From positions 71,383,111-71,447,110 of the forward strand of contig NC_090396.1 in the NCBI RefSeq assembly GCF_036365525.1: DNA of 64,000 nt, written 5' to 3'. Positions within the stretch are counted from its first letter, which is position 1. Each line of letters opens with the position of its first letter. This stretch comes from Heterodontus francisci (Eukaryota). This document shows, piece after piece, positions 1-64,000 of this stretch. The translations under genes and the position numbers were made by a program. The notes beneath the pieces are model-generated. The model made no database searches. It saw nothing but the letters and a program-made list of their open reading frames with translations, and had not been told where the DNA came from.

Positions 1-770
1 TCTTCGTTGCCCTCCCTCAATGGCAGTAATATCCTTCATAAGGTAAGGGGACGAAAACCGCACAGTACTCCAGGTGCGGTCTAACCAAGGCTCTATACAA
101 TTGAAGTAAGACTTCATTATTCCTGTACTCAAATCCTCTTGTGATAAAGGCTAATGTACCTTTAGCCTTCCTAATTGCTTGCTACACCTGCATGTTAGCT
201 TTCAGTGACTGATTGATAAGGACACCCAGGTCCCTTTGTATATCTACATTTTCTAATCTCTTTTTAAGAAATACTCAGCACATCTATTCCTCCTACCAAA
301 GTGCATTACCGCACATTTTTCCACATTATATTCCATCTGCCATGTTCTTGCCCATTCACCTAAGTCTGTCCAAATCCCCTTGAAGCCACTTTGCATCTTC
401 CTCACAACATATTCCCATCTAGATTTGTGTCATCCAAGAACTTGGAATTATTACATTTGGTCCCCACATCCAAATCATTGATATATATTGTGAACAGCTG
501 GGACCCAAGCACTGCTTCCTGCGGTCCCCCAATAGTCTCAGCCTGCCAACGCGGAATGACCTGTTTATTCCTACTCTCTGCTTTCTGCCTGTTACCCAAT
601 CCTTAATCCATGCCAGTATATTACCTCCTATCCCATGTACTACATCTACTGGTTCCCCTTTATCCATCCTGCTCGTTACTTCCTCAAAGAACTCTTGTCA
701 ATTTGTCAAAAACAATTTTCCTTTCATGCAATCAAGCAGAGTCAACATGGTTTTATTATGATTTTCTGAA
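1..770 (-). mobile_element. Decayed CR1 LINE fragment (RT region)
   Basis: Minus ORFs DKGEPVDVV...ILAWIKDWVTGRKQRVGIN and LFTIYINDLDVGTKCNNSKFLDDTNL. Confidence 0.85.
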
Positions 771-786
771 TATCCTGCTACTAGTC

Positions 787-1266
787 ATTGGCCTCCTTGT
801 CTCGAGAGACAATGGGTAAGCGCCTGGAGGTGGTCAGTGGTTTGAGAAGCAGTGCCTGGAGTGGCTATAAAGGCCAATTCTAGAGTGACAGACTCTTCCA
901 CAGGTGCTGCAGATAAAATTGGTTGTCGGGGCTGTTACACAGTTGGCTCTCCCCTTGCGCTTCTGTCTTTCTTTCCTGCCAACTGTTAAGTCTCTTCGAC
1001 TCGTCACGCTTTAGCCCCGCCTTTATGATTGCCCGCCAGCTCTGGTGATCGCTGGCAGCTGACTCCCACGACTTGTGATCAATGTCACAGGACTTCATGT
1101 TGCGTTTGCAGACGTCTTTAAAGTGGAGACAAGGACGGCCGGTGGGTCTGATACCTGTGACGAGCTCGCTGTACAGTGCATCCTTGGGGATCCTGCCGCC
1201 TTCCATGCGGCTCACATGGCCAAGCCATCTCGAGCGCCGCTGGCTCACTAGGGTGTATATGCTGGA
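787..1266 (-). mobile_element. RTE-clade LINE 3' fragment
   Basis: SQRRSRWLGHVSRMEGGRIPKDALYSEL...GRP; reverse complement of 7855-8325. Confidence 0.88.
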
Positions 1267-1765
1267 GGGACACCAGCAGGGTTCTGTTGGGCTGAATGGC
1301 CTAATTCTCTGTTATTAGCTACATAAGATTGAAGAGACTTTAATATGTTCTCGTAATTTTTAAATGTCATTTTTCCTTTTTTACATTCAACATTGTCCTT
1401 TTTTTAATAAGCAACAATCTCAAGGATGTGGTTGTGTGGTTTAGAACTGCTAACACTATATCATGTACTACTTGCCTTTTATTTTCAAACTCTTTTCAAA
1501 ATGAAAACTGGTTCAGCTGCAACAGGCGGAAACTTGCAGAAACCACAGTTATAAGCTTATTTGTCATTCTTGCACTTCTTCATTTAGCTGTAGCATGTAC
1601 TGTCTTTTTTTCAAGCAGTGTGCATGGATTGTGAAGTCCCTGCTGCACTTTAGAAGGCATGCAAGAATATTTTTTTATCTTAATTCCTTGATGACCTCAT
1701 TCCTCCCTGTCTTGTTACTAGGCTGTTTAGAACAGTAAAGTTGCAACTCCAGCCCTCTATCTTAA

Positions 1766-1994
1766 GGTTTCCTCCCACATACCAAAAGACTTGCAGGTTG
1801 ATAGGTAAATTGGCCATTATAAATTATCACTAGTGTAGGTAGGTGGTAGGGAAGTGTAGGGATGTTTGGTAGGAATATGGGATTAGTGTAGGATTAGTAT
1901 AGATGGGTGGTTGATGTTCGGCACAGACTCGGTGGGCCGAAGGGCCTGTTTCAGTGCTGTATCTCTAATCTAGTCTAATCTAATCTAATCTAAT
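1766..1994 (+). mobile_element. 5'-truncated V-SINE (HE1-like) with (CTAAT)n tail
   Basis: ggtttcctcccaca...aaagacttgcaggttgataggtaaattggcc...gggccgaagggcctgtttcagtgctgtatctct, same as copies at 16706, 29506, 45486. Confidence 0.8.
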
Positions 1995-4304
1995 GGACTT
2001 CAGATCCTTCTGGATTCAGTTTCGTGTGTCTTTTTCTTTTCATTTCTTCAGTCCCACTCTCTCTTGCTTTCCCCTTTTTTCTCACCCTCTCCAATTTTCT
2101 CCTCATCCCTAAAGCACAGATTTGCTGGGGGTAAAGTTCCATGGTCTCCAAGTGCATTCTGGTACCATGCACAAGTAGCAATTCTCTATGTGTAAGCATT
2201 GGTAGGCTATTTAACCATGGAAGGCATCGCAACAAACCCAGATTCTAATAACGAGAGGCTGGAATCTTGGCTGTTTTGTGAACCTTCCCCAGCCACTGAC
2301 ATTCCTTTCATTACCATGTGTAGTTTAGCTAATTTAGCAGAGGAGTGTATCTGGAACTCTCCTATCAGTCTAGTTTAGTACCTCAATTGATGGTGTGTTT
2401 ACCATGGGGGGAGCTGATACATTCCCTCTCGCTTCCCTTTTTAAAAAAAAAACATTCTGAAGGGTGTTGGCTATGAAATGATTAGGTGTGTTGTTAAAGT
2501 GCAGCAAGCATGAGGAAAAATGTATTTTGACCCAAATTCTGTTTATGTCGACTAATTCTGAAACATGTGTCTCCATTTTGGAGCAAGTTGTACCGGTGAG
2601 CCTGTGTGGCTCAGGACTCAGAGGTACTGAACCACACAGCGGGGAAGTTCCAGATTCGCTTTTCTGCTGACTTAGCTAAGCTGTGAACAGTAATGGGAGG
2701 GGTTTTATATTCATTCTGTCAGATGAATAAACTAGTTATGGGCTTGTCTGAGATTAGGCTCCAAAATGATGGGTGCTGATGCATTTGGCCAAAGGAAATC
2801 AGAGTGGGGCTTGACTATGACATTTGGGAACTGAAACAGTAACAAGGCTTAAAAGAAGATGGACGGTCAGGTCAAAGCCAAATAAAAAAAACATAATCCT
2901 TTAAAGCATCAAAGCTCGGTTTGTGTTACCAGCTTGGCTTAGTTGATAGCACTGCCCCGTCTAGGTCAGAGAGTTGTGGGTTCCAGTCACATTTACTTGA
3001 GTGTGTAATTTAGGTTGAGAGTACAGCATCAAAGGCGTGTTGCATTGTTAGAGGTGCTATCTTTTGGATGCGATGATAAAGAACTTGTGGCACCAACATA
3101 TGAAAAATGATAGAGGGAAAAACCTACTGGTTCATCTAGTCTGTCTCTCAAATGTGATGCACAAGGCATCACATTATAAACACTCTCCATCCTACTATGT
3201 AATCTACTGGGAGAGTCAAGAAACCAGATAACCCAATTAGAGGGAGGGGGGGGGAGCGAAATCTAATTCCTCTGCCACCCCCTTGGGCAATTGAAACCAG
3301 TCGGGGAGTTCACGCTGGCCCTGATTAGTGTTACACGGTACCTATTTTATATGAAGTGATCTCTGCTCCAGCCAGAAACAAGTCCAGCTCTTGCTTGAAG
3401 GAATTCAATGAGTCAGCAGATTTTTAAAAATATTTGTTCGTGGGATGTGGGTGTCGCTGGCAAGGCCAGCATTTATTGCCCATCCCTAATTGCCCTTGAG
3501 AAGATGGTGGTGAGCTGCCTTCTTGAACCACTGCAGTTTTTGGGGTGTAGGTACACCCACAGTGCTGTTAGGAAGAGAGTTCCAGGAATTTGACCCAGCT
3601 TGTTCCACAGGCCCACAGTTCTTTGGGAAAAGAACCACCTTCTGATATCTGGTCCTTCCTACCTATTTAGTTGAAACAAACTGTCTATTCAAACACCATT
3701 TAAACCCTTAATCATCTTATAAACTTCTATCAAATCACCCCTAAGTGTACGCTTCTCCAAAGTGTTGAGACACTGCTCTTTGAATCTATCTGGATAACTA
3801 AGATGCTTTTACATTGGGAATTTAGCAGTCCTTCTCTTTTTAAAAGCCTCAATATACCCACCAGTGAGGAGACCAAAACTGGACATAGTATTCTAATTGA
3901 GGCCGAAACAAGGTATTGTACAAAGATGAAAGAGCATGCTCTTTTTCATAGTGAATTGTCCTGTAAATGCTCCCTTGTTGTAACTATTGCTTCCCTATTT
4001 GAAGAAGAGCGGAAGTGTCCCAGTATCCTGGCCAACATTCCTCCTCACTGTAGGCAAATTGGTTCTCACATTTGCCAACAGAAGACTTTGAAAGTACATC
4101 ATTAGTTGTGAAGCTGTTTGGAATATCTGGGGATATAAATGCTATATAAGTGCTATATAAATGTAAGGGCTGCTTCTTGTAGCTGCAACTAAATATTTTT
4201 GTTTAAATAAGATGTTCTGATGCTTCCAAATTATGGCCCATGGATCTCTTAAGAGACTATTTGGCCCACGATTCCCAGACATTGTGATTCTGTTTACACT
4301 TTTT

Positions 4305-4692
4305 TTTAAAATTAGTTTGTGGGATGTTGGCGTTGCCGGCTTGTTCAGCATTTATTGCCCATCCCTAATTGCCCTTGAACTGAGTGGCTTGCGAGGCCAT
4401 TTCAGAGGGCATTTTTTAACTACATTGCTATGGGTCTGGAGTCACATGTAGGCCAGACCAGGTAAGGACGGGCAGATTTCCTTCCCTTAAGGATATTAGT
4501 GAACCAGATGGGTTTTTACAACAATCGACAGTGGTTTCATGGTCACCATTAGACTAGCTTTAAATTCCAGATTTATTAATTGAATTCACATTTCACCATC
4601 TGCCTTGTTGGGATCCGAACCCATGTACCCAGAGCATTAATCTGGGCTCTGATTACTATTCTAGAGACATTTCCACTACACCACCACCTTGC
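4305..4692 (-). mobile_element. tRNA-derived SINE whose 3' tail matches the LINE at 41915-42950
   Basis: Core ggttcactaatatccttaagggaaggaaatctgcc...cctacatgtgactccagacc on minus strand; tail agggcaattagggatgggcaataaatgct; further copies near 21125-21540 (-), 32410-32670 (-), 57600-57965 (+). Confidence 0.75.
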
Positions 4693-4917
4693 CTTTCTTT
4701 CTCATTGGTTTGTTCTCTTGACTGTTCTTAATGTTGTCTCATCGGGGCTAATTCTGAAAACAGAATGCTATGATCTGATTATGTGTGAAGTGCCATTGTA
4801 AATTCTCCTGATTCTGCCTGTAATGGACCCACATTTGTCTTAGCCAGGCAATTCCTTTTTGCTTACATGTAAAGGCTTTTACAGTCCGTTTTTATGTTTT
4901 TTGCTAGCTTGCATTCG

Positions 4918-6136
4918 ACTCAAACCGAAGACGTTACATCACTCCAAGCAGAATGCCTGCCCGCGCATTAACCCTACCAGAATTTCTTACCCACAGCTGT
5001 CACAAAAGTTTCTCAATTCGCTTGAAAAAGCCCTTTAAAACAGTCCTGCAGGGGATGCAGAGACCATTGGGCCCACATCAGAGACACCATCTATGACTCA
5101 GCAATGACCACCTTTGGCAAACGTGAGAAGCAGAATGCAGACTGGTTTCAATCTCACTTTGAAGAGATGGAACCAGTCATAGCTGCCAAGTGCAATGCAC
5201 TGCTGAACTACAAGAAAGCCCCCAGCGAGTTAACATCCTTAGCACTGAAAGCCGCCAGCAACACCGCGCAAAGAACAGCCAGGCGCTGTGCAAACGACTA
5301 TGGGCAACACCTATGCAGTTGTATTCAGCTGGCCTCCGACACCGGAAATATCAGAGGAATGTATGATGGCATTAAGAGAGCTTTTGGGCCAACCGTCGAG
5401 AAGTTGGCACCCCACCCCCCCCCCCCCCCCCCCCCTTCCTTCCCTTCTTTGGCCTCCTTGTCTCGAGAGACAATGGGTAAGCACCTGGAGGTGGTCCCCC
5501 CCACCAAGTCTAAATCAGGGGAAACGATCACTGACCAATGCAAGCAAATGGACCACTGGGTGGAGCACTACCTAGAACTGTACTGCAGGGAAAATGATGT
5601 CACTGATACCACCCTTAATGCAGTCCAGTCTCTTCCAGTCGTGGATGAGCTGGACGAACAGCCAACAAAATCGGAGCTCAGTAATGCCATCAATTCTCTC
5701 GCCAGCGGAAAAGCCCCTGGAAAGAACGGCATTACCCCTGAAATAATCAAATCTGCCAAGCCTGCTATACTCTCAGCACTCCATGAACTGCTTTGCCTGT
5801 GCTGGGACGAGGGAGCAGTACCACAGGACATGCGTGATGCCAATATCATCACCCTCTATAAGAACAAGGGATGACCACGGTGACTGCAACAACTATCGTG
5901 GAATCTCCCTGCTCAGCACAGTGGGGAAAGCCGTCGCTCGAGTTTTTTTAAACAGACACCAGAAGCTGGCTGAGCGTGTCTACCTGTGGCACAGTGCGGC
6001 TTGCGAACAGAGGGATCCACTGTTGACATGCTGTTCTTCCTTCGCCAGCTACAGGAGAAATGCAGCGAACAACGGATGCCCCTCTACGTTGCCCTTCATA
6101 GATCTCACCAAAGCCTTTGACCTCATCAGCAGACTA
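4918..6136 (+). mobile_element. RTE-clade LINE internal fragment (linker and RT N-terminal part)
   Basis: GKAPGKNGITPEIIK...WDEGAVPQDMRDANIITLYKNKG; DCNNYRGISLLSTVGK; FIDLTKAFD; frameshifted. Confidence 0.9.
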
Positions 6137-6138
6137 AG

Positions 6139-6625
6139 CTAGAGAGGGTGCAGAAATGATTCACAAGGATGTTGCCTGGTTTGAAGGGCTTGCGTTATAA
6201 AGAGATTGAATAGGCTGGGTCTGTTTTCCCTGGAGCAAAGGAGGCTGAGAGGGGACATGATAGAGGTATATAAAATTATGAGAGGCATAGATAGGGTAGA
6301 TAGCCAGAGTCTGTTTCCCATGGTAGGGGTGACTAAAACTAGAGGGCATAGATTTAAGGTGAGACGGAGGAGGTTTAAAGGGGATCAAAGGGGTAAATAT
6401 TTCACACAAAGAATAGTGGGTATCTGGAATGAGCTACCAGAGGAGGTGGTGGAGGCAGGAACAGTAGCAACATTTAAGAGTCATCTGGACAGGTACTTGA
6501 ATGAGCAAGGCATAGAGGGATATGGAATTAATGCTGGCAGCTGGGATTAGTATAGATGGACATTATGGTCGGCATGGATGCGGTGAGCCGAAGGGCCTGT
6601 TTCTATGCTGTATGACTCTATGACA
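6139..6625 (+). mobile_element. CR1 LINE 3' fragment
   Basis: [25 protein letters not shown]...; tail ctgtatgactctatgac. Confidence 0.9.
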
Positions 6626-7305
6626 TGATAGCACTTGTGTCCTGTCTTCCTGTCCCACCCTTGTGTATGGTATGGCACGATAGCGGGTGTCTGGCTGGCT
6701 TTTGATTTGACTAATCCTGAAATTTAAGCTGAATTCAGTTTAACGGTTTACCAGATTTGATCTAGGTAATGAGACAACTGCTATTGTTACTAATTATTGT
6801 TACAGTAACATCCAGAAAATCACAGGCACTATAATAATTAATCTTGTAAGGCCATCCTTATTTAACATTTGCACTTGGATAGCAGCTTTCATGTTGAAAT
6901 GGTCCTAAGTGGCTCACACAATGAGTTACCTTTTGAAGTCCATGTCTGCTATTTTTTGGCCCTCTCCCTTCTATTTCCTGTTGAAATTCTGCTCTGATTC
7001 CTCTCTTCAAAGTGTTTTTTTTCTTTAAACAAAATTATAGTTGGGCCCAGCATTATACAATTTCGGGTGACCCAGGCTCACATACGTCTTCCCTTAGATC
7101 AAATCTGTTTTCACCAGTGATTAGTTACATTGAGTGACATTTACTTCTTCATGTATCTCTCAATCCTGCCCAACTCTCATTTTACCCTTCATCTTTAAAA
7201 TGCACTTTTCTGTTTTTACTCAACGCAGCTCATTACCCACAGTTCAAACACGAGTCTTTTTAAAAAATTTATTGGCTCAACCTATATTTGAGTATGTTAT
7301 ATGTT

Positions 7306-8330
7306 ATACGGAAAGTCCTCATCAGGGAACTCCTCTTTGCTGACGATGCTGCATTAACATCTCACACTGAAGAGTGTCTCTGCAGAGACACATCAACAGG
7401 ATTGCGGCTGCCTGCAACGAATTTGGCCTAACCATCGGCCTCAAGAAAACGAACATCATGGGATAGGACGTCAGCAATGCTCCATCCATCAATATCTGCG
7501 ACCACGCTCTGGAAGTGGTTCAAGAGTTCACCTACCTAGGCTCAACTATCACCAGTAACCTGTCTCTCGATGCGGAAATCAACAAGCGCATGGGAAAGGC
7601 TTCCACTTCTATGTCCAGACTGGCCAAGAGAGTGTGGGAAAATGGCACACTGACACTGAACACAAAAGTCCAAGTGTATCAAGCCTGTGTCCTCAGTACC
7701 TTGCTCTACGGCAGCGAGGCATGGACAACGTATGTCAGCCAAGAGCGACGTCTCAGTTCATTCTATCTTCGCTGCCTGCGGAGAATCCTTGGCATCAGGT
7801 GGCAGGACCATATCTCCAACACAGAAGTCCTCGAGGCGGCCAACACCCCCAGCATATACGCCCTAGTGAGCCAGCGGCGCTTGAGATGGCTTGGCCATGT
7901 GAGCCGCATGGAAGATGGCAGGATCCCCAAGGATGCATTGTACAGCGAGTCGTCACTGGTATCTGACCCACCGGCCGTCCATGTCTCCGCTTTAAAGACG
8001 TCTGCAAACGCAACATGAAATCCTGTGACATTGATCACAAGTCGTAGGAGTCAGTTGCCAGCAATCGCCAGAGCTGGCAGGCAGCTATAAAGGCGGGGCT
8101 AAAGTGTGGTGAGTCGAAGAGACTTAGCAGTAGGCAGGAAAAAAGACAGCAGCGTAAGGGGAGAGCCAACTGTGTAACAGCCCCGACAACCAATTTTATC
8201 TGTAGCACCTGTGGAAGAGTCTGTCACTCTAGAATTGGCCTTTATAGCCACTCCAGGCGCTGCTTCACAAACCACTGACCACCTCCAGGCGCTTACCCAT
8301 TGTCTCTCGAGACAAGGAGGCCAAAGAAGA
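7306..8330 (+). mobile_element. RTE-clade LINE 3' portion with intact 3' end
   Basis: RELLFADDAAL (RT motif), FTYLGSTITSNLSLDAEINKRMGKAS, RLRWLGHVSRMEDGRIPK; terminal hairpin TGTCTC-tc-GAGACA and GAAGA tail. Confidence 0.92.
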
Positions 8331-8801
8331 TTGGTTTTAAACCAAACTGGATAGTGGGATTGGCAATGCTCTCTTCACTTCTGGCATTTGGATTTCATTC
8401 AGACCAATATTAATTGGACCAGAAAGTGTATACTTCAGTGCTTTTATGCTTTTTCTTGTCTCTTCTTCTTCTCTGCCCCCACCCGCCACACCCATATCCT
8501 AAATTAGCTTTGGCTTAAAGGATATTATAAGTTCATTGTGTGCAGAGGGAGCTTTACTGTGTGTTTTATTTGTATTGTGCTTGATGCTGACACTGGTTTA
8601 AGAAGTCAAGTATGTTATCTTAAGTGGGTGTATCATTTTCATCGCTAATGACTCATGTATTTTGTGCATGGAAGTTTTGCCCCAAATTATAGATTTATGT
8701 GAAATTTATTTTCTTTTAAAAAGGCAGCTTATCTGGGAAAAGTGTGGTGATTTATCTTTGGAATAGTTGTCTATATTACCAATGCAAATGAAACTCAATA
8801 C

Positions 8802-9788
8802 TGTTACGAGTGCTTCTGTTTTTTTGTTAAATTATGAGGATTTGTGTTTTAAAACTGGAAAAAGATTCCATAGATGCTGGAATTTTCTTTTTTTTAAAAA
8901 AGAGGTCATCAGAAGGTCTTTTGGACTTGGCTTGTAAACAACAGTTACTGGAAGGCACCTTTGTTCAGATAAATATCCAGCAGGGAGACTTTTTGACTTG
9001 GGGCAGATGTTTACAGAGAAGTGACAGGTCAAGATTTATAGAGGTCAGGAGTCTTGACACCTGAGATATTTTTGGTTTTGCTTTGAACAGGCAGTTGGGG
9101 TATGGAGAGAGTTTTGAAAAGGAGTAAAAGAATCAACCTGCCAAGGACAAACCCCAGCTCTGCCTGTTCCAGCTCTTTGAAAAGCCTGCCAGTTTTTTCC
9201 ATCTCTTTGAGAAGCTCTTAGCAAGTGTAAGAAATAGAGAAATTGATGTTGCATTCCTCCTGCAAGGCCTGCCTGAAACCCCTGTTGCTGCTTTTCTCCT
9301 GGAAAGCCTGCTCAAACAGATCTTCAACATCACCTGAAAAGAACTGTTTTAGGAAGATCCCAGTGATAGTTGTCTACGCATATTTGGGATGGCAAACCAA
9401 AAAAAAAGGACAGCTGACATCTTTCCATGTCTTTTTTTCTCTTCAAGAATTAACAAGTTTTTTTGTAATAGAGCTCTAAAGAGTAAATCTCTGTTTTCAG
9501 TTAACCTGTGTGTGTGCGCGCACGTGTGTGGGGCTAAGGTAAAAAGGGAACTTTTATATTTCAATCTGTGTGTTAATGTCTTGCTTCGTTACTGGTTATG
9601 ATTGGTTTTATAATAAACTGATAATTTTGTTTATTAAAGAAACCTGGTTGGTGTATTTTATTTTTTGTTTAAAAATAGAGTCTATGATTGACTGTATAGG
9701 TAACTGGGGAAAATATTAAATATATGTTGTGACTTGTGGAGAAGTGGAACTAGAAAAACCGTGCATTCCTCCTGCCTCTGTCATGACA
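8802..9788. mobile_element. Solo LTR (987 bp), probably Gypsy-type
   Basis: TGTTACGA...TCATGACA termini, 4-bp TSD ATAC (8798-8801 and 9789-9792); related in opposite orientation to the LTR at 53485. Confidence 0.82.
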
Positions 9789-10224
9789 ATACTGACAAAA
9801 GGAGAGTCAGAATTACATGCATTAAAATATTTTGGCAGTTTCTAACATAAGTTAGGTTATGAAAGATTCATATTAATATAAGTCTTTATTATTAATACAA
9901 TCCAGAGCATTCCCAGAACTCTGAGAAACTGCACAAATATTATAAGGTATTGTGAGAGATTGGGTGGCATTGCCCTCCACTATTGTGACTAAATACTCAC
10001 AGTCTCTGTCCAAACCTTGTAACCTTAGCTGCTGTGCCTCTATTTTGTCTGGCCCTGGGTTTGGAAAGAACAATTAGTAGGAATGATTCACCCTTTAGAA
10101 TTATTCCGATTATAGGCAAATAATGTCAAACTACAACACTCCCATATCACAATGAATTCCCACAACATTTTACTGTATTTGTGTGGTTTGAGTCCTGGGA
10201 ATGCTGTGAAGCTGCATTAACAAT

Positions 10225-10468
10225 AAAGACTTAGATTTATATAGCATCTTTCATAATCCCAGAACTTCCCCAAGCACTTTGCCAATCCCCGTGTACACTT
10301 TTGAAGTGTCGTCAAAATTGTAACGTAGGAAACGCAGCAGTCCGTTTGTACACCGAAACTCCCACAAACAGTAATGTGATCATGACCAGTTAATCTGTTT
10401 TAGTAATGTGAGTTGAGGGATAAATATCAACCAGGACACTGGGGAGAACTCCCCTTCTCTTCAAAATA
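10225..10468 (-). mobile_element. Deu-domain SINE 3' half
   Basis: Reverse complement of the 3' half of the SINE at 39843-40320. Confidence 0.7.
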
Positions 10469-11466
10469 GACTCCAGAAGCTGGCTGAGCGTGTCTATCCT
10501 GTGGCACAGTGCGGCTTGCGAACAGAGGGATCCACATGCCTTCTTTTCGTTCTGCCTTTCTTTCACATGGGTGCTCTCCTGTGAATCCATGAAGTAAATT
10601 TAAGCATTGTTTTAATATGAATGGCTTTCTATGCAAATCTCCTCCCAGTCTTGGAAAATGACTCATGAACTCGGGTGGGGTTGACTTTCACTAAATCGTT
10701 ATGCATGAGACAATCCCAATCCTTAAATATTACAATGTCAGGAAAAGCAGCAAATGCTGAATTATGTTTGACCTGCAGTGATGGGCTGCATCTTGTTCTC
10801 TGCAATAACCTGTATTTTGAGGCATAATCCATAATTATATCTATAGTGTATTACATTATAATCAAAAACTTAAATGTCACTTCCTAGGTAGTTTTTAGTG
10901 TGAATCCCAACCAAGAGGAGAACCATAAGCTGGGGATTTGTGGTGTCTGTTGTGGAAAAAAGAGAGAATGTGGCTTGCATTTTTCATTGTGGTGTCACAA
11001 TATTTAAATATGGTGAAAGCTTAATGCTCTTTATTGTATGTGGGCAGATTGAGGCTGAATGTCCAGTCAGAACAGTTACTATGAGAACTGAAATTGTACA
11101 GAATAAGGAAGCTCCAAGGTTTTGTATCCAGTCTTTGCTGATTTGAGCTTGGGTGGGACGCTTGACCTCACAGCCATTATTCTTGGAGGAGAGGGGCGGA
11201 ATCGCTTAATTGTTATCCTGAGATACCTGCTGGAAAAGCCACATGTTGACCATTGATTGAGGACATCACCTGGCTCAGTTGTGATGCTCTCTCGACTGAC
11301 CTTCACTGCTTAGGTGCTTGTGTGATTAGTGGCCATTTGGCTGAGGTACTGAAAAACATCCAGCACTTGTGAAATTGCATCCCAATATATTCCAACTCCC
11401 AGCTGTATGCCGTAAATATTCCTGTGTACAGTTTTGTTCTGTAAAGGCTGTAGAGACAGGGAGTAG

Positions 11467-12355
11467 AATCATGGAAAGTTTATGGCACTGAAAGAGGCCA
11501 CTTGGCCCATCGTGTCTGTGCCGGCTGAAAAATGATCCACCCAGTCTAATCCCACCTTCCAGCATTTGGTCCTTGGCCCTGTAGATTATGGTATTTGAGG
11601 TGCATCCTTTTGAATGAGTTGAAAGTTTCTGCCTCAACTACTCTTTCAGGCAGTGAGTTCTAGACCCCCACCACCCTTTGCGTGAAAACACTTTTGCTCT
11701 TCTCCCCTCTAGTCTTTCTACCAATCACTTTAAACCTATACCCCTAGTCACTGACCCCTCTGCTAAGGTAAATAGGCCCTTCACCTCCACTCTATCCAGG
11801 CCCCTCAAAGTTTTGTGCATTTCAATCAAATCTCCCTTCAGCCTTCTCTGCTTCAAAGAGAACAACCCTAACCTATCCAATCTTTCCTCATAGTTGCATT
11901 TTTCCAGTCCTGGCAACATCCTTGTAAATCTCCTCTATACCTTGTCTAGTGCAATTACATCCTTTCTGATGAGGTGACCAGAACTGTACACTACTCAAAT
12001 TGTGGCCTAACCAATGATTTATATAGTTCCAGCATAACCTCCCTGCTCTTATTCTATACCTCAGCTAATAAAGGAAAGGATTCCATATGCCTTCTTAACC
12101 ACCTTAATGACCTGTCCTGTGACCTTCGGGGATCTGTGCACATTCACTCCAAGGTGCCTCACTTCCTCTACACTTCTCAGTATTTTCCCATTAATCGTAT
12201 ATTCCTTTGTCTTGTTTGACTTCCCTAAATGTATCACCTCACACTTCTCTGGGTTGAATTCCATTTGCCACTTTTCTGCCCATTTGACCAGACCATCAGT
12301 ATCTTCCTGCAGCCTATAGCTATCCTCCTTGCCATCTATCACACGGCCAATCTTT
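11467..12355 (-). mobile_element. CR1 LINE 3' fragment
   Basis: WAEKWQMEFNPEKCEVIHLG; [24 protein letters not shown]. Confidence 0.88.
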
Positions 12356-12627
12356 GAGTAATGGAGGGATAAAGCTCAGTCAGAAGTTGTTTCTCTGTGT
12401 GTCCTTAGTTATATATTTCACATTATTGTGAAACCAATAAAATACACAATTTTTATTTTGCTTCATTTAACCTGTGGAACATAGGAACAGGAAGATGCCA
12501 TTCAGCCCTTCAAGCCTGTTTCACCATTCAGTGATGTCACAGTTGATCTGTACCTCCCTTTGATTCATTGATACCCTCACCCACAAAAACCTATTGATCT
12601 CAGTCTTGAAAATTTCAATCAACCTCG

Positions 12628-13958
12628 GCGGTGAGCCTTACGTCAGTGGTAGCGAAATTATTCGAGAGGATTCTTCGGGATAGGATTTACTTCCATTTGG
12701 AAACAAATGAACTTATTAGCGCGAGGCAGCATGGTTTTGTGAAGGGGAGGTCGTGTCTCACTAACTTGATTGAGTTTTTTGAGGAAGTGACGAAGATGAT
12801 TGATGAAGGAAGGGCAGTGGATGTTGTCCATATGGACTTTAGTATAGCCTTTGACAAGGTCCCTCATGGCAGACTGGTACAAAAGGTGAAGTCACACAGG
12901 ATCAGAGGTGAGCTGGCAAGATGGATACAGAACTGGCTGTGTCATAGAAGACAGAGGGTAGCAGTGGAAGGGTGCTTTCTGAATGGAGGGATGTGACTAG
13001 TGGTGTTCAGCAGGGATCAGTGCTGGGACCTTTGCTGTTTGTAGTATATATAAATGATTTGGAGGAAAATATAGCTGGTCTGATTAGTAAGTTTGCAGAC
13101 GACACAAAGGTTGGTGGAGTTGCGGATTGTCAGAGGATACACAGGATATAGATCGGTTGGAGACTTGGGCGGAGAAATGGCAGATGGAGTTTAATCCGGA
13201 CAAATGTGAGGTAATGCATTTTGGAAGATCTAATGCAGGTGGGAAGTATACAGTAATTGGCAGAACCCTTAGGAGTATTGACAGGCAGAGATATCTGGGC
13301 GTACAGGTCCACAGGTCACTGAAAGTGGCAACGTAGGTGGATAAGGTAGTCAAGAAGGCATACGGCATGCTTGCCTTCATCGGTCGGTGCATAGAGTATA
13401 AAAATTGGCAAGTCATGCTGCAGCTGTACAGAACTTAGACACACTTAGAATATTGCGTGCAATTCTGGTCGCCACACTACCAGAAGGACGTGGAGGCTTT
13501 TGAGAGGGTACAGAAGAGGTTTACCTGGATGTTGCCTGGTCTGGAGGGCATTAGCTACGAGGAGAGGTTGGATAAACTCGGATTGTTTTCACTGGAACGA
13601 TGGAGGTGGAGGGGTGACATGATAGAGGTTTACAAAGTTATGAGCAGCATGGACAGAGTGGATAGTCAGAAGCTTTTTCCCAGGGTGGAAGAGTCAATTA
13701 CTAGGGACATAGGGTTAAGGTGCGACGGGCAAAGTTTAGAGGGGATGTGCGAGGCAAGTTCTTTACACAGAGGGTGGTGAGTGCCTGGAACTTGCTGCCG
13801 GGGGAGGTGGTGGAAGCAGGTACGATAGCGACGTGAATAGGATGGGAATAGAGGGATACGGTCCCCGGAAGTGCAGAAGGTTTTAGTTTAGGCAGGCATC
13901 TAGATCGGCGCAGGCTTGGAGGGCCGATTGGCCTGTTCCTGTGCTGAACTGTTCTTTG
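12628..13958 (+). mobile_element. CR1 LINE, RT through 3' tail
   Basis: SLTSVVAKLFE...QHGFVKGRSCLTNLIEFFEEVT...AFDKVPH; KFADDTK; WQMEFNPDKC; tail gtgctgaactgttctttg. Confidence 0.92.
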
Positions 13959-14412
13959 GGGAAGGAGCTTTTGATTTCTACTACCCTTGATGTGATAAAG
14001 TGCTTCCTGATTTCACTCCGAAGTGACCCAGATCTAATTTTAAAATTATGTCCCCTTGTTCTGGATTCCTCGGCAGAGGAAATAGAAATATTCAGTTGGA
14101 TAGAGATGAAGAAATTCTCATTTTAAATGCATTGATTGCGTTCTATTCCAGAAAGGTGGAGGATATAACTGGAACCAATCTTTGCACACTTTTATAAGCA
14201 TTTATTTACACTGTTACAGATCACAAGCAAGCACCTCCTAACCCAATAACCACAGTTTAAGTCAGTATATAGGGGCACAGGTGAATCCCCAGTTAATGCC
14301 CACCAACTGCCTACAATTGAACACAATTAATATCCAATTAACAGATTGGATCACACCTCAACTGTCTAAATTCAAGGGAATACAAGACAAGTTTATGCAA
14401 CCTGTCCTCAAT

Positions 14413-14545
14413 TACAAAAGCAAAATATGGCAGATGCTGGAAATCTGAAATGAAAGTGGAAAATACTGGAAACACTCAGGTGAAGAGGCACCCATGGAGA
14501 CAGAAACAGAGTTAACATTTCAGGTCAATGGCTTTTCATCATCAT
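14413..14545. mobile_element. Short dispersed repeat, probably Penelope-derived (similar copies ~15905-15987, ~22280-22330, ~45962-46042)
   Basis: gatgctggaaatctgaaat...aaatactggaaacactcag...gaaacagagttaacatttcaggtcaatggcttttcatca recurs in the window. Confidence 0.55.
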
Positions 14546-16107
14546 TAAATCCATTTAGAAATAGATTAATTTAGCTCTATCAAAATTGTCTCAAGAATGC
14601 CACTGCCTGGAAATGAACCAGATATGGATCGCAGGATCATGATCTTACTAGCCCAGGAACCAGGATTCAGTCATGTTTTAAAATATCACTATCTTACAGG
14701 TTCTTAGGGATTTAAAAAAAAATCTGAATTACTTTATGTCGAGGAGACAATTTTTTTTATTAAATCAACAACCTTTTTGCTGTCTTTTAAGGAAGCACAT
14801 AGTGGAATAATAAAAGTTGTATGAGCATGGATATTTGACACCTGATCCATTCTGTCTAAGCAAGTGAACAAATTTAACAAGTTGGTTGAATTTTACTTTG
14901 GAGGAATACATTGCCCCTTTAATGCTCATGCTGTCTGCTCTCAGTCTGTGGTTGGTTATCGTTCCCAATCCTGACCCAAAATCCACAATGGCGGGAGAAA
15001 CTATAATAGCAGTTGGTAGGCAAACTTCATTTTTCCAGCTAATAGTTCAGGAGATGAGGGAAGGACATAGAGAGAGATAGTCTGGCCAGAACAAGTTTTA
15101 AATTTGTTTTTTACGGTATTCCTAAAAATGCAATGGTTTGGAACAGGTAGATTGAATCAGGAACAAATAGGCTTTTAAATCCAAACAAGCCAACCCCTCC
15201 CACTTGACTTTTTACCACACCTATTCTTCTCTTTCTCCTCCTCTTTGTGCTGTCTGCTTTAATGTCCTTCCTTAATTTATTCCATATCGCTCTTCTTTGG
15301 GAGAAGAGGTTCCACTGATTTTCTTCTAACAATTTATGTACAATTATCTTTGTTGCTCTTGAGTGATGTAGTATCCTTCCTCTGATCAAAACTAGTCCAT
15401 TGCACAGCAAGAGCCCATCTGTATTGTTGTTGTGTATCTCTGCTATTGCAGTTTAGTACCTGGTCTGCCATTTACTACAGCTAGGCACTGAGGTGATAAT
15501 TGTATTGATTTATTTACTGTAGTCTGTAGATTTCTCTTGTTCACAATTTATCATTTTCCCATTTAAAAACCATTCTGATTGCTCCTGAACTAATTATTTT
15601 ACACTTATTAAATTGCACCTGCCACCTATTGGCCCAGTGATTTTCTATCCGTTTGAGTCCTATTCTAGTATTATGTGGAAACTTTGAGATTATACAAACT
15701 ATAGCCTCATCCAAGTCATTATATGATCAACCCTGGGATAATCTGCTTGCAATCTCGTGCTTGAAACATTGTTGATGCTTTCCTGTTTGCAATGTGGAAT
15801 AACATTTGGCAAAATTAATGGAAGATTGCAGTTTGTAAGTATTAATCTGGTGTGGATCAATCTGGTTTCTAAAGGTAGAATGACTTAAGTAAATAGTTGA
15901 ACTATAAATAGAAAATGCTGGAAACACTCAACATCTGTAAAGAAAGAAACAGAGTTAATGTTTCAGGTCAGTGACTTTTCATTAGAGAAGTAAGTGAAGT
16001 AAATAATTGACTTTGATTTAAGTCAAGTCTTGCCAAATTCTTCTGTGGAGCTAACTGGGCACAGTTTCTCACTGCTATTTTGTTAATGTGCTTAGGGGGA
16101 AATTACA

Positions 16108-16230
16108 ATGATGGAGATTGAGGTTCAGACTGAGCTGCTTCAGGAGGCCCAGGAGAGTATCGAGGCAGCAAAGAACTATAAGGATGAGCTGGAACAGCGA
16201 CTACAAGGACTAAATCAGGCAAGAAAACAG
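16108..16230 (+). CDS. CRLF3: CRLF3 coding exon 1 (MMEIEVQTELLQEAQESIEAAKNYKDELEQRLQGLNQARKQ)
   Basis: Manual translation from ATG 16108 resembles the recalled human CRLF3 N-terminus (MELEPELLLQEARENVEAAQSYRRELGHRLEGLREARRQ); donor CAG|gttagt after 16230, phase 0; acceptor-like cttag ends at 16095. Confidence 0.93.
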
Positions 16231-16705
16231 GTTAGTTACTTTTACTGTTTCCAGAGGTGGGAAATGGTCTTTCACTAAGGAAGAACTTGCATTTATCTAG
16301 CATCTTTCACATCCTCAGGACATTCCAAAGTACTTTACAGCCACCGATTTTATTATCTGAAGTGCAGTTACTGTTGTTTTGGAGCCAGATTTGTGCATAA
16401 CAAGATTGAACAAATGACCGTTAGGTGAATGGCCAGTTAATCTTCTGTTTATTGATTCTTTGCACATGGGCATCGCCGGCAAGACCATTTATTGCTCATC
16501 CCTAGTTGCCCCTTGAGAGGTGGTTGTGAGCCACCTTCTTGAACCGTTGCGGTCCATGTGGTGGAAGTACTCCCACAGTGCTGTTTGCAATGGAGTTCCA
16601 GGGTTTTGACCCAGCGGTGATGAAGGAACAGCAATGCGTCCAAGTCAGGATGGTGTGTGACTGGAGGGGAGCCTGGAGTGCTGATGTTCTTGTGCCTCTG
16701 CTGCC

Positions 16706-17022
16706 TTTATTTATTTGTTTAGAGATACAGCACTGAAACGGGCCCTTCGGCCCACCGAGTCTGTGCCGACCAACACCCACCCATTTTATACTAACCCTGC
16801 AGTGATCCCATATTCCCTACCACCTACCTACACTAGGGGCAATTTACAATGGCCAATTTACCTATCAACCTGCAAGTCTTTGGCTGTGGGAAGAAACCGG
16901 AGGACCCGGCGAAAACCCACGCGGTCACAGGGAGAACTTGCAAACTTCGCACAGGCAGTACCCAGAATCGAACCCGGGTCCCTGGAGCTGTGAGGCTGCA
17001 GTGCTAGCCACTGCACCACTGT
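16706..17022 (-). mobile_element. Full-length V-SINE (HE1-like) next to a LINE 3' fragment (16450-16705)
   Basis: tRNA-like head with A box and B box GGTTCGATTC on minus strand, central gggttttcgccgggtcctccggtttcttcccacag, CR1-like 3' tail. Confidence 0.88.
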
Positions 17023-17278
17023 ATTCTTCTAAGTGGTGTAGGTTGCATGGTTCAGGGGGTGTGCTGGAGGGAGTGGGGGAGTTTATTTTGGGGCTTGTTA
17101 AGAAATGAATACTGACCACGTATCAAGAGAACTCTGTTCACCTTCAAAAAAGTACCATGGGATCATTTATGTTCCCTTGAATAGGCAGCTGGCGCCTCAG
17201 TTTAATAGCCCATCGGCAAGACAACACTTTTGACAATGCAGCAGTCTCTCTGTGCTGCACTGAAGTGTTGGCATAAAT

Positions 17279-17781
17279 CAGTGTTCTCAAAGTGTGGTCC
17301 AGGGAGCCTCCAGGTGGTCTGCAGGCTGATCCAAAATGCAAGTCACTGATGCGCAATGCCATGGCGGAGGCCACACGAGAGAACAGGCCAGAACTCTCAT
17401 CCCCATTGCTTGCATAACCCCATACAACAAGACCGGCTCTCTCATGCACAGCATTAGTCGTCATGAGCAACAACAATGTCATTTTTTAAGTAAGCTTTAT
17501 GTTACTAGAACAACTGCGAGATCAGATTTTCAACATTTGTGGGGCTGAAAACAAAGAAGAATCGGCTGAACGTGGAACCCGAGATGAGACTGAAACTCTC
17601 CAACCTGGAACCAGACATCATCTCATTGGTGCTGCTTTTAATGGGATACCATTCTTTCTATCAATTCTGATGAGTTTTTGTGGTGGCAAACGAAAGTGGG
17701 TGGGGTAGGGCCAGTGGGTGCTCTGCTGGGTCTTTTGTCCTGTCTAAGTGGTCCGAGGACGCAGAAGATTGAGAACCACTG
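17279..17781. mobile_element. Non-autonomous hAT (Charlie-like) DNA transposon/MITE, 503 bp
   Basis: TIRs CAGTG(G)TTCTCAA...TTGAGAACCACTG; degenerate 8-bp TSD gcataaat/gcctagat; interrupts a Deu-SINE. Confidence 0.78.
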
Positions 17782-17794
17782 GCCTAGATTATGT

Positions 17795-20258
17795 GATTAT
17801 GGGATCATCACATGAGGCTGCTTGGGTTGAACTAAGGAACAACAAAAGGGCATTCACACTGTTGGGATTTGCTATCGACCTCCAAACAGTCTGAGTTAGA
17901 TAGAAGAGCAAATTTGTAAGCAAATTTCTGACACATACAAAAACAATAAGGCAGTAATAGTGGGAATTAGAGGTACAGAGGGCACAGAATTCCTAAATTG
18001 CATTCAGGAGGACTTTTTTAACCAGTATGTGGCAAGCCCAACAAAGTGTGTGGGGGTTGGGGGGGTTGCAATTCTAGATTTAGTTTTATGGAATAAAGCT
18101 GGGCAGGTGGGAGAGTACTTTTGTGGTGGTGATCATAATTCAGTTAGATTTAGCATAGTTATGGAAAAGGACAAAGATGAAATGGTGTAAAAGTTCTAAT
18201 TTGGAGAAAGGCTAATTTTACTAGGCTGAGAAGCGATTTAGCAAAAGAAACAGCTACGTGAAGGTAAATTGGTGTCAGGGCAACGGGAGGCATTCAAGAA
18301 GTGGATTCAAAGGGTTCAGGGTAAACATATTCCCACAAAGAAAAAGGATGGGACAGCCCAACTAGAGCCCCCTGAATGATAAGGTGCTTAGAGGGTAAGA
18401 TAAGGCAAAAAAAGGGAAGCTTATGTCAGACACAGAGCTTAATACTGCAGAAAGCCTAGAAGGGTACAGAAAGTGAAGGGGTGAAATGAGAAGGGAAATT
18501 AGGAAAGTCAAGAGAGGGAATGAAAAAAAATACTGGCAAGGAAAATCCAAAGATGTTATATAAGTACACGAACAGCAAAAGGATAACTAAGGAAAGAATA
18601 GGGCCGATTAGGGACCAAAAAGGTAACCTATGTGTGGAGGCAGAGGATGTGAGAAAGGTTCTTAACAAATATTTTGCAGCTGTCTTCACAAAAGAGGAGG
18701 CTGATGATGACATCACAGTTAAGGAGGAAGAGTGAAATATTGGATGGTTAAACATTGTAAGAGAGGAAGTATTAAAGGGTTTGATGTCTTTGAAAGTAGA
18801 TAAATCACCAGACCTGGATGAAATACATCTGAGGATGTTAAAAGAAGCAAGGGAGGAAATTTTAGAGGCTCTGACCATATTTTGATCCTCCCTGGCTACA
18901 GGAGTGGTGCCAGAGCATTGGGGGACTGCCAACATTGTACCATTGTGTCAAAAGGGAGGAAGGCATAATCTGAGTAATTATAGGCCAGTTACCTTAACTT
19001 TGGTTGTGGGAAAATTATTGGAACCAATGCTAAGGGACTGTATAAACCTTCATATAGAAAAGCATGGATTAATCAAGGAAAGTTGGTATGGATCTGTTAA
19101 GGGAAGGTCATATCTCAAACTTGATTTGAATTTTTTGAGGAAGTGACAAGTGGGATGGAATGTGGTCACCATGGATTGTAGCAAAAGTTTTGACAAGGTC
19201 CCACAGGGCAGGCTGGTCAAAAAAGCAAAAGCCCTTGGGACCCAAGGGAGCGTTGCAAGTTGGAACCAAAAACGGCTGAGTTGGAGGAAGCAAAGGGTAA
19301 TGGTTGACAGGTGTTTTTGCGACTGGAAGGCTGTTGCCAGTGGGATTCCACAGGGCTCAGTAGGGCTTTTTGTAGTTTCTACTCCTGATTTAGGCTCAAA
19401 TGTAGGGGGTATGATCAAGAAGTTGCAGATGATACAAAAATTGACCATGTAGTTGACAGTGAGGAGGAAAGCTTTCGACTGCAGGAAGATATAGATGGTC
19501 TGGTTGGTTGGGCAGAAAAGTGGAAAATGGAATTCAATTCAGAGAAGTGTCAGGTGATGTATTTTGGAAAGTGCAACAAGGCAAGGGGATCCACAATAAA
19601 TGGGAGGATACTGAGCAGTGTGGAGGAACAGAGGGACCTTGGAGTGTATGTCCCCAGATCCCTGAAGGTTGCAGGACAGGTTGATAAGGTGGTTGAGAAG
19701 ACATATGGCATCCTTACCTTTATTTGGTAAGGCATAGAATACAAGACCAGGAAGGTTATGCTAAAACTGTATACTAGTTGGACCACAGCTTGAGTACTGC
19801 ATACAGTTTTGGTCACCACTTTACAGGAAAGATGTGATTGCAGTGAAGAGGATGCAGAGGAGATGAACAAGAATGTTGCCAAGACTGGAAAATTTTAGCT
19901 ATGAGGAAAGATTGGATAGGCTGGTGTTGTTTTCCTTGGAAAAGAGAAGACTGAGGGGTGACTTAATTGAGGTGTACAAAATTATGAGGGGCCTATATGG
20001 AGTAAATAGCAATGATCTATTTATAAGCTTTTCAGAGGGGTCAAAAACCAGAGGGCATTGATCTAAAGAAATTGGTAGAAGGATTAGAGGGGAGATGAGG
20101 AATCATTTTTCTTTACCCAGAGGGAACAGGGGCCTGGAACTCACCACCTAAGGGGTGGTAGAGGCAGAAACTCTCACCGCAGTTAAAAAGTACTTGGATG
20201 TCTTCTTAAAGAACCCTGACCTGCAGGGCTACAAGCCTAGTGCAGGATGGTGGGATGA
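17795..20258 (+). mobile_element. Decayed CR1 LINE, ORF2 from endonuclease to 3' end
   Basis: FLNCIQEDFFNQYVASPT; NYRPVTLTLVVGKLLE; SFDKVPQGRL; [21 protein letters not shown]; many stops and frameshifts. Confidence 0.9.
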
Positions 20259-20835
20259 GTCATAGAGTCACAGAGCTATACAGCACAGAAACAGCCCATC
20301 ATGTCCGTGGCGGCCATCGAGAACCTATCTATTGTAATCCCATTTTCCAGTACTTGGCCCGTAGCCTTGTATGCTATGGCGTTTCAGGTGCTCATCTAAA
20401 TACTTCTTAAACGTTGTGAGGGTTACTGCCTCTACCACCCCTTCAGGCAGTGTGTTCCAGATTCCAATCACCCTCTGGGTGAAAAAACTTTTCCTCAAAT
20501 CCTCTCTAAACATCCTGCCTTTAAATCTATGCCCTGTGATTATTGACACCTCCGCTAAGGGAAAAAGTTTCTTCCTATCTATGCCCCTCATAATTTTGTA
20601 TACCTCAATCGGCTCCCCCCCCCCCCCAGTCTTCCCTGCTCTAAGGAAAACAACCCTAGCCTATCCAGTCTCTCTTCATAGCTGAAATGCTCCAGTCCAG
20701 ACAACTTCCTGGTGAATCTCCTCTGCACCCTCTCCAGTACAATCACATACTTCCTATAGTGTGTTGACCAGAACTGTACACAGTACTCCAGCTGTGGCCT
20801 AACTAGTGTTTTATACAGCTCCATCATAACCTCTG
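20259..20835 (-). mobile_element. CR1 LINE 3' fragment, tail-to-tail with the preceding copy
   Basis: [26 protein letters not shown]...; same subfamily as 36848-38706. Confidence 0.9.
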
Positions 20836-21914
20836 GGTAGCTCTTCGTTAGTCCGAGTGGCCTCCTGTGTCCATACATTTTCTATGATTTCCATGTGCTT
20901 GAAGGACAACCTTCTAACTCCGATGTGAGTGAGTGCTGCGGTTGAGCCAACCTAAAACACTGTTAGGTTTCCTAACAATCATGTGATGCATTAGAGTGCT
21001 TTTAGCATTTGGTGTGCAGAAGTACAACCTGTATTTTATATTCATTTGGATTATCCCAGAATGCCTTGTTCACTATAATGACATCCTACGTATAGATGCA
21101 CAGTTTGGAACTCTCTCAGCTGACTTTTTTTAATGCTTTCACGGGATGTTGGCGTCGCTGGCAAGGCCAGGACTTGTTGCCTATCCCTAATTGCCCATGA
21201 CAATGGAATGGCTTGTTAGGTCATTTCAGAGGGCAGTTAAGAGTCAACCACATTGCTGTGATCTGGAGTCACATGTAGGCCAAACCAGGTAAAGACAGCA
21301 GATTTCCTTCCCTAAGGACATTCATGAACCAGATGGATTTTTATGACAATCGATAGTTTTATGGCACCACTACTGAGACTAGCTTTGAATTCCTGGTTTT
21401 TGTTTTATTAATTCAATTTATTAATTATTTGAATTTAAATTCCACCAGCTGCTGTGGTGGGATTTGAACCAGTGTCCCTGGGGCATTAGCCCGGGCCTCT
21501 GATTACTAGTTCAGTGACATTACCATTACGCCACCGTCTCCCCATCCCCGGATGACTGTTGGTTTCAAGGCACGAGTGGAGCGTAAGCGTGGCATGGACT
21601 GGTTGGGCCGAATGGCCTGTTACTGTGTCATATATCCTATGACATGGGAAGAAAACCAGCAAGGAATATTGCTCCCTCTGTTCCACATTATTCCAAATCA
21701 GGAGCAGCTTGAAGTGAACTTGAGCTGAATTAAGTCCAATTCCGTGAGCTGTAGGACTAGTGCATGAGAAGGCTAAACTGGAAATGCATACATTGAACAC
21801 TGGGTAAAGGCAGAAAGAGTTAGAACGTTGATCGTTGTCCAAGAGAATGAACAATTAACTTTTCACATGGGCCCTTTATCAGAGCTAGCACCATCAGCTG
21901 AAAATACCTTTTTC

Positions 21915-22255
21915 TGTGGGAGTGCTGCACTGCTGAGGTTGTCGGCTTTTGGGTGAGACATAAAACTGAAGCCCTGCCTGTCCTCTTAGGTGGAGGTAAA
22001 AGATCCTGTGGCACTGTTTTTGAAGAAGAGTAGAGGGAGCTCTCCCTGATGTCCTGGGCAATATATATCCCTCAACCAAAACAGATAATCTGGTCATTAT
22101 CATATTGCTGTTTGTTGGAGTTTGGCATGTGCAAATTAGCTGCCGAGTTACCTACGTGGCAACAGTGACTACACCTCTAAAGTACTTAATTTGCTGAAAG
22201 ATGCCTTGTGATATCCTGAGGTTGTTAAAAAGTGCGATACAAATGCAAGTCTTTT
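21915..22255 (+). mobile_element. Deu-domain SINE (SacSINE1-like)
   Basis: gggtgagacataaaactgaagccctg...aaagatcctgtggcactgttttgaagaagag core; tail tacaaatgcaagtcttt. Confidence 0.7.
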
Positions 22256-23794
22256 TAATTGAGAAGTCCTTGTGTATACATTTCCAGCATTTTCTCCTTT
22301 TTTTTTTGTTCCAGATTTCAAGTATTTGTGGGGTTTTTTTCTAAACTCGGGGATTTTGTTATTTGGGTTGTTTGGGGTTCAGGAGTAATTTTGTAATCTT
22401 GCCATCCAATTCCAAATCTGGGATTAGTGGGTAGCTCTGATAGAGGCCTTGGAGCACATCACCTCCCCATCTCAGTGTGTGAATGAATAGTGTCTAGAAA
22501 CCTAAAAGGGATTTTGACAAGAACAGGCTTTCACCCAGTCACTTGCAGCCTTCAGAGTTCAAAACTAGATTTCTATGACAGTCGAACTCTCATACACTGT
22601 AGTGAAAAATTCTCGAAAGGGGGTAAAGTGAGGAAGTCAAAATTTGCATGTTTTGAGTTCGAAGTTTCTCAAACTGCAGTTGGGGGTCATTTGATCCATT
22701 GATAGCATGAACCTGAATAAACACGTCATGTGGATTGCTGTAACTAGGGTCTAACCTGTCATCCTCCCTCTGCGGGAGGTTGGGGCTGGATGAAACGTAG
22801 AGACAACTGGTTGTAAGGTTGGGGGAAAAGACATTTGGACTGCAACCAGGCAAAAGTGAGATCTGGTTAACACTGCAGTAGTATTTCACTCTTGCGTTTG
22901 TGTGATAGAGCCCTGTCTGTCATTTTCTAAAGTCCAATTTGAGGTGCAGGCAATGCTTTATCCTTTTTATTACAGCAGGTATCCACAGAAAAGTACCCAA
23001 TTGCTAGCTCTTGCAGAATCTATTTACACTGATGTGGGATATGATTCCATGGCTGTTAGCATCTGTGGCCGTTCTTCATTAGAGTCCAGATGTTGCCTGT
23101 CACCAGGCCATTCAACCCACAGGGGATTTGACAGCTGAGCTCAATCTTGTCTGTGCTTAAAGTCCACACACTTACTTCTAGCTGGGATCACTGAACAGTG
23201 CTCAAACAGGAACCCTGGCTGATTGTCCCCACTCCACATCAAGGTCGTTAAGTTCAATTGTAACAATCTCCCTGGCTGAGATCAGCTAATTCAGTGCAGG
23301 CCAGGGATTCAGCTTGAGACTTTCCAGATCAGAATGGCTCAGCTGTTCACGCCCTTAATGTGAGTCAGAATGGTCGTTTAATTCTGGGAGGAAAAAGGCA
23401 AGAGAGGGGGTGTCCAATCTTTTGGAACCATTCTATATACATGTGTCACAACTGGTGAGTGTGTTGCGTATAGTTGAAAATGTCTTTGAGTCGGGGAGAA
23501 TTGTAAGAGGATTGAACACTGGCACATTACAGAATTCAAAGTCTCTCTCTCTCTCTCTCTCTCTCTCCCTCGCGCCCGCGCACTCGCACCCTCACACTCG
23601 CGCCCTCACGGATTGGCTGCCATCTGCTCTTCACGTCCCCTGCTTCAGCTGTCTGTCTGAACTTCCTGGCCTGCCCTGATTATGTGCATAGCCCAGTGAT
23701 ACTAAATAGCAGTGTAATGTTTTGCACAGAAACGTGCTCCGCTGTCTGCAGCTGCCTCTGCAATCCTCTCCGCCCCTCCGTTATGTTCTCCGAA

Positions 23795-24973
23795 AGTGAG
23801 AAATGATGTGATTTGGGTAGCCATTGTCTCCCAGGATGCCTTTGATTCACCCTATTTCAGCATCAAGCTTGCATGGCGAGCAAATGGCTCTGGTCCTATT
23901 TACGAGATTGCTGACAAGGCCAATCTTATAGTGCGTGGAACTGTAAGAATCCCAACGAGTGTATTAACCAGTGATAGTAGGTTTGCAGTAGACCATGGTA
24001 GAGAACCCCTTTGCAGATTTCTCAACTAGTATGTCAAGGAAAAGGAGCTCGTTTGTCTGCTTCATTTCAAAGGCGAATTTGAGAGCAGGATGGAGCCCAT
24101 TAAGACGTGTAAGGAAATTATTGCATGCAGCTGCGGATTCAAATATAGCAAACGTATCATCTACATATCAGAGATTTGCAAGAGGTAGGAGGTTAGGTGT
24201 CATTCCCTTGAAGGCACGTTTCTCATGGAACCCAACTAAGACATTTGTGAGAGCTGGGCCAAGAGGGGATCCCATGGCAACAGCATCTATTTGGGCATAC
24301 ATAGTGTCGTTAAAACTGAACTCAACTGTGCGAGTTGCCGAGTTCATAAGTTCTGTGAATACTGATTCATGCAATAGTGGTGGGTCTAGATCACCATGAT
24401 ATAGTGCTGCAGCACAAATATCTATGGCTTCCTTAAGTGGTACATTGGTGAATAGGCTAGCCGTGTCAAATGAGCACATGGACACATCATTGCTATCAAT
24501 ATGCAAGCCCTGTATGGTCTTTGCAAATGTGAAGGAATCCTTCACCATGTATGTGGAGAACTTACTCAAGCTGGTTGTAACATTTCGTCCAACCATTTGG
24601 CCAATTCATGTTGTGCAGAACTGGTCGTAGATAAGATAGGACGTAGAGGGACATCACTTTTATGTGTCACTGGCAGCCCATACATATGCAAACGCAGCGA
24701 GCCTTGAGGACGAACCCTTTCATATAGATCACCCAGCTACACATTGCTCTTACACAAGTCCAGCGAGCTTTTTTTTTAAGCTTACTTTTGAGCAGTGCTG
24801 TCCGGTCATGTTGAGCAGCAGGCCCAATGGATACGACTTTGGACCCATCCTTAAGAATGGTGTCCATTTTGTTGATATAGTCACACTTGTTAAGGATGAC
24901 TAATCCCGTCCTTTTGTCAGGTTTACTGATGTGTATGTCTGGGTTGGTCTTGAGGCCTCTCAACGCTGCCAGA
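23795..24973 (-). mobile_element. Penelope-like element, RT fragment
   Basis: ISKPDKRTGLVILNKCDY; CSFDTASLFTNVP; YAQIDAVAMGSPLGPAL: Penelope RT motifs. Confidence 0.9.
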
Positions 24974-25635
24974 TATTCATTTATGAACTCTGCAACTTGC
25001 GCAGTTGAATTCAGTTTTAATGACACCATGTATGCCCAAATAGATGATGTTGTCTTGGGATTCCCCTCTAGGCCCAGCTCTTGCAAACATCTTTGTTAGG
25101 TTCCATGAGAAATGTGTCTTCGAGGAATGACCCCTAACCACCTACTTCTTGCATATTTCCGATATATGGATGATACGTTTGCTATATTTGAATCCCAAGC
25201 TGCATGCAATAATTTCCTTGCATATCTTAATGGGCTCCATCCTGCGCTCAAATTCACCTATGAAATGGAGCAGTCAAATGATCTCCTTTTCCTTGACATA
25301 CTAGTTGAGAAAACTGCTAAGGGGTTCTCTATCACGGTCTACCGCAAACCTACCTTCACTAGTCAGTATACGTGTTGGGATTCTTAAAGCCAATCTTATA
25401 GCATGTGGAACTGTATCGGCAACCTTGTAAATAGTGCCTGAGCCATTTGCTCACCATGCAAGTTTGATGCTGAAATAGGGCTAATCAAAGGCATCCTACA
25501 TGGCTACCCTGATTACATCATTTCTCACTGCATATCATACAAACTTATGAACGGGCCTAAGGCCATCATTTTCTGCCCTGAAAAGTGCCCAGTCTACCTC
25601 AAATTACCCTGGAAGGGTAGTGTATCCCAGAAAAA
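24974..25635 (+). mobile_element. Penelope-like RT fragment, inverted relative to 23795-24973
   Basis: FSFNDTMYAQIDD; YFRYMDDTFAIF; LKFTYEMEQSNDLLFLDILV; VYRKPTFT. Confidence 0.9.
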
Positions 25636-26568
25636 TGTTTTCCTTCTCCCTGATTTCCACCACCATCAGCTGTCTGATGCTGGTGTCCTGCTGATGGCAG
25701 TGTTTGGAACTTTCCAGGTCCTGAGGTAACTCCTTTTTTTTCCAGAAGTGGGGAGGAATCTCATTTGGTTCATATTTGCCAATGAGGGAGGAGTGTTTTT
25801 CAATCTGCCAGCTTCAGGCAGTTCAAAGTTGAAGACTACAGCCAAGGAAATTAGTCTGCAAGTAGAGAACAAGCAGGCTGGGACTTTGATGAGCAGATTC
25901 ATCCCACAGGGATGGTGCCTTAGACACTGAGATTTAGCCCATTCTGAGCCCTTTCCAGTTGATCTATGAATCACTTCCTAGCACAGGGTTAATTTAAAAA
26001 AAATATATAAGTATGGTTATCACTGGCAAGGCAAGCAGTTATTACCATCCTAAATTGCCCCTTGAGACGGTGGTGGTGGGCCTTCTGGAATTGCTGCTGT
26101 CTGTGTGGTAAAGGTCCTCCTACAGTGCTGTTAGATAGGGAGTGCGTGGATTTTGATCCAGGTTGAATGCATCCCTTCCCTTTTTTCTGCCGAAATATCA
26201 GCTAAGCATTTCTGCAGACAGTCCAGTCGGAAGCAATGTTCTATTTAGGATACACGGCCACGCAGCAACCTGAAAGTACCCATGCAGGGTCTGCACAAGT
26301 CAATCCCTAAAAGTTACTGCATATGCAAGGCCATGCAAAAATATTTAAAGGGACCAGGCACACTCCAAGAAAAATGAGAGGGAAGGTTGGTCGTAAGTGA
26401 CGTGCAGAGCAGAAGTATTTTTTGCTTAGCCCAATATCGGAACAGGGAGGAAGAGGAAATTGGAAGCATTTTACTCGCCTGTTACTGGAGGAGATAATGA
26501 TGACAACAACAACTTGCATTTATGTAGTGCCTTTAACATAGTAAAAATGTCCCAAGGTGCTTCATATG

Positions 26569-29500
26569 ACCTACGTGAAGACTGGAGTGGCGACAGGCAG
26601 ACCCGGGAGGAGGCGGACCCAGAGCGGGACCTGAATAAAGAGAAAGTGGGGCTTGAGGCCCTTACCTACCTGAAGACCACAGCGGCGACAGTCAGACCTG
26701 GCAGGAGGCGGATCCGGAGCGGGACCTGTATAAGGCGAGAGCGGGGCCCTTACTTACCTGAAGCACTACGCAGAGCAGCGGCAGTCGGCAGGCTGAGGTT
26801 CAAAAGAGGGAAAAAAAGACTTACAGTGACATCATGGGAAATCTGTAAGCTGTTTGGTTGAGTAAGTAACAGTTGTTAGTGCCTGTAAATAGTTTGAAAA
26901 AAATCAAAGGAGCGAAGGTTCTTTTTTTTAAAAAAACCTCAAAACCTACCTTATAAGCGTTGAGGTTAATACTACTAAAGTGTTTTTTTTTATTAATGTA
27001 ATTTATTAATTACTAGAAATGATTACAATTTTCTTTTAAATAGTAAGTAGTGGCTTTTAGGGAATCTGGGTCCCTTGTGTAAATAATCTCAACTTTTTGA
27101 ATAATTTAAGGGAGTAAGTTGAGGGTAAGTCATGGCAGGGCAGCTCAGCAACCTGGAGTGCTCCTCCTGTGCAACGTGGGAAGTCAGGGACACTTTCAGT
27201 GTCCAGGGCGAACACGTGTGCAGGAAGTGTCTCCAGCAGCAGTCTAAATCCACATTTCGGATCTGAAGTGGCGGCTGGGGACACTGTGGAGCATCCTCGA
27301 AGCTATCATCGTGAATAGCACGTGCAGGGAGTTGGTCACACCACAAGTAAAGACTGCTCAAGCAGAAAGGGAATGGATGACCGCCAGGCAGAGTACAAGA
27401 AGTAGGCAGGTAGTGCAGGAGTTCCCTGGGTCCATCTCCCTCTCTAACAGATATTCTGCTTTAAATACTGTTGGGGAGATGGCTCTTGCTGCATTCGCCT
27501 GAGAAGCTAAGTCTGGCACCACAGGTGGCTCAGCTGCACAGGAGGGAAGGAAAAAGAGTGGGAGAGCTATAGTGATAGGAGATTCTGTTGTAAGGGGTAC
27601 AGATAGGCGTTTTTGTGGCCGCAAATGTGACTCCAGGATGGTATGTTGCCTCCCTGGTGCTCGGGTCAAGGATGTCACGGAGCGGCTGCAGGACGTTCTG
27701 AAGTGGGAGGATGAACAGGCAGAGGTTGTGGTGCCAATGACATAGGTAGAAAGAGGGATGAGGTCCTGCAACAAGAATTTAGGGAGCTAGGTAGCAGATT
27801 AAAAAGCAGGACCTCAAAGGTTGTAATCTCTGGATTACTCCCAATGCCATGTGCTAGTGAGCATAGGAATAGGAGGATACAGCAGGTGAATGCGTGGCTG
27901 AAGACATGGTGCAGGAGGGAGGGCTTTAGTTTCCTGGATCACTGGATCTGTTTCTGGTGAAGGTGGGACCTGTACAAGCTGATGGGTTGCACCTGAACCA
28001 GAATGGGAGGTTTGCTAACTCTGTTTGGGGGGCGGGGGGTGGTTAAACTAATTTGGCAAGGGGATGGGATAGAGTGGAGGTACAGTAGGGGGTGATGCAC
28101 AGCCAAATATAGAAGAGATATTAAGTCAGTCTGGAAGGCAGAGCAAATATAGACCTGTTAAGGCACAAGTGAATAATGCAAGGCTGGATTGCATCTATTT
28201 TAGCGCAAGAAGTCTTACACGTAAGGCAGAGGAATTGAAGGCATTGATTAACACATGGGAATATGATATTATTGCAATCACAGAGACATGGTTGAGGGAA
28301 GGGCGGGACTGGCAGCTCAATATTCCGGGATTTGTATCTTCAGGCGTGATGGGGGCAGGTGTGCAGTGTGTAAAAGAGGAGGTGGCATTGCACTGTTGAT
28401 CAAGGAGTCAATTACTGCAGTGAGGAGGGATGATATCTTAGAAGGTTCCTCAAATTAGGCCATATGGGTAAAAAGGGGGCAATCACTTGGCTGTGAGTGT
28501 AGTACAGGCCTCCAAATAGTCAGGGAGAGATAGAGGAGCAGATATGTAGGAAAATCTCAGAGGTGTAAAAATAATAGGGGATTTCAACTTCTCCAATATT
28601 AAGTGGGATAGTCTTAGTGCAAAAGGCTTAAAGGGGGCTGAATTCTTAAAGTGCATGCAGGAGAGCTTTTTGAACCAGCACGTAGAAAGTCCTACAAGAG
28701 AAGGGGCATTATTGGACCTAATCTTAAGGAATGAAGCCGGACAAGTGGTGGAAGTGTGGGGAACTTTTCGGGGATAGTGACCATAACTCTGATTTAAGGT
28801 AGTTGTTAAAAAGGGCAAAGATGTACTGGAAATAATGGTACTGTATTAGGGGAAGGCCGATTTCAATGTGATAAAACAGGATCTGGCCAAAGTGGACTGG
28901 GAGCAGTTACTTGTAGGAAAGTCTACATCGGACCAGCAGGAGTCATTCAAAAAGGAAATAGAGTTCAGGGCCAACATGTTCTTGTAAAGGTGAAGGGTAG
29001 GACCAACAAGTCCAGAGAACCCTGGATGTCAAAGGATATAGAGGATTGGATAAGGGAAAAAAAGGAGGCTTATGGCAGATTCAGAAGGCTTAAAAATAGC
29101 GGAGGCCCTAGAGAAGTATAGAAAGTGTAGGGGGGTACTTAAAAAAAAAAAGTAATTAGGAGAGCGAAGAGGGGGCATGAAAAACACTGGTGGGCAAGAT
29201 AAAGGAAAATCCCAAGCCATTTTATAAATATATTAAGGGCAAGAGGATAACCAGGGAAAGAGTAGGGCCCATTAGGGAACAAAGTGGCAATTTGTCTGTA
29301 CAGCCGGAGGACATGGGTGAGGTTTTACTCATTTCTTTTCATCTGTGTTCGCTATGGAGAAGGACGATGTAGGTGTAGAGATCAGGGAGGGGGATTGTGA
29401 CATACTCGAACAAATTAGCATTGAAAGGAAGGAGGTACTAACGTTTTACCGGGCTTCAAAGTGGATAAATCCCCAAGCCCAGATGAGATGTGTCCCAGAC

Positions 29501-31328
29501 TGTTATTTTTTTTTAGAGATACATCACTGAAACAGGCCCTTCGGTCCACCGAGTCTGTGCCGACCAACAACCACCCATTTATACTAACCCTACAGTAATC
29601 CCATATTCCCTATCACCTCCCTACACTAGGGGCAATTTTATAACGGCCAATTTACCTATCACCTGCAAGTCTTTGGATGTGGGAGGAAACCGGAGCACCC
29701 GGCAAAAACCCACGCAGACACAGGGAGAACTTGCAAACTCCGCACAGGCAGTACCCAGAATCGAACCCGGGTCCCTGGAGCTGTGAGGCTGCGGTGCTAC
29801 CCACTGCGTCACTGTGCCGTTACGTGAGGCAAGGGAGGAGATATCAGGGGCTCTGATACAAATTTTCAAATCCTCCTCTGGCCACAGGAGAGGTGCCAGA
29901 GGACTGGAGGACAGTGAATGTGGTACCATTATTCAAGAAGGGTAGCAGGGATAAAGCAGGTAATTACAGGCCAGTGAGTCTAACATCAGTGGTAGGGAAA
30001 CTATGGAAAAACTTTTGAGGGACAGGATTAATCTCCACTTGGAGAGACAGGGATTACTCAAGGATAGTCAGCATGGCTTTGTCAGGGAGAGAGCATGCCT
30101 AACAAACTTGATTGAATTTTTTGAGGAGGTGACTAGATGTGTAGATGAGGATAAAGCAGTTGATGTAGTCTACATGGACTTCATTAAGGCATTTGATAAG
30201 GTCCCACGTGGGAGATTGGTTAAGAAGGTAAGAGCCCATGGAATACAGGGCAATTTGACAAATTGGATCCAAAATTGGCTTGGTGGTAGGAGGCAAAGGG
30301 TGATGGTCAAGGGTTGTATTTGTGATTGAAAGCCTGTGACCAGTGGTGTACCGCAGGGATCAGTGCTGGGGACTTTTGCTGTTCGTGGTGTACGTTAATG
30401 ATTTAGACGTGAATATAGAAGGTATGATCAGTAAGTTTGCAGATGACATGAAAATTGGTGGTGTCGTAAATAGTGAGGAGGAAAGCCTTAGATTACAGGA
30501 TGATATAGATGGACAGAGCAGTGGCAAATGGAATTTAATCCTGAGAAGTGTGAGGTGATGCATTTTGGGAGGACTAACACGGCAAGGGAATATACAATGG
30601 ATGGTAGGACCCTTTGAAGTACAGAGGGACCTTGGTGTACTTGTCCATAGATCACTGAAGGCAGCAGCACAGGTAGATAAGGTAGTTAGGAAGGCATATG
30701 GAATACTTGCCTTTATTAGCCAAGGCATAGAATATAAGAGCAGGGAGGTTATGATGGAGCTGTATTAAACGCTAGTTAGGCCACAGCTGAGTACTGTGTA
30801 CAGTTCTGGTCGACACACCATAGGAAGGATGTGATTGCACTGGAGAGGGTGCAGAGGAGAATCACCAGGATGTTGCCTGGGCTGGAGCATTTCAGCTATG
30901 AAGAGAGACTGGATAGGCTAGGGTTGTTTTCCTTATAGCAGAGAAGGCTGAGGGGGGGACCCCATTGAGGTATACAAAATTATGAGGGGCGTAGATAGGG
31001 TAAATAGGAAGAAACTTTTTCCCTTAACGGAGGTGTCAATAACCAGGGGATATAGATTTGAATTAAGGGGCAGGAGGTTTAGAGGGGATTTGAGGAAAAT
31101 GTTTTTCACCCAGAGAGTGGTTGGAATCTGTAACACACTGCCTGAAGGGGTGGTAGAGGCAGAAACCCTCAACATTTAAGAAGTGTTTAGATGAGCACTT
31201 GAAATGTCTTTGCATACAAGGCTATGGGCCAACTGCTGGAAAATGGGATTAGAATAGATAGGTGCTTGATGGCCAGCACAGACATGATGGGCCGAAGGGC
31301 CTGTTTCTGTACTGTATAACTCTATGAA
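26569..31328 (+). mobile_element. Near full-length decayed CR1 (HER1-like) LINE: 5' UTR, ORF1 (Zn finger + SGNH esterase), ORF2 (APE + RT), 3' tail
   Basis: ORF1 ATG 27132 MAGQLSNLECSSC...CRKC and IVIGDSVVRG...CLPGARVKDV; ORF2 CIYFSARSL...DIIAITETWL, QHGF, FADD; tail gtataactctatga; splits an L2-like 3' end (26505-26565 and 31330-31560). Confidence 0.92.
29506..29818 (-). mobile_element. Full-length V-SINE inserted in CR1 ORF2
   Basis: Interrupts cccagactgtta|tgtgaggcaagg (compare 37210); TSD GTTA at 29502-29505 and 29819-29822. Confidence 0.9.
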
Positions 31329-33720
31329 TGTTAGAATACAACATATGACACCCCAAGACCCATAAAGAGATATTAGGACTGATGACCAGAAGGTTGGTCA
31401 AAGAGGTAGGTTTTAAGGAATGACTTGAAAGAAAGATGGAGAGCTTCAGGTCTAAGCAGCTGAAGTTACGGCTGCTAGTGGTGGGGCAATAAAAATTGGG
31501 GATGTGCAAGAGGCCAAAATTGGAGAAGAGTTATAGGGCTGGAGGAGGTTAGAGACCTGGGAACGGGCTGCATATCATGCTCTTAGTTACAGGATGAGCG
31601 GAACAGAATGTATTTTCTGAGTTTTGAAGTACTGGGGTGGGGGGGGGGAGCGCTTTCTATTTCAGGTGCTTGGTGTTAGTATCTGGTGCCCAGGGGAGTT
31701 ACAGCACAATCCACTAGATGCCAAGCTCACTCCACATTGCCTCAACTATATGCCTTAGCCCCTATTGCACCATTTCTCTCACTAGCCATCCTGATTAAGA
31801 CAAGGGTGTTTTGTGCTGTGACCACCCACGCCCCATGTCCAGAATGAACTGGATTGAGACTCCTAAACTCTTTTTTTTTTTGCAGTGGATCCTTGCTGCT
31901 AGCAATTAGAGGTTTCCATCCCATAATTCTGTGCTGTGCCTGAACTGGGTCCCAGACGTGAAAACGTTATTGCATGTAAGGTGGAAACTTGCAGGTTAAG
32001 TGTACAGTCACTGATATTTGGGTGTCATTGTGGTCTGCAGCTATAACCTGACACAACAGAATAAACATTAAGCTTTTTGATTTTAAGAACTCCTGTAATG
32101 TCTGATTTGTGCAATGTGTGTTTGTCTTACTGTGTAAATGCTGGCTTTTGAAAATGAAAGGAAGTGTCAAGCACTTTGGGAGCATATTTGTGAAGTTGGT
32201 TTGACCTCTAGTTATTTATAGGAGCTTACTGTAAATAATTCTGTCTGTCTGAAAGCACAAATGGCATGCAGTAATCTCTGTTTAGCTGTCTCACTGCTCC
32301 ACTTCAGCACAGAGCAGCAAGTGGAATTGAGCTGGATCAGTGGGCAGAAGGTTTTCTCAGCTTGGGTCCCAACATTGATGGGGAAGGTTCAACTCCTTTT
32401 CCTCTCTCACAGAATGGGTGACGCTGGCAAGGCTGCATTTATTGCCCATCCCTGGCTCCCTTGAGGACATTTGGTCTCAACCATGTGTTGTGGGACTGGA
32501 GTTACATGGAGGCCAGAACAGATAGAGGAGGTAGATTCCCCTCCCTGAATGACATTCGTGAACCAGTTTAGTTTTTAACTGGTGCCAGCCTCCGAATCAC
32601 CAGCTGGAATGAATTAAGTTCCCCAAGTGGGTATTGCACTCAGAACCACTGGGTTCCTAGTCAATTACTATAAACATTTAGGCTACTGAATGCATGGTTA
32701 GGTTGAAGTAGACCCATTTGCAAAATAAAAAGGGGAGGGCTGTTTCATTGCATTGGTTGAAGCCTGTAAAAGAACTACAGCAGCCTAAATGTGTTACTAC
32801 TGATGGAGTTTCCCTTAAAAAATATTAAACCATCTCTTGCACGCTGTCAGATCCAGACTGATGTGTGCACAATTGAAATATTTTCTGTTTCTATTTTATT
32901 CAGCCATTTTTTTTGAATAATTTTTCCAGATAGAATTAAGTTGATGGGGAGAGGGTAATTGTTTCAACAGAAACAAAGGTGTTTAAATCCCAGGCAAGGC
33001 AAATGCACCCAAATGTTTTTATATACGAATGGCAGCTCAGGGTAAAAGCTTTACATTCAAAGTCCACGTAAGAGTAACACCAACGACAGATAGTGGAATT
33101 CACCTAAAAAGGAAATGCAAGCTTCTGTTAAACTGAACTACTTCCTGTTTTTTCTGTAACTGTCTACAGCAGAAATTGGCAGTCGAGATAAAGACGCAAA
33201 AGGCTTTTGCGGCTCATTGCATCACATCCTATCAAAAACGTGTTGAAATTTGAAAAACAGACGCATTATTGAAAGCACTTGTTGAGTGGGTGCAGCAAAC
33301 TGGTGACAATAAGCAGAAGTCACTAAATTTGTGTTTTGCCAGGAAAACTAGGGAATTTGGGGAACTGTTCTAAATCTGATTGCTCACACCTCCAATCCTT
33401 TTGTTGTCTCTCCGAACCCTCTTCTCGTGGAATCCGAGTCATGCTGAGGTACAGTTTCATGGATTCTGGCAGTCCTTTCAAAACTCATCCAAGAGTCTTT
33501 CACTGATCTGTATTGGTTTCTGGTCCAACAACGCCACAAACTCGTGTTCAAATCCCTCCATGACCTTGCCCCTCCGTAGCTCTGTAACCTCCAACAATCC
33601 TTTTGAGATATCTGCCTTCCTCCAATTCTGACATCTTGCACATTCCTGATTTTCTTCGCCCCTTTGATCATCTGTTCTAATATTTCTAAGTAGCTTGGTG
33701 TCAAATTTTGTTTTGAATTT

Positions 33721-34476
33721 TGTTACAACCAGGTGCAAAATGTGTCTAGGGGTCTGTTACTACCTTCACCTGGTCTTATTGTAACGGTTTAATTTTAAAC
33801 ACTGTGTTTTGAGCTCCCCCTTTGTGAATCCTTGTTCACAACTTTCCAATTATAAGGCAAAGAAATGAGCACAAACAGGCTTTATTTGGTTTAAAGAAGA
33901 AAGATGAAATTTATTAAAACTTAAACTCTAATATGGTTAACACTTACGGATATACAACGCGCCCATGCTAGCATGCACACGAGGGACAGAAAAGAGCAGA
34001 AGAAAAGATAAGGAGAACCGTTTGAGGCAATATCATATTACGGTTTCTCGAGCTCGCCGTAGTCCTTGATTTGAAGATATGGTTTTGCTTTTCGTTGGGG
34101 CCCAGTAGTCATCTTAAAACCTTGTTCACGTAGGAAACTTTTGTCTCTGAGTTTCACGTGTTTTCGCAAGATTCAGTTCCGTGGGAAGGAGATGGAAGCA
34201 GACAGGAGAGAGGTCTTCTTGCTTCAGTTCCTTGAGAGATCTTTACTTCATGAGCACATGGCTTTGTCTCAGTTCAAAACTGCAACAGTTAGTCATGTGA
34301 CTAAAACTAGTCTGACCACTTCTGTGTATTGGGGAAGCAACTACTGGATCCCCATTGTTTCAACATTGTCTGCTACTATGTAAATGTCCTTCCAGTCAGG
34401 GCTTGCAATTTTAAGTTTTTGTTTGTGGTGAAATAATGTGTGCCTCAGTCTTGGCAGGTGAGGGGTTTGCCTGACA
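33721..34476. mobile_element. Solo LTR-like element inserted in an L2-like 3' end
   Basis: TGTTACA...CCTGACA termini; host tail resumes at 34477; homologous in reverse to 62155-62850; TSD unclear. Confidence 0.7.
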
Positions 34477-34874
34477 ATAATGCTCCTATGAAGTACATTG
34501 GGACACTTTATTATGTTAAAAGCACTATATAAATGCAAGTTGTAGTTGTTGAGTGTTTGACTAATAGCAGAATTGCAGCTCTGCCTGCTCCTATCCTTGC
34601 TCAACATCCAAATTTGGACACTTTACAGGAGAAGGTCACTAGACAGTGATTTGAAAGAGTTTCACCCCAAGGCCCAGCAGCCCAAGGGTGCTGAAGCCAA
34701 TTGTAGAGCCCTGGCTGTGATCAGCTAATGGAGCACCGATCATAGATCTGAACAAGGTCCAGATTTCACCTGAATTTTTCAAGTGGAGCTTCCTGTGTGC
34801 AAATTGGCAGCTATATTTCATAGAATATATGATACAGAAATAGGCCATTCAGCCCAGCCAGTCCATGCTAGTGT

Positions 34875-36373
34875 TTATCACAGAATCGTTACAGTGCAGA
34901 AGGAGGCCATTCAGCCCATCGTGTCCGCACCAGCTCTCCGAAAGAGCAGTTCACTCAGTTTCATTTCCCCGCCTTCTTCCCGTAACCCTGCACATTCTTC
35001 CTTTTCATGTAACAGTCTAATTCCCTTTAGAATGCTTCAGTTGAAACTGCCTCCACCACACTCTCAGGCTGTGCATTCCAGACCTTAACCACTCTTTGCG
35101 TGAAAATGTTTTTCCTCATTTCTCTTTTGCTTCTCTTACCAATTACTTTAAATCTGTGCCCTCTACTTTCGCGAGTGGGAACAGTTTCTCTCTATCGACT
35201 CTGTCCAGACCCCTCATGATTTTGAATACCTCTATCAAATCACTTCTCAGCCTTCTCTTCAAGGAAAACAGTCCTGACTTCTACAATCTATCTTCATAAC
35301 TGAAGTTCCTCATCCCTGGAACCATTCTTGAGAATCTTTTCTGTATTCTCGTCAATACCTTCATGTCTTTCCTAAGGTGCGGCACCCAGAACTGGATGCA
35401 GTACTCCAGCTGAGGCCGAACTAGTGTCTCATGCGAGTTCAACATAACTTCCTTGTTCTTGTACTCTATGCCCCTATTAATAAAGCCCAGGATACTGTAT
35501 GCTTTATTAACCGCTCTCTCAACCTGTCCTGCCACCTTCAGTAACGTGCAAATGTGCACCCAGGCCTCTCTGCTCCTGCACACACTTTAGAATTATACCC
35601 TTTATTTTATATTGTTTCTCCATGTTCTTCCTACCAAAATGTATCACTTCATATTTCTCTGCATTGAACTTCATCTACCACCTGTCTGCCCATTCCACCA
35701 ACTTGTCTGTGTCCTTTTGAAGTTCTACACTATCCTCCTGACAGTTCACAATGCTTCCAAGTTTCGTATCATCTGCAAACTTTGAAATTGTGCCCTGTAT
35801 ACCAAGGTCTAGGTCATTAATATATATCAGGAAAAGCAAGGTTCCCAATACTGATCCCTGGGTAACTCCACTACATACCTTCCTCCAGCCCAAAAAACAT
35901 CCATTAACCACTACTCTTTGTTTCCTGTCACTCGGCCAATTTCGTATCCATGTTGCTACCATCCCTTTTATTGCTCACAAGTCTGTTGTGTGGCACTGTA
36001 TCAACTGCCTTTTGAAAGTCCATGTACACCATATCAACAGCATTGCCCTCATTAACCCTGTCAATTGCCTCCTCAAAAAACTCCAAGTTAGTTGAGCATG
36101 ATTTTCCTTTAAGAAATGCATGCTGGCTTTCTTTAATTAACTTGCATTTGTCCATGTGACTATTAATTTTGTCTTGAATTATTTTTTTTTAGACGTTTCC
36201 CCACCACCAAAGTTAAACTGACTAGCCTATAGTTGCTGGGCTTATCTTTAAACCCTTTTTTTGAACAAGGGTTTAAACGTTTGCAATTCTCCGGTACTCT
36301 GGCACCACCCCCGAGTCTAAGGAAGACTGAAAAATTATGGCCAGTGCCTCTGCGATTTCCACCCTCACTTCCC
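34875..36373 (-). mobile_element. CR1 LINE, RT through 3' end
   Basis: ESQHAFLKGKSCSTNL; SVLGTLLFLIYINDLD...SKFADDTKLG; [13 protein letters not shown]. Confidence 0.9.
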
Positions 36374-36374
36374 T

Positions 36375-36735
36375 TGGAACGGGTTGTAGAGGCAGGAACC
36401 CTCACAACATTTAAAAAGTATTTAGATGAGCCCTTGAAATGCCATAGCATACAATGCTACAGGCCAAGTGCTGGAAAATGAGATTAGAAGAGATAAGTGC
36501 TTGATGGCCGGCACAGACACGATGGGCCGAATAGCCTGTTTCTGTGCTGTATAACTCTATGACTCTTTGACAAAAGAAGTATCCTAAATTCCCTATTGGA
36601 TTTCTTGGTGACTTTCTTATATTGATGGCCTCTGGTTATGCTGTTCCCTACAAGTGGAAACATTCTCTCTGTATCCACTCTATCAAAAACTTTCATAATT
36701 TTAAAGATCTCCATTAGGTCACCCCTCAGCCTGCT
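36375..36735. mobile_element. Two short CR1 fragments (+ 3' tail 36375-36566; - fragment 36580-36735)
   Basis: VVEAGTLTTFKKYLDE with tail ctctatgactc; EIFKIMKVFDRVDTERMFPLVG. Confidence 0.75.
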
Positions 36736-36847
36736 GTATCAAGAAACTTGCATTAAACAGTGAGTACACTTCAAAATTACTTTGTTGTCTGTAAAGTGCT
36801 TTGGGACATCCTGACGTTGTTGAAAAATGCTAAGTAAATGCAAGTTA

Positions 36848-38706
36848 AAATGCAATTTAAAAAAGGAATTAGGAGAGCGAAGAGGGAACATGAAAAAACA
36901 CTGGCAGACAAGATAAAGGAAAATCCTAAGGCATTTTATAAGTATATTAAGGGCAAGAGGATAATCAGGGAAAGAGTAGGGCCCATTAGGGACCAAAATG
37001 GCAATCTGTGTGTGGAGCCGGAGAACATAGGTGAGGTTTTAAATTATTACTTTTCATCTGTGTTCGCTATGGAGAAGGACGATGTAGGTGTAGAGATCAG
37101 GGAAAGGAATTGTGATATACTTGAACATATTAGCATTGAAAGGAAGGAAGTATTAGCTGTTTTAGCAGGCTTAAAAGTGGATAAATCCCCAGGCCCAGAT
37201 GAGATGTATCCCAGACTGTTATGTGAGGCAAGGGGGGAGATAGCAGGGGCTCTGATACAAATTTTCAAATCCTCTCTGGCCACAGGAGAGGTACCAGAGG
37301 ATTGGAGGACAGCAAATGTGGTACCATTATTCAATAAGGGTGGCAGGGATAAACCAGGTAATTACAGGCTGGTGAGTCTAACATCAGTGATAGGAAAACT
37401 ATTGGGAAAAACTAATGAGGGACAGGATTAATCAGGGATAGTCAGCATGGCTTTGTCAGGGAGATCGTGTCTAACTAACTTGATTGAATTTTTTGAGGTG
37501 GTGATTAGATGTATAGATCAGGATTAATCAGTTGATGTAGTCTACATGGGCTTCAGTAAGGCTTTTGATAAGGTCCCGCATGGGAGATTGGTTAAGAAGG
37601 TAAGAGCCCATGGGATCCAGGGCAATTTGGCAAATTGGATCCAAAATTGGCATAGTGGCAGGAGGCAGAGGGTGATGGTCAAGGATTGTTTTTGCGAGTG
37701 GAAGGCTGTGCCCAGTGGTGTACCACAGGAATCGGTGCTGGGACCCTTGCTGTTTGTAGTGTACATTAATGATTTAGACGTGAATATAGGAGGTATGATC
37801 AATAGGTTCGCAGATGACACATGAATTGGTGGTGTCGTAAATAGTGAGGAGGAAAGCCTTAGATTACAGGACGATATAGATTGGTTGGTAAGATGGGTGG
37901 AGCAGTGGCAAATGGAATTTAATCCTGAGAAGTGTGAGGTGATGTATTTTGGGAGGACTAACAAGGCAAGGGAATATACAATGGATGGTAGGACCCTTGG
38001 AAGTACAGAGGGACCTTGGTGTACTTGTCCATAGATCACTGAAGGCAGCAGCACAGGTAGATAAGGTAGTTAGGAAGGCATATGGGATACTTGCCTTGAT
38101 TAACCAAGGCATAGAATACAAAAGCAGGGAGGTTATGATGGAGCTGTATAAAACACTAGTTAGGCCACAGCTGGAGTACTGTGTACAATTCTGGTCAACA
38201 CACTATAGGAAGGATGTGATTGCACTGGAGAGGGTGCAGAGGAGATTCACCAGGATGTTGCCTGGGCTGGAGCATTTCAGCTATGAAGAGAGACTGGATA
38301 GGCTAGGGTTGTTTTCCTTATAGCAGAGAAGGCTGAGGGGGGACTTGATTGAGGTATATAAAATTATGAGGGGCATTGATAGGAAGAAACTGTTTCCCTT
38401 CGCGGAGGGGTCAATAACCAGGGGGCATAGATTTAAGGTAAAGGGTAGGTGGTTTAGAGGGGTTTTGAGGAAAAAAAACTTCCACCCAGCGGGTGGTTGC
38501 AATCTGGAACGCATTGCCTGAAGATGTGGTAGAGGCAGGAACCCTCACAACATTTCAGAAGTATTTAGATGAGCATTTTAAATGCTATAGCATACAAGGC
38601 TACGGGCCAAGTGCAGGAAAATGGGATTAGAATAGTTAGGTGCTTGATGGCCAACACAGACACGATGGGCCGAAGGGCCTATTTCTGTGCTGTGTAACTC
38701 TATGAC
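36848..38706 (+). mobile_element. 5'-truncated CR1 LINE, same subfamily as 26569-31328
   Basis: 197-aa ORF KENPKAFYKYIKGKR...KSPGPDEMYPRLL...NYRLVSLTS; RFADDT; tail gtaactctatgact. Confidence 0.93.
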
Positions 38707-39585
38707 TTTTTTTTTCTTTTTAGAGATGTGGGATTGCCAGTCCTATGAGTAGCTTTGGGGCCCAACATTACGCTATCTGCAAAAAAAAAAGTTGCTGTGA
38801 AGTATTGGATCTTTTATTTAAAATACATGCCTTTATGTTTGGGACTATATGCTGGTGTTGGTCCAGTGAAGATGGAATGCAGTACATGTCATTAAGAGTT
38901 GAATTCCTGAGATTCTCCTGCCCCAGAAGATGTTATGATAAGGGAAGCCAATTTTTGCTAGCAATTGGAGTATTTCCACTGTTGTGTTCGATCGGTGCAT
39001 CAGCCCCTCTCTGTCTCTTCCCCTCACAACATGCAGCTGCCATGTTTGACAAGCACCAGCTGCCTTCCAGACCCTTGTCCAAGTGACCATTATGCAGGTG
39101 TGGACCTCGTTGGCATTTACAGGTTATTCATTTATTGAGGGGCAACACCACCCAGCGTGGTTCTGTCTTCACCTACTGTCCACACACCATATCTTTTAGC
39201 AGGACCCCCTGGATACTGAACAAGAGCCTGAACGAAGGTTGCATGTGGGAGGATGGTCAGAGTATTGGAATACTTGAGTCTAGAGGTAACAAAGGCATCG
39301 ATGGGGGTTTTAGCAGCAGATGAGCTAAGGCAGGGATGGAGATGAGCGATGTGGAAGTTGGTATTGGATGATGTCTGCACAGCCTACAGAGAAACTAAAA
39401 TTGCTGAACCACAAAACGCTTTGCGTGTATTTATGTCTTTTGTCCAGTCAGTAATCACAAGGAAGTGTATAATGGAAATACCATTCTTCCAGTACGTTAT
39501 TAGAAAGGGTATTGCTAGTCTGTGCTGGAATGGAGTACAGCCTGATCCCACCATGCTTTTCATTGAGTTTGCTTTTTTTTTCCAG

Positions 39586-39793
39586 ATCACTGGAAGTGCT
39601 GTACAGACGCGTGACATTCTGAAGCACCACTTCAATGAGTTGAAAGCCAAGCTGACCAAGCTGCTGGATGAACGGTTAGTGTTGCTGCTCCAGGACGTGG
39701 ATAAAGTTGAGCAGGAGAGCATCAAGCCCCTTGACGACTGTCAGAAGTTAATCGAGCATGGTGTGAACACGGCGGACGAGCTACTCCGAGAAG
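39586..39793 (+). CDS. CRLF3: CRLF3 coding exon 2 (ITGSAVQTRDILKHHFNELKAKL...VNTADELLRE), 208 nt
   Basis: Acceptor tttttttccag|ATC, donor GAAG|gtaag; matches CRLF3 IKESASQTRDVLKQHFNDLK...IKPLDDCQKLIEHGVNTA. Confidence 0.97.
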
Positions 39794-39842
39794 GTAAGAC
39801 CGATAGCACCCGACTGCCTACCAAAACACCCATACCAACATC

Positions 39843-40320
39843 GGCTTAGTGGGTAGCACTTTCGCCTCTGAGTCAGAAGGTTCAAGTCCCACTCCAGAGA
39901 CTTGAGCATATAATCCAGGCTGACATTCCCAGTGTAGTACTGGGAGAGCTGCACTTTTGTAGGGGAATAGTACTGTCAGAGATGCTGTCTTTCGGATGAG
40001 GCGTTAAACCGAGGCCCTGTCTGCACTTTCTGGTGGACATAAAAGATTCCATGGCACTATTTCAAAGAAGAGCAGGGAGTTCTCCCTGGTGCCCTGGAAA
40101 ATATTTATTCCTCAACCTACATTTGTTTTTTAAAAAAAAAAACATTATCTGCTCATTATCACATTGCTGTTTTCGGGAGTTTTCTGTGTGCAAATTGGCT
40201 GGTGCATTTCCTACGTTACAACAGTGACCACACTTCAAAAATTGACTCTAAAGTACTTTTGGACATCCTAAGATTGTGAATGGCACTGTATAAATCCAAG
40301 TCTATCTTTTTTTCTTTTTC
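39843..40320 (+). mobile_element. Full-length Deu-domain tRNA SINE (SacSINE1-like)
   Basis: Head ggcttagtgggtagcact...ggttcaagtccc; Deu-like core ttcggatgaggcgttaaaccgaggccc; tail tataaatccaagtct. Other copies ~2930-3080, ~3985-4175, 16285-16440 (-), 17140-17278 (-), 41490-41800, 48200-48375 (-), ~56990-57375. Confidence 0.82.
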
Positions 40321-40968
40321 TTTCTGGCATTCCCTTACTCCTCTCTCGGCTGAGTAGAGGCTGCCTGCCTCAAAGACACCTAGTGGCATCAGCAAGAAGT
40401 GCAGTTGAAATTTTGTTTAGATCGTGTCAGGATGTGAGAACTGCTGCCAAGGCAGAAAAGCATTTGCGTGGACAGCTGACTGCACAGTAGTGATGTATCC
40501 AAGAATTATAAGTACACTGCACATGCTGAGACTGGACAATCCAAACTAGGGCCACCGAGTCACAAATTAGGACAAAAATATTAGAGAGGGCTCCCAGTAA
40601 TAACTTTAATGAATGGTTTAATTAATGTGTATTTTAAAGCTTTCAATGGATAAATTCAACTATTCTGTGCTGTAAATACTATGTAATTGTATGTAATGAC
40701 TGCACTAAACAATGAAGAGCTCACCCAGAGCTGGGTAGCCAGGATAATGATACTTCAGGAGGGGATATGAAGGGTGGGAGGAGGCTTGTGTGAAGTATTA
40801 ACACTGGCCTGGACCAGTTGGGATGAATTGCCTGTTTCTCTGCTATAATTCTATATCATTAACTCTCATTTTGAACATTAGAGGTTTTGTGGTGGGGGTG
40901 GAATGGCATTTGGAAAGAAATCTTAGACTAAAGGGATTGCCCTGCAAAGGTTGCTTGGCTGACAGAGT

Positions 40969-41327
40969 CAAAGAACAGTACAGCACAGGAACAGGCCATT
41001 CGGCCCTCCAAGCCTGCGCCGATCTTGATGCCTGCCTTAACTAAAATCTTCTGCACCTCCGGGGACCTTATCCCTCTATTCCCATCCTATTCGTGTATTT
41101 GTCAAGATGCCTTTTAAACGTCATTATCGTACCTGCTTCCACCATCTCCCCCGGCAGCAAGTTCCAGGCACTCACCACCCTCTGTGTAAAGAACTTGCCT
41201 CGCACATCCCCTCTATACTTTGCCCCTCTCACCTTAAACCTATGTCCCCTAGTAACTGACTCTTCCACCCTGGGGAAAAGCTTCTGACTATCCACTCTGT
41301 CCATGCCGCTCATAACTTTGTAAACCT
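40969..41327 (-). mobile_element. CR1 3' fragment abutting the exon-3 acceptor
   Basis: VYKVMSGMDRVDSQKLFPRVEES...; reverse complement of ~13627-13958. Confidence 0.9.
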
Positions 41328-41347
41328 TTTTTTTTACTATTTTACAG

Positions 41348-41432
41348 GAGAGGCCGCTGTGCTCTGTGGGATGGCAGAGGAGGAGAAACTTGGAAACTTC
41401 GCAAAAAAAGCCCTGCAAATCCAACTCGACAG
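41348..41432 (+). CDS. CRLF3: CRLF3 coding exon 3 (GEAAVLCGMAEEEKLGNFAKKALQIQLDS), 85 nt
   Basis: Acceptor ttttacag|GA, donor AG|gtcaat; phases fit exons 2 and 4; resembles CRLF3 GEIAMLGGVGEENEKLWSFTKKASHIQLDS. Confidence 0.93.
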
Positions 41433-41914
41433 GTCAATATTTTTCTTCTTGATCAAATTATTTCTCGCCTTTGCTCCATTTTTAAAGGCGAGCACAGAGT
41501 ATAGAGATTTGAGCAAATAATCCACACTGACACTCCTTGTGCCGCACTGAGGGAGCACTGCACTGTCGGAGGTAGCATATTTTGGATGAGACATTAAACT
41601 GAGGCCTCATCTGCCCTCTCCGGTGGACATGAAAGATCCCATGAGACTGTTTTGAGGAAGAGCAGGCGAGTTCTCCCCAGTGTTCTGGTCAATATCTATC
41701 CTTCAACCAACACCACTAAAACATCAGATTATCCTTATCACATTGCTGTTTGTACTTCATTGGTTATACCTCTGAATGCCCTGAGATTGTGAAAGGTGTC
41801 TGTTTCTGTGTCCGTCTGTCTCTCTGTGACCTGGGTGTGTATGTACACAAATCGTGGAAGGTGACAGGACAGGCTCAGAAAGTGGTTAAAAAGGCATATG
41901 GGATGCTGGGCTTT

Positions 41915-42950
41915 TTTTTTTATTCGTTCATGGGATTTGGGCGTCACTGGCTAGGCCAGCATTTATTGCCCATCCCTAATTGCCCTTGAGAAGCTGGTGG
42001 TGAGCTGCCTTCTTGAACTGATATAGTCCTTGGGGTGTAGGTACATCCACGGTACTGTTGGGAAGGGAGTTCCATGATTTTTGACCCAGCGACAGTGAAG
42101 GAACAGCGATATAATTCCAAATCAGGATGGTGTGTGGCTTGGAGAGGAACTTGCAGATGGTGGTGCTCCCATGCATCTGCTGCCCTTGTCCTTCTAGGTG
42201 GTAGAGGTCGTGGGTTTGGAAAGTGCTGTCGAAGGAGTCTTGGTGCGTTTTGTGCAGTGCATCATGTATATGGTCCACATTGCTGCCACTGTGCGTCGGT
42301 GGTGAAGGGAGTGAATGTTGAAGGTGCCATTCAAGTGGGCTGCTTTGTCCTGGATGGTTTCGAGCTTCTTGAGTGTTGTTGGAGCTGCACCCATCCAGGC
42401 ATATGGAGAGTATTCCATCACACTCCTGATTTGTGCCTGGTGGACAGGCATTACAGAGTCAGGCGGTGAGTTAATCGCTGCAGAATTCCCAGTGTCTGAC
42501 CTGCTTTGTAGCCACAGTATTTAGTTTATATGGTTGGTCCAATTCAGTTTCTGGTCAATGGTAATCCCCAGGATATTAATAGTGGGGTTTCAGCGATGGT
42601 AATGTCATTTAATGTCATGGGGAGATGGTTAGATTCTTTCTTGTTTGAGATGGTCATTGCCTTTCACTTGTGTGGCACGAATGTTACTTGCCACTTATCA
42701 GCCCAAACCTGGGTGTTGTCCTGGTCTCATTGCATTTCTACACAGACTGCTTCAGTATCTGAAGAGTCGCGAATGGTGCAGAACATTGTGCAATCATCAG
42801 CGAATATCCGCAGTTCTGACCTTTGTGATGAAGGGAAGGTGATTGATGAAGCAGCTGAAGATGGTTGGGCCCAGGCCACTAGCCTGAGGAACTCCTGTAG
42901 TGATGTCCTGGGACTGAGATGATTGACCTCCAACAGCCACAACCATCTTC
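41915..42950 (-). mobile_element. Second CR1/L2-group LINE family, RT to 3' end
   Basis: GVPQASGLGPTIFSCFIN, FADDCT, AQIRSVMEYSPYAWMGAAPTTLKKL; 3' fragments also at ~3420-3600, 16450-16705, ~25995-26160 (-) and ~52030-52320 (+). Confidence 0.82.
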
Positions 42951-43135
42951 CTTTGAATATTTTTAAGGCAGAGGTAGATAGATTCTTGATCAGCAAGAGG
43001 GTGAAAGGTTATTGGGGGTAGGCGGGAATGTGGAGTTGAGGTTACAATCAGATCAGCCATGATCTTGTTGAATGGCGGAGCAGGCTTCAGCGGCCAAGTG
43101 GCCTACTCCTACTCCTAATATGTATGTTCATATGC
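42951..43135 (+). mobile_element. CR1 3' tail fragment
   Basis: Reverse complement of 43270-43440. Confidence 0.8.
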
Positions 43136-43269
43136 TACTGTTCCCAACATTTTGTGATGTTGTGCAGAATTGTTGAATTCAAGGCCAGGGCTTCTCAAGT
43201 GCTCTGTGGAGAGATGCTGCTTGGGAGAGGGATGCAAGTATTAGATTGGTTCAGGGATTTACAAGCATG

Positions 43270-43806
43270 CATATTAGGAGCAGGGGTAGGCCACTCGGCC
43301 CCTCAAACCAGCTCTGTCATTCAAGAAGATCATGGCTGACCTGATTGTAACCTCAACTCCACATTCCCGCCAGCCCCAATAACCTTCCACTCCCTTGCTG
43401 ATCAAGAATCTATCTACCTCTGCCTTAAAAATATTCAAAGACTCTGCTTCCACTGCCTTTTGAGGAAAAGAGTTCCTAAAACTCATGACCCTCAGAGACA
43501 AAATTTCTCCTCATCTGCCTTAAATGGGCAATCCCTTATTTTTAAACAGTGACCCCTGGTTCGAGATCCTCCCAAAAAAGGAAACATCCTTTCGACATCC
43601 ACCCTGTCAAGACCCCTCAGAATCTTTGTATGTTTCAATCAAGTTGCCTCTTACTCTTCTAAACTCCAGCAGATACAAGCCTATCCTGTCCAACCTTTCC
43701 TCATAAGACAACCCGCCCATTCTAGGTATTAGTCTAGTAAACCTGCTCTGAACTGCTTCCAGCGCATTTACATCCTTCTTTAAATAAGGAGACCAATACT
43801 GTACAG
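43270..43806 (-). mobile_element. CR1 3' fragment
   Basis: VQYWSPYLKKDVNALEAVQSRFTRLIP...RGNLIETYK. Confidence 0.88.
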
Positions 43807-43917
43807 AGGGAGAATAACGTGCCCCAATATGCATACATCTCCTGTTATCTGATGTCCTGCTACGTGTTTACTGAAATGTCCATTTTTTTTTTCCCTTCTG
43901 GTTCCTTTTTAATCCAG

Positions 43918-44095
43918 TTTGCCAGAAGTCCCTTCACTGGTGGAAGTGCCATGTTTATCAGCTCAATTAGACGAAAGCTTCCTCAGTTTTGTCAAGGATC
44001 GAATCTTTAGCCATGGAGCAATAGCATCTCGTCCTCCTGTCCAGATAGAGGAACTGATCGAAAGGCCTGGAGGGATTCGTGTCCGATGGTGCAAG
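43918..44095 (+). CDS. CRLF3: CRLF3 coding exon 4 (LPEVPSLVEVPCLSAQLDES...PGGIRVRWCK), 178 nt
   Basis: Acceptor tttaatccag|T, donor AAG|gtgatc; ORF track 43919..44122 matches CRLF3. Confidence 0.97.
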
Positions 44096-45485
44096 GTGAT
44101 CAAATATCCAAAATGGAACTGAACATGGATCCCCAAATGGAGACATTTTTTTTTCCTTTTTCCCCATCTCTCTTCACCTGTCCCTCTTCCACCCAACCCC
44201 ACATCCTTCACCAGAAAGAGTTAATGGAGACAGAAATTGTATGGGGAGTGCTTAATTCATATTAAAAGGGGCTATAACTTCTGACTGATTTCAGAGCTAA
44301 CCTAGAACCTACTGACCCAATGGGAAGAGCTGCTACATCTGAACAGGAGTATGCCATTCGGCTCCTTGAGCCTGTTTCCCCCATTAAATTAGAGTGGACA
44401 TTAAGATCCCAGCAGTGAACTTGCTGTTGCCACCCCACCTTGTAGCTGTTTTAATGCCTCTGCTGTCTTGGGCAGTTGAGGATCACATCTGAAACGGGTG
44501 GAAGCCTGGTGATTACATGTCATTCAGGGTTGTGCAATCGTCATTTGGGCCCCGATGCAATTTTCACAGGATGGGGAGCAGAGATTCTGCTGCAGACAGT
44601 CCCCTCAGTGAAACATGGTGGATTCCCAGTCGGAGATATCTGTTAAGTAAGTTTAATGCTTCTCTTTGTGGGCCCCCTTCACCTACCCTCTCTCTCTCTG
44701 CCCCGTTTACCTGATCACTGGTCAGTCACGCTCCAGGCTTCCTGATCATCTTAAGCCCAAAGCTAACGAGCTGCCTGTGGATGTCCATTCTGGGCAGGCA
44801 GCTGACCAATGGAATGATGATTTTTTTCCCCAAGGTGTCCCACTGCAGCTCCTCTAGGAGGTAAGATTCCCCCACCCCAATACTCTCTGATTTGTCTGAC
44901 TCCCTCAGGGACTAGCCAAGCACAAGAAGTTGGAATAGTTACACTGGTGCTCGCTCGAGACTGGGATTGAGGAATGTTGTACAAAGTAGAGAGCGTGTTG
45001 TGCCCTGTCTGACATCTCTGTCCTTCGGATGACGAGAGGTAGTAAAAGTATTCACTGATATTCCATCACTCTGAGCACAAAAAGTAATTTATTTTTTCCC
45101 TCGCTCCCTCCCAAAAATTCTGAATGTGCTGTTTTGGCTCCCCTGAATGATGCACAACTTTGTTATTCATTCACTTACCAAGTCAAATATTTTTAAGTCA
45201 TTTAATAGAGGTGTTCAAAATTATGAGGGGTTTTCAGAGTAAAAAAAGAAGAAATTGTTTCTTCTGGTAGGAGGGTCAGTAACTAGAGGACACAAATTTA
45301 AGATAATTGGCAAAAAAAGAGGGGAGAAGAGAATTTTTTTTTTTTTTTTTAGAAGAGTTGTTCTGATCTAGAATGCAATCCCTGAAAGGGTGGTGGAAGC
45401 AAATTCAGTAACTTTTTTTCAAATGAATTGGATGAATACTTGAAGAAACAATTTGCAAGGCTATGAGGAAAGAGCAGCGGAGTAA

Positions 45486-45805
45486 GCACAGTGGCGCAAT
45501 GGTTAGCACTGTAGCCTCACAGCTCCAGGGACCCGGGTTCGATTCTGGGTACTGCCTGTGCGGAGTTTGCAAGTTCTCCCTGTGACCACATGGGTTTTCG
45601 CCGGGTGCTCCGGTTTCCTCCCACAGCCAAAGACTTGTAGGTTGATAGGTAAATTGACCATTGTAAAATTGCCCCTAGTGTAGGTAGGTGGTAGGGGAAT
45701 ATGGGATTACTGTAGGGTTAGTATAAATGGGTGGTTGTTGGTCGGCACAGACTTGGTGGGCCGAAGGGCCTGTTTCAGTGCTGTATCTCTAAATAGATAA
45801 ATAAA
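45486..45805 (+). mobile_element. Full-length V-SINE inserted in an older CR1 3' fragment (~45200-45870)
   Basis: gcacagtggcgcaatggttagcact...gggttcgattc; CR1 tail resumes at 45806 (gactaattggatagctctttc). Confidence 0.88.
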
Positions 45806-46429
45806 GACTAATTGGATAGCTCTTTCACAGAGCAAACACAAGCACGATGGGCCGAATGGCTCCATACTTGTAAGTGTTTTAACATGGGAAACTAGTTGTG
45901 ACAATTCTGACCATGCATCTCTGGATGCAACCCCCAGAGGGAGCAGAGCAGCTGTATTGGTTACAAAAGGGAAAATACTGCAAATGTTGGAAATTCTGAA
46001 ATATAAACAGAAAATAATGGAAATACTCCTCTGGTCAGCAGTATTAGTTAATTCAGCCCTGATTTCTGTCTTCAGGTTCAAATCAGTCCAATTTTGATTT
46101 CTGCAGCTTTAAGATCCCACTGAATCTCAAGTGTTACTAGCATTCAATTTTCCAGTCTAACGTAATTCACAGAATTATTCATAACTCCACTGTGCAAACT
46201 TGGGACAATGTCAGTCCGTAAGTACAGCAGCGATGGGCGGGTGGGACTTGAATTTGGTTCAAACTTGGTATGTAACTCTGGGTTTGCTGGATGGAGGAAG
46301 GTGGTGGTGGCCCTTCCTGGCCTCTGTGGCTCACTGCCGTGCTGGGAAGTGCAGTTCCTCGCTGACGGGGCCATGACTTTGTAAATGATGCCGATTGAAG
46401 CTAACAAATGTTTTGTGTTTTGCCGTTAG

Positions 46430-46652
46430 GAGGATGATGACTTTGTGACGCAGGAGTATCGGCTGCAGTTCTGTAAAAACACTGCCTGCCATTTCGACGA
46501 TGTCTATATTGGACCTGATACCGAATTTGTAGTTTTGCACATTGACCCGAATGTTGGCTACACGTTCCGTGTGTGTGCTCGGGGAGAGGGACGTATGGAG
46601 TGGAGCCCTTGGAGTATTCCACAGAGCGGGTACACCACTCTGACTGCACACG
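46430..46652 (+). CDS. CRLF3: CRLF3 coding exon 5, FN3 domain with WSXWS motif (WSPWS at 46601-46615), 223 nt
   Basis: Acceptor gccgttag|GAG, donor CACG|gtcagt; EDDDFVTQEYRLQF...FRVCARGEGRMEWSPWSIPQ. Confidence 0.97.
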
Positions 46653-46779
46653 GTCAGTTAGTCCATTAATGGCAAAGCTCTCGGGATTTCTGTGTTTGAC
46701 AGCTGAAGGGTTATATTCCTGAAGTCCAGTCCAGTGCAGGCCCCCCATGGGAGGTGCTGCCTGTTGCTGTGATCCTGCC

Positions 46780-47195
46780 CCTTCCCTCCTTTCTCTCCTT
46801 TCCCTACCCCTGCTGCACACTCACTTGCTGGCTCCTCTTCCCCCATTCATGCTTGTGCATGTGTTCTCTCACACTCTCTCTGTGTCTCTTTCTCTCTCTC
46901 ATCTCTTCCCCCCCCCCCCCCCCCCAACATCCACATGTTTCTCTCTCTGTCTCCCCCCCCCCCCCCCCCCCCCCGCTCTTGTGCTCTCTTGCCCCCCTCC
47001 CACGTGCTCTCTCTCTGTCCTCCCTCCATAAGTGCTCTTTTCCCACCCCCATCTGCTCATGATCTGTCTCTTTCCCTGTCCCCCACTCTTGCACTCTCTT
47101 CCTCCCTCACACATTTTCTCTTTTTTTTTCTCTCTCTCTCTCTTTCTGTCTCTTTCTCTCTCTGTCCCCTCCTCCACGCTCACTCACAATTTCTC
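46780..47195. repeat. Polypyrimidine low-complexity tract with (CT)n and two long poly-C runs
   Basis: Direct reading; poly-C near 46907-46925 and 46953-46974. Confidence 0.9.
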
Positions 47196-47447
47196 TAGAC
47201 CAGGAGCCCTGAGGCAGGGTACTCAATCTGAGACCTTCCTGGTCTGTAAGCCTTAGTATTATACGCAATGCTGTACTTTTGACCCTTAGTCGAGAACATT
47301 CTGTGTGTCCTGTTTAGATATTAAAAATATCGCGAATAAGGCTGAGTTATTTTCTGGGTAACTAAGGGTAAATCCTTATCTAAGAGAGCTAACTGAAATT
47401 TAAATAGGTATTACTGCACACTGATGAATGCTGAATCTTGTTGATAG

Positions 47448-47580
47448 AGTGGATCACAGGCTGCGAAGGGTTTAGTCTCAGCAGTCGTAGAGACATGGCA
47501 CTCAGGAATGACTCTCCTTCTTCTGGTGTGTTGTACTCCAAGGAACCCACTTACACCAGTGGTCAGACCCTGACATTTCG
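47448..47580 (+). CDS. CRLF3: CRLF3 coding exon 6 (EWITGCEGFSLSSRRDMALRNDSPSSGVLYSKEPTYTSGQTLTFR), 133 nt
   Basis: Acceptor ttgatag|AG, donor TTCG|gtaagt; manual translation matches CRLF3 EWTAGFEGYSLSSRRNIALRNDS. Confidence 0.96.
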
Positions 47581-48810
47581 GTAAGTACTTTACTGCCCCC
47601 ATTATTACTGCTTTTAACAACCCATTTAGTATGTTTACCACAGCTTCAGTGTTGACAAAACAATTGAGACTGCAAACTCTGTCTTCGAAGACGAAGGTGA
47701 CCTGAGGATTTAGACTGAATGCTTTGGACAGAGTGTGATCAGTATGTTAAACAGACTGCCCGGGGATTCAGACAGCAAATTCAAGAGGGAACTGCAGAGA
47801 TGCTTGGCTGAAAGAGAGAGTAGTGATTAATGTATGAGAACGTTTAGACTTTTGGACAGACTGATGAACTGTGATTGTCTTTTCTAACCTGTGTATTTCT
47901 AAGATAGGAAGTGGTTCTAAGGAAGAAGGAACAGTCTGGCTCCAATCGCTTTCACTGATTTGCCTCTGTTTAAAAACAACATAAGTAATCCAAGACAATT
48001 TCTCTTCCTAATCTCTAATTTTAGTTGGTGGTTAAACTTTTCTGAATGCCTTGTCTCGCTGTGTGTTCTATTGGGTGGTTGGCAGTGAGATACGAGGCAG
48101 ACCTTCAATTGGGCCGCTAAAAACATCCAAACCATGCGAGTGAAGCTTGAGCACTTTGTAAAATTCAAAACCCCAAGATTGAAGTTGAAAGGAACATAAA
48201 GAATTTGTATTTGTATAGTGTCTTTCACAACCTCCCAGACATCCCAAAAAGCTTCACAGTTGATGAAGTACTTTTGAAGTGTAGTCGCTGTTATAATGTA
48301 GGAATGCAGCAACTGATTTGCACACAGCAAGCTCCCACAAATAGCAATGTGATACATCACCAGACAATCTGTTTCAGATGTGTCCATCAGGTTCACTCTA
48401 TCCAGAGATCATGAATGATTTTCCTATCATGGACTTTATCCTCACCACCTTGACTGTTGACCTCTTACTTTAAGAAACAGAAGTTACTGCCTTAACACTC
48501 CCTGCTCAATGTAGTTTGATGTGATTGAGTTGGGCCTGGCCCAGTGAGACCTTCACACATGGGGCTGAGCTCAATGGGGCACAGTTGCCTGAACTATAGG
48601 GCATCAGAGACTTGCCATTATCGTTACCTGATACACCTTCACCATTTGGCTCAGACACTGATATTGATCTCTTATCCAGCAATAAAACTTAAACACGCCC
48701 ATCGTCACTGTTTTTAAAACTGAAGAAGGGGATAAAAGTTGAATTTGCGGCTGCTGGTAGGAGGCGGGCGGGGGAAGGGTTGGAGACGGGGAGTGGAGGG
48801 GGAGCTGGAG

Positions 48811-48815
<5 letters not shown>

Positions 48816-48849
<34 letters not shown>

Positions 48850-48878
48850 CCACACCCCTCCCCCCCCCCCCCCCCCCC
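48816..48878. repeat. (CT)n microsatellite plus poly-C run
   Basis: Direct reading. Confidence 0.9.
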
Positions 48879-49283
48879 CGGCCCTATGGAACTAATGTAA
48901 ATTTTTGGCCTAATTTCTAATGTTCAGATTCCTTCATGCCCCCTCCAACACCCAGCTTCTTACTGTTTTTCACTTCTTCACACCACTAATGATGGCCCCT
49001 CATTTAACCACTCTGCCCTCTATTCAATTCTCTCCACCTTCTTTGCTTTAAAAAAACTTCCCAAAACACTTTCTATCGTGCCTTTCACTTCCCAAGCTAC
49101 TTGTTTTTACTTTATCTAAACTTTCCCCTCCACTGTTTTGCTTTGAGCCATGCCCCAGCATAATGAATACTGGAGAAATGCAAATTGTCGTCTATTAGTA
49201 CTGAACGAGCAGCACATCTGTTCTGTTCACTAATCATTCTACATGGCCATTTGCTATATTAAATTATTTCAAGATATTGCAAA

Positions 49284-51079
49284 TAGAACATAGAACATTA
49301 CAGCGCAGTACAGGCCCTTCAGCCCTCGATGTTGCGCCGACCTGTGAAACCATCTGACCTACACTATTCCATTTTCATCCATATGTCTATCCAATGACCA
49401 CTTAAATGCCCTTAAAGTTGGCGAGTCTACTACTGTTGCAGGCAGGGCGTTCCACGCCCCTACTACTCTCTGTGTAAAGAAACTACCTCTGACATCTGTC
49501 CTATATCTATCACCCCTCAACTTAAAGCTATGTCCCCTCGTGTTTGCCATCACCATCCGAGGAAAAAGGCTCTCACTATCCACCCTGTCCAACCCTCTGA
49601 TTATCTTGTATGTCTCTATTAAGTCACCTCTTCTCCTCCTTCTCTCGAACGAAAACAACCTCAAGTCTCTCAGCCTTTCCTCGTAAGACCTTCCCTCCAT
49701 ACCAGGCAACATCCTAGTAAATCTCCTTTGCACCTTTTCCAAAGCTTCCACATCCTTCCTATAATGCGGTGACCAGAACTGCATGCAATACTCCAGGTAC
49801 AGCCGCACCAGAGTTCTGTACAGCTGCAGCATGACCTCGTGGCTCCTAAACGCGATGCCCCTACTAATAAAAGCTAACACACCATATGCCTTCTTAACAG
49901 CTCTATTAACCTGGGTGGCAACTTTCAGGGATTTATGTACCTGGACACCAAGATCTCTCTGCTCATCTACACTACCAAGAATCTTCCCATTGGCCCAGTA
50001 TTCTGCAATCCTGTTACTCCTTCCGGAGTGAATCACCTCACACTTTTCCGCATTAAACTCCATTTGCCATCTCTCAGCCCAGCTCTGCAGCCTATCTATG
50101 TCCCTCTGTAACCTACAACATCCTTCGGCACTATCCACAACTCCACCGACCTTCGTGTCATCCGCAAATTTACTAACCCACCATTCTACACCCTCATCCA
50201 GGTCATTTATAAAAATGACAAACAGCAGTGGCCCCAAAACAGATCCTTGCGGTACACCACTAGAAACTATACTCCAGGATGAACATTTACCATCAACCAC
50301 CACCCTCTGTCTTCTTTCAGCTAGCCAATTTCTGATCCAAAGCTCTAAATCACCTTCAACCCCATACTTCTGTATTTTCTGCAATAGCCTACCGTGGGGA
50401 ACTTTTCAAACGCCTTACTAAAATCCATATAGACCACATCCACGGCTTTACCCTCATCCACCTGTTTGGTCACCTTGTCAAAAAACTCAATAAGGTTTGT
50501 GAGGCACGACCTACCCTTCACAAAACCGTGCTGACTATCTCTAATGAACTTATTCTTTTCAAGATGATTATAAATCCTATCTCTTATAACCTTTTCCAAC
50601 ATTTTACCCACAACCGAAGTAAGGCTCACAGGTCTATAATTACCAGGGCTGTCTCTACTCCCCTTCTTGAACAAGGGGACAACATTTGCTATCCTCCAGT
50701 CTTCCGGCACTATTCCTGTCGACAATGACGACATAAAAATCAAGGACAAAGGCTCTGCAATCTTCTCCCTGGCTTCCCCGAGAATCCTAGGATAAATCCC
50801 ATCTGGCCCAGGGGACTTATCTATTTTCACACTTTCCAAAATTGCTAATACCTCCTCCTTGTGAACCTCAATCCCATCTAGCCTAGTAGTCTGTATCTCA
50901 GTATTCTCCTCGACAACATTTTCTTTCTCCACTGTAAATACTGACGAAAAATATTCATTTAACACTTCCCCTATCTCCTCCGATTCCACACACAACTTCC
51001 CACTATTATCCTTGATTGGCCCTAATCTAACTCTAGTCATTCTTTTATTCCTGATATACCTATAGAAAGCCTTAGGGTT
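49284..51079 (-). mobile_element. Young 5'-truncated CR1 LINE (RT nearly intact)
   Basis: ORFs of 231 aa and 341 aa separated by one frameshift near 50400; KFADDTK; tail atgttctatgttct. Confidence 0.95.
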
Positions 51080-51784
51080 AAGAAATGATTAAAAGCATTG
51101 AAACTGATAATGAAATCTTCATATTTTATGGGTGGAGAGCCTAGTCATAGGTATTGCAATTGTGTGGGACATGCCGGATGGACCAAAGCATCTTTACCTG
51201 TTAGTTATTGTTCATATGTTTGTATTAACTTAAACTGCCACTATCATATTTTGAACAGCTGAAATTTGGAGGTCATAATTGTTACTCCACTATAGGTAAC
51301 TATTCTTAATATATTAATGCATTACACTGGGACACGTGGGTTATGCTTATCCTATATTGAGGCAGCTGTTTCAGCCAATAGTGACTGTGGTGGGAAGGTC
51401 AGTCCCTCTTTAACACATGTGGGGATAACTGGTAGAATGTTTTGCAAGTTTTTGGTGAAGCATTTTCAGATGCAGTAATATAGTTTTTGTAAAGTGCTCT
51501 GACCTATTAGATTAAATAAGCCACTAATGAGGTTTATAAACCAACTGTCAATCTTTATTGGTTTATGTTTTATAAAAAAAAAGCAACTTGTGATTTTTAT
51601 ACCAAATTTCCTGATATTTAAGAGTTTGTCTCTTGATTTATCAGATAGTGGGGTTGGCATGTCTGCTATACAAACGCTAGTTTTTTTTCTTTTATTCTCT
51701 TGGCACTAACTTGCTATCGATGAACACCGTATTCAGGAGAGGGAGTTTTTACAGGCTGTGCTTTTTATTTTGTTTTGTTCCCAG

Positions 51785-51897
51785 AATGGAGGCGGCAGGA
51801 CAGCCGGATAAGAGAGATAGTATCGGAGTGTGTGTCGAGCCGCAGAATGAATGTGACTCACTGCAGAGAGACAAGGCTGTGTGCATCAGCTCAAATG
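51785..51897 (+). CDS. CRLF3: CRLF3 coding exon 7 (MEAAGQPDKRDSIGVCVEPQNECDSLQRDKAVCISSN), 113 nt
   Basis: Acceptor ttgttcccag|A, donor AATG|gtaaag; matches CRLF3 VETVGQPDRRDSIGVC...LQRDQAVCISTN. Confidence 0.96.
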
Positions 51898-52599
51898 GTA
51901 AAGAAACTGAATGGGGCTGCCTTGTGTGGGTAGGGCTGAACTGTCTACAAAGATCATTCTTTTAGTTTCTCTCTAATTCTTACTCTTGTGTGAACGTTGG
52001 TGACCGTTCTTCAGACTGTCCCACAATGGATCTCTACCACCTAGAAGGACAAAGGCAGCAGATGCATGGAAACACCATCACCTGCATTTCCCTCCAGCCA
52101 CACACTATCCTGACTTGGAACTATATTGCCATTTCTTCACTGTCGCTGGGTCAAAATCCTGGAACTCCTTCCTTATAGCACTATGGGTGTACCAACCCCA
52201 CGCGGACTGCAGCGGTTCAGGAAGGCGGCTCACCACCACCTTCTCAAGGGCAGTTAGGGATGGGCAATTAATTCTGGCCTAGTCAGCGACGTTCACATCC
52301 CATGAACGAATTTTTTTAAAATGGAGGACACTGTAGATGTCCATGATCCTGTTATGTCACTCAAAGTAGTGATAATAAATAATTGTTTTTAGTATTGTTG
52401 CGTCCAGACTCTTTAGAACAAAAGTAATACAATTGGCGTGTGCTTACTCCTATCGGGTAGCCATCTAATGTTCAGTTAACGATATGCAAGCACAGCACCA
52501 TCCAATAGGTGTTGCGTCGTGTCATTCAGGAGCAGGATCCTGGTTGATTTTCCTCCCTCACAGTCCAGGGTACGAAGGCTGAAATTGGGTGATTCAGTG

Positions 52600-53484
52600 A
52601 AGAACACAAGAAATAGGAACAGGAGTAAACTATATGGCCCATTGAGCCTGCTCCAACATTCAGCACGATCATGGCTGATCTTAGGCTTCAACTCCACTTT
52701 CCCGCCCGCTCACCATATCCCTTGATTCCCTGAGAGACCAAAAATCTGTCAATCCCAGTCTTAAATGTAATCAACGATGGAGCATCCACAACCCTCTGGG
52801 GTAGAGAATTCCAAAGATTTGCAACCCTTTGAAGTAATTTCTCTTCAAGTCAGTCCTAAACGATTGGCTCCTTATCCTGAGATTGTGTCCCCATGTTTTA
52901 GATTCCCCAACCAGTGGAAGCAATTTCTCAGCCTCTACCCTGTCCAGACCCTTCAAAATCTTGTATGTTTCAATGAGATCACTTGTCATTCTTCTAAACT
53001 CCAGAGAATATAGTACCAATTTACTCAGCATGTCATCATAGGGCAAACCCCTCATCCCACAGACCAATTTAGTGAACCTTTGCCTTTCTTAAATGTGGAG
53101 AGCAAAACTGCACACAGTACTGCAGATGTGGTCTCGCCAAAACCCTGTACAGTGTAGTAAGACTTCTTTATTCCTGTACTCCAATCTCCTTACAATAAAG
53201 GCGAACATGCCATTTGCCTTCCTAATTGCTTGCCATACCTGCATGCTAAACTTTTTGCGATCCTTGTACAAGCACACCCAAATCTCTTTGAACAGCAACA
53301 CTTACAAGCTTCACACCTTTTAAAAAATATTCTGCTTTTCTTATGACCAAAGTGAATAACTTCACACTTCGCTACACTATACTCCACCTGCGATCTTGTT
53401 GCCCACTCACTTAACCTGTCTATATCTCTTTGCAGCCTCTCTGTGTCCTCCCCACAGCTTACCTTTCCATCTAGCTTTGTATCA
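52600..53484 (-). mobile_element. CR1 3' fragment, split by an LTR; resumes at 56905-56930
   Basis: YSLEFRRMTSDLIETYKILKG; ctttgtatca|...|atcatcagcaaacctagatac reconstitutes the antisense of SKFADDTK. Confidence 0.88.
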
Positions 53485-53752
53485 TATTACGACCAAGGCA
53501 GGAGGATTGTACTGTGAATTCGGTCCCACTTCTCCACGGGTCACAGCATATCAATAAATTTTCCCACTAACCGAAAAACAGCCAATTTATATACTCTATT
53601 TGTGCCCCAGAATGAAGCACACCAACCAGATTTTTTTAATAGACAACAAATTAACTATTTATTAATTAACTAAACCTTAAACAATAACAAGATAAAATCT
53701 ATATATGAAAAAAAAAATTTAACTCCTTATCCTTCCTAGCCCTCATATGTGT

Positions 53753-53789
<37 letters not shown>

Positions 53790-54180
53790 CCATTAACCGG
53801 GGAAAAAAGATTTTTTTGGATTACAGCTGTTTCTTGGAATAAAAAGGAAAAAAAATAACATAATTAAATTTATCACGTTCTGGTAGGATATTTTTGGTTC
53901 GGTGAGGTGTCCCAGTCAAAATAGTCGGATGCCACTCGAAGTCTCTCCAGGCGAGGTTGATGAACAGTCTGTGAATGGATAGGCGTTCAAGGCAATTCGT
54001 CTGCAGCAGACTTCACGTAGGCCTTTCAGCAAGGGTGTAGCAACAGGTCTGCTTAAGACTCACAACAGCAATATAGCAGTAGAAGCTTATTCCAGATTTC
54101 AGGATTTCCCAAAACACAGGAGGCAACAGGAACCACTCTTAATGCAGGGATTCTTCAGAGACAGGAGGCAATAAGAATCT

Positions 54181-56527
54181 AATTAATCGTTTGGTAGTAC
54201 AGAACTTGAGTATTGCTGAAAATAGAGAAATGCTGTTGAAGCTTTTCGGCTTGCACTCATCAGGACAATGCACAAGAATACCAATGTAAGGGAAAACAAC
54301 AACTTTTACTTTGAGGAGAGTGCTGATTGGTTGGCAAGTGAACTTTGGTAGAGGTGTTGCCATGGAGAATGCACCAGTTTACGGTGACTGACAGTTAACT
54401 GCTAAGCTTTGTTTGAAATTTAAACCAGGCAGCTTGACTCTGGTCTGGGTATTGCCCTGAGGAATGAACAAGTGAATGGCTGTCACTTATTTTGTTGATC
54501 TAAAACAGGCACAATGTTTGTACATGTTCTTTCTGTCTGCAAAGATCAGGGCCCTGTGTATTAATGTATGTAGCTTCCAGTATGTGCAAATGCGCCACAC
54601 TGCAAGTCCTATTGACAATCTTAAATTGGTTGTCAGTGTAATTCTTAGCACACTGAGGATTATTTAGCAAATGTTGCCCAATCATGGAATTACATCTAAT
54701 GTTGGACACTGTTTTTAGTTTTGCAAGCACAGGCTGATTGGGTACGGCCTGTACCTTGCCCATAGTAAACAGCGGAAGGGACATGTTGTTTGATACGATC
54801 TGCCAGTCTTTGGGACATACGGCCTATATACCTAGCATCACACTGGCATTGAAATTCATATATCACATTACTCTTTTGTGTGGTAGGCAGGATGTCTTTT
54901 TGGCTTGACGTCAGCATGCTGTTAGTGGCGAACACCACACGTGTTACTACTAGCAGCGTGAAACAGCTAGCTTCACCTGTTGTTCAAATTTTTGGGATAC
55001 ATTACCCTTCCAGTGTAATTTGAGGTAGACTGGGCACTTTTCAGGGCTGAAAATGATGGTCTTAGGCCCGTTCATAAGTTTGCGCCTTATACAGCAAGTA
55101 ATCTGATCAGGGTAGCCATTGTCACGCAGGATGTCTTTGATTCACCCTATTTCAGTATCAAACTTGCATGGTGAGCAAATGGCTCGGGATCTATTTACAA
55201 GGTTGCCAATAAGGCCAATTTTATAATGCATGAAACTGAGAATCCCGACGCGTGTGTTAACCAGTGAAGGTAAGTTTGTGGTAAACCATGGTAGAGAGCC
55301 CCTTAGCAGATTTCTCAACGAGAATGTCAAGGAAAGGGAGCTCATTTGACTGCTCCATTTCAAAGGTGAATTTGAGTGCAGGATGGAACCCATTAAGACG
55401 TGAGGAATTATTGCATGCAGCTGCAGATTCAAATATAGCAAACGTAACATCTTCACATCAGAAATATGCAAGAGGCAGGAGGTTAGATGTCATTCCCTCA
55501 AAGACACGTTTCTCATGGAACCTAGCAAAGATGTTTGCGAGAGCTGGGCCTAGAGGGGATCCTATGGCAACACCATCGATGTGGGCATATATGGTGTCAT
55601 TAAAACTGAACTCAACTGCGCGAGTTGCTGAGTTCAATGAATACTGATTCACGCAATGGTGGCAGATCTAGATCGCTGTGATGTAGTGCTGCAGCACAAA
55701 TATCTATGGCTTTCTTAAGTGGCAAATTGGTGAATAGGCTAGCAATATCAAATGAGCATATGGACACATATTGATCAGGCTTGATGGGCCGAATGGCCTA
55801 CTCCTGTTCCTATTTCCTATGATATGCAAGTCCTGTATGGTCTTAGCAAATGTGAAGGAATCCTTCACCGTGTGGAGAACTTTCTCAAAACTGGTTGTAA
55901 CAATTCGCCCAACCATTTGGCTAATTCATGTTGTGCAGAACCGGTCACAGATGAGATGGGACGTAGAGGGACATCAGTTGGGCAGCCTGTAAAGTCGCGG
56001 ACGCAGCGAGCCATGAGGACGAACCCTGTCATATATATCACCCAGCAGCTCATAGCTCTTACACAAGTCCAGCGTGTTTTTTAGCTTACTTTCGAGCAAG
56101 GCTGTCTGGTCATGTTGAGCAGCAGGTCCAATGGATATGAATTAGGACCCGTCATTAAGAATGGTGTGCATTTGGTTGATGTAGTCACGCTTAGTAAGGA
56201 GGACTGTTCCCATCCTTTCCTCAGGTTTACTGATGTGTATGTCCGGGTTTGTCTTAAGGCCTCGCAACACTGTCAGACGTTTATGTTGCATGTGGAAATC
56301 AAATATGTTGTTCGGAAGCCTGCAACAAACCTTGGCAGTTAACTGTCAGTCACTGTAAATTGGTACATTTTCCATGGCAACGCCTCTACCAATCAGAGTT
56401 CACTTGCCAACCAATCAGAACTCTCTTCTCACCGTATAAAGTTGTTGTTTTCCCTTACATTGATATTCTTGTGGATGAGCGCAAGATGAAAAGCTTCGAC
56501 AACATGTCTCTATTTTCAGCAATACTT
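54181..56527 (-). mobile_element. Penelope-like element, RT + GIY-YIG endonuclease, with inverted pseudo-LTR
   Basis: NVIYEFQCQCDARYIGRMSQRLADRIKQH (GIY-YIG); IDGVAIGSPLGPALANIF (RT); ~200-bp inverted termini ~54207-54415 and ~56325-56527; 11-bp TSD aataagaatct/aataggaatct. Confidence 0.93.
54233..54268 (-). ncRNA. Minimal type I hammerhead ribozyme motif in Penelope pLTR
   Basis: Minus strand: uuguc CUGAUGA G ugcaagc C GAAA agcu UC aacag. Confidence 0.72.
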
Positions 56528-57995
56528 AATAGGAATCTGCTACCTCTAACAGACAGGGGTTTCTTCTCTAGAGATGCAGTCTTCCCCTTCAGAGAGAGTC
56601 TTTTTCTCTCTCCAGGCAGGTCAGAGCCAAATTTCAAATGCCTGCTCTATGTCCAACTCACTGGTTTTTAAAAAAGTGTCCAAAGTGAAAGCAAAGCCTT
56701 CCTGAGCTGATTCCATGACCGGACAGAGTCTCCCCTGTCATTCAAAGTGGTGCTCTTAGGAGGTCATAACCCCTTGATGTTTACTTGAAATTGCCTGCTT
56801 TCCAGTTCTCTCGTACAGTCAATATCCAAAAAAAATCCTTTTCTCAGTTTTTAAAACACACTGAATTCTAAGTTCTTAGTACAAAAAAGGAAACCCTCGT
56901 AACAATCATCAGCAAACCTAGATACATTACTAGTAAAGACTAGATGTGGGCCATGACACCGTGCTGCTTGTTTGCTTGGCTCTGGTGGTAGCTGAGTTTG
57001 AATCCTGCACCAGGAGTTTGAGCTTTCCCATGCAGATGCTCCTATGCAGTGCTGAGAAAGTGGTGCATGACCCCTAGCTGTTAACCTACTGGGCACGATG
57101 TTGAACCCAGGCTGGCGACCTCTTGTTCTGGTGGCCCAGGTGACTGCTGAATATCCCACAATGAAGAGGAGGGACTTCTCCTGGCGTGTTGGCCAGTACT
57201 TTTCCCTCAATCAGCACCACGAAGGTTTGCCTGGTTATTTATCTAATGTCTGTTAGTGAAGGAAGTGCACAAAACAGCTGCCTCCATAACAATAATCTCT
57301 GTATTTCAGAGTAATTCATTGTGTGTGGATCACTGAGGAGTTCGAGATACAATGAAGTGCTGTATCAATGCAATTATTTTTTTTCTGTCTTGGACCACTC
57401 AGACAGACAGTGAGACTTGATCTCCGAGCTAGCGGGCAGTGGAAATGGCGAAAGGCAGAAATCATTCAATTACCCACTTGCTCCAATTCCCATGGCTGCA
57501 AAATCATCTGTCTCCTCACTGCCAGTTGAATGCAGAGCCTCTGTTTTGCCTCCCCATAGGACATTACAGTCTGCACATTATATTTAATGCCAGATTTAAT
57601 TCTGGGTGTAGTGGTTATGTTCCTGGACTAATGATCCAGGAACATGAATGAAAACCCCACCATGGCAGCTGAGGAAATTATATTCAATGAATTGAATAAA
57701 TCAAAAAGCTAGTATTAGTAATGGTAAGCAGGAAACTGCTTTGGGTTCACTAATGTCCTTTAGGGAAGGAAATCTGCCATCCGTACCTGGTCTGGCCTAC
57801 ACATGACACCAGATTCACAGCAATGTGGTTGACGCTTAAATGCCCTCTGAAATGGCCTAGCAAGATGGTTATATTCAAGAAGGTGACTCTGCCATCTTCT
57901 CAAGGGCATTTGGGGCTGGGCAATAAATGCTGGGCATACCAGTGATGCTCTCATCCTGAGACTGAATAACTTGTTTCATCATTTTATTTTTTTAG

Positions 57996-58249
57996 GGACA
58001 GTATTTGTGAATGGTAAAGAAATGACCAATCAACTACCTTGTGTTTCTACTGGGTCATCGGTGACCTTTGACATGGAAGTTGTTAGCTTGGGTTCAGGCT
58101 TCAATGATGCCGCTAGTTTCAAGCTTCGAGTGATCATAAGCTCTGGAAATCGAGAAGTGGTGTTTGACTGGCTGCTTGATCAACCCTGCGAAGCCTTATA
58201 TTTTGGATGTTCCTTTGTGTATCCAGGTTGGAAAGTACTGGTATTTTAG
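57996..58249 (+). CDS. CRLF3: CRLF3 last coding exon (GTVFVNGKEMTNQLP...FGCSFVYPGWKVLVF*), 254 nt with stop
   Basis: Acceptor ttttttag|GG, TAG at 58247-58249; C-terminus PGWKVLVF as in CRLF3. Exon sum 1317 nt = 438 aa + stop. Confidence 0.97.
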
Positions 58250-59102
58250 ACTCCAGTGAGGGGTAAATCCTCACCTCTAATAGGATCTATTAGCATTCGA
58301 GGTCTGGCTACTCCAAACCTGTGCAAGAGCTGGAAGCATCACCGTAAAGGAGGGTCCTCGTGTTCTAGTTACAAAATCCTATAGGTGGAAAGGCTTTGAG
58401 CTACTGAATGTGGGGGGAGGGGGGAGAAAAGGTAAAGGGGCAATTTTATTATCCTCTCAGTAATTATTTTAAACAAAAGCTTTGAAAAGATATTGAAGGT
58501 TGGAGGCCATTTTAAAAAAAAAAAATTCAGCCAGGTAGAAAGTGGTTGAATTCCTCAGTGTGCATTAAATATGGAGAGTCCTGGTGATCATTTCACAAGT
58601 TCACTGTAGTAATACAGAAATCTGTCTGTGCAGAATGATATTACTCTGCCTCTGAAGTCAGACGTATGTGTTTCTGGTGAGTTGCCGAGATGATTTTTGC
58701 CAAACCTCCTGGTGTAGGCAATTTGAGAGGCGCCCAATGCTCAATGTCCTTTTGGCAAGACACTTTTCTCTTACTCTTCCCAGCCTGCACTGGCCCTTCA
58801 CCTACATTCGTCAGTTTAAAAGCATTGGAGCCATAAAATGTTGTGTAATGAAAGGAATGCCAGGTTACAAATTATTCTGTATAGGCCTACGAATGCAATG
58901 CAGGTCGCTGCTGCCTAGAACCTGGTTCAACAAGGTGAAAGTTGTCGTAACAGTGCAGCAGAAAATTTTCTGTATTCAGTCCAGGCCGAAGCCCAACAGA
59001 GAATTATACAGTTTGTGTGAACACCAAACAGTCTGTCTGTGAGAATCTCCAGTATGCAGAGGTGAACGGTTTTCTATCAAGCTGATTTATATCAACTCAT
59101 AA

Positions 59103-59108
59103 AATAAA
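59103..59108 (+). terminator. Proximal polyadenylation signal candidate (AATAAA)
   Basis: AATAAA ~850 nt after the stop codon. Confidence 0.35.
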
Positions 59109-59264
59109 CTCCCTGTTCCCCCTCTGCACCCCATACTTTTAAATGATATAGTGTACCTGCAATATAAGTTTGAGAACTTATTTTAAAAACATATTTTAGG
59201 ACAGAACATTTTATGGGACATTTAGTTTCAATGGAGTGAGAATTGAGAACCTGCAAACCTCTGA

Positions 59265-59440
59265 TAACATAGAATTTACAGCACAGGTACAGGCCATTCG
59301 ATCCAAAAGGACGTCAGTATTAATGCTCCACATGAGCCTCCTCTCATTATACATATTTAGCTTCCCCTTAAATGTATCTATGCCATTTACTGCAACCACT
59401 CCATGTGGTACTAAGTTCTACATTTTCACTACTCACACTG
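59265..59440 (-). mobile_element. Old CR1 tail remnant inside the candidate 3' UTR
   Basis: catagaatttacagcacagg...aggccattcgatcc; VAVNGIDTFKGKLNMY. Confidence 0.6.
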
Positions 59441-61795
59441 GGAACGAAGACCATGAAGTTTTGGGCCCTTTGCTCTTTTTAATATCTACTAGATGACTGT
59501 ATTCTGCAATCTCTTCCTCAATTCTGTTGCCCAATCACCAACTGGCCATAGGCAGTAACAAGGGGAACTTATTAGTATATCAAAGATCTGTCTTGTCTCC
59601 TCTTTAGCAAAATGGATTTTCTTTTTTTAATTTGAACCATTGCTGTAATGGTGTTCCCAGTGCTTTGTTGGGTTACTGTTACATAGAGCAAAGTACCCAA
59701 AGCACACGGCCTGAATCATTTTACATCCTGGACCAGTTAATTCCATCTGTGATTCTATTGATCATTTGCTAGTTTGTTCAGTTGGTATTTTAGGGAGCTG
59801 GAGATTTGGGGAGAGGTATTCTTGGTGCTGTTATCGCTATGGTGAATAAATCCTTAATTGGAAGATTAAGATCTATTGGTGTATGGCTTAAATATACAGG
59901 TTAATGGATTTAAACCTTGTGCATGGACCAAGTCTCCATGACAATTAAGGAACCCAAAGAGACTAGAAAGTCCTAACAGGGTGTGAATGGTAGTGGGGCA
60001 GGTGATTGGCCAGTTGTTTGAGCCCAGTAAATATTGCAGCTTTGAACAACACCTCAAAAGGGTTATATTTAAGCATACAAGATTGTGGTCTTGTATTAAC
60101 TTCAGAGAACAATCCAGTGACAGCCCAGCTCCCACCTGAGTGCAAATCCACAGGCTTGGCACAGTAAAACAGGGATGTTTTCTTTCCGAGCTGAAGAGTT
60201 AGCATACGCTGTTTGGAAAGACTGGAGGAACCTTTACATCTCCGCAGTGATTGGATATTGGCAGCGGTTCCAAAACTAGATGGGGAGGGGGTAGGTGACA
60301 GGAGGGTGTTCCATGCCTTAGCACTGGCTTTAGATAAGCAGAAAAAATATTCTAAAAGGATTTAAAATTCAAAAGCATGCACAAGGCTCTACTTGTGGAT
60401 AGCACTCCTTTATTTTTACTGTGAAATTGCTGCTTGCACGTTTTGTATAAACTCGTGAATCCACTATATTGCATCTAGGGAGTAAAGAGAGACTTCAGGC
60501 AGAATGGAGTTAGACTTTGGGGATAATTGGATCAGGGTATCAAGATATAATTTAGCTCCCATTTTAAAGTCATAGATTTAATTTTTAATTAAATATTTCC
60601 ATTTATAAATTGCTGCGTCCATATTTATCATGGAAACTACCTGTCAGCATTCTCCTGCCACATTAGTGTTACTGCAGGGCATTTACATAGTTTGTAATAT
60701 TTTTGTGAACATGGGTATATTGCTAACGAAAATAGTTGGTTGGAAATTTGTGTGGATGATTGGCTTGTGTATTTTCAGATTTTTCAGCATGAATGGTTTT
60801 TGGGAAGTACCCAAAAAAAAAATCCGAGGTGAAATTATTGTTCAAGTACCACCTTTTTTCTTGTAGATGCAAGCATCCTTAGCTACAGGACAATCATGAT
60901 GGTTGAAAATGCCTCTATACATATCGATACTGTTTTATAATATTGCAGTGTCATATCAAGTCTTCCAAAACCTAATATTCTGCTTAAAATGTAAGTAGGA
61001 AGATTTAAAGTTGGACAGTTTTTATTAAATTGAACTTGAAGCAAAGTGAAGTTTTAAACAGCAGACTGGGTACTTAACCAGCCATCAGTAAATGCATTGT
61101 CGGGTGTGGTGCTAAACCTTGAGCCTTACAAAGATGTAGGTTTGGGCTGAGCCAGCTCTCATCTAGGCCATTGCAAAGTGTAAGATTGTAGAGCAGTGTG
61201 TCCTAATTTATCTGGTCTGACAGCAGGCAGGAAAAAACTTGGGCAAATTTTTCAGTCCTAATTAATGTCCCATAATATTTGCTGAAAAGTATGTGTATAT
61301 GAGATTATCTGGCAAACACAGGATATATTCACTGGGTAACTAGCATCCTGACACTAAGTTCACCTGTAAAGAATTATTTCAAGGTGAAGTAAGGGCCACC
61401 ACCAGCTGCAGAACTGTGCCATTGCAGGAATTGCTGCTTTCCTTCTCTGCAGCAGCAGGTAATAGATCCCAAGCATGAATGGTGGCTTTTAATGGCCTTT
61501 TATCTACTGTAATGTATTTGTATGCCTTAAGAAAATTGTCTTTCTGGTCATTGATAAAGCTTGGGTATGTTTATCAGTAATGCAGTTCCAGCCAGTTTTT
61601 TCATAGGTGAGGGTCTTTATTACAAGTCTAGATAAGCAACTTTTTTTACTCAAAAGGAACAAACCTGCAGATTGATCAGGGTCTCAGTATTGTACTACCT
61701 TGTACCTCTTTTTTGGGTTGCGTTACGAAGCTCTGCAACTTCTTGACCATGCAACTTGGTTGGCTTTACTCTGAAAATGTTTTACAATTATTTCT

Positions 61796-61801
61796 AATAA
61801 A
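61796..61801 (+). terminator. Distal polyadenylation signal candidate (AATAAA)
   Basis: AATAAA followed by T run and TTTGTTTG; a further AATAAA near 61879. Confidence 0.55.
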
Positions 61802-62154
61802 GTTTTTTTTTAAAAAAACACATTTGTTTGCTTTAACACTCAATTGAAAAACAGTTTGAGTCTCTTGTTTACTTGCTTAATAAACCTATTATACTACTAG
61901 CCCTTCAATTGGAAAGCAAGAGTACTATACTGGAAGGAGATGGTAACGTTCCCATGGGGAGAGTGCAAGCACAAGGGGATACGGTAAAAGCAAAGGCCGA
62001 GAGCCAGAGGCCAACAGATACCAAGTTAGTCAGAATAGAGAAATTCAGTGACTTCACTTCACGCACATGGAACGGACTGGTGGGTAACAGTACTGTTAGT
62101 TTCATTAAGTTTTCATTTTTCACTTGACATTCCTTTAACAGATATAATTTCCAG

Positions 62155-62850
62155 TGCCTTTGGTCAAGAATGAGGCACATTAATTCCACCACATGGACAC
62201 TGAAATTTAAATTGTTGCTGGGAAAAAGAGGGCCTGTTTCAAGGAATTGCCAGGCCCCTGGCCAGAAAGACGTTTTTGCATATCAGCAAACAGTATTGGA
62301 ACAAAGGAACTATCCCCTGCTCCCATACAATACACAGACCTGGTCAAACCAGTCAGTCACGTGACCACCCTGCTGGCCAACTTGGATTTTAAATTGTATA
62401 GAGTGTTTGAACTGGCAGAAAGTTCTTGACTCCTGGATTGAAAAGAGCCTCTCCTGTCTACTCCCATCTCTTTCTCATGGAATTTCAAGACCTACTGAAG
62501 ACACATGAACCCCAAGAGAAAAGTCACCAACAGTGAACAAGGTTTAAGAATACTGGGCCCCAACGAAAAGCAAGACCTGACCTTCAATCAAGGACTCTAC
62601 AGCAAGCTCGAAGCACAGTAACAAAAAAACCCTCCTGAGATTGCCTCAAACTTTTCCACTTTATTTTTTCTGCTCTTTTCTCTATCTGCGTGGGTGTGTC
62701 CTGTATCCATGAGTGTTAACAGAATTAGAGTTGCTTAATTTCACTTCTTTAAACCTAAGAAAGCATGTTTGTGCTCATTTCTTTGCCTTATAATTGGAAA
62801 GCAGTGAACAAGGATTCACCAAGGGGGAGCTAAAAACACTGTTTTTAATC
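62155..62850. mobile_element. LTR-like fragment, same family as 33721-34476, opposite orientation
   Basis: tttgtgctcatttctttgccttataattggaaag...gtgaacaaggattcac is the reverse complement of ~33820-33875. Confidence 0.75.
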
Positions 62851-63257
62851 TCCAGATTATTCCCAGTGCCATGGGTTTTGTTTGTTGTAGCCATATGCAT
62901 CTCTGCCATTTAAGAGACAGTTGGTGATTTATAGCTTGAGGATCACCACGCCACAAGCATGAGGCCTCAAACTACCACAGGTGGTACGGGCATGGAGCCC
63001 ACATTGTTGGCATCTTTTTGCATCACACGCTAGCTGTCTAGCCAGCTGAGCTAACCAACACCCCCCACGTGTTAATGAATACAGAAATAGGATAGTACAG
63101 ATGAATGCGTGGCTGGAGAGATGATGCAGGAGGGAGGGTTTTAGATTTTAAGGGCAGTTCTGGGGGATGAGAGACCAGTACATGCTTGATGGTTTGCACC
63201 ACAACAGGGCCAGGACCAACATTGTTGAACTGTAGAACAAATAGGGGCAATGACAAT

Positions 63258-63598
63258 GATCGAAACATATAAGATCCCGAGGGGTGTTGACAGGGTGGAT
63301 GTGGAAAGGATGTTTCCCCTTGTGGGAGAATCTAGAACCAGGGGTCGCCCATTTAAAGACAGATGAGAATTTTTTTCTGAGGGTCATGCGAGTTTGGAAC
63401 TCTCTTCTTCAAAAGGCAGTGGAAGTGGAGTCTTTGAATACGTTTAAGGCAGAGGCAGCTAGATTCTTGATAAGCAAGGGGTGAAAGGTTAAAGGGGTAG
63501 GTGGTGATGTGGAGAAATCAGTTTAGCCAGGAACTTATTGAATGGCGGAGCAGGCTCAAGGGGCCGAGTGGCCTACTCCTGCTCTTAATTCATATGTT
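63258..63598 (+). mobile_element. CR1 3' segment (from IETYKI to tail); CR1 ORF1 esterase remnant just upstream (~63080-63235)
   Basis: atcgaaacatataagatccc...ggcctactcctgctcttaattcatatgttc. Confidence 0.85.
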
Positions 63599-64000
63599 CC
63601 AATCAAGTCACCTCTTACTCTTCTAAATTCCAAAGGATACAAGCCTAGCCTGTCTAACCTTTCCTCATAAGACAACCCGCCCATTCCAGGTATTAGTCTA
63701 GTAAACCTTCTCTGAACTGCCTCCAACACATTTACATCCTTCCTTAAATAAGGAGACCAGTACTGTACACAGTACTCCAGATGTGGTCTTACCAATGCCC
63801 TGTAGAGCTGAAGCATAACCTCCCTACTTTTGTATTCAATTCCCCTCGCAATAAACGATAACATTCTATTAGCTTTCCTAATTACGCGCTGTACCTGCAT
63901 ACTAACCTTTTGTGATTTGTGCACTGGGACACTCAGATCCCTCTGCAATCTCTCACCATTTAGATAATATGCTTTTTTACTCTTCCTACCAAAATGGACA
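63599..64000 (-). mobile_element. CR1 RT C-terminal fragment, runs off the window
   Basis: QRDLSVPVHKSQKVSMQVQ...LVRPHLEYCVQYWSPYL...RVRGDLI. Confidence 0.9.

What the first reader, a model, noticed from the sequence alone, without database searches (positions are those of the whole stretch)
54233..56502. Pair of minimal hammerhead ribozymes in the inverted termini of an intronic Penelope element
Seen: minus strand 54268-54233 reads uuguc-CUGAUGA-G-ugcaagc-C-GAAA-agcu-UC-aacag; the inverted copy on the + strand (56469-56502) reads uugug-GAUGA-G-cgcaaga-U-GAAA-agcu-UC-gacaa. Each copy is damaged at a different place: the left has a mismatch in the first stem-I pair, the right has lost the CU of the core. 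Their consensus is a complete type I hammerhead (stem I UUGUC/GACAA, 1-bp stem II, palindromic stem III AAGCUU, UUC cleavage triplet). Established: Penelope pLTRs carry minimal hammerheads with palindromic stem III that cleave as dimers. Inference: the copy in CRLF3 sense orientation is the one lacking the catalytic core, as expected if pre-mRNA self-cleavage were selected against, though one case cannot show selection.
Basis: partly seen in the sequence, partly recalled or inferred. Interest (0 to 1): 0.7.

Follow-up and report, generated by a model that had tools for sequence, protein, structure and literature searches.

The report
Decayed Penelope insertion, pseudoknotted hammerheads
This is one worn-out copy of a very common shark jumping gene sitting in a normally spliced CRLF3 intron; its two self-cutting-RNA motifs are real but both damaged, likely by ordinary mutation rather than selection, and the one unusual trait is a predicted knot that likely braces the motif in the whole family.

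Summary
Observation largely confirmed; the selection idea is unsupported. Window 54181-56527 is a dead, 5'-truncated Penelope-like element (broken RT and GIY-YIG ORF, 3' pLTR with tail, inverted pLTR, 11-bp TSD) in the last, correctly spliced intron of shark CRLF3. It is one of roughly 15,000 pLTRs; 586 keep a perfect 36-nt hammerhead. Corrections: the right copy lost 9 nt (the whole 5' strand of stem I plus C3-U4), between GAT repeats, and the same deletion recurs at 3 other loci. The left mismatch is CpG decay (16 of 81 unselected copies). A sister subfamily keeps stem I by a compensatory pair. Core positions decay like loop positions (5.1% vs 4.8%), and core-intact copies sit in sense introns (4 of 5 orientable loci). 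A weak hint for selection remains: 3 of those 4 have a knot mismatch. Inverted hammerhead-bearing ends are published, and this scan noted the pseudoknot before on other DNA (e1-9964180, e1-9893138).

The parts
54170..54180 (+). left target-site duplication (11 bp, 1 mismatch to the right copy)
   Evidence: sequence
54181..56527 (-). whole Penelope-like insertion: inverted pLTR + 5'-truncated ORF + 3' pLTR + tail
54181..54205 (-). tail, present only at this end
   Evidence: PLE tail described in PMC8557442 (passages)
54206..54413 (-). 3' pLTR, element sense, CRLF3 antisense; about 5% from the family majority
54233..54277 (-). left hammerhead: leader 54277-54271, stem I 54268-54264, core 54263-54257, stem/loop II 54256-54248, AAGCUU 54244-54239, predicted cut after 54238; G1.1>A (CpG decay) and A11.2>C
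54500..56345 (-). broken RT + GIY-YIG ORF (frameshifts, stops)
   Evidence: family ORFs hit RVT_1 at E 2.7e-6 and 1.6e-5, below the Pfam cut-off; GIY-YIG weak, E 0.089
55773..55828 (.). fragment of another interspersed repeat inserted into the RT (CR1-like by recall)
56324..56527 (+). inverted pLTR at the truncated 5' end, CRLF3 sense; CCAAT 56389-56393 and 56411-56415, TATAAA 56435-56440
56467..56502 (+). right hammerhead remnant: leader 56467-56473, 9-nt deletion between 56473 and 56474, GAUGA 56474-56478, AAGCUU 56491-56496, stem I 3' strand 56498-56502; ORF start ATG 56504-56506
56528..56538 (+). right target-site duplication
51784..51896 (+). CRLF3 penultimate coding exon (host)
57995..58249 (+). 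CRLF3 last coding exon (host)

Best explanation
The stretch is a dead, 5'-truncated Penelope-like insertion in the last CRLF3 intron, and its two hammerhead copies were likely damaged by ordinary neutral mutation (CpG decay on the left, a microhomology-bounded 9-nt deletion on the right). Shown: element anatomy, host gene, splicing across it, family size, uniform decay. Inferred for the once-active element: the pLTR is likely a Pol II promoter (CCAAT-CCAAT-TATA) whose RNA starts near the hammerhead leader. The hammerhead likely folds with a 5-bp stem I and a 1-2-bp stem II braced by a 5-7-bp leader/loop-II pseudoknot, and needs a second same-polarity copy (tandem pLTRs about 2.3-2.8 kb apart) to complete stem III through AAGCUU. 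A cut would fall 6 nt before the ORF ATG and remove the cap and leader. The inverted copy is a by-product of insertion. A single sense copy would cleave poorly, so CRLF3 likely never paid a cost.
For: Anatomy; inverted pLTR partners in 12 of 29 other loci. Tandem same-polarity pLTRs around an ORF: L087, L089. ATG in the RT frame 6 nt after the cut site. Family: 5,360 exact core 20-mers vs 3,132 flank 20-mers, about 14,000-17,000 pLTRs, 586 perfect 36-mers. Past selection on the fold: the sister subfamily (ORF 70-77% identical; 716 exact marker matches) has C in 28 of 30 and G in 27 of 30 at the stem-I pair that is U/A in 28 of 29 each of family A, and keeps leader and loop while the spacer changes. 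Neutral decay now: non-CpG change is 41/810 in the core, 27/567 in loop II, 33/567 in stem I; G1.1>A occurs in 16 of 81. The same 9-nt deletion occurs at 3 other loci with no shared substitutions. Core-intact sense-intronic copies at 4 of 5 orientable loci. Precedents: pseudoknot with 1-bp stem II is fast (PMC3088659); short helix II alone is slow (PMC13725137); a monomeric min-HHR shows no cleavage (PMC4209133); slow intronic ribozymes do not affect splicing (Fong 2009 as cited in PMC10919898).
Against: No cleavage was measured. The pseudoknot has no two-sided compensatory change in my data, and the nested MFE fold uses the same pairing as a non-catalytic hairpin. 3 of 4 sense core-intact copies have a mismatch in the 5-bp knot, against 6 of 20 (subfamily B) and 3 of 23 (family A) in the background. 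One of 3 other deletion copies is sense-intronic. Only 5 of 25 loci could be oriented, and two gene names there rest partly on recall. The transcription start is inferred from TATA spacing only.
Confidence: 0.75

Rival explanations
1. One reading: an intact sense-strand hammerhead cut host pre-mRNA often enough that inactivating changes were favoured, here and in other genes.
For: The window's sense copy is core-dead; the C7 deletion copy is sense-intronic; 3 of 4 sense core-intact copies have a knot mismatch, and in CEP135 the sense partner has it while the antisense partner does not (post hoc P about 0.05). Fast intronic ribozymes lower splicing (PMC10919898 passage). Related retrozymes are mildly under-represented in frog introns (bioRxiv 2026.07.22.740005).
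Against: Uniform decay over core and non-core; a fully intact copy in a sense intron of a fibrinogen-domain gene (L269) and two more probably sense (L270, L449; one flanking exon only); no dimer partner on the sense strand; the deletion is a recurrent microhomology event; the C22 deletion copy lies outside the nearest gene on the opposite strand.
Confidence: 0.13
2. The leader/loop-II pairing is an off-switch: it forms a stable hairpin that keeps the 5' end uncut until the element's protein or a second copy refolds it.
For: The MFE of a natural intact copy pairs the leader with loop II and does not form the three-way junction. The Anolis Poseidon hammerhead cleaves only with the element's protein (PMC11167929 passages). 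Nearly all copies retain sequence on both sides of the cut site.
Against: The folding program cannot represent pseudoknots; the leader sits 1-2 nt 5' of stem I, compatible with both helices at once; a helix between the stem-I and stem-II regions is a known activating contact (PMC3088659).
Confidence: 0.2
3. The motif is kept for a non-cleaving role (protein binding or translation start), and cutting is negligible in cells.
For: PAc core mutants still insert in vitro and no RNA-seq ends map to the cut site (PMC11167929); PLE min-HHRs are slow (PMC4209133); the ATG lies 6 nt away.
Against: All catalytic positions, the palindrome and a compensated stem-I pair are kept between subfamilies whose ORFs are about 25% diverged.
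Confidence: 0.15

Closest known systems
Minimal hammerheads of metazoan PLEs (Cervera and de la Pena 2014, PMC4209133; read parts 1-2 of 4 and supplement file 2 parts 1-2 of 3)
   Same: Type I, in pLTRs, full core, G10.1-C11.1, palindromic helix III (AGCU palindrome also in D. willistoni), mostly dispersed decayed copies; Fig. S4A shows exactly a 5'-truncated PLE with a second min-HHR on the opposite strand.
   Different: The 56 listed motifs have a helix II of about 3-8 bp, mostly with an extra nucleotide after A9; here helix II is 1-2 bp, there is no extra nucleotide, and loop II is complementary to a 5' leader. No shark is in their table.
Pseudoknotted hammerheads (Perreault et al. 2011, PMC3088659; passages)
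   Same: A helix between the stem-I and stem-II regions; stem II of 1-2 bp; a 6-bp knot with 1-bp stem II gave kobs above 1.2 per min.
   Different: Their tested 1-bp case is a metagenomic type II ribozyme; here the knot is combined with a palindromic, dimer-dependent stem III in a retrotransposon end.
EN+ PLE insertion architecture, Penelope/Poseidon type (Craig et al. 2021, PMC8557442; passages)
   Same: 5' truncation, inverted 5' copy, one-sided tail, RT followed by C-terminal GIY-YIG, partial tandems.
   Different: None in architecture; clade not tested by tree.
Anolis Poseidon element PAc (Frangieh et al. 2024, PMC11167929; passages)
   Same: Hammerhead at the pLTR-ORF junction; tail.
   Different: In PAc the ATG lies in stem II, 26 nt before the cut; here the in-frame ATG is 6 nt after the cut.

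Membership tests
EN+ Penelope-like element | RT followed by C-terminal GIY-YIG in one ORF | tested here: met
   RVT_1 on family ORFs (below cut-off), DKG motif and YEFxCxCD-YIG seen, GIY-YIG weak; window ORF broken
EN+ Penelope-like element | pLTRs direct or inverted, tail at one end | tested here: met
Penelope/Poseidon clade | RT phylogeny; no Zn-finger linker between RT and EN | tested here: inconclusive
   no extra Cys motif seen in the linker of L082; no tree built
Type I hammerhead ribozyme | core C3-A9, G12-A15.1, U16.1-H17 | tested here: met
   family majority; left copy met, right copy lacks C3-U4
Type I hammerhead ribozyme | stem I closing the cut site, with covariation | tested here: met
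   5 bp; one compensated pair between subfamilies; left copy 4 of 5 mismatch-shifted, right copy lacks the 5' strand
Type I hammerhead ribozyme | site-specific self-cleavage | not testable with these tools
   needs bench assay; only contigs were available
Type I hammerhead ribozyme | match to Rfam hammerhead models | tested here: not met
   no hammerhead hit up to E 10 on the two damaged window copies; intact copies not scanned
PLE min-HHR (Cervera 2014 consensus) | palindromic helix III, G10.1-C11.1, location in pLTR | tested here: met
PLE min-HHR (Cervera 2014 consensus) | long helix II with an extra nucleotide between A9 and G10.1 | tested here: not met
   1-2 bp, no extra nucleotide vs published alignment; works like a min-HHR but is filed as a variant
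Pseudoknotted hammerhead | 4 or more bp between loop II and the strand extending stem I | tested here: met
   5-7 bp; 5 of 5 paired in 20 of 23 perfect A copies and 14 of 20 B copies; best chance control 5 bp in 1 of 63
Pseudoknotted hammerhead | compensatory changes or rescue in the knot | tested here: inconclusive
   only one-sided changes; too little divergence in hand
Domesticated intronic hammerhead (RECK/C10 type) | intact, conserved single-locus motif | tested here: not met
   both copies damaged, about 5% from the majority like other copies

The most novel reading that the evidence does not exclude
This shark Penelope family carries a hybrid ribozyme, knot-braced like fast phage-type hammerheads yet dimer-gated by a palindrome, that cuts 6 nt before its own start codon. 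Fully braced copies are active enough to be weeded out of sense introns, so the roughly 15,000 dead copies form a natural in-vivo test of whether Penelope hammerheads cut in cells.
Probability: 0.13. Interest if true: 0.65.

Novelty: new variant of a known kind. Interest (0 to 1): 0.28.

Why it matters
The locus itself is ordinary. What could matter is the family. Whether Penelope hammerheads cleave in vivo, and what for, is open (PMC8557442, PMC11167929). A variant whose long helix II is replaced by a knot may be much faster than described PLE hammerheads. With about 15,000 copies and an annotated genome, a sense-versus-antisense count is a cheap test of in-vivo activity. My small sample leans neutral but leaves a hint worth that one computation.

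Tried and rejected
Rfam scan: no hammerhead hit. Pfam on the window's ORF fragments: none. Other hammerhead families for knot covariation: one pattern had an extra A and gave 1 match; a loop-variant pattern gave 57 matches, all this family or its sister; a GAAAC..GT pattern gave 43 matches against 107 control, i.e. chance; metagenomes gave 63 matches, none with a stem I of 4 bp or more. A11.2>C as a sublineage: rejected, 23 C vs 21 T vs 56 G among the first 100 of 127. The A/B comparison on the set was circular and was redone on a flank-selected set. The 'upstream' control (9.2%) is inflated by truncation junctions and not used. Flank-selected counts: 8 of 89 copies were dropped as not alignable upstream for the per-position rates. 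Orientation: 20 of 25 intact-copy loci could not be bracketed by exons within 20 kb; six further family-A loci were not examined. No run is on record as RNA; contigs cannot show cut ends, so in-vivo cleavage was not tested. The ESM Atlas gave no answer. Lunse et al. 2017 is not held; it may already show this architecture. Literature searches; in the passages read I found no PLE pseudoknot or shark PLE hammerhead. File 1 of the PMC4209133 supplement was not searchable, and the bioRxiv supplements were not seen.

Full report
OBSERVATION. Both motifs are present as written, in inverted arms 54206-54413 and 56324-56529. Pairwise alignment shows that the right copy lacks 9 nt relative to the left: the whole 5' strand of stem I and C3-U4. 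Rfam gave no hammerhead match on these damaged copies.

WHAT IT IS. The minus strand between the arms holds broken RT and GIY-YIG pieces. Less broken family copies hit Pfam RVT_1 below cut-off. The insert runs 54181-56527 between 11-bp duplications with one mismatch, has a tail at the left end only, and carries a later repeat insertion in the RT. This is the published form of a 5'-truncated PLE with an inverted 5' copy (PMC8557442 passages; PMC4209133 Fig. S4A legend). 12 of 29 other loci show such an inverted partner. The host is CRLF3 on + (100% to a Heterodontus francisci protein; 8 exons mapped). Contigs of 4 of 4 runs (at most 3 samples; RNA status guessed) join 51896 to 57995 across a GT..AG intron.

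FAMILY. A pLTR search gave 1,887 candidates. Exact 20-mers: core 5,360, flank 3,132. Overlap of the two lists on the first 51.6 Mb of C1 (22 shared of 68 and 100) gives a rough 14,000-17,000 pLTRs. 586 copies keep a perfect 36-nt motif. Near-full-length copies L087 and L089 have same-polarity pLTRs on both sides of the ORF. The frame that continues into the RT N-terminus starts at an ATG 6 nt 3' of the predicted cut (read from three broken copies). Two CCAAT boxes and TATAAA lie upstream, 32 nt before the leader (sequence; promoter role inferred).

THE RIBOZYME. The majority of 41 copies has the whole core, a 5-bp stem I and AAGCUU. Stem II reads G-U-GCAAG-A-C, allowing 2 bp. The left copy's A>C there is a private change (23 C, 21 T, 56 G among 100 listed of 127). 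A leader UCUUGCG 1-2 nt before stem I is complementary to loop II. A sister subfamily (ORF 70-77% identical), sampled only by an upstream 20-mer (716 matches, first 30 taken), has C in 28 of 30 and G in 27 of 30 at a stem-I pair that is U and A in 28 of 29 each of family A. It keeps core, palindrome, leader and loop while spacer and upstream sequence differ. That is one compensatory event, evidence of past selection on the fold. The knot itself shows only one-sided changes, and a nested fold uses it as a hairpin. Control: 0 of 63 metagenome matches to the core pattern have a stem I of 4 bp or more. The 56 published PLE motifs have helix II of about 3-8 bp. A 1-bp stem II with a 6-bp knot is fast (PMC3088659 passages); 1 bp without a reported knot is slow (PMC13725137 section 12). 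I wrote the knot down (note) before finding that this scan had noted it elsewhere.

SELECTION TEST. In 89 copies picked by a flank 20-mer (8 dropped as not alignable), 41 of 81 have an intact core and 12 are intact in core, G-C pair, palindrome and stem I. Non-CpG change is 41/810 in the core, 27/567 in loop II, 33/567 in stem I and 17/324 in inner stem III. G1.1>A occurs in 16 and C11.1>U in 26 of 81. Both window copies are about 5% from the majority. The 9-nt deletion lies between two GATs of the majority sequence, and an exact-junction pattern finds it at 3 other loci with no shared substitutions. Of those three, one lies in a sense intron, one about 18 kb past a trypsin-family gene on the other strand, and one had no recognisable exon. 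I then oriented 20 core-intact B copies and 5 family-A loci with an exon finder that recovered 7 of 8 CRLF3 exons among its top 9 hits. Five of 25 were bracketed by exons of one gene. Sense: fibrinogen-domain gene, myotubularin gene, Na/Ca exchanger (upstream exon by recall) and CEP135; the last two also have an antisense partner. Antisense only: an ARID1-like gene (name recalled). So loss of the core is not needed in sense introns. Against my reading, 3 of the 4 sense copies have a mismatch in the 5-bp knot, versus 6 of 20 and 3 of 23 in the source sets. Combining those rates gives P about 0.05, post hoc. One sense copy (L269) is fully intact. Of three probably sense copies with one flanking exon, two are intact and one is not.

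MECHANISM. Shown: a dead insertion, spliced out, decaying evenly. Inferred: in the active element, tandem pLTRs put two hammerheads on one RNA and the palindrome completes stem III (PMC4209133 parts 1-2; PMC6765202 passages). The knot likely stands in for a long helix II, and a cut would remove the capped leader just before the ATG. The element's protein may be needed (PMC11167929 passages). CRLF3 pre-mRNA only ever held one sense copy, and slow intronic ribozymes leave splicing intact (Fong 2009, seen only as cited in PMC10919898).

VERDICT. The selection story is unsupported, at about 0.13. The family's knot-braced short helix II is a variant that I did not find in print (Lunse et al. 2017 not held and unread), and this scan has already noted it on other DNA. 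Interest 0.28. Other papers seen: bioRxiv 2026.07.22.740005 abstract, Results part 1 of 2 and Discussion; PMC6155905 and PMC10085705 passages.

Noticed in passing
window 23806-25633: Two head-to-head fragments of a related Penelope ORF (82-84% to this element), without pLTR, in the long first intron of CRLF3 (coding exon 1 at 16108-16218).
   Followed up: partly
window 56389-56440: The right pLTR keeps both CCAAT boxes and TATAAA and points toward the last CRLF3 exon; a possible internal promoter. The left pLTR has both the first CCAAT context and the TATA damaged.
   Followed up: no
L050, L060, L092, L099 (C1): Fold-back junctions that fall inside the hammerhead itself, one at the AAGCUU palindrome.
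   Followed up: no
L062/L063 (C1:22969613 and 22970816): An inverted pair with identical pLTR ends and flanks sharing two hammerhead mutations: likely a later local inverted duplication or gene conversion.
   Followed up: no
L012, L016, L019, L038, L091, L115: Recurrent 3-nt deletion right at the cut site, in the ACAAC micro-repeat.
   Followed up: no
G000:C34 (6 places) and C1097: Seven identical matches to a hammerhead-like pattern; probably a coding repeat (e.g. zinc-finger cluster), not checked.
   Followed up: no
L335-L336 (C22:76757400-76763200): A near-intact two-ORF LINE (680 aa ORF1, long ORF2) beside one deletion copy.
   Followed up: no
window 49362-50405: 348-aa open CR1-type RT fragment on the minus strand, in a CRLF3 intron.
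   Followed up: no
L273 (C6:90714670): A core-intact subfamily-B hammerhead about 125 nt from a myotubularin exon, in sense, in an intron under 1 kb; a good reporter test case.
   Followed up: partly
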